Shown one piece after another: positions 1 to 64,000 of a stretch of DNA of 64,000 bases. The notes under the pieces are model-generated. The model searched no databases and was not told where the DNA came from. It worked only from the letters and a program-made list of their open reading frames with translations. Each line of letters starts with the position of its first letter. Position 1 is the first letter of the stretch. A program made the position numbers and the translations under genes. This DNA is from Nannocystales bacterium (GTDB lineage: Bacteria > Myxococcota_A > Polyangia > Nannocystales > Nannocystaceae): contig JBOEGF010000021.1 in assembly GCA_050633305.1 (NCBI GenBank), positions 32,001 through 96,000 of the forward strand, given 5' to 3'.

Positions 1-967
<967 letters not shown>

Positions 968-997
968 GGCGAGCGCTCGGGAGCTGCGTCCGTCCCC

Positions 998-1040
998 TCT
1001 ATAGACCGGTCTCGCGGGCCGGGATGCGCAAGAAAATCGG
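998..1040 (-). promoter_or_regulatory. Candidate ccoN promoter: CCGAT-N5-TGCGC half-matching box, 22 nt, then -10 TATAGA
   Basis: Box 1026-1040, hexamer 998-1003; same spacing as four neighbouring promoters. Confidence 0.55.
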
Positions 1041-1076
1041 GGAGGTGGCGCACGCCACTGCAGGATTTGCTGGGGC

Positions 1077-1601
1077 TCAATGTGGGACGACGACGACCGG
1101 GCACGGTGCCTGCCGAACCAGCTTGTCGACGGTGCTTCCGATCACGAATCGAGTGATTCGGTTGCGTCCACTGGCAGCGGTCACGAGTGCATCCGCGGTG
1201 ACTTCGCGGACGTACTCGAGGACGACGTCGACGGGCCGACCGGGTGCCGAGTGGAACACCGGGTCGAGGCCAGGGCAGAAGCGTTGTGCAATGGTGCTGA
1301 GGACCGCGTGGGCCTGCTTCTTGGAGGCGGTGTGCAGCTGGTCGATGTCGGTCGGGATCAACATGCTTCCCGGGCCATGGATGGCGGCCGTTGGGCTCAG
1401 GTCCAGCGTGGCGTGCAACAGATGCACTTTTCCATCCTCTGCGACCATCTTGCAGGCCATGGCGAGGGCCGAGACGGTTGCTTCGTTGACGATGACCCAG
1501 TGGTCGTCGCGCACTTGGATGGCACGGTCGACGTTGAGCTCGTTGGGGCTGTCGGGCTCGAAGGTGACGGGAACGACGACGGTCTGAAGAGCGAGGCTCA
1601 T
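1077..1601 (-). CDS. Universal stress protein (UspA family)
   Basis: TVVVPVTF N-terminus, GRPVDVVL, FVIGSTVDKLVRQAPCPVVVV C-terminus; start reset to ATG 1601. Confidence 0.9.
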   Translation of the reverse strand: MSLALQTVVVPVTFEPDSPNELNVDRAIQVRDDHWVIVNEATVSALAMACKMVAEDGKVHLLHATLDLSPTAAIHGPGSMLIPTDIDQLHTASKKQAHAVLSTIAQRFCPGLDPVFHSAPGRPVDVVLEYVREVTADALVTAASGRNRITRFVIGSTVDKLVRQAPCPVVVVPH

Positions 1602-1607
1602 GCTCTG

Positions 1608-1650
1608 TGTATGCCTGCGGTGCACCGTCCCAGAACGGCAAAACCTGCGC
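1608..1650 (-). promoter_or_regulatory. GCGCA-GGTTT-TGCCG box, 22 nt, then CATACA (-10-like)
   Basis: Box 1636-1650, hexamer 1608-1613, ATG 6 nt further. Confidence 0.6.
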
Positions 1651-1774
1651 GGTCGGCAGCTGCTTCGGCCGTTTCCGTAGAGGTCGCTCAATTGCCTATC
1701 GACGCAAACGGCGGAGCGGTCGCGTCGATAGGAAGGAACGCCGAGCGGGTCGGCTGCGCGGGGGTTGAGGACGC

Positions 1775-2302
1775 TCAGACCCCGACGTGGCCGGTCAAAC
1801 CCGACGCGGCGCGCACGCTGTCGCTGACGCGGACATTGTGCCGTGCGATGGGGCCGGCCTCGTCGTGGGGGACGATGTGGGTCGGTGGCGAGAGCGGCTC
1901 GGCAAGCTTTCCTTGGAGCAGTGACCGCACCGCTCGCAACGCGTCGATCGTCGTGAAAATGCCGACTGCGCGGTCTCCATCGCGGACAATGGTGCAGCCG
2001 ATCTTCTTGGCTTCCATCGACGAGACAACCTCTTCGAGGCTGGTGGTGGGCTCGCAGCTGAAGACGTCGGTGTGCATCGCGTCGGCGATCGTCGTGACCT
2101 CTCGCTTCCGGGCGCTGGCCTCAGCGACGTCGATGTCGCGCTGACTCAGAACGCCCACAACCATGGGGCCGCGGGTGATGAGCAAGTGGCGGATCTTGTT
2201 GGCCGACATGCGGTCCCGGGCGTCCGCGAGCGACAGGTCCACGTCGGCGCAGCAGACAACCGGGGTCATGAAGTCCGAGATGGTCCAGGTGGGAGCGTTC
2301 AT
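1775..2302 (-). CDS. CBS-pair domain protein
   Basis: ISDFMTPVV...IRHLLI...VVGVLSQRDI; IADAMHTDV...KKIGCTIV...VGIFTTIDAL; start reset to ATG 2302. Confidence 0.88.
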   Translation of the reverse strand: MNAPTWTISDFMTPVVCCADVDLSLADARDRMSANKIRHLLITRGPMVVGVLSQRDIDVAEASARKREVTTIADAMHTDVFSCEPTTSLEEVVSSMEAKKIGCTIVRDGDRAVGIFTTIDALRAVRSLLQGKLAEPLSPPTHIVPHDEAGPIARHNVRVSDSVRAASGLTGHVGV

Positions 2303-2308
2303 GCCCCT

Positions 2309-2435
2309 ACCTTGCGACAAGTGCCCGTGCGGCCCAGCGCATTCATCGCGGCGGCTCCGCTCCGAGAGCGCAAGAATTGCCGGCTGGATATGACGCACCA
2401 ATTGCCGGCGTCTGTGAGGCGGGGATGTCCACAGT
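2309..2435. promoter_or_regulatory. Divergent CBS/USP promoter region with three related boxes
   Basis: GCGCA-TTCAT-CGCGG 2337-2351, GCGCA-AGAAT-TGCCG 2368-2382, ACGCA-CCAAT-TGCCG 2393-2407; hexamers CAAGGT (minus, 2309-2314) and CACAGT (plus, 2430-2435), each 22 nt from the nearest box. Confidence 0.6.
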
Positions 2436-2446
2436 TGAGGTGCCGC

Positions 2447-2983
2447 ATGAACCTTCTGTCTTCCATCGACTCCATTCTCGTGCCCATCGCGTTCGAGTCG
2501 CCGCTCGCGGCAACGCCGGAGTCCGCCCTTGCGGTCGACTTCGAGGCTGGAGAGCACGTCACGATCACCAAGTCCGCCGCCCGAGCGCTGCAGGTCGCGG
2601 AAAACCTGGTGGGCGACGGTGTGCTCCACCTCGTGCACGCGACACCTGGGCTCGGAGGAATGTCGAGGTACGGGGGCATGCAGGGCGCGTGGTTGTCGGT
2701 CTCCGCGGCGGCGGAGGTGGACAAGGCGGCGCATGAGTATGCTTCTCGGGTGCTTGCGGGGCTGGCCAAGGGGCTGTGCCCGGAGGCGAAGGTCGAAGTC
2801 CACGCAGGACCGGGCCGGCCCTCGGATGTGATCCTCAACGTAGCCTCCCGTGTTCAGCCGGACTTGATCGTGCTCGCTGCGAGCGATCACGGCCGTGTTC
2901 GGCGCGCGTTCGGAAGCACGGCGGACCGCCTCGTGCACGAGGCCCGAGGAATGGTCCTCGTCGTCCCACCAGATCCGGGCTGA
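2447..2983 (+). CDS. Universal stress protein (UspA family)
   Basis: SILVPIAF, VLHLVHA, GRPSDVIL, FGSTADRLVHEARGMVLVVP; paralog of 1077-1601; GAGG upstream of ATG 2447. Confidence 0.9.
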   Translation: MNLLSSIDSILVPIAFESPLAATPESALAVDFEAGEHVTITKSAARALQVAENLVGDGVLHLVHATPGLGGMSRYGGMQGAWLSVSAAAEVDKAAHEYASRVLAGLAKGLCPEAKVEVHAGPGRPSDVILNVASRVQPDLIVLAASDHGRVRRAFGSTADRLVHEARGMVLVVPPDPG

Positions 2984-3011
2984 GCTCGGTGCGGACTCTC
3001 GCCGAGAGACC

Positions 3012-3992
3012 CTACTCGGGATGCGGTGCGCTGATCTGCCGAGGCTCGAAGGGAGCCAACGCCGTGAAGGCCTCGCTACGCCGCTCGCACGCCTTCACCG
3101 CACACTCCCGACAGCAGCGGGGCACGCAGGGTTCGAGTTGAACCTGGACCTCGCTCGGAACCGTGAACACCGACGCGATCCGGGCTTCGGTCTGCTCCTG
3201 GAGTGCGCGCCCGCGCTCCAGCGTCCACATCCAGGGAGCCCGCGCGTGCAGTAGGACGACGACGTTCGACGTCGCGTCCAAGACCCTGAGGTCGTGTGGC
3301 TCGAGCAGCCCCTCGAGCGGTGGCTGGCGGAGCGCGGCCGCGATACGCTCGGTGTACTCGGGGCTGCGGGTGTCGAGGAGGCCTCGTGCAGCTCCCGAGA
3401 CCACGCTTGTCCCCGTGTAGGCGATCCAGAGTGCGAGGAGGCAGGCCGCAGCGGGATCGATCCAAACGAGCCCGGTGAGTTCGACGAGTCCGACTGCCGC
3501 CAGGACCCCAACCGTGCTGACGGCATCGGTCAGCAGGTGTCGGCCGTCCGCGACAAGTGCGGGGGACCCGGTACGACCGCCGGTGCGGATCAAGAGGCCA
3601 CCAAACACTCCGTTGCCTACCGCAGTGAGCCCGACGAGCAGAGTTCCCCACCCGAGGTGTTCGATCGGCTGGGGTGCGAACACGGCGGGGATGGCGTTCC
3701 AGGCGATGATGAACGCCGCAGCGAGCAGGAGCGCGCCCTCAAACGCGGCGGCGAGGAGCTCTGCCTTGCCGTGACCGAAGGGGTGCTCCGCATCGGCGGG
3801 TTCGGCCGCGCTGCGGACCGCCAACAGCATCACGCTCGCGGCCACCACGTTGACCACCGACTCGGCGGCATCGGAGAGCACGGCGCTGGACCCGGTGAGC
3901 CACGCCGCGACCATCTTTAACGCAAGCAGACCCAGCGCCACGGCGACGGCAAGCCGGGCCCAACGCAAGGAGGCCTGGTGCGTTTGGGTCAC
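3012..3992 (-). CDS. Cation diffusion facilitator (FieF/YiiP-like) metal efflux transporter
   Basis: GSSAVLSDAAESVVN, PADAEHPFGHGKAE, ADGRHLLTD, IDP motifs; six hydrophobic segments; GTG overlaps the upstream USP stop (GTGA). Confidence 0.92.
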   Translation of the reverse strand: MTQTHQASLRWARLAVAVALGLLALKMVAAWLTGSSAVLSDAAESVVNVVAASVMLLAVRSAAEPADAEHPFGHGKAELLAAAFEGALLLAAAFIIAWNAIPAVFAPQPIEHLGWGTLLVGLTAVGNGVFGGLLIRTGGRTGSPALVADGRHLLTDAVSTVGVLAAVGLVELTGLVWIDPAAACLLALWIAYTGTSVVSGAARGLLDTRSPEYTERIAAALRQPPLEGLLEPHDLRVLDATSNVVVLLHARAPWMWTLERGRALQEQTEARIASVFTVPSEVQVQLEPCVPRCCRECAVKACERRSEAFTALAPFEPRQISAPHPE

Positions 3993-4873
3993 TGGGCGGG
4001 TCCGAAGTCGGGGGGCACGACCGCGACCGGGACCGGAGCGAACGAGGCGAGTTCTCCTCCGACGCTGGCGGTGAAGATGCGCTCGGTCCGGGAGAGCCTT
4101 CGCGATCCGCAAACGATCATGGCAGCTTGGACGTCGTCTGCGACCTCCAGGAGTGCAGGGACGGTCGCGCCGACCTCGGAGCGGGGGGTCAGCGAGGCGC
4201 GTCCGTGTTCGGCCAGGAACGAGACCAGCTTGTCGGCTTCCTCTCGTCGGTATCGTTCACGCAGCGCGACGTAGTCCGCGTCGGGGAGCGTTGCCCACCC
4301 CAGGCCCCCGGGTCCTTGGAGGGCCTGCACGGCGAGAAGGGGGCGACCGACGGAGGTCGCGAGTGCTTCGCCGAAGCTCAATGCGGCGAGGGACGCTTCT
4401 GTGGCGTCTACCGCGACCATGACGGGGCCCACGCCAGCGGTGGCGGCCGTCCAGTCGGTGGGGACGACGACGGTGGGGCTGTGAAGTTGTCGTAGGGTTC
4501 GCCGGGCGATCCGTCCCAGTCGGACGAGGCTCCTGTTTTCGCGCGGAGCCTTGCGGCCCAAGAGCAGCGTGGCCCCCTCGTGTCCGGCGGTTTGGGACAG
4601 CGTCCTTGCGACGTCGGTCGAGAGCTCCGCGCGGACACCTCCGATGGCGGCGGATGCCGGGGAGCGCTCGACGAAGGCTTGCGTGGCCTGCTCGACGCGG
4701 CCGAGCATGTCGGCGGGGTCCGGTCCCGCGAACATGCCGGCGCGGTCGCGCAGAACCGCGAGCGCGGTCGCTGGGTTCGCACCTGGTTCGTGGGCATGCT
4801 CGCCAAGCCACGCCGCGAACTCCAGGGCGCCCAGGCAATCGTCTCGCAGGTTCGTGGCAACGATCCACTTCAT
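3989..4873 (-). CDS. Tandem-domain universal stress protein
   Basis: Two USP units: MKWIVATN...LGRIARRTLRQLHSPTVVVP and VMVAVD...ASVGGELASFAPVPVAVVP. Confidence 0.88.
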   Translation of the reverse strand: MKWIVATNLRDDCLGALEFAAWLGEHAHEPGANPATALAVLRDRAGMFAGPDPADMLGRVEQATQAFVERSPASAAIGGVRAELSTDVARTLSQTAGHEGATLLLGRKAPRENRSLVRLGRIARRTLRQLHSPTVVVPTDWTAATAGVGPVMVAVDATEASLAALSFGEALATSVGRPLLAVQALQGPGGLGWATLPDADYVALRERYRREEADKLVSFLAEHGRASLTPRSEVGATVPALLEVADDVQAAMIVCGSRRLSRTERIFTASVGGELASFAPVPVAVVPPDFGPAQ

Positions 4874-4879
4874 CCGCTC

Positions 4880-4922
4880 AATATGAGCCCGGGCGCGCAT
4901 CGCCGGCGCGCAAGCTCTGCGC
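4880..4922 (-). promoter_or_regulatory. Perfect GCGCA-N5-TGCGC box, 22 nt, then CATATT (-10-like)
   Basis: Box 4908-4922, hexamer 4880-4885, ATG 6 nt further. Confidence 0.65.
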
Positions 4923-4924
4923 CC

Positions 4925-5401
4925 TCAGGTCCGGGCCGACATCAGAGCTTCAACAGATTCGGCCAGTGTTTCGGGGGTCCAAGCGCCCTCTGGCAGGAAT
5001 GGGGGCAGCCAGGCTGCAGCCTCCTCGATCGAGGCCAGCATGCGCGTGGGACGTGGAGGTCTGCCGAGCAGCAAGAAGGTGTTGATGAAGGACCGAACCG
5101 CGATACCGGCGAATCCGGTCATCAAGATCACGTGGGCGCGTGCGACCTGGAACAGCATGGGGTCCCGCGTCAGTTCCACGGAGATCCGGCGGACGTCGTC
5201 GGAGAAGCTGGGCGTGCCGTCTGCCGCGATGTTGACCAAGGCGGCGGGCCCATGACTCGACTCGAACGCTCGGCCATGCTCGGCCATCGCCTCCATCTGC
5301 GAGAGCTGCGGGGCGCCGTCCCACACCGCGACGAACAGGTGGTCGAGCCCAAAGAATGTGACGCGCTCATCCCGAAACAACGGCGCGGGGCTGCGGCTCA
5401 C
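4925..5401 (-). CDS. Hypothetical protein, STAS/SEC14-like small alpha/beta domain of myxobacterial type
   Basis: LFVAVWDGAP, GFAGIAVRSFI, ASIEEAAAWL pattern; TACCCT 7 nt before GTG. Confidence 0.6.
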   Translation of the reverse strand: MSRSPAPLFRDERVTFFGLDHLFVAVWDGAPQLSQMEAMAEHGRAFESSHGPAALVNIAADGTPSFSDDVRRISVELTRDPMLFQVARAHVILMTGFAGIAVRSFINTFLLLGRPPRPTRMLASIEEAAAWLPPFLPEGAWTPETLAESVEALMSART

Positions 5402-5507
5402 GAGGTTGAGGGTACCCGGCTCGTGGGGAAGGCGGAGGGCCGACCTGCGCCTGACTCGACTGCTTTTTTGGGCCGTATCTGCGCGGGTGTCGTGGTACGC
5501 GGCTCGG

Positions 5508-6917
5508 CTAGCTGGATGAACTGACTCGTCGGATTCGAACCGTGACGTCGTGAGCGGGGGGGTAGATCCCCAACCCAGCCCGGCTGAACTCGAACGACGG
5601 GTCGGGGTCGGATCCCAGCTCGATGTCCCAGTGGGTCAGGACCGTCGTCATGAAGAGCTTGATCTCGTTGATCGCGAAGAATCGACCCGGGCACATGCTC
5701 GACCCGGCTCCGAAAGGCATCAGCGGCAGGGGGACGCGTTGGCCGTTCTTGTAGAATTGCTTGCGTCCTCCCTCGCCATGGAACCGGTCGTACTTGTACG
5801 TGAGCGGATCCTCGAACACGTCGGGGTCGCGGTGGGTGATGAAGGGAGCCAGACACACCCGGTCGCCTTTGCGGAGCGAGTACGTGCCGCCTTCGGTCTC
5901 GAGTGAGAAATCCTCGAGGGCTTCACGAACGGTGAGCGAGCCGCTGCTCAGTCGGAGCGCTTCTCGGATGGCGCTGTCGAGGATCTTGAGCGCATCCAGG
6001 TCGCAGGCTTTCGGGCCCCCTTGCGCGCTGCTGTGTTCCTTGACCTCCGCAAGCACCGCGGCGAGGCCTTCCGGGTTGCGCAGCAGCCAGTACAGCGTCC
6101 AGAACGTGGACGGAATGGTGTTGGCATGAATCGCCCACAGGGCAGGTAGTCGCATGTGGCCGCGCTGGGCAGGTGGAAGCGCATCGATGAATGGCTGCCG
6201 ATCGCGGATCCAATGGCTGGGATCCTTTCCCGGCAGCTTTGCCTGCCCGAGTCGTCCGAGTGCCTCGTGTCCGGCCCGTACCAGCGGACGCGGAAGCCCT
6301 GCGACCAACATCGGAAACTGCCGATCGAAGACTTCGAAGTCAGCTCGAAGCTCTTCGGTGACGATCCCTCCACCAAACAGCGCCTCGGTCCCAGCCCGAA
6401 ACATGATGTCCCAGATCATGTCGTACAGCTGGGCGTCCTTCCATGAGTCGGAGACAGCCTGTGGAATCAGGTCTTCGAGCCTGTCTCCCATGTTCGAGGA
6501 GAGTTCCTCGAGTCGCTCGCCCCGCAGCCGGGTTCGGCCGATGGTCTCGATCTCCTCCATGTCGAGCTTGTCGCGCGCATCGGGGAGGTTGAACGCTCGT
6601 GCGAGGATCCCGTCGCTGACCGGGTGAAAGCTCAGCTGCTTGGCCTTGAGTACAGCCGGCGTGCTCAACGGGTCGAGGACGAATGTCATCCGATCGCCAG
6701 CGATGAACAATGTGAAGACATCGCCATGTGCGGCTTGGCATCGCTGCACGAATGAGGTGGCGTCTTTCCCGAACGCAACTGCGACACCCATGTAGGGGAT
6801 CACACCGCGTACCAAGGGGGGCTCACCGTCGCGGCGGCGTCCGTTGGCGGCCTGCAGAGCGGCCCAGTAGCCCAAAGGGGCGAGCATCGAAGCCCCGATC
6901 GCGAGCAACGCGGACAC
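5508..6917 (-). CDS. Cytochrome P450 resembling the CYP7/CYP8 clan (sterol hydroxylase-like)
   Basis: Haem motif PFGAGSSMCPG, EALR (ExxR), I-helix LWAIHANTIPSTFW, N-terminal hydrophobic anchor followed by RRRDGEPP. Confidence 0.93.
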   Translation of the reverse strand: MSALLAIGASMLAPLGYWAALQAANGRRRDGEPPLVRGVIPYMGVAVAFGKDATSFVQRCQAAHGDVFTLFIAGDRMTFVLDPLSTPAVLKAKQLSFHPVSDGILARAFNLPDARDKLDMEEIETIGRTRLRGERLEELSSNMGDRLEDLIPQAVSDSWKDAQLYDMIWDIMFRAGTEALFGGGIVTEELRADFEVFDRQFPMLVAGLPRPLVRAGHEALGRLGQAKLPGKDPSHWIRDRQPFIDALPPAQRGHMRLPALWAIHANTIPSTFWTLYWLLRNPEGLAAVLAEVKEHSSAQGGPKACDLDALKILDSAIREALRLSSGSLTVREALEDFSLETEGGTYSLRKGDRVCLAPFITHRDPDVFEDPLTYKYDRFHGEGGRKQFYKNGQRVPLPLMPFGAGSSMCPGRFFAINEIKLFMTTVLTHWDIELGSDPDPSFEFSRAGLGIYPPAHDVTVRIRRVSSSS

Positions 6918-6951
6918 AAGCTTCGAATAGCACAGAGCGCTCGCGCTCGCC

Positions 6952-8313
6952 TCAACCTGCCGGTGGGTTCACTACGAGGTTGAGTCCAAACCCGGTCATG
7001 TCCGAGTATGTATAGGGATCGTCGAGGTCGTCGACGACAAGCTCAGTCGCGAATGTATCCGGGTTGATCTTGAACGCCGAGTCCACCGTCTGATCGACGA
7101 CCCAGATGAAGCCCTCGACGTCGATCGAGATGCCCACCGGTGTTGCGCAGCCGGGAAGCTCGATCGCCTCGGCCATGACATCGCCGGTGACCGTGTCGAT
7201 GAGGCCTAGGCCGCAACCGTTGGACGGACCGGTGTCGTCGACGGCGATCCAGGCCCGGTTGTCCCGATCGATCATCATGCCGCGCATCAGCTGGTTGCCG
7301 GTCTCGATCGTCTGCCACTGGGTCGTGCCGACGTCGTACTTCATCGCGACGCCGCGAGAGGTGAGCCACGGGTTTCCGAGCTGGTCGAGCGCCATTCCGT
7401 ACGAGAGCATCGGGTCCTTGCCCGGCTGGGGGGGAAGCTCGATGCGCTCGACCTCGAGGGTTTCGGAGTCGATTCGAATGAGGGGGCCCAGCTGCCAGCC
7501 GAGCACCCAGAAGTCTCCGTCGCGGTTCACCGCACCGCCGTAGGGGCCGTAGTCCAGGGCGTTCCACGGGATGTCGACCGTGTCTTGTATCTGCCCCGTG
7601 GCGCCGTCGAGTCGGTGGACACGCGCGACGTTGTCTTCGAATGCGTACCAGCCGACCCACAGTCGCGGGTTGGGGTCGGGGTCGCCGTTCTTCGTGAGCG
7701 TTCCTTCCCAGGCCGTGGGGCGCGGGCCGTGCTCGAAGATGTCGCTGGGGATCAGCAGGTTCCACGCGACGCACTCGTCCTCGCCCCAGGCCAACACATT
7801 GTCGGGTCCGTTCGAGGTCTCGATGCTGCCGTTGCCATTGCGGTCCTCGCAGTCTTCGACGCGTGTCACGATTTTTGTGACACCGCCGAACCCACCGATT
7901 TCACTGCCACGGTTGGAGACCGCTACATCGCCGAGCAGGTTGACCGAAGTTCGGGAGGGCTCCGCCTGGTCGTTGGGCCCCGTCTCGTAGCGTGCGACCT
8001 CTTCGCCGGTTTGCGTATCGATCTTCGAGACGGTCCCTGGATCCGAGTTGGCGATCCAGATGTAGCTGAACTCCACCTCGAGCGGAGGCTCGGGACCGGT
8101 GTCGGTATCCTCGCCGACGTCGAGTTTGTCTCCCGTGTCATCGCCGAGGGTGGGGTCCGTGCTGGTCGAAGGGGTGGAGGAACTCGTCGGGTTGTTGGTG
8201 GGGTTGGTCTGGGACTCCGCGACCTCGTCTTCACGCGGAGGCTCCGCGCAGCCCGCCAGCGCCGCTGCCATCAAAACCGCCCCTATTCGCACCCTTCCGT
8301 TCAAATCCTGCAT
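6952..8313 (-). CDS. Lipoprotein with Thr/Asp-rich linker and Vgb-like beta-propeller
   Basis: Lipobox ALAGC; FSYIWIANSDPGTVSKIDT, PSRTSVN, PYGGAV, PYTYSDMTG motifs common in myxobacterial propeller lipoproteins. Confidence 0.75.
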   Translation of the reverse strand: MQDLNGRVRIGAVLMAAALAGCAEPPREDEVAESQTNPTNNPTSSSTPSTSTDPTLGDDTGDKLDVGEDTDTGPEPPLEVEFSYIWIANSDPGTVSKIDTQTGEEVARYETGPNDQAEPSRTSVNLLGDVAVSNRGSEIGGFGGVTKIVTRVEDCEDRNGNGSIETSNGPDNVLAWGEDECVAWNLLIPSDIFEHGPRPTAWEGTLTKNGDPDPNPRLWVGWYAFEDNVARVHRLDGATGQIQDTVDIPWNALDYGPYGGAVNRDGDFWVLGWQLGPLIRIDSETLEVERIELPPQPGKDPMLSYGMALDQLGNPWLTSRGVAMKYDVGTTQWQTIETGNQLMRGMMIDRDNRAWIAVDDTGPSNGCGLGLIDTVTGDVMAEAIELPGCATPVGISIDVEGFIWVVDQTVDSAFKINPDTFATELVVDDLDDPYTYSDMTGFGLNLVVNPPAG

Positions 8314-8594
8314 CTAAGGTCCCGGCGAGCATGGTGCCTAGCGGGGGCGCGGCTGTCGAGGTGGACCGCGCCAGCGCGGAGTGGCTCCTCTTCGCGAACG
8401 TTTTCGCTTCGTGAGGGAGGCCCCGGTTGAAAGACGTGGGAGCGTCTGCTCGTGTCCCTGTCCAGTCGAACGTGGTGCAATGACGGACCTTGGGGGCGGC
8501 GCAAAACTCGCGAGTGCAACGCAACGCCGTTGCGGCCGACCCCTCGTTCGTGTTTCGGTGTGCCAGCTTCGCAGTGCCTGACGCTTCTTCCTTA

Positions 8595-10478
8595 GTGGAC
8601 CTGGATGCAGGTCTCGAACGGTTCGGTCACACGCAGTTTCGTCCTGGGCAGCGTGAGGCCATGGAGACGCTGCTCGAGCGTCGCCGTCTGCTGCTCGTCG
8701 CCCCGACCGGCGGCGGCAAGAGCCTGACGTACCAGCTTCCCGCGACCCTGCTGGGGGGGACGACGATCGTGATCTCACCGCTGGTCGCGTTGATGGCGGA
8801 TCAGGTCGCGTCCATGACGGCCATGGGCGTGCGGGCCACGTACCTGGCGGCCACCCTTCCCGGCGACGAGGTCCGCGCTCGTATGGGAGACATCGCGCGC
8901 GGGCTGTTCGACATCGTCTACGTCGCCCCCGAGCGTCTGGCCTTCGGGGGCTTTCGTGGCATCGCGCAGCAGCTCAACGTCCCGCTGGTCGCGGTCGACG
9001 AGGCCCACTGCATCAGCGAGTGGGGCCACGACTTTCGCCCCGAGTACATGCAGATCGGCGACTTCGTGCAGTCGCTTCCCTCGGCGCGGTTGCTCGCGTG
9101 CACGGCCACCGCCACGCCGATCGTGCGCGACGAGATTCTCTCGCGGCTCGGTCTCCCCGATGACACGCCGCAGATCGTCAAGGGCTTCGCGCGCCCCAAC
9201 CTCGCGCTGCGGGTCAAGGAGCTGCGGTACGCGAAAGAGCGCGACCCGCATGTCGATGACGCGCTCAAGGACGCCTTGGGAACGCCGGCCGGCGAGCGCA
9301 TGGGCACCGCCATCGTCTACGCGCCCACGCGCAAGGCCACGCAGGAACAAGCCAGCCGCCTCGAGCGGTTGGGCTGGGCCGCGGCCGCCTACCACGCGGG
9401 CATGACGGGCACCCACCGCGAGGAGGTGCAGATGCGCTTCATCGGCGGCGAACTCGATGTCGTCGTGGCGACCAATGCGTTCGGTATGGGCATCGATCGC
9501 GGCGATGTTCGGGTGGTCGTACACCTCGCGCCCCCGAGCTCCATCGAGGCCTACTATCAGGAGGTCGGCCGCGCCGGTCGAGATGGCGATCCGGCGACGG
9601 GTTTGCTCATGTACACGCCCTCCGACGTGCAGCTACGCCGGCGGTTGCTCGAGCGTGGCATGGACGGTGAGCCCACGCCCAAGGCGGTCTTCGAGCACAA
9701 GTGGAACCTGTTCCTCGAGCTGATGCGATGGGCCGAGGGGGGCAGCTGCCGCCACGACGCCATCCTTCGGTACTTCAGCGATGAAGCCGAGACCCTGGCC
9801 GGCTGCGGCATGTGTGACGCCTGCGAGCACATGGGCGAGGAGGCCCACGACCCCGAAGAGGTCACGCTCATCGTTCGCAAGGCGCTCTCGGGCATCGCAC
9901 GGGTACACGGCCGCTACGGCCTCACCGCCGCAGCCAAACTTCTCAAGGGCAACAAAGACCCTCGTATCGAGCGAGCGGGACTGGAGAACACCCGCACGCA
10001 TGGTGCGTTGTCCGAGCACTCCGAGGCTTGGATTACCAAGCTGCTTCGACGCTGCGTGACCGCCGGGTGGGCCGACTTCATGGGAGACCCGCACCCGGTC
10101 GTCTACCTCACCGACGACGGCAAGGATGTCATGGCCGGGCGCAGGCCTGCGCGGCTCGTATTGCCACGCGCGGTCGAGGTCGCGAAATCATCCTCGCCGC
10201 GCAGTCGCGGTGCCAAGCGCGGCTCGGTCGATGCTCCCGAACTCGACCAGGCGGCACTGGCCGTGTTCGAAGCACTCCGAGTCTACCGGCGGGAGCGGGC
10301 CAAGGACGACGGGGTGCCGCCGTACGTCGTGGCCAGCGACCGAACGCTGCGGGATGTTGCCATGCTGCGGCCGCGCACGGCGGACGAGCTGATGCTGGCG
10401 CATGGGATCGGCCCGTCCAAGCTCGAGAAGTACGGCGAGGGGCTGTTGGCCTGCGTCGCACAAACGCACCCGGGCTGA
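8595..10478 (+). CDS. recQ: RecQ-family ATP-dependent DNA helicase with RQC and HRDC domains
   Basis: PTGGGKSL, VDEAHCISEWGHDFRP, TATAT, QEVGRAGRDG, Zn-binding CRH...CGMCDAC, HRDC VPPYVVASDRTL; start uncertain (8490-8660). Confidence 0.95.
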   Translation: MDLDAGLERFGHTQFRPGQREAMETLLERRRLLLVAPTGGGKSLTYQLPATLLGGTTIVISPLVALMADQVASMTAMGVRATYLAATLPGDEVRARMGDIARGLFDIVYVAPERLAFGGFRGIAQQLNVPLVAVDEAHCISEWGHDFRPEYMQIGDFVQSLPSARLLACTATATPIVRDEILSRLGLPDDTPQIVKGFARPNLALRVKELRYAKERDPHVDDALKDALGTPAGERMGTAIVYAPTRKATQEQASRLERLGWAAAAYHAGMTGTHREEVQMRFIGGELDVVVATNAFGMGIDRGDVRVVVHLAPPSSIEAYYQEVGRAGRDGDPATGLLMYTPSDVQLRRRLLERGMDGEPTPKAVFEHKWNLFLELMRWAEGGSCRHDAILRYFSDEAETLAGCGMCDACEHMGEEAHDPEEVTLIVRKALSGIARVHGRYGLTAAAKLLKGNKDPRIERAGLENTRTHGALSEHSEAWITKLLRRCVTAGWADFMGDPHPVVYLTDDGKDVMAGRRPARLVLPRAVEVAKSSSPRSRGAKRGSVDAPELDQAALAVFEALRVYRRERAKDDGVPPYVVASDRTLRDVAMLRPRTADELMLAHGIGPSKLEKYGEGLLACVAQTHPG

Positions 10479-10560
10479 GCGAAGCAACGGGGCGTGGCGT
10501 TTTCGAGTGTTCGAATTCGTGCTTCTGTTGTCCGGTAGGCGGCTTGATATCGACTTTCGG

Positions 10561-10586
10561 CAAATACGACAGTGCTGTCGTATTTG
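10561..10586. repeat. Perfect 12-bp inverted repeat CAAATACGACAG-TG-CTGTCGTATTTG
   Basis: Read directly; lies between the convergent recQ and hipA stops. Confidence 0.85.
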
Positions 10587-10604
10587 TGCGTTGAGCAGCA
10601 CGCG

Positions 10605-11909
10605 CTACGAGCTGCGTAGCCCCAGGCGGAAGGTCTTCGCAACTCGGCTGACGTCTGAGGGCTCGACGCCCGCTTGCTCTGCGTGCTCGTTCCACCGCTC
10701 GACGGAGCTCACGACGTGCTCGATCGCCTGCTTCGCTCGCGCGGGTTTGAGCCCCGAGGTGGAGGCGAAGGTCATGAGGTCGTCGCGAGTGAAGTCGTTT
10801 CTCTTCCCCGCCAAGCTCATCTGGTGATCCCGTGTCCAGGCACCCTGAGGGCTGTACGAGTAGGCCACGTCGTATGCAGGGGAGAGTCTCCACGAGCCAG
10901 CACGGTCCATGAGGAACGAGATGTTTTTGACGTGGTCGTTTTGGTTGCGAGCCACGACGTTGAAGACGGCGCGCTTGTACTGTTGTTCGACGACCCCCAT
11001 TCCCTGCCGCAGGGATTGGAGAGTTCGGACCGCCTGCTCGTACGAGTACGAGACGGGGTCGTTGAAGTCGAAGTGCTGCATCGCTCCGAGCGACTGCATG
11101 TGAATCTTGCGCCCCCGGTTGTCCCGATCGAATCGACGGGTCATGAAGTGACTGCGGCCGCCCTCGTGGTGAAGTCTGCACTCCGACATCTCGATCCCCG
11201 CGGCCACAGCCATCAAGTGATACGCGTACTCGATCTTGCCGAAGCCCTGTGGGTCCGCGAGTTCTTTGTCGCGGTTGTTCGAGACGCCGTCGAACTTCAG
11301 GAGCCAGTGCTCGTAGCCTTCGTCGAGTTCCACTTGTCCGGACTTGAACTCTCCGGTTTCTCGATTCCACGCGAGGACGGCCTTGGCACGGGCCCCGCCG
11401 GCCGAAGTCCCCACGCTCAGGATGTCTTCGAGAGCCTCCCCATCGTTGGCACCCCCGAGCGTTCCGACAAGGTCTTCACGTTCTTGCATGACCCTGTTGG
11501 CCAGGTCCACCAACTGGGTCACTTCCAGCGTCTTCGAACGCGATGTCTTGCGGATGGTGGGCTGAAACTCGAGTGCCCCGATGCCTCGGTTGCCGATGTA
11601 GCAGAGGCGGTCGACCGGGCTGAACTGGCCCTCGTTTCGGCCCGTTTCGGCGAGCCACGCGTCGATGAGTCGGTTCCCGAACTTGTCTGGCAACGCGTCG
11701 GCGAGCATCCCAGGAAGTCCCTTGAAGGTCTCCTTGGGCAGGGCCGAAAACTCGTAGGGTGCCTCCCGTACCGGCATCTTCACAGGGGCGACTTCGATGC
11801 CCGCGCCCACGAACTTCGGGTCGTACTGAAACACGCCGAGGGCACGGGCTTCGTCCCAGCTGACAGCGCCGATACGGCGCCCCCACAACATCACGCTTGC
11901 GTCAGTCAT
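10605..11909 (-). CDS. hipA: HipA-family Ser/Thr kinase toxin (catalytic Asp position is Asn)
   Basis: ADALPDKFGN, GNRGIGALEF, P-loop GTSAGGARAK, FMTRRFDR, RNQNDHVKNISF, LSPAYD; start ATG 11909 overlaps the antitoxin end. Confidence 0.92.
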   Translation of the reverse strand: MTDASVMLWGRRIGAVSWDEARALGVFQYDPKFVGAGIEVAPVKMPVREAPYEFSALPKETFKGLPGMLADALPDKFGNRLIDAWLAETGRNEGQFSPVDRLCYIGNRGIGALEFQPTIRKTSRSKTLEVTQLVDLANRVMQEREDLVGTLGGANDGEALEDILSVGTSAGGARAKAVLAWNRETGEFKSGQVELDEGYEHWLLKFDGVSNNRDKELADPQGFGKIEYAYHLMAVAAGIEMSECRLHHEGGRSHFMTRRFDRDNRGRKIHMQSLGAMQHFDFNDPVSYSYEQAVRTLQSLRQGMGVVEQQYKRAVFNVVARNQNDHVKNISFLMDRAGSWRLSPAYDVAYSYSPQGAWTRDHQMSLAGKRNDFTRDDLMTFASTSGLKPARAKQAIEHVVSSVERWNEHAEQAGVEPSDVSRVAKTFRLGLRSS

Positions 11910-12240
11910 CGGTCTCGTCACCCCATGTCCAGGTTGATGGCGCCGGTCGTGCCGATGCCGGGCTTGCCCGTCTGCGCTCGGTGCCCTTCTTTGATACGCG
12001 CTCGATGGGCCCGACATCCCCTTTGGGCAGGGCGGAGAGGAGGGCGTCTGTCAGGTCGAGTGCGGCGGCGACCCGAAGGAAGGTGTCGAAGCTCGAGCGT
12101 TCCCCCGCCTCGAGCCGTCGAAGCGTACGCACTCCGATCCCCGCCTTCTCGGCGAGAGCGGCTTGCGTCACGTTTCGTGACAACCGTGCTCGCGCGATGC
12201 GTCGTCCGATTTCCTGTTCGACTTGAGTTGGGGTCGCCAT
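11902..12240 (-). CDS. XRE/HTH_3 regulator, putative HipB-like antitoxin
   Basis: IGRRIARARLSRNVTQAALAEKAGIGVRTLRRLEAG; C-terminal WTWGD; directly upstream of hipA. Confidence 0.88.
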   Translation of the reverse strand: MATPTQVEQEIGRRIARARLSRNVTQAALAEKAGIGVRTLRRLEAGERSSFDTFLRVAAALDLTDALLSALPKGDVGPIERVSKKGTERRRASPASARPAPSTWTWGDETDD

Positions 12241-12290
12241 GAGAACCTCAAGAGGCCGGATGATGCCGGTTCGTCCGATTTTTCCATCTT

Positions 12291-12382
12291 ATCGGCCGGA
12301 TATGGCCGATTGATAGCCCACTTCTGCAATGGGGCATATGTGGCCTGTTTACACGAAAATACCGATGAAAAGGCCACATATG
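12291..12382. promoter_or_regulatory. Candidate antitoxin operators
   Basis: ATCGGCC-N6-GGCCGAT at 12291-12310 and 12-bp IR CATATGTGGCCT (12335-12346) / AGGCCACATATG (12371-12382), in an AT-richer stretch upstream of the HTH gene. Confidence 0.55.
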
Positions 12383-12556
12383 ACCTCTTGACACCTTCAT
12401 TCCTCCTGGTGTGCTTATGCAGCTGCGCGTTTTCCGCAGTGGAGAGTTTGAAGAAAGAGAGGAAAACCGAAGAAAAGACGCCGACGGTTAATGGCGATGG
12501 GGAGGTCGCGAGACTCAACGTTGGTGAGGCCGGCTGATGCGGTCGGAGACCTAACG

Positions 12557-13567
12557 ATGATGAACTTGAAAAACTTGGCGTATCTCTCCCTGATCACCGT
12601 CGTCGCGGGAGCGTGCGACGTCAAACAGGATCTCGGCGACACCGCGACGACGGGGGAGTCGTCCGGTGAGACCACCGGGGAAACTTCGGGCGGGACGACA
12701 GGCGGGGCGGATACGGGCGTGTTGGATACCGGGCCTTGGGACGACACAGGCGTGGTGACCGAGGGCACCTCGACAGGCTCCGCCGAGACGGGGGTCCTCG
12801 ACACAGGCCCTTGGTGGGAGACGGGCGAGGAGACGGGCGAGACGCCGACATGCGACGCTCGGGAGGTCTCGGTTCGGTGGGATTCGTCGGGACTGTCTCC
12901 GGAGGCGCTGGGGTTTGGTGGGACGTTTGTCGGCATCGGAGCGTGCCAGCCAGAGGTTCAGTCGGAAGGCGGCTCGGCTGTCACGCTGTCGCTCGCCTGC
13001 ACGCTCAGCGGAACCCGAGATGGCACCGACTTCGCCGACGAGGAGATTGCGATCGCTCTCGACTTCACGATCGAGGGCGCATCGGCGGACATTCTCCCCT
13101 CCTTCTCGGACTCGCTGTCCGCCCAGATCGTTGTTTCGTCGGCGGGCCTGGCTCAAGGTGCCGCGCGTTACATCGTGCTCGAGCAGCCCATGTTGCCGAC
13201 CGACGGCGATGCTCCGGTGCTGATCGCTGTGGATGCTCCTTCACTGGAACCATCGTCTGCGACCTACGCCGAGTGGTACGAGCAGGACTGGTACGTCGGT
13301 CCATCGTTCGCGACCGCTGACGCGACGTGTGAGACCGGTGATGCGCCTGCATGCGGGTACGACGTTGCCCTCGAGGCGGGTTGGCTCGATCGGTCGCCTG
13401 TCGCCGTTCATGGTGGCGGCGCGGAGACCTTCGGAGCGCCAACCGAGGGCGGGACTTACGACCTCTTCGTCGAGACGGCTTGGGAAGCGCCGCAAAGCCC
13501 CGATTGCGGCGTCGACTTCCCCACCGCGGAGTTCAGCTTCGTCGCTCTGGGCGCGACGGCTTCGTAG
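12557..13567 (+). CDS. Acidic lipoprotein, unknown function
   Basis: GGAG upstream; lipobox VAGAC; Thr/Gly linker with duplicated GVLDTGPW; several Cys. Confidence 0.75.
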   Translation: MMNLKNLAYLSLITVVAGACDVKQDLGDTATTGESSGETTGETSGGTTGGADTGVLDTGPWDDTGVVTEGTSTGSAETGVLDTGPWWETGEETGETPTCDAREVSVRWDSSGLSPEALGFGGTFVGIGACQPEVQSEGGSAVTLSLACTLSGTRDGTDFADEEIAIALDFTIEGASADILPSFSDSLSAQIVVSSAGLAQGAARYIVLEQPMLPTDGDAPVLIAVDAPSLEPSSATYAEWYEQDWYVGPSFATADATCETGDAPACGYDVALEAGWLDRSPVAVHGGGAETFGAPTEGGTYDLFVETAWEAPQSPDCGVDFPTAEFSFVALGATAS

Positions 13568-13599
13568 CACGGGAGTGGGGGGGCACGGTATGGTTGAGC

Positions 13600-14535
13600 A
13601 TGCTCTTCGGTCTGCTGGCGATGGCGCTGTACGCCGCGCCTGCACAACCCTCGGTGGAGGTACGTTGGGTCGGCCCGGTGCAGTGCGTGGATCCGGTCGA
13701 GCTGGAAGCTCTGGTAGTGGAGCTGGCCGGGGTTCCTCCATCGCCCATCGTGCTGTCGGTCTCTGCTACGCCTGCGACGCAGTGGAGCGTGGAAATCGAG
13801 TACGAGGATACGCAGCGGGTGGTGGCGTCAGACGACTGCGCGCTGCTCACCGAGGCGGTTGCCCTGATCGTCGCAGTTCGTATCGATCCGCTTCGCACGG
13901 CCTCGCAGGTCGAGCCGGAGCCGGAGCCGGAGCCCGGACCCACGCCCGAACCCGAACCCGAACTCGAACCCAAGCCGGCGCCGCGACCCCGACCTCTCGA
14001 ACCCGAGCGTCCGCGACCCGCTCGCGGTCCGCTCGCTCCCTCCGCGGCGGTTGGGGTGGCGGGCAGCTTGGGGTCACTGCCTCGCGGAGGTGTGGCGCTG
14101 CGAGCCGATGTCGGAGTCCGTCGCAACGCCCTCGAAGTCGATATCGGGGCAGTGGCGACGCTGGGCCCCGAGTCCCGTGCACAACAGGGGGTGGCCTCAG
14201 CGTTTCGTCTGTTCGCGGGGCTGGCACAAGCTTGCTGGGTCCTCGAATCGGGGGCCGTTGCCGCCCCGCTGTGCGGGCGCGCGGAGGTTGGGCTGTTCCA
14301 GGCTCGACCGCGAGGGCTACAGAGGCCCAACGACATCAACGCGCTGTGGCTCGCCCCGGCGCTACGAGCCGGACTTGCCCCTGCGCGTGGTCGCTTCGCC
14401 CCCGAGGGCTTCCTCGAGGTCGCGGCTCCACTGCGTCGGCACCGGTTCGAGGTGACCGGCGTGGGTCGGCTTCATCGCCTGCCGCCCGTCGCGTTGCGGC
14501 TGGGGGTCGCACTGCGCTTCAGGGGTCGAAGCTGA
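13600..14535 (+). CDS. Exported protein: W-x-x-P-x-x-C N-domain, PE linker, amphipathic beta-rich C-domain
   Basis: Signal peptide; RWVGPVQC...DCALLTEAVALIVAVRIDP; ends LRLGVALRFRGRS; paralog of 53939-54931. Confidence 0.75.
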   Translation: MLFGLLAMALYAAPAQPSVEVRWVGPVQCVDPVELEALVVELAGVPPSPIVLSVSATPATQWSVEIEYEDTQRVVASDDCALLTEAVALIVAVRIDPLRTASQVEPEPEPEPGPTPEPEPELEPKPAPRPRPLEPERPRPARGPLAPSAAVGVAGSLGSLPRGGVALRADVGVRRNALEVDIGAVATLGPESRAQQGVASAFRLFAGLAQACWVLESGAVAAPLCGRAEVGLFQARPRGLQRPNDINALWLAPALRAGLAPARGRFAPEGFLEVAAPLRRHRFEVTGVGRLHRLPPVALRLGVALRFRGRS

Positions 14536-14536
14536 G

Positions 14537-15700
14537 ATGAACGCCCCTGTGCAGCCGGCCACGGCAGGTCCCATCGGCGAGTTGTTCTCGGAGCACGGCG
14601 ACTTCGTGTTTCGGACACTGCAGTATCTTGGAGTTCCGGGGCCCTCTCTCGATGATGGCCTTCAGGACGTCTTCGTCACGGCGTACCGTCGCTGGGGCAC
14701 GTTCGAAGGTCGGTCGGCTCCGCGGACCTGGCTGTACGGCATCGCTCGGCGGGTGGCGTTTCGATACCGTCGCAAGGACGAGAACCATCGTCGTCGGTTT
14801 GTGTTGACCGAGCGCATCGTGGAGGGGGTGGATGCTCCGTTCGAACAAGCCCATGCCCGACGCTCGGTCCAGGCCCTGCTCGAAGGGCTCGACGAGGACA
14901 AGCGCGCGGCGTTCGTGCTGGTGGAGGTCGAAGGCTTCACAGCAGCGGAGGCCGCCGAGCTCCTCGAGATCCCACTGGGCACCGTCTACTCGCGAGTGCG
15001 CGCCGCATGGGGGCGTCTACGGGATGCTGCGCGTCAAGACGTGCACGTGTCCTCGATGCAGGTCGAGATGGAGTCCGAGCGGCGGGTGGGTCTGCAGCGT
15101 GCACTGATGGCGGCGTGCCTTCCCGCCTCCGCTGGCGCCGTTGGGACCGCGACCACGGGGCTTGGCGCGATGGGTTGGGTCTGGGCCGTTGCAGCGGCGG
15201 GCGTGCTCGCTGTTGGCATCGGCGTGGCAGCGGACTCAGGACCTCCGGAGCCCGCGCCGGTCGTCGAACAGCCCGAGACTCGCGCGCCGGCCGGGGTTGC
15301 CGAGCTGAAGCCAGTGCCGGTTGCACCCGCAGTCGCCCCACCCTCGCCCGTCTCGCCGGAGCCCCAGGCGCATGCGGCCCTCGAAAGCATCGGTGCTGTC
15401 GACCCCGAACCGGGGGTCGCAACGCCCAAACCGGAGGTCGCAACACCGATTCGAACTCAGAGTCCCAGGGGGAAGCCGGCGGCAGAGGGGACGAACGCAG
15501 AGCCTCCGCCCAGCCGCCTTGTCGAGGAGCTGGCGCTGATCCGCAAGGCGAAGGAACTGGTCCGGGACGGAAAGCCCGACGAGGCTGAGAAGGTGCTCGA
15601 CGAGCACGCCCGAGCGTTCGCGGACGGACAACTCTCCGACGAGCGGCGTGAGGTTCGGCGCTCGTTGGCGTCCTCTGCTCAGGACGCGGCCGCGCCGTAG
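14537..15700 (+). CDS. ECF sigma factor fused to a TM segment, Pro-rich linker and TPR-like C-domain
   Basis: sigma2 LDDGLQDVFVTAYRR...TWLYGIARRV; sigma4 EAAELLEIPLGTVYSRV; TM WVWAVAAAGVLAVGIGVAA; EELALIRKAK...EHARAFADGQLSDER. Confidence 0.9.
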   Translation: MNAPVQPATAGPIGELFSEHGDFVFRTLQYLGVPGPSLDDGLQDVFVTAYRRWGTFEGRSAPRTWLYGIARRVAFRYRRKDENHRRRFVLTERIVEGVDAPFEQAHARRSVQALLEGLDEDKRAAFVLVEVEGFTAAEAAELLEIPLGTVYSRVRAAWGRLRDAARQDVHVSSMQVEMESERRVGLQRALMAACLPASAGAVGTATTGLGAMGWVWAVAAAGVLAVGIGVAADSGPPEPAPVVEQPETRAPAGVAELKPVPVAPAVAPPSPVSPEPQAHAALESIGAVDPEPGVATPKPEVATPIRTQSPRGKPAAEGTNAEPPPSRLVEELALIRKAKELVRDGKPDEAEKVLDEHARAFADGQLSDERREVRRSLASSAQDAAAP

Positions 15701-15995
15701 CGGCGCCGTCGCACGCTGGCCGGAGGGCGTTTCTTGGGAACGCCGGGTGGCTTCCACGGAGACTGTGACGGCCATTCAGGCGGACCCGCGTCGATGCAAT
15801 CGGGTGGTCCCTCGGGGAGCGAGGAGAACCCATGGTTGCTCACCGACCCAGGGGTCCGAAGGGTGGAAATCGAGGCCTGCTACGGTTCTCTCGACCGCCG
15901 GATGGTAATCTGACTCTGGGGTGGGGGGATCGAACACGACGTCGGATGAACCGACCCGGCATTTCATTGGTCTTCTTCGCGGGTTGCCCCACCGG

Positions 15996-17561
15996 GTGTT
16001 TCGACGCCGCACTGGGCGAGGGCGGGTGCTCCTGCTCGCCGCTGCTGCACCGGTCTTGGCGTGCGGGGCGAATACGTACTCGTGCACCGACGGTGCGCAG
16101 TGCGGTGACGGGTTTTGCGAGGAGACGGGCCTGTGCTCGTTCGCGGATGATGGGTGTGAGAGCGGCCGACGCTATGCCGAATACGCGGGGGCACTCTCCG
16201 GTCTCTGCGTGCCCCCCACCTCCAACGGGTCCTCGGGCGTCGGCACCGAGTCCACGGCGACGGAGGCGATGACCCTGACCAGCGGAGACCTGTCGTCCTC
16301 GTCCTCGGCGAGTGGCTCGGGGAGCGACACCGGAGTCTCGGCATCCGCAGGCGAGACAGCCCGCGATCCAGAGCCCATCTGCGGAGACGGGTCCCTGGAC
16401 GAAGGGGAGGCCTGCGACGACGGCAACGACATCGAAGGGGACGGATGCAGCACCGAGTGCATTCGTTCGGGGATGGTTCTGTGGTCTCACGTTCGGAGCA
16501 GTGAGGCGAGCACGCTCGAGCAGTTCTCCGGCGTCGCGGTGCTGGGTGAAGACCCGGTCGTCGCGGGCTTGGGCGTTGCTGGTGGTCCGACACAGGACAT
16601 CCTCGTGCAACGGTGGACGCCCGAGGGGGAGAGCGTCTGGGACGTCGCGCATGATGTGGACGGCGACGCCGATCGGGGGGCGGGACTCGTGGTGGGTGCA
16701 GACGCGGTCACCGTGTTCGGAACCGCCACGGTTGCGCAGTCTGACGCGTCGACGACACTCGAGCGCTGGGTGGGCCAGTTCTCCTCCAACGAGGGGTCTT
16801 TGGTGCGTGAGGCCACCTTGGGCGAGGGGGAGCTGTTCGGTGGCGTGGTCTCGGACGATGGCGTTGTACTGGTGGGGACCGACGGCACCGGGGACTCCAG
16901 CGAGCGGGGGTGGGCGGGCAACATCACCGCTGAGCTGGCTGTGGCTTCCGCAGTCGTGGACCCCGGAGACGAGGCGAGTCAGTACAACGACGTCGCTGTG
17001 CTCCCCGGTGGCGAGACATTCGTCGCCGGGATGCGGGGGGCGAGTACCGAGACTGAGGCCGACTTCATCGTGGATGCGGTGAGCCCCATGTCGGTCTCGC
17101 CCGTGCAGCGCATCGCAGCCGAGTTCAGCCTCACCCAGGCCCAGGGGATTGCGGCCGCTGCCAGGGGGGAGCTGTTCGTCGGCGGGCACGCGCGACAGGA
17201 ACTCGGCGGACGTCAACTCTACTTGGAGCGCTTCTCCTTGGCTGATGGAGTCCAGTGGTCCAGCACAGAGTCGAGCGCCGATTCCGAGTCTGACGAGATC
17301 GAAGCCGTCGCAGTTGCGCCCAACGGCGATGTCTTGGTGACCGGTCTGTACTGGGGCGGTCTTCGACGAGAGACCGACGTCCTGCTGCGGCGCTTCGATG
17401 CAAACGGAGAGCTTCGGTGGGCCGCTGAGATCGACTTCGCTGGGGACCGGGATCTCGGTCGCGGAATCGTTGTCAGCTCAGAGGGGGCCGTATATGTCGC
17501 AGGACGGGTGACGACAGCCGCAGGAGACGTTCGGGCCTACGTTGCGCGTGTGGTTCCGTAG
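15996..17561 (+). CDS. Lipoprotein with Cys-rich N-domain, Myxococcus Cys-rich repeat and beta-propeller
   Basis: Lipobox VLAC; CGDGSLDEGEACDDGNDIEGDGCSTEC; repeated propeller blades; start approximate. Confidence 0.8.
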   Translation: MFRRRTGRGRVLLLAAAAPVLACGANTYSCTDGAQCGDGFCEETGLCSFADDGCESGRRYAEYAGALSGLCVPPTSNGSSGVGTESTATEAMTLTSGDLSSSSSASGSGSDTGVSASAGETARDPEPICGDGSLDEGEACDDGNDIEGDGCSTECIRSGMVLWSHVRSSEASTLEQFSGVAVLGEDPVVAGLGVAGGPTQDILVQRWTPEGESVWDVAHDVDGDADRGAGLVVGADAVTVFGTATVAQSDASTTLERWVGQFSSNEGSLVREATLGEGELFGGVVSDDGVVLVGTDGTGDSSERGWAGNITAELAVASAVVDPGDEASQYNDVAVLPGGETFVAGMRGASTETEADFIVDAVSPMSVSPVQRIAAEFSLTQAQGIAAAARGELFVGGHARQELGGRQLYLERFSLADGVQWSSTESSADSESDEIEAVAVAPNGDVLVTGLYWGGLRRETDVLLRRFDANGELRWAAEIDFAGDRDLGRGIVVSSEGAVYVAGRVTTAAGDVRAYVARVVP

Positions 17562-17691
17562 GCCCTCGACTCTCGCCGTCGCGGCGATGGGGGGCGGCTC
17601 AACTTCTTCAGCACTGGGGGCTGCCGCAGTGGGCTACCGCCCCCGATAAGAACCGTTGTGACCGGACCGCAGACGCCCGAACATTGTCGCC

Positions 17692-18489
17692 ATGGCCGGG
17701 CGAGGATGGTTGTTGCTGGGAGCTTCTCTGGTGGTCGGCGGGTGCTCGTCCGCTGGGTCGAGCGAGGAGGGCGCGACCGAGTCCGAGATGGCCTCCAGCG
17801 GTGACGCAGAGCCTACGACGTCGGCGACGGAGGACGGTTCCTCCAGCGGCGAGCCGGACGCTCCGGACACGCGGCGCTGCATCCCGCCATCGGACGTCTC
17901 AGCGTCACCACGGACGATCGAAGAGGCGGTGACTCTGCTCAACGCCCTGCCAGCGCCGGTCGACATCGCGTGCTTCCTCGAGAGCTTGGAGCGACCGCTC
18001 AAGGTCGTTGCCACCTCCAGCACGTTCAGCGCTCAACCTGCGTCGGGAGCCGAGAACCCCAGGGTCTTCCTTTTTGCTGGTGACCTCGTCATGTCGGTCG
18101 CCCCCGCGGGCGAGGGGGTGAAGCTGCTCGAGTTCGGCGAGTTCATCGACGACTTTCAGACGATCAAGGGCGAGGTCGAGCTCCCGCTCGAGGGGCAGTT
18201 GGCACCGTCAGATCCATACAGCCGGGTCCTCTTCGAGGAAGGGACCGGATGCGGGTTGTGTCACCGCAACGAGCACGAGGTCGGCACGGTCGGCGACGTC
18301 CCTCAGTACGCCTCACTCGCGTATCAGCCCGCGTTGCACCACGCGCTTGCCGAGGAGGATGTTCGGGACGCGTACGAAGCCTGCGCGGGCGAGGACACCG
18401 AGCGATGCCTGATCCTGTCGGCCCTGTTTGACCACGGGCCGGTGTTGTTCACGACCTTCTCTGAAGACTTGCCGACGTTCGGCGGCTGA
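17692..18489 (+). CDS. Lipoprotein with one CxxCH haem-c motif
   Basis: Lipobox VGGC; GCGLCHRNE; four further Cys. Confidence 0.7.
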   Translation: MAGRGWLLLGASLVVGGCSSAGSSEEGATESEMASSGDAEPTTSATEDGSSSGEPDAPDTRRCIPPSDVSASPRTIEEAVTLLNALPAPVDIACFLESLERPLKVVATSSTFSAQPASGAENPRVFLFAGDLVMSVAPAGEGVKLLEFGEFIDDFQTIKGEVELPLEGQLAPSDPYSRVLFEEGTGCGLCHRNEHEVGTVGDVPQYASLAYQPALHHALAEEDVRDAYEACAGEDTERCLILSALFDHGPVLFTTFSEDLPTFGG

Positions 18490-18495
18490 GTCCGC

Positions 18496-19650
18496 CTACG
18501 GGCGGTCAGGCCAGGCGAGGTGGAGGGCGCCGTCCTGAGTCGACAGCTCGATGTCGTGGCGGTCGGCGAGGCCTCGAAGTGCTTCCATCCGCGCTGTTTC
18601 GTCGCCGCGCCTCGGGCTCGGGGGCGTGGTGCTGATCCGGACGACCAAGTTGGGTTCTCTGCCCAGCCATACTTCCACGCTGCCGCCGTCACGCTCGACT
18701 CTGTCGACGGCGTCGTCGACACCGAGCTGGATCAGGCTCTGGAAGACCCCTTCGGGGATGAGCTCGGTCCCGACCCCAGCTCCGTTTCGCACCCGTAGCA
18801 GCACCCGGTTTGGAGTCCATTGCTCGACATCTCGGACGATGTCTCGCGCGACGGTGACCACCTCGGTCTCTGTCGCCGCCTCGTCCCCGTCGAGGGTCGC
18901 GGCTTTGAGGCGATTCGCCAGCCCGACACAACGCCATGCGGCGCGTTCGAGTTCCGTTCCCCCTCCGGATGAAGATGCCAGCGTTGCCTGCCCCAGCAGT
19001 CCCGCGAGTGCCTTGTCGAGGTCCGAGCTGACTGCAAGCGCCACATCGCGACCGTCGACCCCAGCCTGCACCTCGCGATGGATTCCAAAGGCTCTTTGAG
19101 GACGGCCGTCCTTGTCCCGGGCTACAATGCGTCCGCAGTCGACCACGTGGGCCCAGCCGCCCTCCTTGCGACGCAACCGGACGTGAACGCGGTAGTGATC
19201 GGTGCGTCCTTCGAGGTAGTCGTCCAACGCTTTGCGGGCTCGGGGGAGGTCGTCTTTATGGACCAGCGTGCCCCACTGCGAGAGTGTTGAGGTGATCTCG
19301 CCCTCGTCGTAGCCAAGCATGGTGGCGCACGCGGTGTCGTAGACGAGGTTTCCCGAGCGAAGGTCGTAGTCCCAGACGCCATCGCCCGATTCTCCGATGA
19401 GTTCCGCGACATCTCGCTGGGCCAGAACGTCGGTCTCCTCGGTTGTGGAACCGCGTAGCGGGTGGGTCGCGAATCCGGCAGCGGCAGCGGTGAGCAGCGA
19501 GGAGCCGACGAGAACGACGCTCGACCAACCCGCCGCTCCACCCGGCGCCGCGAACAACCCCGCCGCAGCGAGGCCCAGAGCACAAGCGCCAAGACCCACG
19601 ACCGTCGTGTGTCGCGGCGGCGAAATGACTCGGGTCAAACTCCGTTCCAT
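18496..19650 (-). CDS. Membrane PAS/PAC sensor with degenerate histidine-kinase-like C-terminus
   Basis: Two TM segments; PAS DGVWDYD...MLGY...VHKDD...RLRRKEGGWAHVVDCG; H-box-like VSSDLDKAL lacks His. Confidence 0.75.
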   Translation of the reverse strand: MERSLTRVISPPRHTTVVGLGACALGLAAAGLFAAPGGAAGWSSVVLVGSSLLTAAAAGFATHPLRGSTTEETDVLAQRDVAELIGESGDGVWDYDLRSGNLVYDTACATMLGYDEGEITSTLSQWGTLVHKDDLPRARKALDDYLEGRTDHYRVHVRLRRKEGGWAHVVDCGRIVARDKDGRPQRAFGIHREVQAGVDGRDVALAVSSDLDKALAGLLGQATLASSSGGGTELERAAWRCVGLANRLKAATLDGDEAATETEVVTVARDIVRDVEQWTPNRVLLRVRNGAGVGTELIPEGVFQSLIQLGVDDAVDRVERDGGSVEVWLGREPNLVVRISTTPPSPRRGDETARMEALRGLADRHDIELSTQDGALHLAWPDRP

Positions 19651-20240
19651 CGAGGGAGAACCTATCAGCTAGGTGCAATGCACATGCCGCTCTTCCGCAC
19701 TTGTCCCTGTTTGGAACCATCAGCGCGCGCGATTCGACGCAGCTGACTTCTGTGTATGCGCGGTAACGTCCGTGCGGGACAGGGATCGGGGCTTCCGAAC
19801 AGGGCCGTGGCGGTGAACGAGGAGCGGCTCACGGGCCGCCCCCTCGCGAGCTTGCCCGCCGCGACCGCAGCGTCGACGAGCTGTTCCGCCGTTGCGATCT
19901 TCTTGGCGTTGCGGCGCACCTTGGGCACATGGTCGCGCCAGCGTAGCGGCATGTCCTCCGCGGTCACGTTGTCGAGCCAGTTCGCAGGCGCACGAGCCTC
20001 CTGCACGCGACCCGCGCTGGAGGCGTCGCCGGGGTGCCGAGGTTTTTGCACGCGCCGGCCCGCCCGATGAAGGAGCAGACCCTGCGGCGGACCGGGCGCC
20101 CCTGGGCACGGCGAGAGGTGGGACCAACGACAGCAACCGTCCCTCGCTCGGCGTCGCACCTGCTTCCGAAGTGGCGTGCCCCGTGTGACTCTTCGAGCCC
20201 CGCCGCACACGAACCCCAGCGGGAGCTCCAAGGACCAGAC

Positions 20241-20849
20241 ATGAACAAGCCCAAGCTCATCTACTTCGATTTCCCTGGCGGTCGAGGCGAAGACTGCCGC
20301 CTCGCGCTTCATGTGGCGGGCGTCGACTTCGAGGATGATCGGGTTGCGTTCGCGGCGTGGAAGGGCCGCAAAGCGAGTGCCCCCTTCGGTGCCCTCCCTG
20401 TGTTCGAGCTTCCGGGGAAGGGGATGGTTGGAGGGTCGAACGCGATTCTCCGGTTGATCGGCTCCGGCCACGACTTACACCCGACGGACCCGGTGACCGC
20501 GGCACAGCACGAGGCCGTCATGAGCTCCGTCGAGGACGTCCGTGCACGGGTGAATCCCAACCCGGCCATCGAGGATGAGGCGGAGAAGAAGGCGTTCCGA
20601 GAAGCGCTCGCCGACGGGTATCTCCGTACGTGGGCGGCCAACGTGGAGGCCCAGATCCAGGGTCCGTTCCTCGGCGGGGACAAGCTTCAGGTCGTGGACC
20701 TCAAGCTGCGGACGTTGGTCACCTGGTTTTGCCGTGGTGGCGTTGACCACGTCTCCAAGGACGTCTTCTCCGAGTTCCCCAAACTCACCGCGTTGGTCGA
20801 AGCGGTTCAGAACCACCCCCGCGTGGTCGACTGGTACTCCCGCGGCTAA
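20241..20849 (+). CDS. Glutathione S-transferase, Tyr-type (sigma-class-like)
   Basis: KLIYFDFPGGRGEDCRLAL, APFGALPV, SNAILRLIG, FLGGDKLQVVDL; AAGGA RBS before ATG 20241. Confidence 0.9.
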   Translation: MNKPKLIYFDFPGGRGEDCRLALHVAGVDFEDDRVAFAAWKGRKASAPFGALPVFELPGKGMVGGSNAILRLIGSGHDLHPTDPVTAAQHEAVMSSVEDVRARVNPNPAIEDEAEKKAFREALADGYLRTWAANVEAQIQGPFLGGDKLQVVDLKLRTLVTWFCRGGVDHVSKDVFSEFPKLTALVEAVQNHPRVVDWYSRG

Positions 20850-20869
20850 AGCGGCGCGCCGAAGCGCTC

Positions 20870-21664
20870 CTACACCGTCGGTGGCTTGATGAGCGGGGCA
20901 GAGCTCGCGCCGGGGAGCGGAGCCCCGAACCCCGCTTGAGTCTGTAACGCGCCACTGGCCAGTGCTCGTCGGACCGCCGCCTCGACCACGGGCGCGTGGT
21001 CAGCGTCCAGGGCGTAGATACTCACCTCGATCGTGTTTCGCTCTCGCCGTTCGACCTTCGGCTCATGCACGACCGAGGCCCAGTGGCACCGCATCGCGGA
21101 GCGTACGACGTGGCGCTTGAGGGCGACGAAGTCGACACCCTGAGGTTGCTCGACGGCGAATGCGTGCACGTGCGCGCCGGAGACGCTCTGGGTCCGCCGC
21201 AGGGTCTCGCGGCTGATCTTGCCGTACGGGATCACGGCTTCGTCCCCCTCGGGCGTTTGCACGACCAAAGAACGGGCCCCGACATCCAGCACCCGGCCTT
21301 CGACATCACCGACACGCACGTGATCACCAACGCGGCACAGCCGCCCGAAGCGAAAGGCGACGCCGTTGATCAGGTCGTACAACGAGGACCACGAGAACAC
21401 GACGAGCGTCCCGATCAGCGAGACCAGGACCGCTGCGAAAGCGGGCTCTCGGGCGAGGAGGGCAGCGAGGCCTGAGGCGATGTACGCCACGAGGAGCGTG
21501 AGCCCCAGGACCGGCGCAAAACGCTGCAGGCCGTCGCGGACCCGCGCAGGCGCTGGCACCACCCGAAACAGGAAGGCGATCAGCTGCAGCACGGCGATGA
21601 GCGCCACCGCGCCCAGCGTCAAGAAGGTGAGGTCTACGATCGACCGGAAGAGATACTCCGTCAT
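20870..21664 (-). CDS. MscS-family small mechanosensitive channel domain protein
   Basis: Three TM segments then DLINGVAF...RVGDHVRVGDVEGRVLDVGARSLVVQTPEGDEAVIPYG; ATGA overlap with the upstream gene. Confidence 0.85.
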   Translation of the reverse strand: MTEYLFRSIVDLTFLTLGAVALIAVLQLIAFLFRVVPAPARVRDGLQRFAPVLGLTLLVAYIASGLAALLAREPAFAAVLVSLIGTLVVFSWSSLYDLINGVAFRFGRLCRVGDHVRVGDVEGRVLDVGARSLVVQTPEGDEAVIPYGKISRETLRRTQSVSGAHVHAFAVEQPQGVDFVALKRHVVRSAMRCHWASVVHEPKVERRERNTIEVSIYALDADHAPVVEAAVRRALASGALQTQAGFGAPLPGASSAPLIKPPTV

Positions 21665-24600
21665 CCCAACATCCCCTGACTGCGGAGGCTATCCGTCACC
21701 AAGTGAGCAACGAATCGGTCCACGTGAAGAACGTCCCTGGCATCGCGGCGAACCAGACCCATCCGTGACAAGGCGGATATGTCCACCTCGAGGTCGTCTG
21801 AGGAAACCGAGGTAATGCGCTGGAGTCGGCGCATCGTCACCTGCTTGTGCACCACGAGCTGGACCAGCAGCGCACTGAGCTCCACCCGAAGCTGTTCGAT
21901 CGTCTCTGCACGCGGTCGAGTTGGCCAGCGCATGATCAGCGTGTTGGCGTCCACCTTGTCGATGTGGGAGAGCCACGCCCGGAGTGCGACTGCGACAAGC
22001 CCGCCCGAAAAGTCGAAGTAGCGGGTGAACAGTCTCGCCTGTCGCCAGGGGGCGAGTTCCTCTTCGGGGGTGCCCGCGAGCTCGAAGTTGATCCCCGTGG
22101 ATCCGTGTCGCAGGGAGATGATCGACTTGAGGGTTTCGGCCGGCAACGGGTCACACTCGACCACCGCCAACGCGGACTCGCTGAGGCGGGCAAAGCTGCT
22201 CATGAAGCGCCACGCGTGCACGTTGAGGTTTGCGACAAACAGGCAGCGGTCGCCGTGTTTTCCGAGCAGGCGGATGAACTCCTCCATCAAGGCCATGCCT
22301 CGGGGGCTGCGCTCCCACCACATCTCCAGGTCGTCGAACACGAACACCGAGCCATCGGGCACCTTGCTCAGTAGCTCATCGGGTTTGCCGCGGTCTCCAA
22401 CCTCCGCTTCGAGCGCAACGCGCAAGGCCGCGGGCTCGATGGCGCCCCCAGGAGGTGGGCTCACACGGAAGACCTTGCGGCGCGCGAGGAACTTGGTGGT
22501 GAGAACGTGGCACAGCGCGGTCTTTCCTGCGCCCGTCTCGCCCACGACGAACAATGCTCCCTGTCCGCCGTTCTCGTGACGCTTGATCGCGGCCTTGATG
22601 CGGGCGAGTTCGGCTTGGCGTCCGACCCAGAAGGTCTCGCTGATGGTGGCCTGGCCCGAGAACAACTGCCGATAGTAGAAGGGGAGCGCGCGCAGCAAGT
22701 CCCGGCGAGGGGTCAGGTTCTGAGCGAGCTCCGCGATGCGGTCGACGACGGTGGTGCCGGTTCCGGTTGCGGTGCGCCGGAGCCGACGCGCCAGCAAGAC
22801 CCCGGTGCTGCGTCGATACAGCAACGCGACGAAGGTCTGGCGGGCATAACCCGCCGCGCTGGAGACGACGCGCCGCACCCGAGAGACAGCCTTGTGGCTC
22901 TCTCGGCTTCGGATGTAGTGCGAGAGGCTGTCGGAGCGGTTGGTCAACGCATATGGAGCCGTCTCGTCCCGCAGCGTCCCCAGTTGTTCCGCGACTCGGG
23001 ACGAGAACGTCTCAGACGCGTTACGCAGCACTCCCAGCTCGGTGTCGAGACGTCGGGCGCCTTCCCTGGCCACGGCGACCACCTGCTTGCGGAAGTCTTG
23101 GTTCTCCCACCCGCCGGCGGCTTCCATGTCGCCGATCGTGAAACTCAGCAGGCGTGTCACATCTCGAGCCACCCCAACCGTGCGTTGCTCTTGTAGTGGC
23201 AGACCCGAGATCTCCTGGTTCACCACGTCGAGAAACTCGGTCTCGATCAGATACTTGACCAGAGGCCGCACCGAGACGGTGACTTCGTCCGCTTCCATCG
23301 AGACGCCGCTCTCCAGCGCGGCGATCGACTCGTCGCTGAGCGTGGTGGCGGACTCCGGGAGGTCCTCGATGCAGCCGTCGATGTCGCGCGCGATGGTCTC
23401 GAGTACGGCCTGTCCATCGAAGGACGCACGCAGCTCTCGCTCCTGCGGAAGCTTCGGGGCTCGTCCCGCTTGGGCTTCGCGAATGAACGCGCCGATGGTC
23501 TCGTGGATGTGGACGCCGTCGTTGAGGACGGACGACTTGATGCCCTGTGTGACCTCCGTGCGGGCGCGATGCGCCAGCGCAGAGAACCGGTGCTGGAAGG
23601 CGGCGATCTGCAGGCCCAGATGCGCGCGCTGCAGGAGAAGCCGCTGGTGATCCTCCCACGGTTCGGCGCTGAGGCGGAGCGACGCCAGCTGAGCAGGAGC
23701 CTTTCGGGTACGGCGACGCTCGGTGCGAACCAGGTGCTTTACGTCGACCCGCTTGAGGTCGTCGGCGAAGGCTTGGCTCATGTTGTGGACGCGCCTCGCG
23801 AGGCGGACCCCGGTACCCTCTGCCAGATCCTGCGCCAACGTGATGGCGGCATCGACATGCGAGAGGAGCCGTTGCTTGCGAGCCTCGATCAGAGCGGGAT
23901 CGGCCTCGCGACGTTCGATCTTCGCGGCGAGGGCACTGAGCTCGGTCGCCGCTTCGTTGAGGATCTTGCCCAGCTGGACGGCCAGGCGGTGGCTGCTGGA
24001 CTGCACGCTGCGTAGCCACTGTTCCAGCAGGTCGGCGGCACTGACGTAGACGTACCAGGACTGCAGGGACGCCAGAGGCACGGTGTAGCTGGGTGCGCCG
24101 CGACGAACGGCGGCCCAGAAGCGGCGGCGACGCTTGAATGCTCGCACCGGACGGGAATCCCGAGAGGTTGGTGCGAACGCGTCGGGCTCGGCGGTGATGT
24201 CGAGTCGCGCGGGGGCGTCGGAGGCGAGTTTCCCCAGCCCCTCGACAAAGGCGTTGAGTGTGGACTGCAGGCTCTTGGCTTGGCTTGGAAGCGTCTCCTC
24301 TTCGTACGCGGCTACGAGCTTCCGCGCCTGAAACAGGAACCCGCCTTGGGCCCGCCCGGCGGGCTTCCGTGCGCGCGCGGGGTCAGCCTCTTCCAGCCCC
24401 TTCCGCACGATCTCAAACTGACGCTCGAGCAGGTTGCGAACGTCTCCCAGCAACGATTCGTGCCGCGCGAGCACGGGGGCGAATCCCTCCTGGAACAGGT
24501 CGTCGGAGAGCTTGGTGTACGACTCCGCGAACGCGGCCGCGGGGGCCTCGAGTGCGGGGTTCTCTGGCAGCTTGAGGACACGGAGCTCGGTGAGACTGGC

Positions 24601-26784
24601 TTGCGCTCGCTCCTGGGCTCCCGCCGCCGCGCCCCCGTGGCCTGCGACCGGGAGAACCTCGACGAAGAGCGACGAGCCCTGGACGAGGAGCGTCGTCCCC
24701 AGTCCAGCGAGCAGCTCGTCGAGGTGGGTGAGTGCCTTGCTGTCGAAGCGCCGCAGCGGCGGCAACCCGAGAACAACCAAATCCGCGTCGCCCGACTCTT
24801 GGCGGATCGTGCTCTCGAACCCGTGCGCTTGCGAGGGGCTCGCAACAACCTTCACCTTGGCTTCGACCCGGGCGTCTGCCAGCACCCCGCGCATGGCGTG
24901 CAGCAAGTCGTCGCTCAACGAGGTGTCCTCGGAGACGAGCAGGAAGCGGAGCTTGGCGCCCTGCCATTGCTCGAACCTGGTTAGGAAGCGCATCAGCGAG
25001 AGGCTGAGCGCGACGTTGCCCTGTTGCGGACGCCACCAGATGTCGACGCGTTCTCGCTTGCCCCACGACCGTTCTCGGTCGTAGTGCAACATGACCAGGT
25101 TGAAGTCCTGCTTGACCGTGTCCTTGACCAGGTCGACGAATCGGTCGGTGTTTTTGCGGTCGACGTCCCAGTCCAGGAGGACCGTGTTCGGGTCGAGTCC
25201 GGTGAAACCGTGGTGCCGACACGCTGCGGATACCGTGTCGTAGAAGTCGGTGCTGACGGTGCGACGCCGGAACACGCCCACCTGAGCTTCATCCTCATCG
25301 ATGGAGGCTGCGGCCTCTTGTTTCGTGTTGACGAGCTCGAAGTCCGTGAGCAGGCCGCTTCCGGTGATCAGCGCCCGGGAGAGGTCGAGCAGCTCGGGGC
25401 GCGACTCGCTCCCCATCTGGCTGAACAGCAGCACGTTGGGTCGCCAGTTTCGGCGCTGCCCTCGTCCTTGGCTGAGGCGATGCAGACCCGCCCGCACGAT
25501 CGATGACCAGATGCCCTCCCAGGTGTCGCCTGCGTCGAGCGTGAGCTGCCTCCGCTTCAAGAACAGGAACAGCCCCGAGAGTAGAATCGTCGCCCCCGCC
25601 ATCGCGGCGAAGTCGAGCTGGATCATCACGATGATGCAGGTGACCGCACCGAGCACGCTCACCAGCCGCGGGATTCTGAACTGGGGGCGGAAGTCGGGGC
25701 TTGCCCAGCTCTCGATCGCCGAGCTGATGTTGAGGAAACCGTATGTCGCCAGGAAGACCATCGACACGATGCGCGCGATCGCGTCGAGTTCGGCGATGAG
25801 AATGCCGCCCTCCGCGATCGCGAACGCCAGCAGGAGGGCGTTGCGCGGTTCGTTGTTCTTCCCGTGCCCCTTGCCGAACCACCGAGGTGTGATCGAGTCG
25901 ATCGAAAGCGCTTGGAGAATGCGCGGCGCCCCGAGAATGCTGCCCAGCGCTGAGGACAGCGTCGCGCCCCAGATCCCCGCGGTGACGAAGGCGGGGACCA
26001 AGGAAATCTCCGCGAGGACGTTCGTGTTCGCAAGCTGGGCCGGGTCGACGCGGTAGGCGAGGAAGACCGCCAGCGCGACGTAGACGATGAGTCCGACCGC
26101 GATCGCGGCCAGCGTTCCGCCGGGGATCGAGCGCTTGGGATCCTTGAGGTCGCCCGACATGTTCACCCCGGCGGTGAAGCCTGTGACCGCCGGGAAGAAG
26201 ATTCCGAAGATTACGCCAAGGCTTGGGGCGTTGGGGGCGACGTCGAAGTGACCGGAGGCAGGCACGGGGGAGGAGCCCCCCAGGAACACCGAGACCAGCG
26301 ACAGCGCGATGAGTACCAAGATGAGGTACTGCGTCTTGATCGCGAAGGACGTCGAGATCAGGGTCACGAGCGTCAACGCAATGACCGTGACCGTTCCCGC
26401 AACGCGAACGTTCGCGGGAGTGACGTCCATGTCGATGAACGCCAGGAAGCTTTCGCAGAAGCCGATCACGTAGAGGCTGATCGAGAACGCCAACCCGACG
26501 AACAGCGCCAGGCCCAACGTGCCGCCGATCGGCAGTCCTAGGCTGCGAGAGACGATGTAGTAGGGCCCGCCAGCGCCGACGTTTTTGTCCGTCGCGATCG
26601 AGGAAATGCTCAGCCCCGTGGTGACCGAGATGACGTGAGCCACCGCGATGACGCCCAGCGCCATCCAGAGCCCGCCGTTCCCCACGACCCACGGCAAGCG
26701 CAGGTACATGATCACGCCAAGGATGGTGAGGATCGATGGCGTGAAGACGCCGCCGAACGTTCCGAACTTGCCGTCTTTGCTCAT
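21661..26784 (-). CDS. SLC12/CCC cation-chloride cotransporter fused to a helical region and C-terminal P-loop ATPase
   Basis: KFGTFGGVFTPSILTILGVIMYLRL, GGPYYIVSRSLG, IFFPAVTGFTAGVNMSGDLKDP, NWRPN, VDIWW; then FWVGR, Walker A GETGAGKT (22519-22542), Walker B VFVFDD; 1707 aa from ATG 26784. Confidence 0.9.
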   Translation of the reverse strand: MSKDGKFGTFGGVFTPSILTILGVIMYLRLPWVVGNGGLWMALGVIAVAHVISVTTGLSISSIATDKNVGAGGPYYIVSRSLGLPIGGTLGLALFVGLAFSISLYVIGFCESFLAFIDMDVTPANVRVAGTVTVIALTLVTLISTSFAIKTQYLILVLIALSLVSVFLGGSSPVPASGHFDVAPNAPSLGVIFGIFFPAVTGFTAGVNMSGDLKDPKRSIPGGTLAAIAVGLIVYVALAVFLAYRVDPAQLANTNVLAEISLVPAFVTAGIWGATLSSALGSILGAPRILQALSIDSITPRWFGKGHGKNNEPRNALLLAFAIAEGGILIAELDAIARIVSMVFLATYGFLNISSAIESWASPDFRPQFRIPRLVSVLGAVTCIIVMIQLDFAAMAGATILLSGLFLFLKRRQLTLDAGDTWEGIWSSIVRAGLHRLSQGRGQRRNWRPNVLLFSQMGSESRPELLDLSRALITGSGLLTDFELVNTKQEAAASIDEDEAQVGVFRRRTVSTDFYDTVSAACRHHGFTGLDPNTVLLDWDVDRKNTDRFVDLVKDTVKQDFNLVMLHYDRERSWGKRERVDIWWRPQQGNVALSLSLMRFLTRFEQWQGAKLRFLLVSEDTSLSDDLLHAMRGVLADARVEAKVKVVASPSQAHGFESTIRQESGDADLVVLGLPPLRRFDSKALTHLDELLAGLGTTLLVQGSSLFVEVLPVAGHGGAAAGAQERAQASLTELRVLKLPENPALEAPAAAFAESYTKLSDDLFQEGFAPVLARHESLLGDVRNLLERQFEIVRKGLEEADPARARKPAGRAQGGFLFQARKLVAAYEEETLPSQAKSLQSTLNAFVEGLGKLASDAPARLDITAEPDAFAPTSRDSRPVRAFKRRRRFWAAVRRGAPSYTVPLASLQSWYVYVSAADLLEQWLRSVQSSSHRLAVQLGKILNEAATELSALAAKIERREADPALIEARKQRLLSHVDAAITLAQDLAEGTGVRLARRVHNMSQAFADDLKRVDVKHLVRTERRRTRKAPAQLASLRLSAEPWEDHQRLLLQRAHLGLQIAAFQHRFSALAHRARTEVTQGIKSSVLNDGVHIHETIGAFIREAQAGRAPKLPQERELRASFDGQAVLETIARDIDGCIEDLPESATTLSDESIAALESGVSMEADEVTVSVRPLVKYLIETEFLDVVNQEISGLPLQEQRTVGVARDVTRLLSFTIGDMEAAGGWENQDFRKQVVAVAREGARRLDTELGVLRNASETFSSRVAEQLGTLRDETAPYALTNRSDSLSHYIRSRESHKAVSRVRRVVSSAAGYARQTFVALLYRRSTGVLLARRLRRTATGTGTTVVDRIAELAQNLTPRRDLLRALPFYYRQLFSGQATISETFWVGRQAELARIKAAIKRHENGGQGALFVVGETGAGKTALCHVLTTKFLARRKVFRVSPPPGGAIEPAALRVALEAEVGDRGKPDELLSKVPDGSVFVFDDLEMWWERSPRGMALMEEFIRLLGKHGDRCLFVANLNVHAWRFMSSFARLSESALAVVECDPLPAETLKSIISLRHGSTGINFELAGTPEEELAPWRQARLFTRYFDFSGGLVAVALRAWLSHIDKVDANTLIMRWPTRPRAETIEQLRVELSALLVQLVVHKQVTMRRLQRITSVSSDDLEVDISALSRMGLVRRDARDVLHVDRFVAHLVTDSLRSQGMLG

Positions 26785-27042
26785 GAGCGCCCGGGCTCCC
26801 GGGGCCCTAGAAGTGTGCCTCAGAGGGCGTGTAGGCGGGGGGAGGACCACCGCCGCCTGGGCAGTCGCTCAGCATGCGCAGGTGTGACCAACCCCCCGAC
26901 CAGAACTGATGGCTCCGTGCTGGCGACTACGATGAGTACGCTCCAGCGACACGCCGACCGTTCCCATTGGAGCCGGTGGCCGGTTCCCCGCGAACCGCTC
27001 TCGACCGGACGACGTGCGAGTGGGCTTGCGTCGGCGCGGGGC

Positions 27043-29211
27043 TTACTCGAGTTCCCAATGATAGACGCCGCCGAGGGCCGTCGAGACGGCGACGGTGTGG
27101 CTCTTCGTGAGGTCGACGGACCTCACCGGGTAGGCGGTCGGCTCGAACGATACGAGTTGCGGCATGGACGGGTCGCTGATGTCCACGATGTCGAGTCCAT
27201 AGCCGTGGCCTAGGTAGGCTCGGTCGCCATCGATGGCGGCATCGTGCGTCAGGTAGATCTCCCCGTTCTCGAAGGTTGAGAGCAGTGTGGGGGCGGTCGG
27301 GTCGTCAACGTCGACGACGTGGAAACTGCTCGAACACGCGACGATGGCGGTGCCTTGCTCGATGGCGACGCCCGAGGCGTGGGAACAGTCGGGGTGGGTG
27401 TAGTGACCGATGATGGTCGGCGTGTTTGGGTCGCTGATGTCGACGATCCGCATGCCGCCGACGCCGAACGTGGAGCCGTCGGCGAGGAACGCGAGGTCGC
27501 CATGGATCTCAATGTCGAAGGTCTGGCTGGTTGCGAGGGTGGAGACGAGCTGCGGTGAGGTCGGGTCGGAGATGTCGACAACCCGCAGCGCGCCTCCGTT
27601 GGTGGACTCGGCAACGTAGGCGTAGTCTCCGGCGACGGCCACCGCTGACGGAAAGCCTCCGGTGCTGACGAACCCTGCATGCGCGGGCACGGAAGGGTTG
27701 CTGATGTCGTAGACGTGCAGGCCGGAACTCCAGTCCGCGAGGTAGGCGTAGTCTCCCGAGACAGCGACGCCTTCGACCCCGGGTTGGTCTCCGGGCACCT
27801 CCATGCGACCGATGACCTCGAGGGTTGCAGCATCGAGGATGCGCCCGCCGAAGTAGAAGTCTGCGACCAACACGTGCTCGCCCGACACGACAGCGTCGGT
27901 ACAGTCGACACACCCCGGCGTTTCGAGCTCGTCGTCCACCGACGCGTCGCCAGAGACGTCGATGGCGAGCAGCCGGCCCAGCTCGGTCATCAGTACCAAC
28001 TCTCCGGAGCCGACGCCGGCGGCGGTTGTTCTTCCGGTTGGGAGGGGGACGACGGCGGACATCGTCACGGCGTCCGTGTCCGACCAGTCGAGCATCGAGA
28101 GGCCGTCTTCGTGGGGGAGGAATCCGCGCGAACCGTCGACAGCGACCTCGCGGGAGTAGGTCTTGTCCGTGAACAGCGAGGTCGGCAGGTTGATCTCCGA
28201 GACATCGTAGAGAGTGGTTCCGAACCCGCCGCTGGTCACCAGTTGGTCGTCCTGCGTGAACTCCATTCCGATCGGCGTCGAGACGCTCGACAGGCCCAGG
28301 AATGCCAGCGCGTTCGTTCGGTCGAGAGCGCCGACCGAGGTGCCGATGAAGCCGCCCAGCGCGAAGTAGAGTCGGTCTCCGACTGGTTGAATGTGATAGA
28401 TGCCGAACTCTCCGAGCTGGTTGAGGACCACCGGAGCGGTGGGGTCGGTGAGGTCGAACTCAAACACGCCGGCTTCGGTGTCCGACAAGAAGAGACGATC
28501 GCCGTCGATGGCGACGTCTTCGGGGCGACGGTACGCGCTCGCCGTGTAGGTGATCGTGTCGACCACTGAAGGGGCGCTGGGATCGGAGACGTCGACAACA
28601 TGCAGGCGGCCGTCGAGGTCTTGGTATTCCACCACGTAGGCCAACTCGCCTTGGACGGCGACGGCGTTCACCACCCCGACAAACGGGTCGGTCTCGCCGA
28701 GTTTGGTGACGTTGCTGGGGTCGCTGAGGTCCCAGAGTGTGAGGCGGGGGCCCTGCGCTGCAAACGCGATGCTGCCCTCGACCTGCATGTCGCGAGGTTG
28801 GCCGCCCGCATGTTCGACCTCGACGACCCAGTCGGGTTCCCCCCCCGTGCCGTCGGTGTCGCCGCCCGTCGTACTCTCGTCTCCGCCAGAGGTCGTGTCG
28901 TCGGCGCCGCCCGTAGAGGTCGTGTCGTCAGCGCCACTCCCTGACGTCGTGGTCTCTCCGCCAGTGCCGGAGGTGGTCCCGTCTGTGGTGCCACCTGCCG
29001 TGCTTCCCGATACGCTTCCGCTGGCCGCTGTGGGGTCACCGGTGCCTGTTTCCGCCGCGCCGCCGGACGTTTCACCGTCCGTCTCCCCCATACCCGCCGT
29101 GGCTTCGTCGTCGCCACATGCTGCCAGTGAGGTGGCGAGCGGCGCCGCAATCAGGAGCTGTCCGAGGAGGAGGTTGGGATTGGGGAACGGATTCAAGCGA
29201 TTGCGCAACAT
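27043..29211 (-). CDS. LVIVD-repeat lipoprotein
   Basis: Lipobox LAAC; Thr/Gly linker; many repeats such as LHVVDVSDPSAP, LHVYDISNPSVP, LRVVDISDPTSP, LDIVDISDPSMP. Confidence 0.9.
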   Translation of the reverse strand: MLRNRLNPFPNPNLLLGQLLIAAPLATSLAACGDDEATAGMGETDGETSGGAAETGTGDPTAASGSVSGSTAGGTTDGTTSGTGGETTTSGSGADDTTSTGGADDTTSGGDESTTGGDTDGTGGEPDWVVEVEHAGGQPRDMQVEGSIAFAAQGPRLTLWDLSDPSNVTKLGETDPFVGVVNAVAVQGELAYVVEYQDLDGRLHVVDVSDPSAPSVVDTITYTASAYRRPEDVAIDGDRLFLSDTEAGVFEFDLTDPTAPVVLNQLGEFGIYHIQPVGDRLYFALGGFIGTSVGALDRTNALAFLGLSSVSTPIGMEFTQDDQLVTSGGFGTTLYDVSEINLPTSLFTDKTYSREVAVDGSRGFLPHEDGLSMLDWSDTDAVTMSAVVPLPTGRTTAAGVGSGELVLMTELGRLLAIDVSGDASVDDELETPGCVDCTDAVVSGEHVLVADFYFGGRILDAATLEVIGRMEVPGDQPGVEGVAVSGDYAYLADWSSGLHVYDISNPSVPAHAGFVSTGGFPSAVAVAGDYAYVAESTNGGALRVVDISDPTSPQLVSTLATSQTFDIEIHGDLAFLADGSTFGVGGMRIVDISDPNTPTIIGHYTHPDCSHASGVAIEQGTAIVACSSSFHVVDVDDPTAPTLLSTFENGEIYLTHDAAIDGDRAYLGHGYGLDIVDISDPSMPQLVSFEPTAYPVRSVDLTKSHTVAVSTALGGVYHWELE

Positions 29212-29235
29212 GGGGAGACCCTCGTTTGTCGAGAA

Positions 29236-29263
29236 GACGAAGGCTGAGGCGGTTCGATCACTC
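29236..29263 (-). promoter_or_regulatory. ECF-type promoter AGTGATCG-N15-CGTC for the LVIVD gene
   Basis: TGATC 29260-29256, 16-nt spacer, CGTC 29239-29236. Confidence 0.7.
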
Positions 29264-29308
29264 CCGTCGCCAGAAAAAAGAAAGAGTGCGCGATTTGCAC
29301 CCCCCAGC

Positions 29309-29335
29309 AGTGATCGGTTCCTGTTGTTGAGCGTC
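29309..29335 (+). promoter_or_regulatory. ECF-type promoter AGTGATCG-N15-CGTC for the kinase-ECF operon
   Basis: TGATC 29311-29315, 16-nt spacer, CGTC 29332-29335; identical elements to the divergent copy. Confidence 0.7.
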
Positions 29336-29345
29336 ATCTCCGGCG

Positions 29346-32084
29346 ATGGATGTCGGTGATCCACGCCCCAGCCCCCCGGGCTACACTGCTTGCGAGCCAG
29401 AGTTTCCCGTCTCTATGGAGGAGCGAGCCGCAAACGCATCCGATCTCGACCGCGGTGACGTTCTTCCGCTGCGGAAGATGCTCGAGCAGAGGGCCCGCGA
29501 TCAATCTGAACTCGCCCTGGCCGAGGCGACACTTGCTCGCGAGTCGGTCCGCAATCGGCTGTTCAACACCGACGCGTCGAACAAGATCGACCGGTACTCG
29601 GTGATCAAGCGTATCGGTCGTGGTGCGATGGGCTCGGTCTACCTCGCCTACGACGGTCATCTCGACCGCAAGGTCGCGCTGAAGATCATCCGCCGGGCTT
29701 CCGAGGACGACAACGCGTCGCGGAACCTGCTCGAGGCACGGGCGATGGCCCGCGTCAAACACCCGGCCGTTGTCGGGATCTTTGACGTGGGGCGATTCGA
29801 CCGGTGGCTGTTCTTGGCGATGGAGTATGTCGGCGGCCTGAGCGTCCGGCAGTGGCTCTCCGAAGCTCGACGTGACTGGAGGGAGATCGCGGAACACTTC
29901 GCGTTCGTCGGCGACGGACTCGCAGCCGCGCACCGGGCAGGAATGTCCCACGGGGACATTAAACTCGATAACCTGCGTTTCAGCAGCGCAGGCAAACTTC
30001 GTGTGTTGGACTTTGGGCTGGCGCGTTTCGCCGAGCAGTCCGACGGTGAGGCTGGTACGGCAGGGGGGACGTTGGGCTACATGGCCCCCGAGTTGCTTGC
30101 GGGGCAGCGCCCGGGTGGGTTGAGCGACCAGTTTGCGTTCTGTGTGAGCCTTTGGGAGGCGCTCTCGGGCGAGCGACCGTTTCCCGGTCGAAGTGTCGCG
30201 GAGCAGCGAGTGTTTCATCGCGCCAAGCTTCCGGAGCTGCGTGTGTCCGGTGTGGGCAGCTCCGCACTACGAAACTGCCTGCGGCGTGGCTTGGCCAGGT
30301 CTCCGGAGTCTCGTTATCCCAACATGGACCAGCTGCTCGAAGTACTCGGTGCGTCGATTCGTCAGCAGCGGCGGGTCCGACGTACCGCGTCTGTGGCGGC
30401 TGTCGTGGGGGCCTCGATCGGGGTGACCTCGCTCGTTGTGGCGAGGGACGAGCGCCCCTCGTGCGAAGATGTCGCGTCGCTCGAGCACCAGCTTTGGACT
30501 GCCGACGAACGCTCGGCCGTGGCGGGGGCGTTTCTCGGGGATGCCGAACGTCGGACCGACGGTCGTGGTCGGCGGTTGCTGGCGGCACTCGACACGTACG
30601 CACATCGCTGGGCCGTCCGCTCGAATGAGAGTTGCGAGGCTCGCGATGGGGATGAGGACGCGGCCTCCGCCGAGCTCCTTCAGCTGCGCGTCTCGTGTCT
30701 GGAGGGCGCGAGGACCGGATTCCGGGCGCTGGTCGGGGCGCTCGGCGAGTTGGAGCCCGACGGTGGCCGGCAGATGCTGATGCGCAGCGGTGACGTGACC
30801 GGGGCGCTCGCGGACCCTGCGGCGTGCAGCGACGCGAGCGTGGTCATGTCGCTCGGGGCACCCGCTTCGGACGCTCAGCGAGACGACGTGATCAGCGTGA
30901 GCACCGACCTCACGCTGGCGGAGGTGTACCGGCGCTTGGGCAATCTCGAGCTCGCATCGGAGTTGACCGCGACCGCGCTCGAAGAGGCGGACGCGCTCCG
31001 TCACCCCCCGCTGCAGGCCGCGGGATATTTGGCGCGGGGCCTGCTCCTCGCAGATACCGGAGACATCGAAGCATCGGCGTCTCACCTCCGAATCTCGTTG
31101 GGCCACGCCCTGCGCGGGCAGGACAACGAGACGGCGGCAAAGGCGGCCGAGCAGTTGGCTCACATCGTCGGTTACGAACTCGCGCGGCCGACCGAAGGCG
31201 AACACTGGCTCTGGATCGCAGAGGAGATTCGCTTGGGTCTTCCCGCAGAGGCTCGGGACACGGCTGCGATCAACTCCATCCGGGCGGCGATCCAGGTTCG
31301 CGCCGGTGACTATGAGGACGCGGTCGTCTCGTACACGCAAGCGATCGCCGACACGAGACGGACGAACGAAGCCAAGCAGCAGGACTCGAGTAGCGATCCT
31401 CTCCTGGCAACACTGCACAACAACCTTGGCAGTGCGCTGAGTCTGTTGGGCCGAGAAGGGCGAGCGCGACGCCACTTCGCGAGCGCGCTCGATATCCGGC
31501 TTCGGGCGTTGGGCAATGACCACCCGCTGGTCGGGTCCGCGTTACGAAACCTGGGGACCGCAGAGATGGAGGCAGGAGAAACCTCCGCCGCGCAGGAACA
31601 CCTCGAGCAGGCGCTGGCCATCCAGGAGCGCGCCTATGGACCGGACAGCCTGCGCACGGTCTATACGTTGACCTCGCTCTCGCGTCTGCACTGCCGCGCG
31701 GAGGAGTTCGAGGTGGGCTTGTCACTCGCGTCTCGGGGGTTGGCGTTGCAGCGCCGTGAGCTCGGCGGTGACCATCCCGTCACCGGAGAGTGTCTGGCTG
31801 TCCTCGCGCATTGCCAGATCGGCGCGGGCCGGCTCGACCTCGCGCGGACCGTACTGGTCGAGCTTTCGGGCGTGACCGAGGCCCACCCGGACGATTGGCA
31901 TCTGCAGATTCGTTCGCTCGACCTGCGGGCAGCGGTGAGCATGGCCGAGGGGAGCTACGCCGCGGCCGCGGAGACCTACGATTCCGTCGCCGCACGGTGG
32001 CGGGAACAAGGGAGAGAGACCGACGCGGTTCGGGCGAGTTCAGATGCGGTTCGGGCACGCGCTCGGATCGAGCCGGACCCGTGA
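29346..32084 (+). CDS. Membrane Ser/Thr protein kinase with C-terminal TPR repeats
   Basis: IGRGAMGSVY, VALK, HGDIKLDN, DFG, GTLGYMAPE; TM; Cys-containing helical domain; TPR_12-like NNLGSAL...LGNDHPLV; start could be 29414. Confidence 0.93.
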   Translation: MDVGDPRPSPPGYTACEPEFPVSMEERAANASDLDRGDVLPLRKMLEQRARDQSELALAEATLARESVRNRLFNTDASNKIDRYSVIKRIGRGAMGSVYLAYDGHLDRKVALKIIRRASEDDNASRNLLEARAMARVKHPAVVGIFDVGRFDRWLFLAMEYVGGLSVRQWLSEARRDWREIAEHFAFVGDGLAAAHRAGMSHGDIKLDNLRFSSAGKLRVLDFGLARFAEQSDGEAGTAGGTLGYMAPELLAGQRPGGLSDQFAFCVSLWEALSGERPFPGRSVAEQRVFHRAKLPELRVSGVGSSALRNCLRRGLARSPESRYPNMDQLLEVLGASIRQQRRVRRTASVAAVVGASIGVTSLVVARDERPSCEDVASLEHQLWTADERSAVAGAFLGDAERRTDGRGRRLLAALDTYAHRWAVRSNESCEARDGDEDAASAELLQLRVSCLEGARTGFRALVGALGELEPDGGRQMLMRSGDVTGALADPAACSDASVVMSLGAPASDAQRDDVISVSTDLTLAEVYRRLGNLELASELTATALEEADALRHPPLQAAGYLARGLLLADTGDIEASASHLRISLGHALRGQDNETAAKAAEQLAHIVGYELARPTEGEHWLWIAEEIRLGLPAEARDTAAINSIRAAIQVRAGDYEDAVVSYTQAIADTRRTNEAKQQDSSSDPLLATLHNNLGSALSLLGREGRARRHFASALDIRLRALGNDHPLVGSALRNLGTAEMEAGETSAAQEHLEQALAIQERAYGPDSLRTVYTLTSLSRLHCRAEEFEVGLSLASRGLALQRRELGGDHPVTGECLAVLAHCQIGAGRLDLARTVLVELSGVTEAHPDDWHLQIRSLDLRAAVSMAEGSYAAAAETYDSVAARWREQGRETDAVRASSDAVRARARIEPDP

Positions 32085-32122
32085 ACGGGGGAACGCTCGG
32101 CCGCGAGATTCGGTACTCTCGA

Positions 32123-32719
32123 ATGGAGATGGCCTCGGACCTCGAACTCTATCGCCAGTGGCGCGATGGCGATGGCCCGAGCGGCGAGCTGCTGTTCGAG
32201 CGGCACTTCGAGATGGTGTTCTTGTTCTTCCGAACACGGGTCGACCAGGCCGCAGAGGACCTTGCCCAGCAGACCTTCTTGGCCTGCATTCAGGCCCAGC
32301 CTGGCTTTCGCGGTGATGGCTCGTTTCGCGCGTACGTGCTTGCTGCCGCCCGCACACGTCTGTACGACCACCTCCGCAAGACGCAGCGCAGGGGGGCCCA
32401 GGTCGACATCGAGGAGTATTCGATGGAGGACCTGGGGACGACTCCGAGCCAGGCGATCGCGAAAGATGAAGATCGTCGCCTGCTGGAACTTGCGATGCGA
32501 CGACTCCCCATCGCACTCAACCTAGCGATCGAGATGTACTACACGCAGGGGCTACGAGGCCCGGAACTCTCACGAGCACTTGGCGTGCCGGAAGGAACGG
32601 TTCGCAGCCGCATCCGGCGTGCGCTGGCGAAGCTTCGCTCCGAAATGGAAGCGCTGGGTGCCGGCGAGGTCGACGTCGAGCGAAGCACCCGCACGCTCGA
32701 CGCCGACGGAACCGAGTGA
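32123..32719 (+). CDS. ECF sigma-70 factor
   Basis: SDLELYRQWRDGD, AEDLAQQTFLAC, FRGDGSFRAY, LGVPEGTVRSRIRRA. Confidence 0.92.
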   Translation: MEMASDLELYRQWRDGDGPSGELLFERHFEMVFLFFRTRVDQAAEDLAQQTFLACIQAQPGFRGDGSFRAYVLAAARTRLYDHLRKTQRRGAQVDIEEYSMEDLGTTPSQAIAKDEDRRLLELAMRRLPIALNLAIEMYYTQGLRGPELSRALGVPEGTVRSRIRRALAKLRSEMEALGAGEVDVERSTRTLDADGTE

Positions 32720-32864
32720 GCGGGTACCGCGTGCTCCCATCGACGGGCTGCGCGCTCGGCGGACGGCTGGCCACGCCAACGCGTGGCGTTTTCACATCCA
32801 AAGGCTGCAATATTATGGTCGCGTAAATATGTAAGTCAAAATACTCTTCTCGGCGACAGTGTTC

Positions 32865-33695
32865 ATGCTTACCGCGTCTCTCGTTCTCGCGTCGTCCTTT
32901 CTTGCCGCCGCTCCAGCTGGGTCGCCCGAGGATGCGGCGCCGTCGTGTTCACTGGTACCCGTCCGCTCGTTCTCGGTGCTGCCGCGCGAGGGGGGAGCCA
33001 CCGACGCGATCGTGATCGTCGCGGCGGAAGAGGGGCGCCCGAGCCCCGCCACGGCCACCGTCGATGTCGCGGACGATGCGGGCACACTGGCCAGCATCGA
33101 GCTGGACAAGCCTGTGCCCGCCCAGATCTTCGAGTTCGGAAGCGCGCCCAAAGCCGGCGTCGCACCCATCGTGGTCGAGAGCGCCACCGGAAGCATCGAG
33201 TTCGAGGTCGAGCTCCCTCCCGGACCGATCGAGGGTCGCTTCGAGGCGCAGCGGCTCGGCCCTGCGAAGGAGTTTCTGGGAAAGTGGCGGGTCGAACTGC
33301 TCGCCCGCCGAGGTTTCGAGGGGGCCAGCCCGGTGTTCTCGGTGGTCGTCAGTGCCGCGCGTCCCGAACTCGTCGAAGGCCTGACGGTCAGGCTGGGCGA
33401 GCAGTCGTCCAGCGGGGGGGAAGCCGGGGTGCGTTTCGCGGGGCGCGACAAGACAAAGAGGCGTCGTCGCAAATGCGACTTCAGGAACTCGGACATTGTC
33501 ACGATCAACATCTACGTGAGCGGCAACGATCGTCTGTGGACGGGGAACACCTCCACGGCCGCCGCGGCTGCGGGTCCGGGTCTGGAGGCCGTGGGCGGCG
33601 AGGCGTGTGAAGGGCCCGGTGCGAAGAAATCTGGATCCGGACGGCGCCGGTATCGACGCCATCATTCGCTGATCGACCGCAGCCACGCGAACTGA
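32865..33695 (+). CDS. Hypothetical exported protein
   Basis: Signal-like N-terminus, beta-rich body, AT-rich upstream region; no family recognised. Confidence 0.5.
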   Translation: MLTASLVLASSFLAAAPAGSPEDAAPSCSLVPVRSFSVLPREGGATDAIVIVAAEEGRPSPATATVDVADDAGTLASIELDKPVPAQIFEFGSAPKAGVAPIVVESATGSIEFEVELPPGPIEGRFEAQRLGPAKEFLGKWRVELLARRGFEGASPVFSVVVSAARPELVEGLTVRLGEQSSSGGEAGVRFAGRDKTKRRRRKCDFRNSDIVTINIYVSGNDRLWTGNTSTAAAAAGPGLEAVGGEACEGPGAKKSGSGRRRYRRHHSLIDRSHAN

Positions 33696-33828
33696 AGGAG
33701 GACCGACGACCTCGACGCCGACACCGTTTCGCCGGGCCCAGTTTCCGCGATCGGTGAGCTTCCCAAGGCGGCGGAGTCCAAGAGCGTGTCGCACCGCGCC
33801 GCCCTTTTTCGCGTAGGCTCGCCCGGTC

Positions 33829-36690
33829 ATGGCGCAGCAGACCACGGGTGGCACGAGTGCGGGGGGTTCGGACGAGCTGTCGACGGTGATGGGGGTGGTG
33901 CGAGAGCTCGTCGTCGAGGTCAGCGATGGCCGAGGACTCGGTCGCCTGACCTCGAATGTCTCGTTCGAGCGTGAGCTGGGCTTGGGCTCCTTGGAGCGCG
34001 TCGAGTTGGCGGTTCGGGTTGGTGAAGCGATGGGCGTTCGGCTGTCCGAGGATGCGATCTCCACCGCGGATACACCGGCCCAGCTTCTCGAGCATGTGAT
34101 GGCAGCCCGAGGGCACAGCGTCGCCCGTGAGGTTGCGACCGATGGGGCAAGCAAGCGAGCGCTGCTGCCCTCGGAGGCCCCCGCTCCACGTCCCGAGGAC
34201 GCGAAGACCTTGGTTGAGGTCATGGAGCATCACATGCGTGTGCAGCCCGATCGGGTCCACATGGTGCTCGAGGATGACGATGGTCGGGCCACCCCGATCA
34301 CCTATCGAGACTTGCACCAAGCTGCGCTTCGGGTCGCGGCTGGCTTGCGGAAACGAGGACTCCAACCCGGGGCCTGCGTGGCGATCATGCTGCCCACCGA
34401 ACTGGGCTACTTCGCGTCGTTCGTCGGGGTGATGCTGGCCGGAGGGGTTCCTGTTCCGCTGTACCCGCCGGTCCGGCTCGATCGAATCACCGAGTACATG
34501 GCGCGGTGCGAGAAGATTCTCGACAACGCGCAAGCGAGTATCTTGATCACCTTCGACCGGGCCGCGCGTGTCGCCGAGATCGCCCGCGATCGGGTGGCGT
34601 GCATCGAACACGTCGTCTCATCGAAGGTCCTGCTCGAGGAGACGGGTGAAGCAAGCAGCGTCCGCGCCGACGTGACGCAGGACGACACGGCGCTGATCCA
34701 GTACACCTCCGGGAGCACAGGGGATCCCAAAGGCGTCGAACTCACGCACGCCAACGTCGTAGCCAACATCCGGGCCTCCGCCGCAGGGAGTGACCTTCGC
34801 GGCGACGACGTGATGGTCAGCTGGCTGCCGCTGTATCACGACATGGGACTCATCGGCGGCTGGCTGATGTGCTTCTACGGAGGCTCGCCGACGGTGCTGA
34901 TGTCTCCGATGGCGTTCTTGTCTCGACCTCTGCGTTGGTTGCAGGCGATCTCGGACTATGGCGGCACGATGTCGGTCGCGCCCAACTTCGCGTTCGATCT
35001 GTGCGTCAAGCGAGTCCCCGCCGATGCGATCGAGGCGCTCGACCTGAGCAGCATGCGGGTGCTGCTCAATGGCTCGGAGCCGATCACGGTCAAGACTCTC
35101 GACGACTTCATCCAGCGATTCGGACCCGCGGGGATGCGCTCAGGTGCGTTGTTCTGTGCCTACGGGTTGGCCGAGAACATGGTCGGGGTTGCGTTCCCTC
35201 CGGTCGGTCGGGGTCCTCGGATCGATCGCATCGAGCGCGTGACCTTCGAGGAGGCCGGCCGAGCGGTTCCGACCGACGACGCCGACGCGTTGGAGTTCGT
35301 GGGCGTGGGCATGGCCCTGCCGCTGCACGAAGTTCGCATCGTGGATGAGAAGGAGCAACCGGCCGCAGACCGAGTTCAGGGCACGATTCAGTTCCGCGGA
35401 CCGTCGTCGTTCAAAGGCTATTTCCGTCGTCCCGATGTGACCGCGGAGGTCCAGCGCAAGGAAGGCTGGGTCGACACCGGCGACCTCGGCTATCTCGACG
35501 ACGCTGAGTTGTTCATCACCGGCCGTGCCAAGGACCTGATCATCAAGGGCGGTCGCAACTATTACCCGCATGAGTTCGAGGCCGCCGCCACATCGGTCGA
35601 CGGTGTTCGGCAGGGATGTGTCGCCGCGTTTGCGGTCCCCGATCCCAACACCGGAACCGAGCGGGTGGTCGTCATCGCCGAAACCCGCGAGCAGGACGAC
35701 ACATCCCGGGAGATGATCCAAGCACACGTCGTGGAGGCCGTGACCGCGGCGGTCGGAATCCCGCCCGACGAGGTTGTGCTGGGCATCGTCGGCGCGGTTC
35801 CCAAGACTTCCAGCGGCAAGATTCGACGCCGCGAGGCCCGTCGCCTCTACCTCGAAGGGACCGTCAACCGCCCCCGAAAATCCGCGGCTCGACAGACCGC
35901 TGGACTGTTCGCCAAGAGTCTTCCCCAACGGGCCGGGCAGGTCGCACGCAAGGTTGGGGCGGCGGTGTACGGCGGCTATGCGGCGGCTACACTTGGGACG
36001 ATCGCGTTCTCGGCCCCGGTTCTGGGGCGTGTCGCGCCCGCTGGAAAGGCCTCTCGGCGCGTGGCAGCGACCCAAGCCAAAGCGGCCATGACCCTCGCTG
36101 GCTTGCGCCCGAAGGCCAAGGGCCTGGAGAACCTTCCCTCTGGGGCTGCGCTCATCGTCGCCAACCACAGCGGTTACCTCGACTTCTTGATCTGCACGAG
36201 CGCGCTCCCACCTGGGGTTCGTTTCGTGATCAAGGGAGAGATGAGGCAAAACCCTCTGATGGGTCCCGTGCTGGAGAAGATGGGACATGTCTTCATCGAT
36301 CGCCATTCCACCGCCCGCTCGCTGAGCGATCTGGAAGAGGTGGTCGCGCTGCTCGAGGCCGGAGAGCGCGTCGTGGTGTTTCCTGAGGGCACCTTCAACG
36401 CCGAGATCGGGATGCGGGCGTTCAAGCTCGGGGCGTTCAAGCTGGCGGCGCGGACCGGCGTCCCGGTTGTTCCGGTGGCGATTCGAGGTTCCCGCAAGGC
36501 TTTGCGTGACGGAACCTGGCTCCCCAAGCACCGCGCGATCGAGGTCGAGGTCCTTCCCGCGATTCAGCCGGGCGGTGAGACGCTCAGTGAGATCGTGTCG
36601 CTCCGGGACCGCTGCGCCGAGGCCATCGCGGCCAAGATCGACGAGCCTCGGCTGTTCGCCGCGGACATTCGAGTGCCTGGCGCCGAGTAG
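33829..36690 (+). CDS. ACP + fatty acyl-AMP ligase-like adenylation domain + PlsC-type acyltransferase fusion
   Basis: ACP LGLGSLERVEL; QYTSGSTGDPKG, SWLPLYHDMGLIG, YGLAE, TGDLG, PKTSSGK; NHSGYLD (HX4D) and FPEGT. Confidence 0.93.
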   Translation: MAQQTTGGTSAGGSDELSTVMGVVRELVVEVSDGRGLGRLTSNVSFERELGLGSLERVELAVRVGEAMGVRLSEDAISTADTPAQLLEHVMAARGHSVAREVATDGASKRALLPSEAPAPRPEDAKTLVEVMEHHMRVQPDRVHMVLEDDDGRATPITYRDLHQAALRVAAGLRKRGLQPGACVAIMLPTELGYFASFVGVMLAGGVPVPLYPPVRLDRITEYMARCEKILDNAQASILITFDRAARVAEIARDRVACIEHVVSSKVLLEETGEASSVRADVTQDDTALIQYTSGSTGDPKGVELTHANVVANIRASAAGSDLRGDDVMVSWLPLYHDMGLIGGWLMCFYGGSPTVLMSPMAFLSRPLRWLQAISDYGGTMSVAPNFAFDLCVKRVPADAIEALDLSSMRVLLNGSEPITVKTLDDFIQRFGPAGMRSGALFCAYGLAENMVGVAFPPVGRGPRIDRIERVTFEEAGRAVPTDDADALEFVGVGMALPLHEVRIVDEKEQPAADRVQGTIQFRGPSSFKGYFRRPDVTAEVQRKEGWVDTGDLGYLDDAELFITGRAKDLIIKGGRNYYPHEFEAAATSVDGVRQGCVAAFAVPDPNTGTERVVVIAETREQDDTSREMIQAHVVEAVTAAVGIPPDEVVLGIVGAVPKTSSGKIRRREARRLYLEGTVNRPRKSAARQTAGLFAKSLPQRAGQVARKVGAAVYGGYAAATLGTIAFSAPVLGRVAPAGKASRRVAATQAKAAMTLAGLRPKAKGLENLPSGAALIVANHSGYLDFLICTSALPPGVRFVIKGEMRQNPLMGPVLEKMGHVFIDRHSTARSLSDLEEVVALLEAGERVVVFPEGTFNAEIGMRAFKLGAFKLAARTGVPVVPVAIRGSRKALRDGTWLPKHRAIEVEVLPAIQPGGETLSEIVSLRDRCAEAIAAKIDEPRLFAADIRVPGAE

Positions 36691-36696
36691 GAGGCC

Positions 36697-37113
36697 TCAG
36701 GCGTGGCGGAGCATCGAACGCAGCACGGTCAGCTCTGTTTGCGCGCGACGTTGCTCGCCTCTGGAGATGGCCGTGCCCAGGCGTGTGACCGGAACCTCCG
36801 GGTGTGCGCATGCTCGGTCGTCTTGCTGGCGACCGATCGGGCACTTGGCGCACTGCCAGTCGAGGGTCCGGCACAGCGGCAACACGAGCATCAGCGCATC
36901 GAACGTTTCCGGCCAGTCCGTTGCAAACCACGGGTCGATCGTCCGCTGGGCGATGGAGACGAGCCGGGTCCACTCCCGATGTGACCCGAGGGTCTTGTCG
37001 AGAGACTCGACCTGCTCGGAGGCCACGCTGAGGGCGACCTCGAGCGTTCCACCACGCTCGGTCCAGGCTTCGACGGCCGCATTCGCGGACCGTAGTTCCG
37101 CCCCGGTGCTCAT
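36697..37113 (-). CDS. Hypothetical protein with a four-Cys cluster
   Basis: ATGA-coupled to the FMN reductase; PLCRTLDWQCAKCPIG...ACAHP. Confidence 0.6.
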   Translation of the reverse strand: MSTGAELRSANAAVEAWTERGGTLEVALSVASEQVESLDKTLGSHREWTRLVSIAQRTIDPWFATDWPETFDALMLVLPLCRTLDWQCAKCPIGRQQDDRACAHPEVPVTRLGTAISRGEQRRAQTELTVLRSMLRHA

Positions 37114-37718
37114 GGGTCTCCCGCGTGGGTGCCCGCAACACCGGAGCTGCAGTCGGCACCTGCAGCCTTCGCGGCATCGAAGCTCGCTCGAATCAGGGGG
37201 GCGTAGCGGACGACGTCGTGACCGATCCGCTTCACGCGGTCGCGTACCTGATCGGACACGAGCGTATCGCCGTCGAAGTCGCCGGGCTTGCCGACGGCGT
37301 TGAACGGGAGCGTGAAGCCGTGGCACCAGCTGAAGCTGTTCTTCACCGAAGTGATCGACATGTCGCCGCCTCCGCCTCCTGTCGTCGCGATGACGCCTGC
37401 GAATTTTCCGGCAAGCTCGAGGTAGAGGAAGTCGAACCAGTTCTTCAGCGCTCCGCTCATGTTGCCGTGGTACTCGGGCGTGAGCAGGATGAAGCCGTCC
37501 GCCTCGGCAGCTTCGCGGCGCAGCTGTGCGACCGCAGGCAGCGTGGACTGCCCGGCGTCCTGCGTGCACATCACCGGAATGCTTCGCTCAGAGAGGTCGC
37601 ACCGGGTGACTTCAGCGCCGGCCTCCACGGCGGCAGCTTCCGCTTCGCTGGCCAGTGCAGCCAATCGCCCGCCGGGGGCGGTGGATCCCAACACGATGAT
37701 GATGCGCGGACGCTTCAC
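37110..37718 (-). CDS. NAD(P)H-dependent FMN reductase (flavodoxin-like)
   Basis: IIVLGST, EADGFILLTPEYHGNMSGALKNWFD, AGKFAGVI. Confidence 0.92.
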   Translation of the reverse strand: MKRPRIIIVLGSTAPGGRLAALASEAEAAAVEAGAEVTRCDLSERSIPVMCTQDAGQSTLPAVAQLRREAAEADGFILLTPEYHGNMSGALKNWFDFLYLELAGKFAGVIATTGGGGGDMSITSVKNSFSWCHGFTLPFNAVGKPGDFDGDTLVSDQVRDRVKRIGHDVVRYAPLIRASFDAAKAAGADCSSGVAGTHAGDP

Positions 37719-37777
37719 GGCGCGATGGTAGCGTTTCTGGCTTCGGCGCCAAGCCGTCGGGGGTTACGCTGGCGGTC

Positions 37778-38488
37778 GTGGAGGTCTACGTTGGCACCAG
37801 CGGCTACCAGTACGACTTTTGGCGGGGAAGCCTCTATCCCGAGAAGTGCAAGAAGGAAGACATGCTCGCGGCCTACGCGGAGCACTTCCGGACCGTCGAG
37901 GTCAACAACACCTTCTACCGGATGCCCAAGCGGGAGGTCGTTCAGCGGTGGGCTGACGCGACACCCGACGACTTCCGGTTCGTCATCAAGGCTTCAAAGA
38001 GGATCACACACAAGGACCCTCTGACCGACGCGGACAGTTTGGCCTACCTGTTCAGAGTGCTCGAGCCCCTGGGCGACAAACTGGGAGCGGTGCTGTTCCA
38101 GCTTCCCCCGTACCTGCGCAAGGGCGTCGACCGTCTCGCTGCGTTCCTCGGGATGCTCCCCGCCGATGCTCCGGCGGTGCTCGAGTTCCGTCACGTGAGC
38201 TGGTTCTGCGAGGAGGTCTACGACGCGCTGCGTTCGGGTCCGGCGGCGATGAGTCTCGGAGACTTCGAGGGCAAAGGCGGAGATGCGTTGTCCGAGGGTC
38301 GAATGCCCAACGTCGCAACGGCTCCGTGGGGGTACGCACGGCTTCGCGAGGACGACTACGACGCGGCAGGACTCGAGACCTGGTCGACCGCGCTGTCCCT
38401 GGAGTGGGAGCGTCTCTTCGTGTTCTTCAAGCACGAGGAGACCGCGCCGTCGAACGCCAAGGCCTTTGCGGGCCTGTTTTCTGCGTAG
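37778..38488 (+). CDS. DUF72 (YecE-like) protein
   Basis: YVGTSGYQY, TVEVNNTFYRMP, FRFVIKASKRITH, LFQLPP, EFRH. Confidence 0.93.
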   Translation: MEVYVGTSGYQYDFWRGSLYPEKCKKEDMLAAYAEHFRTVEVNNTFYRMPKREVVQRWADATPDDFRFVIKASKRITHKDPLTDADSLAYLFRVLEPLGDKLGAVLFQLPPYLRKGVDRLAAFLGMLPADAPAVLEFRHVSWFCEEVYDALRSGPAAMSLGDFEGKGGDALSEGRMPNVATAPWGYARLREDDYDAAGLETWSTALSLEWERLFVFFKHEETAPSNAKAFAGLFSA

Positions 38489-38561
38489 TGTCCCAACCCA
38501 CGGGGCGGCGGTCAGCGCGACTGGTCGTATCCCAACTCGTTGCTACACTCCGCCCGCTCGC

Positions 38562-38864
38562 ATGCCCACCCACTACAAGGCACACACCTTTCAAGCGTCC
38601 GACACGTGGGAGACGGTCGACACGTACTGGAGCAGCCCTTTGTCATATTGGGCCATGAAGAGCATGCGGGTCGAGCCTGCGGTGCGGCTGAGGGTGGTCG
38701 TCCTGCGCCGCGAGGTCGCCGCCTCGGACGAAGGCTGGATCAACTACGGGGGCCTCAGTGCGGTGCTTGTCCAGTCTGTTCAGGCTCGGGGGCGCGCCGG
38801 ACAGAAGATCCGTGCCATCATCAACGACGGTACGATCGACGAAGATGGCGAGATTCGTGACTGA
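38562..38864 (+). CDS. Small hypothetical protein
   Basis: TACACT upstream, host-like codon use, TGATG coupling to the next gene. Confidence 0.55.
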   Translation: MPTHYKAHTFQASDTWETVDTYWSSPLSYWAMKSMRVEPAVRLRVVVLRREVAASDEGWINYGGLSAVLVQSVQARGRAGQKIRAIINDGTIDEDGEIRD

Positions 38865-40344
38865 TGACTGACAGGTCCCTGCTGCGGTGGTGCATGGGCG
38901 CGGGGCTCCTGGTATGCGCCGGCTGCTTCGACGGCCGAGACGCACTCGGGCTGCCGTGCGAGAAGGACTTCCAGTGCGGCAACGGCCAGGTCTGCGCCAG
39001 TGGTGTGTGCGCATGGCCGGGCGATGTCATGGGCAGTGACTCGACGACAGAGGCGACAGAGGCGACAGAGGCGACAGAGGCGACAGAGGCGACAGAGGCC
39101 ACCACGTCCGCGTCATCTGGCACGACGAGTTCGTCAAGCACCACCACCACGGGGGGACCAGGGCCGAACTCTTCCTGTCTCGACGGAGGGAAGTTCATCA
39201 GCCGGGAGATCTCGATCGACGGGTCAGGAAATCCGATGTCGGTCGCCGCCGGGCGTTTCTCGATGGACGACGAGACGGACGTTGCGGTGTTGACTCGGTC
39301 CCCGGCTCGACTCTCGGTTTTTCGCTTCGATGGCGCGTCCTTTCAGCTTCTCAATGACGCCGACATCGGCATCCAGCCGATGGACCTCGCGGTGGGGTCG
39401 CTTGATGACGATGCGTTCGATGATGTCGTCGTCGTAGACGGAGGCGACGATCTCGCCCACGTCACGTTGTTCTGGGGAGCTCCGGCGGGGTTGTTCTCCG
39501 AGGTGCAGACGTCGTTCGACCAGAGCATCGCGTTTCCGTATAGCGTCGGGATTGGTCGCATGTTGGCCGCTGGCGGCCCTCAGTTCGTCGTCTCGAGTGG
39601 AACGTCCGGGAACGGAAGCGTGCTGTTCAGAATGGTTGGGCGGCAGCCGGAACGCGTCTCGACCTCCGTCGGCGTGTCGCCGTCTCCGTGGGACACCGTG
39701 TTGGTCGACCTCGATGGTGCGGATCCGCTGGAGGCGCTTGTTGTCGGCTCGAATGACGCAGGTCTGGATGCTGGGTCGTTTCCTGGCAGTGACCACGTCC
39801 ATCTGTTCGAGGGCTCCGGGGGAGCGCTCTCCCGCTTTCAAGCGTTGGACGCTGCCCACAGCCCCTTCGGCGTCGATGCCGGCGATCTCGATGGAGATGG
39901 CATCCCCGAGGTACTCGTCGTGGGCAAGAACATCGACATGCCCGCCGAGGTGCCGGAGAAGTCGAACAATCCCAGCGAGATTAGTATCTGCTCTCGCGAC
40001 AGCTTCGAGGAAGCGCTGGTCTGCGAGACGTGGGAGCCTGGTCCGGACCACATCGGGTATAGCAACGTTCGTCTTGCGGACCTCGACGCCGACGGGGAAC
40101 TCGATGCTGTGATTGGGACGTCGGGCGGCACGGAACCCTTGGACGGACAGCTCCTCGTGGCGTGGGGTCCCCTCTCACCCGACTTTGTGCCAGTGGAACT
40201 CGCCGACACGGGCTCGATCGGAAACAAGATGGCCATCGCCGATGTGACCGGCAATGGCGCGCTCGACATCGTCGTCCCTCTGTACGGTTCGGAGGGCGGC
40301 ACTCAGGGGATTGTCCGCGTCTACTCGTGCGAGGAGGAGCGCTC

Positions 40345-40348
<4 letters not shown>
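38864..40348 (+). CDS. FG-GAP/VCBS-repeat lipoprotein with a small Cys-rich domain
   Basis: Lipobox CAGC; GLPCEKDFQCGNGQVCASGVC; DLDGDGIPEV, DLDADGELDA, DVTGNGALDIV. Confidence 0.85.
39046..39099 (+). repeat. Six perfect copies of 9-bp GACAGAGGC (TEA)
   Basis: Read directly; in-frame linker repeat. Confidence 0.95.
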
Positions 40349-41226
<878 letters not shown>

Positions 41227-41241
41227 CGCCTGGCCGGCTCG

Positions 41242-42699
41242 CTAGGTGCCGTCGCCTGGCGCCTGATCGAACACACCGCGGAAGACTCCATCCTCGTCGG
41301 GCTTGGGACCACTGTGCTTCTTCTTGGCACGTTGCCGCTTCGCCGACGGCACGCTGCCGCTTCGCGCCCCCTTCGTGTTCGGCTCACTCGGTTTGGGCGC
41401 CGGGGCTGGCTGGGCAACCGGGGCGGGGCTGCGCACGCTCGGCGCGGTGGCTGGCTGGGGCTGCACCGGGGGAGAGGGGGCACGAACCGGAGGGACCGGA
41501 GCCGGGATAGGGGGGACCGCCTCCGGGGCGGAGGGGACCGTGGGGTTTGGGACCGTGGTCGGTTGGGACCAGGCGGCGTACAGCGCGGCCAGAACGCCAA
41601 GGCCGACGAGCGTGGACACGAGCGCAACGACAACCCCGCGACGATCCGGCTGTGGCGTGGACTCTGGTGCGGCTTGGGGGTCCACAAGGCGTGCGGTGAA
41701 CTCGGGGACCAACCCTGGGACGGTGGGGCGGGACGCCTCCGTCGTCATGCCCGGAGGAGCGACGGGCACATGTCCCGGTGCGAGGGCTGTGCGTTTGTTG
41801 GGTCGTCCTGCGGCTCGCGCCAACGCGGAGATTAACTCCTCCATTGACCGAAAACGGTCATCGGGGTCCTTGGCCAAGCAGCGCTCGATGGTCCGCGCGA
41901 GCCCCGGTGGAAGCGTGCTGGGGAGGGGGGGCGGCTTGCGATACAGGTGCGCTTCGAGTCGTTCGAAGAGTTCTCCCTCGAAGACCCGACGCCCGGTGAG
42001 GAGCTCGTGCGCGACACAGCCGAGCGCGTAGATGTCTGCCCGACCATCGGCGGGCTTTCCTCGGATTTGTTCGGGGGACATGTACCCCGGTGTTCCGAAA
42101 ACGCTTCCCGTTGCGGTCAGTTTGGCGGTGCGGGAATCGAGCGTGGTACGGCCCGCGATCCCGAAGTCTATGACGGTGGCGTGCTCGGGCGGGCCCGGGC
42201 TGACAAACACGTTCTCGGGTTTGAGGTCTCGGTGGACCACGCCTTTACGGTGCGCTTCCGCGAGCGCGTCCGCGATCTGCTGGACCAGCGACACGGCGCG
42301 CGGCCAGGGAAGCGCTCCATCATCCCGGACGACCTGCTGCAGCGTTTGCCCCGAGAGGAGGCTCATCGCGAGGAACGGAACTCCGGTGGGCAGCTCGCCA
42401 AAATCCGTGATGTCGATGACCCCGGGGTGCTGGATGGTCGCGACAACCTGGGCTTCGCGCAGGAAGCGTGCGCGCTGTCGGTTGGTGGCGAGCTCGGCGG
42501 CGCGGAGCAGCTTCAGCGCCATTGGCCGGCGCAACGCGATGTGCTCCGTCTGCCAGACTTCGCCCATGCCCCCCACCCCGAGGAGCTTCACGAGCTTGTA
42601 GCGCCCATCGACCAGGTCCCCGGCCCGCAGGGAAGGTGTCTCGACAGTGGTCGACACGCCCTCCCCAGGCAGGGTGTCGTCGTCAGAGCCCGAGGCCAC
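41242..42699 (-). CDS. Membrane Ser/Thr protein kinase (Pkn2-like)
   Basis: LGVGGMGEVW, ALK, HRDLKPEN, DFG, GTPGYMSPE; TM; Pro-rich tail. Confidence 0.95.
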   Translation of the reverse strand: MASGSDDDTLPGEGVSTTVETPSLRAGDLVDGRYKLVKLLGVGGMGEVWQTEHIALRRPMALKLLRAAELATNRQRARFLREAQVVATIQHPGVIDITDFGELPTGVPFLAMSLLSGQTLQQVVRDDGALPWPRAVSLVQQIADALAEAHRKGVVHRDLKPENVFVSPGPPEHATVIDFGIAGRTTLDSRTAKLTATGSVFGTPGYMSPEQIRGKPADGRADIYALGCVAHELLTGRRVFEGELFERLEAHLYRKPPPLPSTLPPGLARTIERCLAKDPDDRFRSMEELISALARAAGRPNKRTALAPGHVPVAPPGMTTEASRPTVPGLVPEFTARLVDPQAAPESTPQPDRRGVVVALVSTLVGLGVLAALYAAWSQPTTVPNPTVPSAPEAVPPIPAPVPPVRAPSPPVQPQPATAPSVRSPAPVAQPAPAPKPSEPNTKGARSGSVPSAKRQRAKKKHSGPKPDEDGVFRGVFDQAPGDGT

Positions 42700-42765
42700 G
42701 GATCAAGGGTAGCGGCATGCCCGCCGCCACGCACATCCGTGAGTCTCGGTGCGACTCCAAGGGGC

Positions 42766-43521
42766 TCAGATATGCGCCGAAGCGCACTCGTCGAGTTCCT
42801 TGAGGGTGTTCGACTTGTTCACGCATTCGAGTTCGGCCTTGGTGCCTTGATCCACGCACGAGGACACCACGTCGTCCCGAACCTCTTCGAGGACCTCTTT
42901 GACGTGCTCGGCGTGCTCGGCCGCGTCCTCCATGGACAGCTTCTCGAACTTGTCGAACAGGGTGGTGCACTGCTCCTTTGTGAGCCCGTCCCCATGGGGT
43001 TTGGCGTGAAGCTGCTCCTCGGCTTCGGCTTCCGCATCGTCGCAGATCTTGACGTCTGCGGCGTCGGTCGATTCCATCACGCACTTCGCCCACTCGCCGT
43101 AGAGCTCAGGCCCGATCAGTACGATGTGGTGCTCCGACTGGGAGACGCAGGACTTCTCGTCGTCGACGCTGCCCAGCTCCTTCATCTTCTTGCACAGGGC
43201 CTGCACCGAAGGGAGCTTCTCCGCATGGTGGGAGAGGTCGCGCAATGCCTCGCCGTCGATCGCCTCGTCGGCCTCGAGGGCCGCGGCAGAGCGAGCGAGC
43301 ACGCCGGACTTGTCGTGGCTGATGTCGAAGTGCTTCTCGGCTTTCTTGCCGTCGGCTTTCTTGCCGTCGGCTTTCTTGCCGTCGGCCTTCTTGCCGTCGG
43401 CCTTCTTATCGTCGGCCTTCTTATCGTCGGCCTTCTTATCGTCGGCCTTCTTGGCAGGCTCGGACTCGCAGGCGCAAAGGAGTCCAGCACACAGTAGAAG
43501 AGACAGGCGTAGGACGCTCAC
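42766..43521 (-). CDS. Lipoprotein with KKAD(D/G) repeats and Cys-spaced helical domains
   Basis: Lipobox LCAC; repeats; C...CV...C patterns; TATGGT 7 nt before GTG 43521. Confidence 0.78.
   Translation of the reverse strand: MSVLRLSLLLCAGLLCACESEPAKKADDKKADDKKADDKKADGKKADGKKADGKKADGKKAEKHFDISHDKSGVLARSAAALEADEAIDGEALRDLSHHAEKLPSVQALCKKMKELGSVDDEKSCVSQSEHHIVLIGPELYGEWAKCVMESTDAADVKICDDAEAEAEEQLHAKPHGDGLTKEQCTTLFDKFEKLSMEDAAEHAEHVKEVLEEVRDDVVSSCVDQGTKAELECVNKSNTLKELDECASAHI
43337..43452 (-). repeat. 15-bp tandem repeat, about 7.5 copies (KKADD x3, KKADG x4)
   Basis: Read directly. Confidence 0.92.
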
Positions 43522-43609
43522 GCCGCACACCATAGCAAGGCCGAAAATGAAAAAGCCGGCGCGGTCACAAAGGACCGAGCGCCGGCTCGTTCAGCGGGGG
43601 AGTCTGCCT

Positions 43610-44104
43610 CTAGTTGGCCGACTCTTCTTTTTTCTTCTCGGGCTCTTGGTACCAAGCGAGCGGCTCGATGAGCTCGTCGAGCTTGTCGAAGTCGACCTTG
43701 ACGCCCTTCTCGGAGAACCAGAGCTCGTTGTTGGTCAACGGAGTGCGACGCTGCGCGATGAAGAGGATCGGCTCTGCCTTGCGGGAGTAGCCGAGCTGCA
43801 CGATCGCGTTCTCGATCCACTTGCCCGAGTCACCGAAGGTGAACTCTTTGCGGAGCCGGTAGAACCCCTCGTGCTTCAGCTTCACCAGGGACTCGCCCCA
43901 GCCAAGTGAGGTGCTGGGAATTTTCACGCCCGGCATCTGGAAGCGCCATTGGTTGTTGACGTTGTTGACGGGCAACAGCACCGAGGCGGGAGCGAACTCG
44001 CCGTCGGTCCGGATGAGCACGAGCAGGTCGGGAGCGATCTGGGCCTCGTGTCCGGGCAGGTATTGCGTCGTCTTATAGATTCCGGGCGAGTACTCGAACG
44101 CCAT
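43610..44104 (-). CDS. Hypothetical protein
   Basis: Strong GC3 bias, protein-like composition from MAFEYSPG; no family recognised. Confidence 0.7.
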   Translation of the reverse strand: MAFEYSPGIYKTTQYLPGHEAQIAPDLLVLIRTDGEFAPASVLLPVNNVNNQWRFQMPGVKIPSTSLGWGESLVKLKHEGFYRLRKEFTFGDSGKWIENAIVQLGYSRKAEPILFIAQRRTPLTNNELWFSEKGVKVDFDKLDELIEPLAWYQEPEKKKEESAN

Positions 44105-44421
44105 GAGGGCCGGACCGTAGCCCAGCTCGCGCCGCGAGGGAACCACGGTGTTTGCACATCCGTGTCAGGCGGAATGGTTGTGAGAATGGACACGTGTGCA
44201 AGAGGCGGGCTTCGAAAGCGACGGTTCGCAGGCGCGGGCGGCTGACGGCGGGAGGAGCGGTCGCCCGCGACTTGTTCACACCAGCGGCAGATGGGCCCTC
44301 AAACAATCGGGATTCAAGCGTTTTCCCGCCCTCGACCCAACGTCGACGAAAAAAGTGAGCCCACACTGAGACAGAACTGCCCAGTGCGGTGACTGGACGT
44401 CGGGATGCAAGGAGACGGTCA

Positions 44422-46749
44422 GTGAACGGACGCATGCTTCGAGCGAGTTTCACCGCGGCGACCTTGATGGCGCTGCCAGGTTGCTACGAGTCGGTCGAGG
44501 TCGCTGATGCCGATGGCACCAGCGGTGGCATCGACATTGATGACGGGGAGTCGGGCGACGGCGGCGAGTCCGGGGGGGGAGTCGGCCTCGATGGCCCGGG
44601 GACGTGTCAGGAGACCAAGGCCTTCTTCCGCGAGGAAGTGTGGGCGCCCTTCATGTCCAGCCAGTGCTTCGCGTGCCACAACCCTCTGGGGCAGGCGAAG
44701 TACACGGATCTGGTCTTGCGAGCGAACGACGTGCCAGGGCACGCGGAGACCAACATCGCAGCGCTCCGCCATATCTCCCGGTTGGAGTTGGGTGGCGAGT
44801 CGTTGTTGCTGGTCAAGGCGCGTGGCGAGGACGCTCACGGTGGCGGTCCGCAGCTCATCGAAGGCGGTGAGGAGTACGAGGCTCTCAAGGAACTCCTCGC
44901 GCAGCTCGAGGAGGGGCCGACGGTGTGCGCCGACGATGCCGACGTGTTCGCGTACTTCCAAGGCGTCGAACTCATGGAGGCGTACGAAACCCTCCGACGG
45001 GTCACGTTTGCGATGGCTTCTCGGCTTCCGACAGAACTCGAGGTTTCGTTGGTGGACGAGGTCGGGCACGAGGCGATGGAGCCGATCATCGCCGCCATCG
45101 TTCAGCAAGACGCTGGGTTTGCCGCGCGTCTGCTGGAGATGTTCAACCAGACCCTGCTGACCGAGAAGTTCATCGGCGGGACCAAGGCCCTGGACTTGCT
45201 CTCCGTTGACGATTGGCCGACCAAGAACTGGTACGACGCGATCGCGGATGACACCCTCCGCAACCAAGCTCGCAGCCGAAGCAACACGGCGCTGGCGCGG
45301 GAGCCTCTGGAGCTCATTCGGTACATCGTCCGCAATGGCCGACCGATGACCGAGATCGTGGATGCGTCCTATACGGTCGCAAACCCCTACCTTGCGCAGG
45401 TGTATGGACTCGACACGGCCGGCTTCGTCGACCTCGAGGACGAAGACGACTGGAAGCTCTTCAGCATCGAGGAATTCCCCCACGCAGGCGTGCTGACGAC
45501 GCCAGCCTATCTCGGTCGTTACCCGACAACCGACACCAACCGGAACAGGCAGCGTGCCAAGAAGACCCTGGAGTTCTTCTTGGCCACCGACGTGATGAGT
45601 TTGGGTGCAAGGCCGATTGCAACCGATGCGGTGGCCGAGCACAACCCGACCCTCAACAATCCGCAGTGCACGAGCTGCCACGAGATCATGGACCCCGTCG
45701 CGGGGGCTTTCCTGAACTGGAACGACATCGGTCGCTACCGTCCACAGGAAGCATGGTTTCAAGACATGCTCGCTCCGGGCCTGGGCGAAGCGGTCATGCC
45801 CGCGGAGGACTACGGCCACGGTTTGCAGTGGCTGGGGCAGCGAATCTCGGACGACGTCCGTTTCTCGCGGGCCATGGTCGACATGGTCTTCTACGGGTTG
45901 ACCGGGCAAGAGGCCCTTCGGGAGCCGACCGACCCCAGCTCGCCCGTCTACCCCGCGGAACTCAACGCGTTCCATGTTCAAGACCGCGTGTTCTCAGACA
46001 TCGCGGACGCCTTTGTCGACGAGGGGTACGACTACGTCACCTTGGTCACGCTCCTGGTCGATAGCGGCTACTTCCGGGCGAAGAACGTCGAAGCTGGAGC
46101 GGACGAGCTTCGTCAGGCCGAGCTCGCACCGTTGGGCGGTCTGCGGTTGGTGTCGCCAGAGCAGTTCCACCGAAGGCTCGCATCCGTGACGGGATACAGC
46201 TGGCTCGATGCGGGGGGCGGCGCGCTGCTGACCCGGGGGCGCCCCATGCACCTGATGTTTGGCGGGACGAACTCGGACAGCGTCGTAGAGCCCTATGAGC
46301 AGGTCAACGGCGTCATGTCGAACATCGTCACTCGGATGGCCAACGAGATGGCATGCCGAGCGACGGCTGCTGACTTCGCCCTGGCCGCCGATCAGCGGCT
46401 GCTGTTTCCGCACGTGGAGATGACCGCAATCCCAGGGATCGACGACGCGGCGATCGAGGCCAACATCTTGTACCTGCACGAGCGAATCCTGGGCGAGAGG
46501 ATTACGGCTGACGACCCCCGGTTCGCCGACACGCTCTTCTTGTTCGAGAACGTACACGCCGATGGGCTGTCGGGGATGGCCGTGGGCGAGTACCCCGCCA
46601 CGCTGATCGGACCCTGCCAGCGCACGACGCATCCGCAGACCGGCGACCCACTCGAGACTCCGATCCTGGACGACTCCGACTACACCGCCCGCGCCTGGAT
46701 GGCCGTCATCTCGGCCATGCTCGGCGACTTCCAGTTCATCTACGAATAG
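44422..46749 (+). CDS. Lipoprotein with two CxxCH motifs, DUF1588/DUF1592-like
   Basis: AAGGAG RBS; lipobox LPGC; CFACH and CTSCH; HAGVLTTPAYL, CHEIMDP. Confidence 0.8.
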   Translation: MNGRMLRASFTAATLMALPGCYESVEVADADGTSGGIDIDDGESGDGGESGGGVGLDGPGTCQETKAFFREEVWAPFMSSQCFACHNPLGQAKYTDLVLRANDVPGHAETNIAALRHISRLELGGESLLLVKARGEDAHGGGPQLIEGGEEYEALKELLAQLEEGPTVCADDADVFAYFQGVELMEAYETLRRVTFAMASRLPTELEVSLVDEVGHEAMEPIIAAIVQQDAGFAARLLEMFNQTLLTEKFIGGTKALDLLSVDDWPTKNWYDAIADDTLRNQARSRSNTALAREPLELIRYIVRNGRPMTEIVDASYTVANPYLAQVYGLDTAGFVDLEDEDDWKLFSIEEFPHAGVLTTPAYLGRYPTTDTNRNRQRAKKTLEFFLATDVMSLGARPIATDAVAEHNPTLNNPQCTSCHEIMDPVAGAFLNWNDIGRYRPQEAWFQDMLAPGLGEAVMPAEDYGHGLQWLGQRISDDVRFSRAMVDMVFYGLTGQEALREPTDPSSPVYPAELNAFHVQDRVFSDIADAFVDEGYDYVTLVTLLVDSGYFRAKNVEAGADELRQAELAPLGGLRLVSPEQFHRRLASVTGYSWLDAGGGALLTRGRPMHLMFGGTNSDSVVEPYEQVNGVMSNIVTRMANEMACRATAADFALAADQRLLFPHVEMTAIPGIDDAAIEANILYLHERILGERITADDPRFADTLFLFENVHADGLSGMAVGEYPATLIGPCQRTTHPQTGDPLETPILDDSDYTARAWMAVISAMLGDFQFIYE

Positions 46750-46773
46750 GCCCCCACACAACGGAGAACGACG

Positions 46774-48039
46774 ATGAAACGACGTAACTTCTTCTCTTGG
46801 ATGGCAGGCGCAGGCCTGTGTGCTGCAGGCCTTGGACGTGGAGCGAGCGCGGGCTTGGGCGCGGGGCAGTCCCCCCAAACCGGCGCGTACGAGGGACCGT
46901 TCTTCGTGTCCTTTGCTGCCGACGGCGGATGGGATCCGACGGGATTTTGTGACCCGCATACGAACCTCCACCGTGGGTACGACGACAGTGGGATCGTCTC
47001 GCTCGGCGGCATTCGTTATGCCAACGTGGGTGACAACGCGGCATTCTTCGAACGGTTCGCGGATAAGCTGCTCATCGTCAATGGTCTCGACCTGACGACC
47101 AACAACCACGCGGTCGGACGTCGCTACGTCAGCACCGGGAAACAGGATGAAACGCACCCGCACTGGGCGGCCCTCGCGGCTGGGACTCACGGCCCCGAAC
47201 TCCCGCTCGCCTATGTCGCGGAGGCATCCCAGAGCGCATCCGAAGGGGTGGTCGCCCGAAGCCGAGTGTCGAACAGCAGCGTGCTCGCCGACCTCTCCTT
47301 CCCCGACCGCGTCAACCCGTCGAACCTCGAGGACCTCTCCACGTATCAGACCGAGCCCGCGCTCGACATGATCTCGCAGTGGCGGGGGTCTCGGCTCGAC
47401 CGCACAGCCCGGGAGCAGCATCTCCCGCGGATCGCGAACGCGGCACAGAACCTCTCCACCGCGCGTCTGGGCTCCAGCGAACTCGAACTACTCGCGGAGT
47501 ACCTGCCCGAGGCGCTCTCGAGTACGGGGATTCGCCAGCAGATGCAGGTTGCGCTTGCAGCCTACGCGGCGGGCATTGCGGTGTCGGCGACCTTCAGCAT
47601 GGGTGGCTTCGACACGCACGACAACAACGACGCTCGCCAAGACAGTGCTCGCGCCAGCTTTCTGGGCGCGATCATGGAGTTCTGGGATGAGGCAGAACGC
47701 CTGGGGGTCTCGGATCGCATCGTCCTGTCCGTCGGATCCGACTTCGGACGAACCAACAGGTACAACGGCGCGAACGGCAAGGATCACTGGCCTGTCACGA
47801 GCATGATGCTGATGGGCCAGGGCATCGAGGGGAACCGAACCGTCGGCGCGACCGACGATGATCAATACGCGCTCCGTGTCGACCCCAAGACGCTCGAGCT
47901 CTCCGACGATGGGGTCACGCTGACGCCCGCGCACGTGCATGCCGAGCTGCGGAAACTATCGGGCGTCTCGTCGGAGCTCCGGGCTCGGTTCCCCCTGCCG
48001 ACCGATCCCCTCGAAGGACGCATTCTGGGATCCGTCTGA
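46774..48039 (+). CDS. Tat-exported DUF1501-family protein
   Basis: MKRRNFF twin-arginine signal; GGWDP, GGFDTH, SDFGRT, KDHWP. Confidence 0.88.
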   Translation: MKRRNFFSWMAGAGLCAAGLGRGASAGLGAGQSPQTGAYEGPFFVSFAADGGWDPTGFCDPHTNLHRGYDDSGIVSLGGIRYANVGDNAAFFERFADKLLIVNGLDLTTNNHAVGRRYVSTGKQDETHPHWAALAAGTHGPELPLAYVAEASQSASEGVVARSRVSNSSVLADLSFPDRVNPSNLEDLSTYQTEPALDMISQWRGSRLDRTAREQHLPRIANAAQNLSTARLGSSELELLAEYLPEALSSTGIRQQMQVALAAYAAGIAVSATFSMGGFDTHDNNDARQDSARASFLGAIMEFWDEAERLGVSDRIVLSVGSDFGRTNRYNGANGKDHWPVTSMMLMGQGIEGNRTVGATDDDQYALRVDPKTLELSDDGVTLTPAHVHAELRKLSGVSSELRARFPLPTDPLEGRILGSV

Positions 48040-48080
48040 CCGCAGGCCGTCGTTGCTCGTCGGTCACTGCTGCTAGGACA

Positions 48081-48761
48081 CTAGAAACGAGCGCCGCGCC
48101 CTGGAGTCCAGGCCGTGGCGTTTTCTCGTTTTCCCACGCCGCTGACCAAGATGAGGCGGACGACTCCAGCGGTGATAGCAGCGGTCGCGAGCACCCCGCA
48201 GACCACCGCCCCAGTCCGAGTCTTTCCGGATCGCTCGACCTTGCGTGCGTACTGAGCCTCGAGGTCTGCATCCTCGGCGAGCCGACGTTGTTGGGCGCTG
48301 TCAGCCGCCAAAACCAGCGTTGCGATTCCGGCGGCACCACCCACGGTGACCAGGGTCAGCCCGAGCCCGTCGCTTCGCCAACGCTCCGAGCGTTTGAGTG
48401 TGGAGTCGGGAGCGGGTGTTGGGTCCACCGCGGCAGGTGGAGGAGGTTGCTCGGTCTGCTCGAGGTCCTCTCCGCACCGCAGGGCGTTCTTTGCGGCCGC
48501 GTCTTTGGCCGCATCAGAGACCGGGAGCGCCGCGTATTCTCGGTACAGCGTGACCGCCCGAGTACAGTTGCCAGCACGCCGTTCCGACTGCGCCCATCCG
48601 TAGAGGTAGTCCGGGTTGGGGTCGGCTTCGTACGCGGCGGCATAGGCGGCGCTCGCTTCGGCATAGTCGCCGAGGGTGTAGAGGTCGAGCGCACGTTGTG
48701 CCTCGTCTTCCGCGGCGCCGGGGCTGAGCAGGGCCAGCACGAGTGCGAATGCGGGTGTCAT
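48081..48761 (-). CDS. Exported TPR protein with Pro linker, hydrophobic hairpin and C-terminal ARF
   Basis: ATGA-coupled to the kinase; LYTLGDYAEASAAYAAAY...YLYGWAQSERRAGNCTRA. Confidence 0.8.
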   Translation of the reverse strand: MTPAFALVLALLSPGAAEDEAQRALDLYTLGDYAEASAAYAAAYEADPNPDYLYGWAQSERRAGNCTRAVTLYREYAALPVSDAAKDAAAKNALRCGEDLEQTEQPPPPAAVDPTPAPDSTLKRSERWRSDGLGLTLVTVGGAAGIATLVLAADSAQQRRLAEDADLEAQYARKVERSGKTRTGAVVCGVLATAAITAGVVRLILVSGVGKRENATAWTPGRGARF

Positions 48762-50179
48762 TGTGGAGGTCGAGGCGCGTCGAGATCGTATCGCGGCGTC
48801 GCGGGGCGTGCCTTCTTGCGGCGGCGGCTTCGCCCCCGACGCCGTGGAGGTGGTGTGTGTTCCGCTTCGAGTGCCTCTTCGTCTTCCCACGGTTCGTCTA
48901 CGACCTCCACCGGGTCGATCGGAGCGGCAGGCTCGACGGCCACCGCGGTCGAGGCGGCAGAGGCGGGAGGCGAAACGATGCCAGTCACCGGAGGTGGTTC
49001 GGCGACCGGAGCGGTCTGAACCGGTGCTGGAGACGCGACGGCGGGGGCAGCCACGGCCGGAGGTGGTCTCTCCTCGAGCTCGACGGAACCGCCTGCGAGG
49101 ACCGCGGCCGCGATCAGACCTGTGACCGCGAGGGGGATGCCCACCGCTGCGGCGATCCAAGGGCCCCGGTTCCGAGGGCGGGGGGACGGCGGCGGGAGGG
49201 TCGCGGGGGTTGCTGGCGGTGTCGGAATCGCGGCGGCGGGCGGCAAGAAGGCGGGGTAGGGCTCCCATGGCACGAGCGCAGAAACCCATGCCGCCACAAC
49301 CTCGGTGCCCACCACGACCTGGTGGCGGGCGGCAAAGGCCTCCAGCGCGTCGGCGAGTTCGGCCGCGGTTTTGAAACGGTCTTCAGGGTCGCCCGCGAGT
49401 GCGGTGAGGACGATGGATTCGAGTGCAGAGGAGTAGGTTGGGTCGCGCTCGGAAGGGCGGACGAACTCGCCGCTGACGATCTGGTGCATCACGGCGTAGT
49501 CGTTCTCCGCGTAGAACAGCCGCTCTCCAAGCGTCGTCTCGTACAGCAGGACGCCCAGCGCGAACACATCGCTGCGGCGATCCATGGCCTCGGACCGACA
49601 CTGCTCCGGGGAGAGGTAGCCCATCTTCCCCTTCACCCCTCCGGCATCGGTGGTGCGAGTGTGGGCTGTTGCAGTCGCGACCCCGAAGTCGGTCACCTTG
49701 ACGGCGCCATCGTAGCCGACGAGAACATTGGACGGAGAGACGTCACGGTGGACGAAACCCGGTGCGCCTCCGTGTGGCCCGGGCCAGTCATGGAGGTGGT
49801 GCAGGCCGCGTGCTGCAGCGATCACGACGGACAACGCAGCGCCCAGCGAGGGCCGGACATCTTGCTCGCCCGAGGCGCGCAAGAGTTTGGCCAGGTCGGG
49901 CCCGTGCACATATTCCATCACCATGAAGTGGCGGCCGGTATCTCGGCCGTGGTCGAGCACCGAGACCAGGTTGGGATGACATAGTCCGCCGGCGATCTTC
50001 AGTTCGCGGTGGAACATCTGCACGAAGCGCGGGTCGTCGGCGAAGTGCGGCAGGATGCACTTGAGCGCGTAGACAACACTGCGCGGGTCGCCTTGCGGCC
50101 GGGCCAGGTACACCTCCGCCATCCCGCCACGCCCGAGACGTTGCAGAAGGTCGTACCGCCCGATGTGCCCGATCGACAC
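48758..50179 (-). CDS. Membrane Ser/Thr protein kinase
   Basis: LGRGGMAEVY, ALK, HRDVSPSNV, DFG, GKMGYLSPEQ; TM; Pro-rich tail. Confidence 0.95.
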   Translation of the reverse strand: MSIGHIGRYDLLQRLGRGGMAEVYLARPQGDPRSVVYALKCILPHFADDPRFVQMFHRELKIAGGLCHPNLVSVLDHGRDTGRHFMVMEYVHGPDLAKLLRASGEQDVRPSLGAALSVVIAAARGLHHLHDWPGPHGGAPGFVHRDVSPSNVLVGYDGAVKVTDFGVATATAHTRTTDAGGVKGKMGYLSPEQCRSEAMDRRSDVFALGVLLYETTLGERLFYAENDYAVMHQIVSGEFVRPSERDPTYSSALESIVLTALAGDPEDRFKTAAELADALEAFAARHQVVVGTEVVAAWVSALVPWEPYPAFLPPAAAIPTPPATPATLPPPSPRPRNRGPWIAAAVGIPLAVTGLIAAAVLAGGSVELEERPPPAVAAPAVASPAPVQTAPVAEPPPVTGIVSPPASAASTAVAVEPAAPIDPVEVVDEPWEDEEALEAEHTPPPRRRGRSRRRKKARPATPRYDLDAPRPPQ

Positions 50180-50196
50180 CCTCTAGAGTGTACCGC

Positions 50197-50811
50197 TCAG
50201 GCCCCCGGGCGGGGCACCAACGAGCGCGTCCACGCGTCGAGTTGTTCCAGGACCCGGTCTCGAACGGCTCCCGGTTGGGTGAGCTCGATGATCTTGTCGT
50301 GAAGCACACTACGTGCGCGCGACAGGCGGGTCGTCACGGTGCTGACCGGGGTCTCGAGCACGGCGGCGATCTCCGGGCTGGACATGTCCTCCCAGTAGAA
50401 CAATTCTACCGCGATCTGCTGGTCCGGCTTGAGCTGCGCATACGCCAAGAGGATCAGGTGGTGTTCCTGCCGGTTCGCGACGATCATCGACAGCGAGGTC
50501 CGGTGGGAAGGTCCGCCGAAGGCGACCTTCCGCTCGAACGCTTGGGCACGCGCGGAGGAGCGCAGCTGCCTCAGCAGGTGATTGCGGGCGATGCCGAACA
50601 AGTAGGACTTGAACGTGGCGTCGCCGCGAAACGAGTTGAGGTTCTCTTGGCACGCGAGGAACGTTCGCTGCGTGAGGTCTTCTGCCACCCGAGGAACCTT
50701 CACGTCGAAGAACCGCCGCACGTTGGGGTAGTACCTCTGGACCAGGGCGCCACCGGCTGCTGCATCGCCGGCCTGCCATGCGGACAGGAGCGTGAGGTCG
50801 TCGGGTTCCAC
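50197..50811 (-). CDS. ECF sigma-70 factor
   Basis: DDLTLLSAWQAGD, AEDLTQRTFLAC, FRGDATFKSYLFGIARN, TPVSTVTTRLSRAR; paralog of 32123-32719. Confidence 0.93.
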   Translation of the reverse strand: MEPDDLTLLSAWQAGDAAAGGALVQRYYPNVRRFFDVKVPRVAEDLTQRTFLACQENLNSFRGDATFKSYLFGIARNHLLRQLRSSARAQAFERKVAFGGPSHRTSLSMIVANRQEHHLILLAYAQLKPDQQIAVELFYWEDMSSPEIAAVLETPVSTVTTRLSRARSVLHDKIIELTQPGAVRDRVLEQLDAWTRSLVPRPGA

Positions 50812-50908
50812 GGCTGCGACGAGTATGCCGCTCGGCTGCCCGCGTTGCGAGCGGGTGGAACGCTGGTCGTTTCTGCATCCTCGTGAGCGAGGGGAGGCGC
50901 ACCGAAAC

Positions 50909-52504
50909 TCACGGCGTGTAGCGGGCTACCCAGACGTCGTTGTCACCCGGCCGGGTCAGACGGCCTGCGATGGTGACCTCCCGCTCTTCGCCGATGGCGA
51001 GGCTCTGGATTCGATCCGCGCCGTTGCCCGTCCCGTCGACGGGCACGATCGCCCACAAGCGCTGCCCCGCGGGGTCATACTTGGCGAGCCACGCATCTTC
51101 GGTGTTCCCCGTGTTGAGAAAACCGCCGGCGACGATGTTGCCAAGCTCGTCGATCGCGACCGAGGTGAACTCGTCGCTCCCTTGCCCTGGGCCAGGTTCG
51201 CTCAGGACCCATGTCAGCGTACACGTCCCTGGTGCGTAGTAGCCGAGCCACGCGTCGAGCTCTTCTTCGGCTTCTCGGGTGACCCGACCTGCGGCAACGA
51301 CCTCGCCCGCGGGCCCGACCGCGAGGGCGTGAATCCGGTCGTCGGCGCCCAGGGGGTCGTCCCCTCCGAGGTCCTCGCACGCAGGCTCGAGCGCCAATCC
51401 GTCCATGTCCAACGCGCGAAGGTGTCGGTCGAGGTCTCCTTCGACGGCTTCGAGCGCACCCCCGACGACAATGCGGCCGGCTGGGTCCCAGACCACCGTA
51501 TTCGCGAAGTCGCGCGCGGCGATTCCTCCGTCAAACGCTTGGGCCCAGATGGTCTCCAGCTGGAACCCGCCTTTCTTGTCCGTCACGACGCCGAATCGGG
51601 TGACGCCAAAGTCAGAGTTGGTCGTATCGCCGACTCGGCCGGCGACGACGAGGTCGCCGTCGGGGAGCACGGCCAGCCCGTAACCTCGCTCGGCACTGGG
51701 CGCGATCGCACCGCGAATGAACGCCCAGTTCGTACTCCCCGTGTTGACGTCGAACTCGGCCAGCCAGTAGTCCTCGCGCGGAGTGAGGCCTTTCTCGGCG
51801 ACCAGGTTGATCACCTGCCCCAGAGCGCGGACGTTTCCCGAGGGGGACGCCTGGACCTGAAAAATGGCGTCGGTACGCTCCGCCGAGCCCAGCAGCGGCT
51901 GACGCCAACGCTCGAGACCGTCTATATCGTAGCGTGCCACGAACCCATCACGGTTCGGACTCTCTCCGACCAAGCCCGACACCACGACTCCACCGTCGTC
52001 GGTGAGCATCACGCTTCGCGCCTCGTCGGGTCCGTCGAGCTGCGAGGTGAAGCTGAACAGCTGCGTCCCGGACGGGCGGCAGTCCGGGTTGCACCCGTTG
52101 CCCTCCAGCGCGTCGCCGTCGTCGCACAGCTCGCCGACTTCGACGTCCCCATTGCCGCACGCGGACGGAGGAGCACCGGTTGTTGTGCTCGAACCCGCGG
52201 AGGTCGGCTCGGAGCTTGCGGTCGGGTCACCACTCGACGAGCTGTCGGCGACGGTCGTGACCGAAGGGCCCTGAGGGACCACGCATTCTTCGGTCCAGGG
52301 TTGCGGTGCGTGTTCGCTGTAGCGGTATCCGCTGGAACACGATGGGTCGGCGTAGCCGCACGCGTTTGCGGCGAAGCATCGCCCTGCGGCTCCGCCCCGG
52401 TCCACGCACTGCTCGTCGCTGGAGCACGCAAAACCGGACGGTTCGCGGCAACCAGAGGCCGCCGCGAGAAGCATCCCAGCAGTGATGCCGACCGAGACTC
52501 GCAT
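50909..52504 (-). CDS. Lipoprotein with Cys-rich N-domain, Myxococcus Cys-rich repeat and beta-propeller
   Basis: Lipobox ASGC; CGNGDVEVGELCDDGDALEGNGCNPDC; paralog of 15996-17561. Confidence 0.85.
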   Translation of the reverse strand: MRVSVGITAGMLLAAASGCREPSGFACSSDEQCVDRGGAAGRCFAANACGYADPSCSSGYRYSEHAPQPWTEECVVPQGPSVTTVADSSSSGDPTASSEPTSAGSSTTTGAPPSACGNGDVEVGELCDDGDALEGNGCNPDCRPSGTQLFSFTSQLDGPDEARSVMLTDDGGVVVSGLVGESPNRDGFVARYDIDGLERWRQPLLGSAERTDAIFQVQASPSGNVRALGQVINLVAEKGLTPREDYWLAEFDVNTGSTNWAFIRGAIAPSAERGYGLAVLPDGDLVVAGRVGDTTNSDFGVTRFGVVTDKKGGFQLETIWAQAFDGGIAARDFANTVVWDPAGRIVVGGALEAVEGDLDRHLRALDMDGLALEPACEDLGGDDPLGADDRIHALAVGPAGEVVAAGRVTREAEEELDAWLGYYAPGTCTLTWVLSEPGPGQGSDEFTSVAIDELGNIVAGGFLNTGNTEDAWLAKYDPAGQRLWAIVPVDGTGNGADRIQSLAIGEEREVTIAGRLTRPGDNDVWVARYTP

Positions 52505-52534
52505 CTCGACATCAGTGTACCGGATCCACCCCGG

Positions 52535-53572
52535 TCAAAGGCGGATTGCTGAGTCGCTCGACTCGCGTCTCGCCTTCTTTTCGATCTCCCACGCGCGCCC
52601 GATGCTGTCCTCGACGACCAAGAAGGGCTCTTCGGAGAACACGTAGCGCTTCTTACCGTTCGCCTCCTCCTCCTTGGGCTTGCCCCAGGCGTTCTCCATC
52701 GCCTTCATCAGCCGCTTGTCGCCGCCGGCCTCCCCCTCGTAGGGGACCGTGAACCGGACCGCGATGACTTGCCCTGTGGTCTTGTCGAACGTCGGCCACA
52801 CGGTGGTGGTGTAGGACTCCAGTTCGGTGGGCAGCAGGTGAATGTCGGTACTCGCCTGCGCATCACCCAGCTGGTCGACCGCGTCCCCGAAAAATTTGCG
52901 CATTTGGGTGCGCTTCTTCTCGGCTTGCTCCTTCGTCAGCTTTTGGAGCACACCGCCGTAGTGCTCAGAGAGTCCGGCGAGATCCAGCCCGAGGAGAGGC
53001 TGGGTCTCGAACCCGAACGCCTTCACGCTTGTCCCGATCAAGGTCTCGAAGGGTAGGTACGCCGAGTATTCGATGTCCTTGCGGCCGTCTCCGAACCCGT
53101 CCTTCAGGGTTGCGCGCAGGCCATTCTCCGGGTTGAACCACGAGTAGACGCTTGTGCTGAGTTCCTTCACCTCGCGCGGGGTCCCCCAAGCCTTCGTGAG
53201 GGCGGCTTGGAGTTCGTCGCCGCGGTCGGGGACGGTGAGGCGAACGTTGACGAGGACCTTCGTCGGTCCGCGCTGCGTGGTGAACGAGCCCACCATGACC
53301 TCTCCTTCGTACGCCTCGAGGTCGACAAGCTTGGTGGTGATTCCGGCGAGGACCTTCTCCGCGGCACGCTCGGGGGCACCGAACTCGAGTGCTGCGAGCG
53401 GAGGGGGCAGTTCCACGTTCGAACCCGGGAACAGGTCAGAGACCGGCTTCTTGGGCGCTGGTCTCGCATGGGCTTGCACCGCAGCCCCATCCTTCGCGCT
53501 GTTGCTCGCGTCACAAGCTCCGAGGAGCCCCGCGCACACAGCGATCCAACGGAATTGTGTCCTGCGAAGCAT
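52535..53572 (-). CDS. Lipoprotein with an internally duplicated alpha/beta domain
   Basis: Lipobox LGAC; ALTKAWGTPREVKE and AMENAWGKPKEEE. Confidence 0.72.
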   Translation of the reverse strand: MLRRTQFRWIAVCAGLLGACDASNSAKDGAAVQAHARPAPKKPVSDLFPGSNVELPPPLAALEFGAPERAAEKVLAGITTKLVDLEAYEGEVMVGSFTTQRGPTKVLVNVRLTVPDRGDELQAALTKAWGTPREVKELSTSVYSWFNPENGLRATLKDGFGDGRKDIEYSAYLPFETLIGTSVKAFGFETQPLLGLDLAGLSEHYGGVLQKLTKEQAEKKRTQMRKFFGDAVDQLGDAQASTDIHLLPTELESYTTTVWPTFDKTTGQVIAVRFTVPYEGEAGGDKRLMKAMENAWGKPKEEEANGKKRYVFSEEPFLVVEDSIGRAWEIEKKARRESSDSAIRL

Positions 53573-53681
53573 GTCGACCTTGGAAGACGAAAGACGTTGT
53601 CCACTGTCGTGGCCCCGTCGGAGATTTACGAGTTCGAACGGCTAACTGGCAGAAATCTATTCGGTTTTTTGGGCCATATAA

Positions 53682-53705
53682 GCGGTCGACTCAGGAGTCG
53701 ACCGC
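53682..53705. repeat. Perfect 11-bp inverted repeat GCGGTCGACTC-AG-GAGTCGACCGC
   Basis: Read directly in a divergent intergenic region. Confidence 0.85.
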
Positions 53706-53938
53706 ACAGAGCAAGACCTCCTTGCAGGCGGATGAGATCGATGGGGTTGTCTTGGCGGTGGCGGCACGGAGATGTTCATGAGTGCGTCTGGAGGACGACA
53801 AGCTGGAGCCCGCAGGCGTTGGTCGACCGAGTCGTTCGGCGAAAGCCTGGGGTAGGGCGTTCGTTGTGACCACCTGCCCAAGCGTTTAACTCGGAGCTGG
53901 TTGTGGGAAGGGCCGCAGTTGCGTAAGCCAACACATGC

Positions 53939-54931
53939 ATGCTCGCGTGGGCGTTGATGTTGAGCCTGATGGGGGGCGAGCTGCGGTGGCAAGCGCCGGT
54001 GGACCAATGCCCGTCGGCAAAGATGGTTCGCGCGCAGATCGATGCCGCCGGAGGGCTCGGTGAGCTTCAGGTGGACGCGGTCGTCACGGCCGAGCCATCG
54101 GGCCAGTGGATGCTGGTTCTCACGACCGTGCTCGACGACGTCTCGGATGCGCGAACCTTTCGCGACGCGAACTGCGCTGCGCTTGCGGAGGCTGCGGTTT
54201 TGCTCGTCGCGACACGCCTGGATCTGGAGCGCGCCGAGTCCTCATCTCCGGGCCGAACCCCTCCCCTCGTGGAGCCTCCTCCCTCGGGCTCACCGCAGAG
54301 CGCCCCGACCCGCGCGGGTGACCCCGGCGAACCCCCGGTCGCTCCTGAACAGCGCCGGGTACAACCGTCGCTGGAGACGCGCGAGCCAGCGTTCACCCTG
54401 CCCGCGGGTTGGACGTTTGCCGTGGCCGCGGGACTCAGCCAAGGAACTGTCCCCACACCGGGCGTGCCCTCCGAGCTGGCGATGGGTCATGCATGGCCGA
54501 TGGTTCGCCTGTCGTTGCGTGGCCGCGTGCATGTGGGAGCCTTGGATGGGCTTGGCGAGACGGGGAGTATTCGGATTGTCCTCGGGACCGTGGGCCCCGG
54601 GGTATGCGCCCGGGCCACGTGGCGACGGCTGGAGTTCCCGCTGTGTGCTGAGCTCGGCGTTGGGGGGAGCCGCGCGGTGACCCGTGGTTCCGCCCGCGAT
54701 CGCGGGGGGTTGTGGGTCGAGGCAGGGTTGGGAGGCGGGCTTGCGTGGTTCGTCGACCCGCGGTGGAGTCTGACCGCGCACTTCGCGGGGACGACTCCGC
54801 TTGTCGGGAGCGGGTACGCGCTGGGGGACGCCGAACTGTGGAACCCCGGGCCGATCGCCGGTCGCGTCATGCTGGGCGTAGAGTTTCTGGTGCCGATCCA
54901 GATTGGCAGTCGGCCGGAGAAGTCCCAGTAG
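53939..54931 (+). CDS. Exported protein: WQAP...CP N-domain, Pro linker, amphipathic beta-rich C-domain
   Basis: RWQAPVDQCPS...NCAALAEAAVLLVATRLD; FPLCAELGVG; RVMLGVEF; paralog of 13600-14535. Confidence 0.78.
   Translation: MLAWALMLSLMGGELRWQAPVDQCPSAKMVRAQIDAAGGLGELQVDAVVTAEPSGQWMLVLTTVLDDVSDARTFRDANCAALAEAAVLLVATRLDLERAESSSPGRTPPLVEPPPSGSPQSAPTRAGDPGEPPVAPEQRRVQPSLETREPAFTLPAGWTFAVAAGLSQGTVPTPGVPSELAMGHAWPMVRLSLRGRVHVGALDGLGETGSIRIVLGTVGPGVCARATWRRLEFPLCAELGVGGSRAVTRGSARDRGGLWVEAGLGGGLAWFVDPRWSLTAHFAGTTPLVGSGYALGDAELWNPGPIAGRVMLGVEFLVPIQIGSRPEKSQ
54893..54922 (+). promoter_or_regulatory. Candidate ECF promoter CCGATCCA-N13-CCGGAGAAG (copy 1, before the ECF gene)
   Basis: Both blocks and spacing are identical to 56075-56104. 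Confidence 0.7.
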
Positions 54932-54934
54932 TCG

Positions 54935-56122
54935 ATGCTTCACGCTCCCGAGCTCCGCGCGTTCGAGCGCACCTACCGGACCGAGGGCCCGTTCGTGGCC
55001 ACGGTCCTTGGGAGGCTCGCGGTCCCCACCGAGGCTGTGCACGATGCGGTTCAGGACGTCTTCGTTGCAGCGTATCGGCGCTGGGCCGACTTCGACACGA
55101 CCCGGCCGGTGCGGCCGTGGCTCACGGCGTTCGCGCACCGCGTCGCGTTTCGGTACCGACGCAGCCAGGCTCGTCGGGATCGAAAGCGGGCTGCGCTGCG
55201 TCATGTCCACCCTCGCGTGGAGCGTTCCGGGGTGCAGCGTGTCGACGCGCGGTCGTTCTTGACCCGGTTCCTCGGGACACTGGACGACGGACATCGACGG
55301 ACGTTCCTGCTGTGCGAACTTGAGGGGCGCACGGCTCCCGAGGCGGCAAGGGTGCTGGGGATCTCCAGCGAGGCTGTGTACGGCCGTGTCCGCAGCGTTC
55401 GCAAGCGGTTGCACCGGGCGTTGATGGAAGACGCGCGTCAGCCCGACGCTCGTGCAGCCGGCCTCATCCCGCCGTGGAGTCTGTTGCTACCGCAGCTCGG
55501 TCTGAGTGCGACGACGGCGGGGCTTGGGCTTTCGTTGGGTGCGCTCAAGGTGTTTGCCGTGACAGTGCTCGTGGGAACGGTTGGGGTGGTGGGGGCGGCA
55601 ACGCTCGGCTCACCCGCGGCCGCCGAGCAGACGCCGCGGGTCAAGACCGACGCACTGGATCCGATGCCCGAGATTGTTGTCCCGGCTTCGGTGGCCGCCT
55701 TCGAGGAGCCCCGAGCGGGGTTGGTCGCAGCAGCGCGTCCCGCCACCGAGCGTCGTGTTTCGAGGCCATCTCCATCGCCGAAGGCGGAGCCGCTCCCCGT
55801 TCAGCCTCACTCGAGTCTGCAGGCCGAGGCGGCGCTGTTGAAGAAGGCCAAGTCCTCTCAGCGAGCGGGCCGCCTCGAAGATGCACTGGCAACCCTCGAG
55901 CAGCATGCCGAACGGTTCCCCGAGGGGCAGCTTGCCGATGGACGTCGCCGAGCCCGTATTCGGGTGTTGTGCGACCTCGGCCGGACGGCGCAAGCCCGCG
56001 GCGAAGCCAAGCTCCTGGCGCGAACGTCTCCCGGTGATCCGCTCGCGGTTCAGGCGCTCTCAATTTGCACGGCCCCGATCCAATCCAAGGGCTCGCCGGA
56101 GAAGAGACAAGTACAACCATGA
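54935..56122 (+). CDS. ECF sigma factor fused to a TM segment, Pro-rich linker and TPR-like C-domain
   Basis: VHDAVQDVFVAAYRR...PWLTAFAHRV; EAARVLGISSEAVYGRV; TM VFAVTVLVGTVGVVGAATL; AEAALLKKAK...QHAERFPEGQLADGR. Confidence 0.9.
   Translation: MLHAPELRAFERTYRTEGPFVATVLGRLAVPTEAVHDAVQDVFVAAYRRWADFDTTRPVRPWLTAFAHRVAFRYRRSQARRDRKRAALRHVHPRVERSGVQRVDARSFLTRFLGTLDDGHRRTFLLCELEGRTAPEAARVLGISSEAVYGRVRSVRKRLHRALMEDARQPDARAAGLIPPWSLLLPQLGLSATTAGLGLSLGALKVFAVTVLVGTVGVVGAATLGSPAAAEQTPRVKTDALDPMPEIVVPASVAAFEEPRAGLVAAARPATERRVSRPSPSPKAEPLPVQPHSSLQAEAALLKKAKSSQRAGRLEDALATLEQHAERFPEGQLADGRRRARIRVLCDLGRTAQARGEAKLLARTSPGDPLAVQALSICTAPIQSKGSPEKRQVQP
56075..56104 (+). promoter_or_regulatory. Candidate ECF promoter CCGATCCA-N13-CCGGAGAAG (copy 2, before the lipoprotein)
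   Basis: Lies in the ECF 3' end, 14 nt before ATG 56119. Confidence 0.7.
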
Positions 56123-56907
56123 AAACTCCGACGCTCTTGTTTTCCGTTTCGTTGTCTCTCGTCGCCGCCGGCTGCATCGATATCAAGGACGTCGGCGTGG
56201 AGTCTGACGCGAGCAGTGGCGGGTCCACGTCTGATGCGTCCGGGGCCTCGATGACCTCCGGCGAGTCGGAGACCTCCAAGACCACCAGCCTCCCCACCGA
56301 TACTGTGACCGCTTCGGGGACCGCCTCGGTGACCGCTTCGGTGACCGCTTCGGTGACCGATTCAGGGACGACAACGACACAAGGAGGAAGCGAGACGGGC
56401 GTGGGCTCCATGGAGACGGCGACAGACTCGGCTGGCCTGACGGACACTGCCGGAGGGAGCGAGTCTTCGACGGGGACGGGGTCGGACACTGACGGTGGCC
56501 AAGACGAAGAGGGACTCTGCGAGGCCAGCGGAGGCATCTGGGACCCGGCCTCCTGTGGTCACTACACCTGCGGGCTCTTCCCCGATTGCCAGGCCGTCGT
56601 CCCAGGTTGTGACTGCGGCGAGCATCGAAACTTCGTCGAGGACATCGGCTGCCAACTCGACAGCGAATGCGATGCCTACGAGTTCGAATGCATGGGACTG
56701 AGCTGCGCTGCGCCGGCCCAGTACTGCGACATCGTGGTGCCTGGGATCCCGAAGGCGCCGTTCATCATCGGCTGTCCTGGCGTTCCTGAGGCGTGCGCCG
56801 ACGACTATTCGTGCGAGTGCCTGGAAGCCGAGGGGCTTGTCGAGAAGGGCGCCTCGTGTGAGGCCGACGAGGAGGGTGGCCTCCGTGTTGTGTTCAACGC
56901 TCCGTAG
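56119..56907 (+). CDS. Cys-rich acidic lipoprotein
   Basis: ATGA overlap; lipobox AAGC; Thr/Ser linker with 12-bp VTAS repeats (56305-56364); Cys-rich C-domain. Confidence 0.82.
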   Translation: MKTPTLLFSVSLSLVAAGCIDIKDVGVESDASSGGSTSDASGASMTSGESETSKTTSLPTDTVTASGTASVTASVTASVTDSGTTTTQGGSETGVGSMETATDSAGLTDTAGGSESSTGTGSDTDGGQDEEGLCEASGGIWDPASCGHYTCGLFPDCQAVVPGCDCGEHRNFVEDIGCQLDSECDAYEFECMGLSCAAPAQYCDIVVPGIPKAPFIIGCPGVPEACADDYSCECLEAEGLVEKGASCEADEEGGLRVVFNAP

Positions 56908-56966
56908 CCAGGGGTCGCGCTGACCGTTCCTGCGGCTACACTCCGGCACCGAAGGGTCGCCGAACC

Positions 56967-57299
56967 ATGCCGCAGATTCACGTCATCAACGCCATCGAGG
57001 TTCCTGCCGAGATGGACGAGGTCGCCCGTCAAGTCCGAGACACCTACGTTCGCTACTTCAGCGAACAACCCGGCTTCGTGGGGTCGACCTTCTACAAGGC
57101 CCTCGACAGCGGGTCGTCCTACTCCTACATCAACGTCGTCGTGTGGGAGTCGCAGGAGGCGTTCGATGCGGTCGTCAACGCGGGCTTCAACAACGACGAG
57201 GGGGAGAACGACGATGGCCTGAAGGTCCTGGGCAAGGGCTTTCCTCCGCCGATCGTCGTTCACCCGGGTCGATACGAGGTCATTCGCTCATCCTCGTGA
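56967..57299 (+). CDS. ABM (antibiotic biosynthesis monooxygenase-like) domain protein
   Basis: INAIEVP, SEQPGFVGSTFYK, YINVVVWESQEAF. Confidence 0.85.
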   Translation: MPQIHVINAIEVPAEMDEVARQVRDTYVRYFSEQPGFVGSTFYKALDSGSSYSYINVVVWESQEAFDAVVNAGFNNDEGENDDGLKVLGKGFPPPIVVHPGRYEVIRSSS

Positions 57300-57311
57300 T
57301 GGCCCGCGGCG

Positions 57312-58502
57312 CTACAGCAGGCCGGCTTCTTTGGCGAACAGCTCCATGTTGCCGGCCGCGTTGGCCAGGTCGTCACGGGTCTTGATCGGAAGGAATCGTC
57401 GGTCCCGTTCGACATCGAGATACGCGCTCTGCACAAACTCCGTGCCCTGACCGATCAGGCGCTCGAACTGCACGACCTCGAGCTTGCCGTCCTTGAGCTC
57501 GCGTGTCCCCGAGGGCCAGTCGATCTTCTTGCGGACGGCGAACCAGGTCAGCGGGATGTCGATGTCGACGGCAGACGCGGTGAGCCAGAGCGTGTTGGTG
57601 TTGAAGTGCGGGTAGTCGGCGAGGTCCGTGCCTTCGGGCAGGCGGAACCCTTCGATGATCGCGGGCCGGCCGTTGGTGGGAAGCTGCGCGATGCAGCCGC
57701 CCGCGTCCCCCTCGACCCGACGGACGACCTCGACCGAGATCCCTGCGCCTTGCTCGGCATTTTCGATGTGGGCTCCGAGCACGAACGGGTCCAGTGAGGC
57801 GCCGACGTTGTCGACATTGGAGACCAGGATGTGCTCGACACCTCGCTCGCGAAGCTTGCCCAGGACGCCGCTGTCGCGAAGTCGGCCGAGGGTGTCGCCG
57901 TGGCCCGGTGCGGAGTAGAGCGCCGCAGGCGGAAGGTCGGCGGACTCGGGGAGATCTTGAAGCGGCGTCCCGTCGGGAAGCACCCGAGGCATGATCGACT
58001 GAGAGAAGCTGTAGCGATCGTCTTGAGCGATCCCCCCCCAGCCGATCGTTTCCAGGTGCGCTTCGCTCGCGCCTTCGGTTGCGAAGCTGTGCATGAGGAC
58101 GACGGGGATCGCTCCGCCGAGGGCCTCGGAGCGCTGCTTGATCTCAGCCAGCTTGATGGCGAGGAAGCTGACGTCGTCATGGCCGGGGACGACGGGGACG
58201 ATGCCCTTTGCGCCGCCGCCAAAGCGGGTGGCCATGCCTCCGTTGAGGACGAGGATGGCGACCGAGCCCGCCTTGATCGCCGCCTCGCCCTTGGCGGTGA
58301 GCCGGGTTCGGACCGCGTCGGCATCGGCGGCACTGGGCCGAAGGTCGGTGGGGGCTTCGGTCAGGGTGGCGGGGGCTTGGGACAGCCGGTTGGCCTTGGG
58401 GTCCAGGCAGCCGCTGCCAACCTTGTCGCGAAGGGCAGAAAACTGAGCGTTGTCAAAGGAGTACGAGCGAACCGGCTGCCGAAGTTCCACGGCCCCTGCC
58501 AT
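57312..58502 (-). CDS. UTP--glucose-1-phosphate uridylyltransferase, eukaryote-type UDPGP family
   Basis: LNGGMATRFGGGAKG, APGHGD, SNVDNVGA, FNTNTLW, QFE, RFLPIKTRDDL. Confidence 0.85.
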   Translation of the reverse strand: MAGAVELRQPVRSYSFDNAQFSALRDKVGSGCLDPKANRLSQAPATLTEAPTDLRPSAADADAVRTRLTAKGEAAIKAGSVAILVLNGGMATRFGGGAKGIVPVVPGHDDVSFLAIKLAEIKQRSEALGGAIPVVLMHSFATEGASEAHLETIGWGGIAQDDRYSFSQSIMPRVLPDGTPLQDLPESADLPPAALYSAPGHGDTLGRLRDSGVLGKLRERGVEHILVSNVDNVGASLDPFVLGAHIENAEQGAGISVEVVRRVEGDAGGCIAQLPTNGRPAIIEGFRLPEGTDLADYPHFNTNTLWLTASAVDIDIPLTWFAVRKKIDWPSGTRELKDGKLEVVQFERLIGQGTEFVQSAYLDVERDRRFLPIKTRDDLANAAGNMELFAKEAGLL

Positions 58503-58744
58503 ATCATCGGGCTGTGGCCCGTGCTAGTGTCCCGGCCAATCCTGGCGCCCGCAGATTGCGCGCCACCGAGTTTTTCCCCGGCGGAGCTTCAACCGCCGAA
58601 CACCGCGAGCGACGAGGCTGCGACCTCGCTGACGTACCCGCAGATGCACCACCAGACGGACAACCGGCCGGACAGGTGCCCGTCTGCGGACCCGCCCCCG
58701 CAGCTCGCGAACCCATAGACCTCTCGACTTCATTCGATACCTCC

Positions 58745-60328
58745 ATGGCACAATCGGTCATCGTCGTGAATGCGGACGGCCCCGAGAAGCGGGTCGCCCT
58801 CATCGAAAACGGAATCCTCTCTGAGCTGTACGTCGAGCGCGAGCGCGCCCGAGGCACGGTCGGCAACGTCTACAAGGGACGCGTGCTTCGCGTACTTCCT
58901 GGGATGCAGGCTGCCTTCGTCGACATCGGCGAAGAGAAAGCCGCGTTCTTGTATGCGGGCGACATCGCAAAAAAGGGCAAGAACGAAGACGAAGAAAAGC
59001 TTCGGGTCAGCCGTGATGGCGTCTCGCCTCCACGTCGCTCGGGCAAGCCCGATCCGATCGCCGAGCTGGTCAAGCCAGGCCAGGAGATCCTCGTTCAGGT
59101 CGTCAAGGATCCGATCTCCAACAAGGGGGCGCGGATCACCTCCTACGTGTCGCTGCCTGGGCGCAACGTCGTGTTCATGCCGACGGTGAGCCACATCGGC
59201 ATCTCGCGTCGCATCGAAAAGGAGCGCGACCGTAGGCGCTTGCGCAAGCTGGTCGACCAGATGCGCCCCAAAGGCGCCGGGTTCATCGTTCGCACCGTCT
59301 CCGAGAACGCGACCAACGGGCAGGTTCGCGCCGACATGGATTACCTCCTTCGGTTGTGGTCCAACATCAAGGCCAACGAGCGCATCCACCGGGCCCCGGT
59401 GATGCTCTACCGCGACCTCGACCTGACGTTGCGCGTCGTGCGAGACAACCTCTCGCCCGAACTCGACCGGGTCATCTGCGACGACCGCGTTCAACACGAT
59501 CGGCTCAAGCGGTTCGTCGAGACGTTCATGCCGGACTATGCCGACAAGATCGAGCTCTACCAACGCGGTGAGCCCATCTTCGACGGCTACGGCATCGAGC
59601 TCGAGATCGACCGCGCGCTCGAGCGCAAGGTCGGGCTCAAGAGCGGCGGCTCGCTGATCTTCGACCAAGGCGAGGCGCTCACCGCGGTCGACGTCAACAC
59701 GGGCAAGTTCGTCGGGTCCAAGGGGCGAACGCTCGAGGAGACGATCACCCAGACCAACCTCGAGGCCGCCGAAGAGGTCGCCGATCAGCTCCGCCTGCGC
59801 AACGTGGGTGGCTTGATCATCATCGACTTCATCGACATGGACAAAGAGTCCAACCGCCGGAAGGTCTACCGCAAGCTCCAGGACGCGCTGCGCAAGGACC
59901 GAGCCAAGGCCCACATCACCAAGATCTCGGAGATGGGTCTGGTCGAGATGAGCCGCAAGCGGACCCGAGAGAGCCTGGGGCGGATGCTCACTGCCACGTG
60001 CAAGCACTGCAACGGCAAGGGCTACACCAAGTCGCCCTCCACCGTGGCCTACGAGATCCTCCGCGAGATTCGGCGCGATGCCGCGCACATGCCTGGCGAG
60101 AACATCGCGGTCTACGCCAACCCCGAGGTCTCTGACCTGATGCGGGGCGCCGAATCGACCGCGGTCGACGACACGGTCAAGCGGGTGCACCGAGCCATCG
60201 AGATCCACTCCCGGAAGAGTTTTCACGTCGAGCAGTTCGAGGTGAAGGGGAAGGTGCCGGGCAAGGGTCCACGCCGTCGGGACGGAAAACGCTCCGACTC
60301 CGAAGACGACGCCGCGGCCTCTGCCTGA
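58745..60328 (+). CDS. rng: Ribonuclease G/E family
   Basis: GNVYKGRV..VLPGMQAAFVDIG, DVNTG, LRLRNVGGLIIIDFIDM, CKHCNGKG; RNase G-like length. Confidence 0.95.
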   Translation: MAQSVIVVNADGPEKRVALIENGILSELYVERERARGTVGNVYKGRVLRVLPGMQAAFVDIGEEKAAFLYAGDIAKKGKNEDEEKLRVSRDGVSPPRRSGKPDPIAELVKPGQEILVQVVKDPISNKGARITSYVSLPGRNVVFMPTVSHIGISRRIEKERDRRRLRKLVDQMRPKGAGFIVRTVSENATNGQVRADMDYLLRLWSNIKANERIHRAPVMLYRDLDLTLRVVRDNLSPELDRVICDDRVQHDRLKRFVETFMPDYADKIELYQRGEPIFDGYGIELEIDRALERKVGLKSGGSLIFDQGEALTAVDVNTGKFVGSKGRTLEETITQTNLEAAEEVADQLRLRNVGGLIIIDFIDMDKESNRRKVYRKLQDALRKDRAKAHITKISEMGLVEMSRKRTRESLGRMLTATCKHCNGKGYTKSPSTVAYEILREIRRDAAHMPGENIAVYANPEVSDLMRGAESTAVDDTVKRVHRAIEIHSRKSFHVEQFEVKGKVPGKGPRRRDGKRSDSEDDAAASA

Positions 60329-60406
60329 GGACCGTGAGCAACCCGTGGTGAAACGGGACACGATCCCTCGTGCCGAGTTCCACCGCGGGCTGCTAAAGTG
60401 ATGTCA

Positions 60407-60946
60407 ATGGGTGAGCCTCCGGACGATCGGCGCCGGGCCGAACGGGTGGCCGTGAACTTCGAGTTCCGCGGCGACGCCGACATGCCTACCCATGTCGCGA
60501 ACCTTTCCGAGTACGGGGTGTTCGTGCAGACCGATCGGCACTTGCCGCTGGGAACCGTCGTCGACCTTCGGTTCACGGTCGTGCTCGAGGACCCCGTGGT
60601 CATCGAGGGCCGGGGCCGGGTCGTTCGCTACCAGGCCGACCCGGTGGTCGGGATGGGATTCGAGTTCACGCAACTCGATCCCGAGATGCTGCTCCGGGTT
60701 GCGGACGTGGTGCGCCGCAACCGCCCCCGCGACTCCGGTCCTCCGGTGGAAGATGGCGCCGAGGCTCAGCACGATGCGCGGCCGGAGCGGATCGTGCGGG
60801 CAAAGCGCGTCGATGCTCCCGTCACGTTCACCCCGGGATCGGGCGAAGACGAAGAAGCGGCGCAGACCCTCGTCAACCTCCGCGCAGTGGACGTTGAGAT
60901 CATTGAAGACCCCGACCTCCCGTCCGATGACGGCGGCGACTTGTAG
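60407..60946 (+). CDS. PilZ-domain protein
   Basis: RRRAERV (RxxxR), NLSEYGVF, GMGFEF; TAAAGT 7 nt before ATG 60407. Confidence 0.88.
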   Translation: MGEPPDDRRRAERVAVNFEFRGDADMPTHVANLSEYGVFVQTDRHLPLGTVVDLRFTVVLEDPVVIEGRGRVVRYQADPVVGMGFEFTQLDPEMLLRVADVVRRNRPRDSGPPVEDGAEAQHDARPERIVRAKRVDAPVTFTPGSGEDEEAAQTLVNLRAVDVEIIEDPDLPSDDGGDL

Positions 60947-60982
60947 GCGGCGGCCTATACTGTTCTTCCTAGGTTTTTCGTC

Positions 60983-61492
60983 GTGAGTATCGGTAAGCGT
61001 CTCCTCGATCTGGCTCGGTCCAACGTCACCGACTTCCGCGATGCGTTCTCATCCGATGCGCTGCGGGACCTCCTCAACTCCGACCAAAGCTCGGACCCGC
61101 TTTCCGCGGAGTCCGCAGAGTCGGAAGTGGCCCCGGATGAGAGCACGTCCAAGGGCGGCACGACCGGGGCCAAGGCTGGTCGTCAGGCGCGGCGATTCAA
61201 GGATGCCGCGGAAGACGCTTGGGAGAGAGCCTACGAAAATGCCCGGGCGAAGGCTGGCGTTCGGGGGGATCCACCCTCCGACCCGCTCGCCCAGCGCAAG
61301 CTCTGGTACCGCACCCTCGAAGTCGACTCGGGCGCTGATCTACGGACGGTCCGAAAGGCCTACCGGAAGCAGCTCTTGAAGTATCATCCCGACCGCCACG
61401 CAAGCGACCCGGAGAAGTACAAGGCTGCAACCGAGGTCACCCGGCGTTTGACCGAGGCGTACAACGGGCTCACTCGATACCTCGGCGGGTGA
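60983..61492 (+). CDS. C-terminal J-domain protein
   Basis: WYRTLEV...VRKAYRKQLLKYHPDRH...LTEAY. Confidence 0.9.
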   Translation: MSIGKRLLDLARSNVTDFRDAFSSDALRDLLNSDQSSDPLSAESAESEVAPDESTSKGGTTGAKAGRQARRFKDAAEDAWERAYENARAKAGVRGDPPSDPLAQRKLWYRTLEVDSGADLRTVRKAYRKQLLKYHPDRHASDPEKYKAATEVTRRLTEAYNGLTRYLGG

Positions 61493-61579
61493 GCCCACGG
61501 TCGGGGTTCAATCCTTCCGCAGATGGCAGCGGAAGGGCCGACCCCACCGAGCACACCGACGAGGTTCTCGAGACTTCCA

Positions 61580-62455
61580 ATGCAAATCCAGACCGACGTT
61601 TCCCCGCAGAAGCGTGCCAAGAAGCGCTCCAAAAAATCTTCGAAGAAGACCGGCGCCAAGAAGAAAACCCTGGCCGAGCAGGCCGATCATCACGCGCTGT
61701 ATGAGCGGGCTGTACAGGATCCGCAGACCGACGCGGCGATGCTGGGCAAGCTCTATCGTCGGGTGCGGAAGCGCCGGGCCAAGCTCATGCGTGAGGATTT
61801 TTGCGGGACGGGGTCGCTGTCGACCGAGTGGGTCAAAGGGGGCTCCGAGCGCACCGCCTATGGCGTCGACCTCCATCGTCCGACGCTCGACTGGGGGCTC
61901 GAGAACAACGTCGCTCCGCTGTCGTCGACCGTGGCCAAGCGCATCAACCTCGTCGAAGGCAACGTGCTGCACGAGCGCGGGCCCAAGGCCGACATCACGT
62001 GCGCGTTGAACTTCAGCTACTGCTGCCTCAAGGACCGTAAGTCGCTCGTCGCCTACTTCAAGAATGTCCGGAAGAATCTCGCGAAGGACGGGGTCTTCGT
62101 CATGGACGTCCTCGGCGGCACCGAGACGATGGGGCCGGACGAGAACCGCCACGACCTCGGTGGCTTCACCTACCGCTGGAAGCAGCATTTCTTCGATCCG
62201 CTCACGCACGAGATGCGGGCAACGATCAGCTTCTTCTTCTCGGACGGATCCAAGATCTCGCCCGCCTTCGAATACGACTGGCGGCTTTGGACGATGCCCG
62301 AGTTGTGCGACGCGCTTGAGGAGGCGGGCTTCAGCCGCACCCATCGGATGTGGGAGCGCACCGACAAGAAGGGGGAGGGGACCGGGGAGTTCGACGAGCC
62401 CAAACGAGTGGAAAACCAGGAAAGCTGGTGGACCTACCTGATCGCGGAGCGATGA
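61580..62455 (+). CDS. Class I SAM-dependent methyltransferase (REDFCGT type), copy 1
   Basis: LYERAVQDP, MREDFCGTG, YGVDL, CALNFSY, FEYDWRLWTMPEL; start uncertain. Confidence 0.85.
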   Translation: MQIQTDVSPQKRAKKRSKKSSKKTGAKKKTLAEQADHHALYERAVQDPQTDAAMLGKLYRRVRKRRAKLMREDFCGTGSLSTEWVKGGSERTAYGVDLHRPTLDWGLENNVAPLSSTVAKRINLVEGNVLHERGPKADITCALNFSYCCLKDRKSLVAYFKNVRKNLAKDGVFVMDVLGGTETMGPDENRHDLGGFTYRWKQHFFDPLTHEMRATISFFFSDGSKISPAFEYDWRLWTMPELCDALEEAGFSRTHRMWERTDKKGEGTGEFDEPKRVENQESWWTYLIAER

Positions 62456-63318
62456 TGGCCAAGCCCAACAAGAACAAGTCGAACAAGAACAAGTCGAAGG
62501 GCAAGGGGCGCGCGAAGCCCAAGAAGAAGTCCATCGCGACGCGGGCCGACAAGCACAAGCTCTACCAGGCTGCCGTGCAGGCGCCCGAAGCCGACGTGGA
62601 GTTCTTCTCGAAGGTCTTCAAGGACCTTCGTGGCCGCACCGCGCTCTCGATGCGCGAGGACTTCTGCGGCACCGCATTCCTCAGCTGCACCTGGGCCGAC
62701 AGCAAGAAAACGCGCACTGCGTTCGGCGTCGACCTGGACGAGCCCACGTTGCAGTGGGGCCGGGAGCACAACTTGGCCCCGCTGTCCGAGGCAGCCCAAG
62801 CCCGCGTGCAGCTGGCCAACGGCAACGTGCTCGACGGCCTGGGCGAGCCCACCGACCTCACCTGCGCCCTGAACTTCAGCTACGGCGTATTCAAGACTCG
62901 GGACGAGCTGCGGCGCTACTTCGAGGTTGCGCGCGAGAAGTTGGCACCCGACGGTATTTTCATCACCGAGCTGTACGGAGGCTTCGAAGCCGTCGTCGAG
63001 GTGGAAGAAGAGCGGGAACTCGACGGCTTCACGTACATCTGGGAGCAGGCGAGCTACAACCCGATCAACCACCACACCCTGTGCCACATCCACTTCGAGT
63101 TTCCCGACGGTAGCAAGATCCGCAAGGCGTTCACGTACGACTGGCGTCTGTGGACCGTCCCCGAGCTGCGCGAAATCTTGATCGAAGCCGGATTTGCAGA
63201 CACCAAGGTGTACTGGGAGCGGACGGACGACGACGGCGATGGCACCGGCGACTACCAGGTCACCGAAGAAGAAGAGAACCAGGACAGCTGGCTCGTCTAC
63301 ATCGTTGGCGTGAAGTGA
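62452..63318 (+). CDS. Class I SAM-dependent methyltransferase (REDFCGT type), copy 2
   Basis: ATGA overlap; LYQAAVQAP, MREDFCGTA, FGVDL, CALNFSY, FTYDWRLWTVPEL. Confidence 0.87.
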   Translation: MMAKPNKNKSNKNKSKGKGRAKPKKKSIATRADKHKLYQAAVQAPEADVEFFSKVFKDLRGRTALSMREDFCGTAFLSCTWADSKKTRTAFGVDLDEPTLQWGREHNLAPLSEAAQARVQLANGNVLDGLGEPTDLTCALNFSYGVFKTRDELRRYFEVAREKLAPDGIFITELYGGFEAVVEVEEERELDGFTYIWEQASYNPINHHTLCHIHFEFPDGSKIRKAFTYDWRLWTVPELREILIEAGFADTKVYWERTDDDGDGTGDYQVTEEEENQDSWLVYIVGVK

Positions 63319-63319
63319 A

Positions 63320-64000
63320 CTACGGCTCGCAGTCCAACGACTGAGTTGAGACGACCACATCGTCGATGTACCGGCGGTGGTCGTTCTGCAGGGCCGTCTC
63401 CATATAGGTGGGGAGCGAGATCAGGTTGAAGCCGAGGGACGACTGCGAGCCGCGGAAGTTGAGTCCCGTGACGGCCGCGTCGGGCTGGCCATCGACGAGG
63501 ACCTCGAGCAGTCCGTCCGAGTTTCCGGCGGCGTTGAGGCGTGCATGGACCACGGCGCAATGCCAGTCCTGTACAACCGATTCGTCGAACACCGAGACCA
63601 GCCCCGCTTCACCGCCGAGGTAACTCAGGCTGCTCCAGTCGTCGGTCCCGTCGCAGAGGTGTTGGTCTCCGAACACGCAGGTGAAGGCACTGTTTCGAAT
63701 CGCAGGTTCAGACTGGCCCGCAGAGATTCGCGCCTTGAAGGTGGACGCCCAGCCCGGGCCGTCGACGCCATCGACCGAGAGAAGGTCTCCGGGCCCCCGG
63801 ATCGGCCAGCCTCGGTCCGAACGGAATCGTGCTCGGACCCACACCTCCTCGAAGTGCCCGTCGGGCTCGGTGATGTTATTGGCCTCGGGCCCTTGGCCGA
63901 AGCGAATGAGGAGCTCCCCAACCCAGTTCTGTTGAGCGAAGTGGGTGATCTCCAAGGCGTCGGAGCTCTCGTAGCCGGGTCCGCCGATCGCCATCCCTCC
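63320..64000 (-). CDS. C-terminal part of a beta-sandwich (polysaccharide lyase/ConA-like) protein, 5' end probably outside the window
   Basis: EEVWVRARFR, WHCAVVHARLN...DGLLEVLVDG, YIDDVVVST. Confidence 0.65.
   Translation of the reverse strand, partial: GGMAIGGPGYESSDALEITHFAQQNWVGELLIRFGQGPEANNITEPDGHFEEVWVRARFRSDRGWPIRGPGDLLSVDGVDGPGWASTFKARISAGQSEPAIRNSAFTCVFGDQHLCDGTDDWSSLSYLGGEAGLVSVFDESVVQDWHCAVVHARLNAAGNSDGLLEVLVDGQPDAAVTGLNFRGSQSSLGFNLISLPTYMETALQNDHRRYIDDVVVSTQSLDCEP

Follow-up and report, generated by a model that had tools for sequence, protein, structure and literature searches.

What is a gene resembling that of a vertebrate cholesterol hydroxylase doing in a bacterial genome? 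This question arose from a stretch of 64,000 nucleotides of a Nannocystales bacterium (hereafter the window), in which the original prediction had noticed a cytochrome P450 that reads like vertebrate cholesterol 7-alpha-hydroxylase (CYP7A1). It proposed either a bacterial oxysterol or bile-acid-like hydroxylase that bears on the origin of the CYP7/8 clan or a gene transferred from eukaryotes.

The gene and its genomic context

The open reading frame list and the translation place the gene at positions 5508-6917 of the window on the minus strand, where it encodes 469 amino acids from a GTG start; the plus-strand frame over the same interval is riddled with stops. The gene is chromosomal and intact, and it codes for a CYP7-clan cytochrome P450. 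The gene and the open reading frames on either side of it are as follows.

4925..5401, minus strand: downstream ORF of 158 aa, with no Pfam family and with homologues only in two close loci
5508..6917, minus strand: P450 coding sequence; the GTG start gives 469 aa, whereas initiation at an ATG at codon 11 would give 459 aa
6952..8313, minus strand: upstream gene, separated from the P450 start by 34 bp; its 453-aa product, a putative secreted lipoprotein of the beta-propeller type, has a weak Vgb_lyase match below cut-off

The public gene call (P0004) begins at Met11 and yields the 459-aa form, in which the N-terminal membrane anchor described below would be only about 13 residues long. Since tblastn matches reach query residue 1 at three of the four closest loci, and since the LLAIGA upstream of Met11 is kept among homologues, the 469-aa GTG form is more likely than the Met11 form. 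No obvious Shine-Dalgarno sequence precedes the GTG, a search for a sigma-70-like promoter of the gene found none, and the promoter/terminator scan gave terminator-like sites at chance level only.

We also considered the possibility that the gene is not native and stems from contaminating eukaryotic DNA, from chimeric assembly or from an animal donor by very recent transfer. Its top match among solved structures is a human enzyme, the window comes from a metagenome-type assembly, and the only sequencing run found to hold the window P450 is a DNA run of a microbial-mat metagenome (no RNA run holding it was listed). The local GC is also slightly lower than that upstream (0.63 versus 0.69). However, the GC3 of the gene (0.77) is host-like, adjacent minus-strand genes having values of 0.79-0.82, and its neighbours recur in two other assemblies. 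In addition, orthologues are present in 24 of the order's 72 genomes, among which are one-contig genomes of 13.2 Mb and a contig of 7.0 Mb, about 116 database matches outrank the first named animal protein, and the bacterial sequences form a clade apart from that of the chordates. In the microbial-mat run, seven short contigs matching at 99% or more account for 22 of 30 bins; a single metagenome contig spans the 5' junction (6893-7043) and does so with zero differences. Read coverage of the flanks, which the original prediction had suggested checking, holds at the 5' junction and is lacking at the 3' junction in this one DNA run. Given the GC3, the orthologues in 24 of 72 genomes and the neighbours shared with two assemblies, we find no support for a recent animal transfer, contamination or a chimera, and we regard a non-native gene as extremely improbable.

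The original prediction had also stated that no redox partner is adjacent, and this was borne out: there is neither a sterol nor a redox gene among the 19 ORFs neighbouring the P450 in the window. The neighbour genes in the window were found near the P450 only at two close loci (L008 and L010), in rearranged order; likewise, the beta-propeller lipoprotein gene lies near it only in two close relatives, in a different order. Among 79 flanking ORFs at 15 related loci we found no recurring sterol or redox gene beside the P450, and the same was true of 22 ORFs around four further loci. Isolated hints were seen at single loci, namely SCP2 (L027), an FMN reductase (L014), and a desaturase together with a 3beta-HSD-like gene (L013).

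Membership in the CYP7 clan

The protein matches the Pfam p450 family (PF00067) with 141.9 bits against a cut-off of 22.8. When PDB chains were searched with HMMER, human CYP7A1 ranked first (E 3.1e-84, 286.6 bits, residues 23-461), a likeness that chance could not produce. CYP8B1 (240 bits) and prostacyclin synthase (224 bits) came next, and no CYP51 scored above 75.7 bits. An AlphaFold model (pLDDT 88.4, pTM 0.88) gave as its top fold match CYP7A1 with cholest-4-en-3-one (TM 0.87, 36% identity), and all listed fold matches are P450s. By its profile, the Cys of its FxxGxxxCxG motif, its ExxR motif and its modelled fold, the protein is a member of the P450 superfamily; by bit scores, a tree rooted on CYP51 and clan residues, it is a member of the CYP7 clan (CYP7/CYP8/CYP39). 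Leads from the ESM Atlas comprised a prostacyclin synthase cluster, an Ascomycota cluster and an Actinomycetota cluster.

In P450 nomenclature, membership in one family requires more than 40% identity. The protein shows 36% identity to human CYP7A1 and 39% to catfish CYP7A1, both below this value; it would have to be named as a separate family of the clan.

We next weighed the reading that this P450 is the sterol 14-alpha-demethylase of the cell, since its Enhygromyxa salina orthologue (P0039) is named 'Lanosterol 14-alpha demethylase' in public records. Such a function is exceedingly unlikely, because the score to CYP51 is 75.7 bits against 286.6 to CYP7A1 and because both the host and E. salina have a true CYP51 elsewhere; assignment to the CYP51 family is thus refuted. 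The E. salina CYP51 is P0389, and that of the host (G000:C7:138046-139575) scores 425.7 bits to Methylococcus CYP51. Two other host P450s, on contigs C47 and C32, were considered as CYP51 and ruled out, the gene on C7 being the CYP51; a CYP51-type motif, GQHTS, matched none of six other host P450s. Public names for the family are misleading in general, ranging over 'lanosterol 14-alpha demethylase', 'cholesterol 7alpha-monooxygenase' and plain 'cytochrome P450'.

The 11-Mb, Nannocystaceae-like host genome also bears out the expectation of a sterol-making host. Besides CYP51, it contains an oxidosqualene-cyclase-like gene (178.6 bits), a squalene epoxidase gene, an ERG4/ERG24 sterol reductase gene (382 bits) and an EBP gene. 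The only diflavin reductase found in it resembles CysJ (281 bits) more than CPR (204 bits) and is unlinked to the P450.

Conserved residues and the predicted reaction

All five strings quoted in the original prediction (RRRDGEPPLVRGVIPYMG, LWAIHANTIPSTFW, LRLSSGSLTVR, DPLTYKYDRF and SRAGLGIYPP) were located in the minus-strand translation, and the human CYP7A1 strings that it had set beside them proved correct when read off the HMMER alignment with PDB chain 3sn5_A. The microsomal-style hydrophobic anchor, basic cluster and Pro hinge that it had described are likewise all present. These elements lie at the following positions.

6849..6917, minus strand: putative membrane anchor, a hydrophobic helix at residues 1-23 (Kyte-Doolittle and AlphaFold model)
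6813..6839, minus strand: RRRDGEPPL, residues 27-35, basic cluster and Pro-rich hinge (16-sequence alignment)
6322..6324, minus strand: codon of Asp198 in the F helix, triad partner of Trp261 and Arg446, aligned with D210 of CYP8B1
6099..6140, minus strand: I helix (SRS-4), residues 260-273, LWAIHANTIPSTFW, with the clan Trp261, Asn266 and Thr267, aligned to LWASQANTIPATFW of CYP7A1
5925..5963, minus strand: ExxR motif and SRS-5, residues 319-331, EALRLSSGSLTVR, with E319 and R322 invariant
5685..5717, minus strand: haem-binding loop PFGAGSSMCPG, residues 401-411, with thiolate ligand Cys409 and with C409, P410 and G411 invariant
5556..5585, minus strand: SRS-6 hairpin SRAGLGIYPP, residues 445-454, with triad Arg446, aligned to SRAGLGILPP of CYP7A1

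PMC9463588 describes, as clan features, an I-helix 'low ceiling' Trp, an active-site Asn, and a triad of this Trp with an F-helix Asp and a surface Arg. In our alignment, W261, N266, D198 and R446 fall opposite W281, N286, D210 and R479 of CYP8B1. Together with C409, these four residues occur in all 35 bacterial-type rows, and T267 and L449 occur in 33 and 32 of them, respectively. The SRS-5 segments read SSGSLTVR in the P450, SSASLNIR in CYP7A1 and RAAPTLLR in CYP8B1. Ser327 (SRS-5) and Leu449 (SRS-6) are as in two fish CYP7A1 rows, the CYP8B1-like and prostacyclin synthase rows having Pro and Phe; Leu328 is absent from the two fish rows. The I helix and SRS-2 also agree with CYP7A1, but SRS-1 (the B' helix) and positions 258/259 differ from both CYP7A1 and CYP8B1.

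Because the clan contains prostacyclin synthase, a strong match to the P450 (224 bits; TM 0.83-0.85), the protein could be an isomerase of a lipid peroxide, similar to prostacyclin synthase or allene oxide synthase. Such an enzyme needs neither oxygen nor a redox partner, and this would explain why no partner gene is nearby. However, redox partners of bacterial P450s are usually unlinked. Moreover, the I helix has Asn-Thr as in the hydroxylases CYP7A1, CYP7B1 and CYP8B1, whereas frog prostacyclin synthase has Asn-Ala, with Ala at the position of Thr267; the Ser and Leu of SRS-5 and SRS-6 resemble CYP7A1 and not the CYP8 rows, and the score to CYP7A1 exceeds that to prostacyclin synthase. For these reasons we think an isomerase very unlikely. 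Instead, the P450 is predicted to activate oxygen as a monooxygenase, because Asn-Thr is kept where the isomerase has Asn-Ala. Its electrons would come from an unlinked partner, which may be a ferredoxin system or the CysJ-like diflavin reductase of the host.

The N terminus suggests where this reaction may take place. The best 19-residue Kyte-Doolittle window, at residue 3, reaches 1.62, a borderline hydrophobicity, and residues 2-24 are modelled as a helix (pLDDT 65-81). This anchor is conserved in the Nannocystaceae core homologues and missing from the distant bacterial ones. In the 16-sequence alignment, which includes a fish CYP7A1, R29, E32, P33, P34 and L35 are invariant, and the EPP begins at residue 32, compared with residue 31 in two fish CYP7A1 sequences. 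The layout of helix, basic cluster and Pro-rich hinge is that of a microsomal-type N terminus, as predicted from sequence and model and depending on the GTG start. The helix, with RRR and GEPP after it, would hold the putative enzyme at the cytoplasmic membrane, and its catalytic domain would face the cytoplasm as it does in P450s of the microsomal type.

Phylogenetic placement

The original prediction had allowed that the protein might group with ordinary bacterial CYP families; it falls instead inside the CYP7 clan. All 72 ingroup rows split from CYP51 at support 100 in a tree whose outgroup consists only of four closely related Nannocystaceae CYP51s. The P450 lies within one clade of 36 bacterial-type sequences, mostly from Myxococcota (SH-aLRT 95). 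The chordate CYP7A1, CYP7B1, CYP8A1 and CYP8B1 sequences form one clade, with support 100 and without any bacterial-type row, and placement outside it excludes a CYP7A1 orthologue. Therefore, the original reading stands as far as the CYP7 clan is concerned, but a specific likeness to vertebrate CYP7A1 does not; the high score to CYP7A1 arises because features conserved throughout the clan are shared.

The free trees nest the bacterial clade among protist lineages, with a backbone support of only 82-89 and with a long-branch warning for Nolandella beside the outgroup. In the AU test, the monophyly of the 35 rows treated as eukaryotic, 19 of which were assigned after the first tree via clustering and N-terminal composition, was not rejected (p-AU 0.667), and the constrained tree was slightly better (lnL +6.44). 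The bacterial clade may thus be nested within the eukaryotic CYP7 clan or may be its sister. As originally proposed, the P450 does bear on the origin of the CYP7/8 clan.

Distribution and the likely substrate

The gene is patchy within the order, occurring in 7 of 17 genera and in none of the 11 genomes of one genus. Oxidosqualene cyclase, by contrast, is present in 69 of the 72 genomes; it occurs in all 24 holders of the P450, but this says little because 45 of the 48 non-holders have it too. There was no association with EBP within the order (19 of 24 holders versus 33 of 48 non-holders), and the P450 showed no evident relation to how many ERG4/ERG24 paralogues a genome has or of which type they are. 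Across the phylum, 401 evenly sampled genomes included five with a P450 homologue and 50 with a cyclase. The four of these holders that lie outside the family (35-41% identity) have genomes that are 84-97% complete, in which neither a squalene cyclase nor an oxidosqualene cyclase exceeds the Pfam cut-off. In one metagenomic relative the P450 and an HAE3/HpnN-like RND lipid transporter form a fusion, and in one of the cyclase-free holders a Rieske oxygenase and an acyltransferase adjoin the P450 gene.

What, then, does the enzyme act on? A putative role as a sterol, oxysterol or bile-acid-like hydroxylase is plausible. The substrate would be a flat polycyclic membrane lipid, which the enzyme would hydroxylate. 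Of such lipids, a sterol that the cell itself makes is the likeliest, and it would be converted to an oxysterol of the kind that is ether-bound in E. salina, at a position that is not predictable. PMC10202945 reports cholesterol, ether-bound 25-hydroxycholesterol and other putative hydroxysterols from E. salina, and assigns no hydroxylase to them.

This sterol-hydroxylase reading is weakened because the gene is patchy among cyclase-bearing relatives, does not track EBP and has four cyclase-free distant holders. We therefore considered that the natural substrate may be another hydrophobic lipid of membranes or prey, such as a carotenoid, a fatty-acid derivative or a terpenoid other than a sterol, or else a sterol that the cell takes up from outside. 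The distribution figures above favour this alternative, as do the lack of linkage to sterol genes, the divergent SRS-1 and the presence in the clan of a non-sterol enzyme, prostacyclin synthase. The fusion to an RND transporter points in the same direction, suggesting lipids generally and not sterols particularly, and so do the two genes beside the P450 of the cyclase-free holder. On the other hand, the named functional relatives, CYP7A1, CYP7B1 and CYP8B1, act on sterols (PMC9463588), with prostacyclin synthase as the sole exception, and sterols are likewise the substrates of CYP51, the clan that lies next beyond. The core clade that bears the anchor is confined to a sterol-making family, and Ser327 and Leu449 are as in CYP7A1. 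A non-sterol or external substrate is thus possible, although we rather doubt it. We favour, with moderate confidence, a CYP7-clan, membrane-tethered putative monooxygenase that uses oxygen and an unlinked electron partner and acts most likely on the cell's own sterol.

Significance

No publication on a CYP7-clan P450 from bacteria came up in our literature search; subscription journals and the P450 name lists of D. Nelson lay outside this search, so that a CYP number may have been assigned to the family before. The term 'CYP7' does not occur in the main text of PMC10202945, PMC7947880 or PMC12004948, nor in six supplement files of PMC10202945. Judging from sequence comparisons and from this search, the P450 appears to belong to an undescribed bacterial branch of an otherwise eukaryotic clan.

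The fold and chemistry of the P450 are ordinary for P450s, and its function is putative. No bacteria other than myxobacteria are known to produce cholesterol, and a P450 that is predicted to be membrane-anchored and belongs to the clan behind oxysterols and bile acids in animals is an obvious candidate for the enzyme behind the hydroxysterols of E. salina. The candidate is directly testable because orthologues are present in E. salina and Plesiocystis pacifica, both of which produce sterols and are in culture. The family also enters the debate over exchange between eukaryotes and Myxococcota, and over its direction, as a third sterol enzyme of the P450 or cyclase type. A bolder proposal, which we think unlikely as a whole, is that the Myxococcota CYP7-like clade is the bacterial sister or source of the eukaryotic CYP7/8/39 clan and that the anchored Nannocystaceae enzyme is the putative maker of the ether-bound hydroxysterols of E. 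salina. If this speculation were true, there would be a bacterial oxysterol pathway, and oxysterol-forming P450 chemistry would join oxidosqualene cyclase and CYP51 as sterol enzymes common to myxobacteria and the eukaryotic stem.

Comparison with known P450s

Of known enzymes, vertebrate CYP7A1 (PDB 3sn5, 3dax and 3v8d) resembles the P450 in its full-length alignment and fold, in its anchor, basic cluster and GEPP at residues 31-32, in its I-helix Trp and Asn-Thr, in its Trp-Asp-Arg network, and in the Ser of SRS-5 and the Leu of SRS-6. The P450 differs in lying outside the chordate clade, in its identity of less than 40%, in SRS-1 and positions 258/259, and in its bacterial host, from which a CPR partner is not known. 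CYP8B1 (sterol 12-alpha-hydroxylase) and CYP8A1 (prostacyclin synthase) share the clan, the fold (TM 0.83-0.87) and the Trp, Asn, Asp and Arg; unlike the P450, they have Pro in SRS-5 and Phe in SRS-6, and prostacyclin synthase has Ala in place of Thr267. CYP51 (sterol 14-alpha-demethylase) represents the nearest other P450 clan and is a sterol enzyme common to bacteria and eukaryotes, but its similarity to the P450 is low (75.7 bits; TM 0.72-0.74) and the host encodes it by a separate gene. The CYP7-clan P450s of protists and fungi, from the chytrid Nowakowskiella, Amoebozoa, Bigelowiella and Diphylleia, are like the P450 in distance, anchor and clan residues, mostly with GEPP as well, and differ from it in their eukaryotic hosts.

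A native bacterial gene of the CYP7 clan

5508..6917, minus strand: CYP7-clan P450 coding sequence (469 aa, GTG start in the ORF list)

On translation, the plus-strand frame of this interval is interrupted by stops. The original prediction, made from the sequence alone, had likened the gene to vertebrate CYP7A1, and its observation stood apart from the strand, the gene being on the minus strand; all five strings that it quoted occur in the minus-strand translation, and the human CYP7A1 segments that it set beside them are correct according to the printed alignment to the solved structure. The protein scored 141.9 bits against the Pfam cytochrome P450 family (cut-off 22.8). When all solved structures were searched by sequence, human CYP7A1 was the closest match (residues 23–461; 286.6 bits, E 3.1e-84), followed by CYP8B1 (240 bits) and prostacyclin synthase (222–224 bits), with the best CYP51 at 75.7 bits. 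An AlphaFold2 model built from a 16-sequence alignment (mean pLDDT 88.4, pTM 0.88) gave the same top match in Foldseek, CYP7A1 with cholest-4-en-3-one (TM 0.87, 36% identity); prostacyclin synthase and CYP8B1 came next (TM 0.83–0.87), and CYP51 reached about 0.72–0.74.

We also considered whether the gene belongs to its host. The window corresponds to C21:32001-96000 in a 90-contig assembly, 11.0 Mb long and 92% complete. The codon GC3 of the gene (0.77) is similar to that of its neighbours, the same neighbour genes surround the orthologue in a different order in two other assemblies (loci L008 and L010), and one metagenome contig spans the 5' junction with no mismatch, the 3' junction being without coverage. 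Therefore, contamination or chimerism is very unlikely. Among the homologues with names, the nearest belong to Nannocystaceae and other Myxococcota. The gene is real, native and intact. It adds a new bacterial protein to a known enzyme clan, and this protein has a predicted eukaryote-style membrane anchor. Near window position 4806, one metagenome contig matches 4806–5058 and then continues with 255 bases unlike the window, which suggests a strain variant or rearrangement.

The predicted anchor comprises hydrophobic residues 1–23 (Kyte-Doolittle 1.62), followed by NGRRRDGEPPL. Corresponding values were 1.4–2.3 in ten Nannocystaceae-core homologues and 2.3–2.8 in five eukaryotic rows; nine more distant bacterial homologues, at 0.37–1.11, have no anchor. 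The anchor requires the GTG start, which is backed by conservation upstream of Met11, the alternative ATG start (459 aa); no ribosome-binding site supporting the GTG was found.

Family and distribution

A word-indexed search with the window P450 returned 308 matches. The best-ranked animal protein with a name, a catfish CYP7A1 (39% identity), comes after about 116 proteins that are unnamed, metagenomic or from Myxococcota. An exhaustive search gave 279 clusters at E<=1e-30. Homologues occupy 27 loci in the reference genomes, including Enhygromyxa salina SWB005, Plesiocystis pacifica SIR-1, Nannocystaceae ST9, Polyangiales MAGs, a Bradymonadia MAG and one MAG labelled Alphaproteobacteria. Judged by the names of cluster representatives, the clan is also wide in eukaryotes: chordates hold CYP7A1, CYP7B1, CYP8B1-like proteins and prostacyclin synthase, with members in Ciona and amphioxus too, and outside animals it occurs in a chytrid, three Amoebozoa, Bigelowiella, Diphylleia and an MMETSP protist. 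Two related proteins, P0124 (923 aa) and P0130 (1032 aa), carry two P450 stretches per chain and are thus tandem P450-P450 proteins.

Public records name the bacterial family inconsistently. In E. salina, the orthologue (P0039, locus L011) appears as ‘Lanosterol 14-alpha demethylase’, a likely mis-annotation given that a true CYP51 (P0389) is also present in that species. Our full-text search, with subscription journals and P450 nomenclature lists outside its scope, turned up no publication that deals with a CYP7-clan P450 from bacteria. The term ‘CYP7’ is absent from the main text of three myxobacterial/CYP51 papers (PMC10202945, PMC7947880, PMC12004948) and from six supplement files of the first, the E. 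salina cholesterol paper.

Phylogeny and direction of transfer

Trees were computed with FastTree (234 rows) and twice with IQ-TREE (76 rows; LG+G4 and the PMSF LG+C20 mixture). One clade holds all bacterial-type rows (36 rows at SH-aLRT 95, or 37 rows at 76; PMSF LG+C20), and the chordate rows (CYP7A1, CYP7B1, CYP8B1-like and prostacyclin synthase) group in a separate clade with support of 100 in both IQ-TREE runs; all three trees share this division. Because the two groups fall in distinct clades, the window P450 is not a CYP7A1 orthologue.

In the free IQ-TREE trees, rooted on four Nannocystaceae CYP51s, several protist lineages branch below the bacterial clade. This would suggest transfer from eukaryotes, but the backbone support is only 82–89 and the software warned of a long-branch join. 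An AU test did not reject a topology that unites the 35 eukaryote-type rows in a single clade (lnL 6.44 units better, p-AU 0.667), 16 of these rows having an organism name and the other 19 having been assigned after the first tree was seen. Both directions of exchange are compatible with the trees and the test. The host lineage has a central place in discussions of how sterols evolved.

Neighbourhood and electron donors

6952..8313, minus strand: putative secreted beta-propeller lipoprotein (453 aa), 34 bp upstream of the P450
10605..12017, minus strand: HipA-like kinase (HipA_C and Couple_hipA domains, toxin-antitoxin type), two genes from the P450
around the P450: RecQ
downstream of the P450: two universal-stress proteins, a CBS protein, a cation-efflux protein and a 158-aa protein without assigned family
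contig C10, L043:589-2424, minus strand: diflavin reductase (611 aa; Flavodoxin_1, FAD_binding_1, NAD_binding_1)

The 453-aa protein has a lipoprotein-like N-terminus, a Thr/Ser/Pro-rich linker and only a sub-threshold Vgb_lyase (beta-propeller) match; its gene also lies near the P450 in two close relatives. No sterol or redox gene was found among the neighbours, in agreement with the earlier remark that no redox partner is adjacent. The 79 ORFs flanking 15 related loci, and the 22 ORFs around four more, include no gene that recurs beside the P450. The only diflavin reductase found in the genome is unlinked to the P450 and scores higher with sulfite reductase CysJ (281 bits) than with CPR (204 bits); this CysJ-like protein is a possible electron donor. 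Elsewhere in the window, a 1729-aa ORF (21661–26850, minus strand) shows an unusual fusion of an amino-acid permease domain (residues 35–432) with AAA_16/AAA_22 ATPase domains near 1400–1600.

Sterol or another substrate

We lean slightly towards a sterol or oxysterol hydroxylase. The host genome encodes sterol synthesis: a search for squalene epoxidase, oxidosqualene cyclase and CYP51, as the original prediction had proposed, found a squalene epoxidase, an oxidosqualene-cyclase-like gene and, on contig C7, a true CYP51 as a separate gene (425.7 bits to the Methylococcus enzyme), and an EBP and an ERG4/ERG24 sterol reductase (382 bits) are also present. Two other P450s of this genome, tried as CYP51 candidates, are not CYP51. 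Known hydroxylases of the clan act on sterols, the anchored form is limited to the sterol-making family, and orthologues occur in cultured sterol producers; PMC10202945 describes ether-bound 25-hydroxycholesterol and other putative hydroxysterols in E. salina. On the same side, a metagenome cluster representative, P0185 (1228 aa), fuses an HAE3/MMPL/HpnN-like RND lipid transporter (~17–754) to a C-terminal CYP7-like P450 (736–1209), which hints that bacterial CYP7-like enzymes act on transported membrane lipids.

Against a sterol substrate, the CYP7-like gene is patchy (24/72 genomes and 7/17 genera of the order, which comprises one family), whereas the cyclase is nearly universal there (69/72). 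In an even sample of 401 genomes of the phylum, five hold the gene, the window's genome included, and 50 the cyclase; the four holders outside the family (84–97% complete) all lack a cyclase over the Pfam cut-off. Among the 72 genomes, the gene does not track EBP (19/24 holders vs 33/48 non-holders) and shows no apparent relation to the ERG4/ERG24 paralogues present, and linkage to sterol genes was never seen at the related loci scanned. Action on another lipid is a possible reading, though a less probable one.

Two further observations concern these gene sets. In a cyclase-free genome (G038), an oxygenase of the Rieske/VanA_C type is adjacent to the CYP7-like gene at L038:7371-8645 (minus strand), and an acyltransferase lies upstream. 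ERG4/ERG24 scores across the 72 genomes form apparent classes of ~330–425 (full-length), ~210–285 and ~135–175 bits, in combinations that vary by genus; the window's genus has the first class only.

Active site compared with known enzymes

The window P450 has the haem loop PFGAGSSMCPG with Cys409, the ExxR pair E319-R322, and W261 and N266-T267 in the I helix; D198 and R446 align with D210 and R479 of the CYP8B1 triad. W261, N266, D198, R446 and C409 are invariant in 35/35 bacterial-type rows, and T267 is present in 33/35. According to the CYP8B1 structure paper (PMC9463588), the Trp forms a ‘low ceiling’ above the haem, the Asn projects into the active site, and the Trp-Asp-Arg network is important in CYP7A1, CYP7B1, CYP8A1 and CYP8B1. 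The window P450 would be an oxygen-activating hydroxylase acting on a flat hydrophobic substrate, with a regiochemistry that is not predictable. A prostacyclin-synthase-like isomerase seems very improbable: frog prostacyclin synthase has Ala where the window P450 and the hydroxylases have Thr.

We also compared positions lining the CYP8B1 active site in the aligned rows. The window P450 shares F201, V205, W261, A262 and N266 with CYP7A1 or CYP8B1 rows; its B' helix and positions 258/259 are divergent. At Ser327 and Leu449 it agrees with the CYP7A1 rows, whereas the CYP8 rows have Pro and Phe there.
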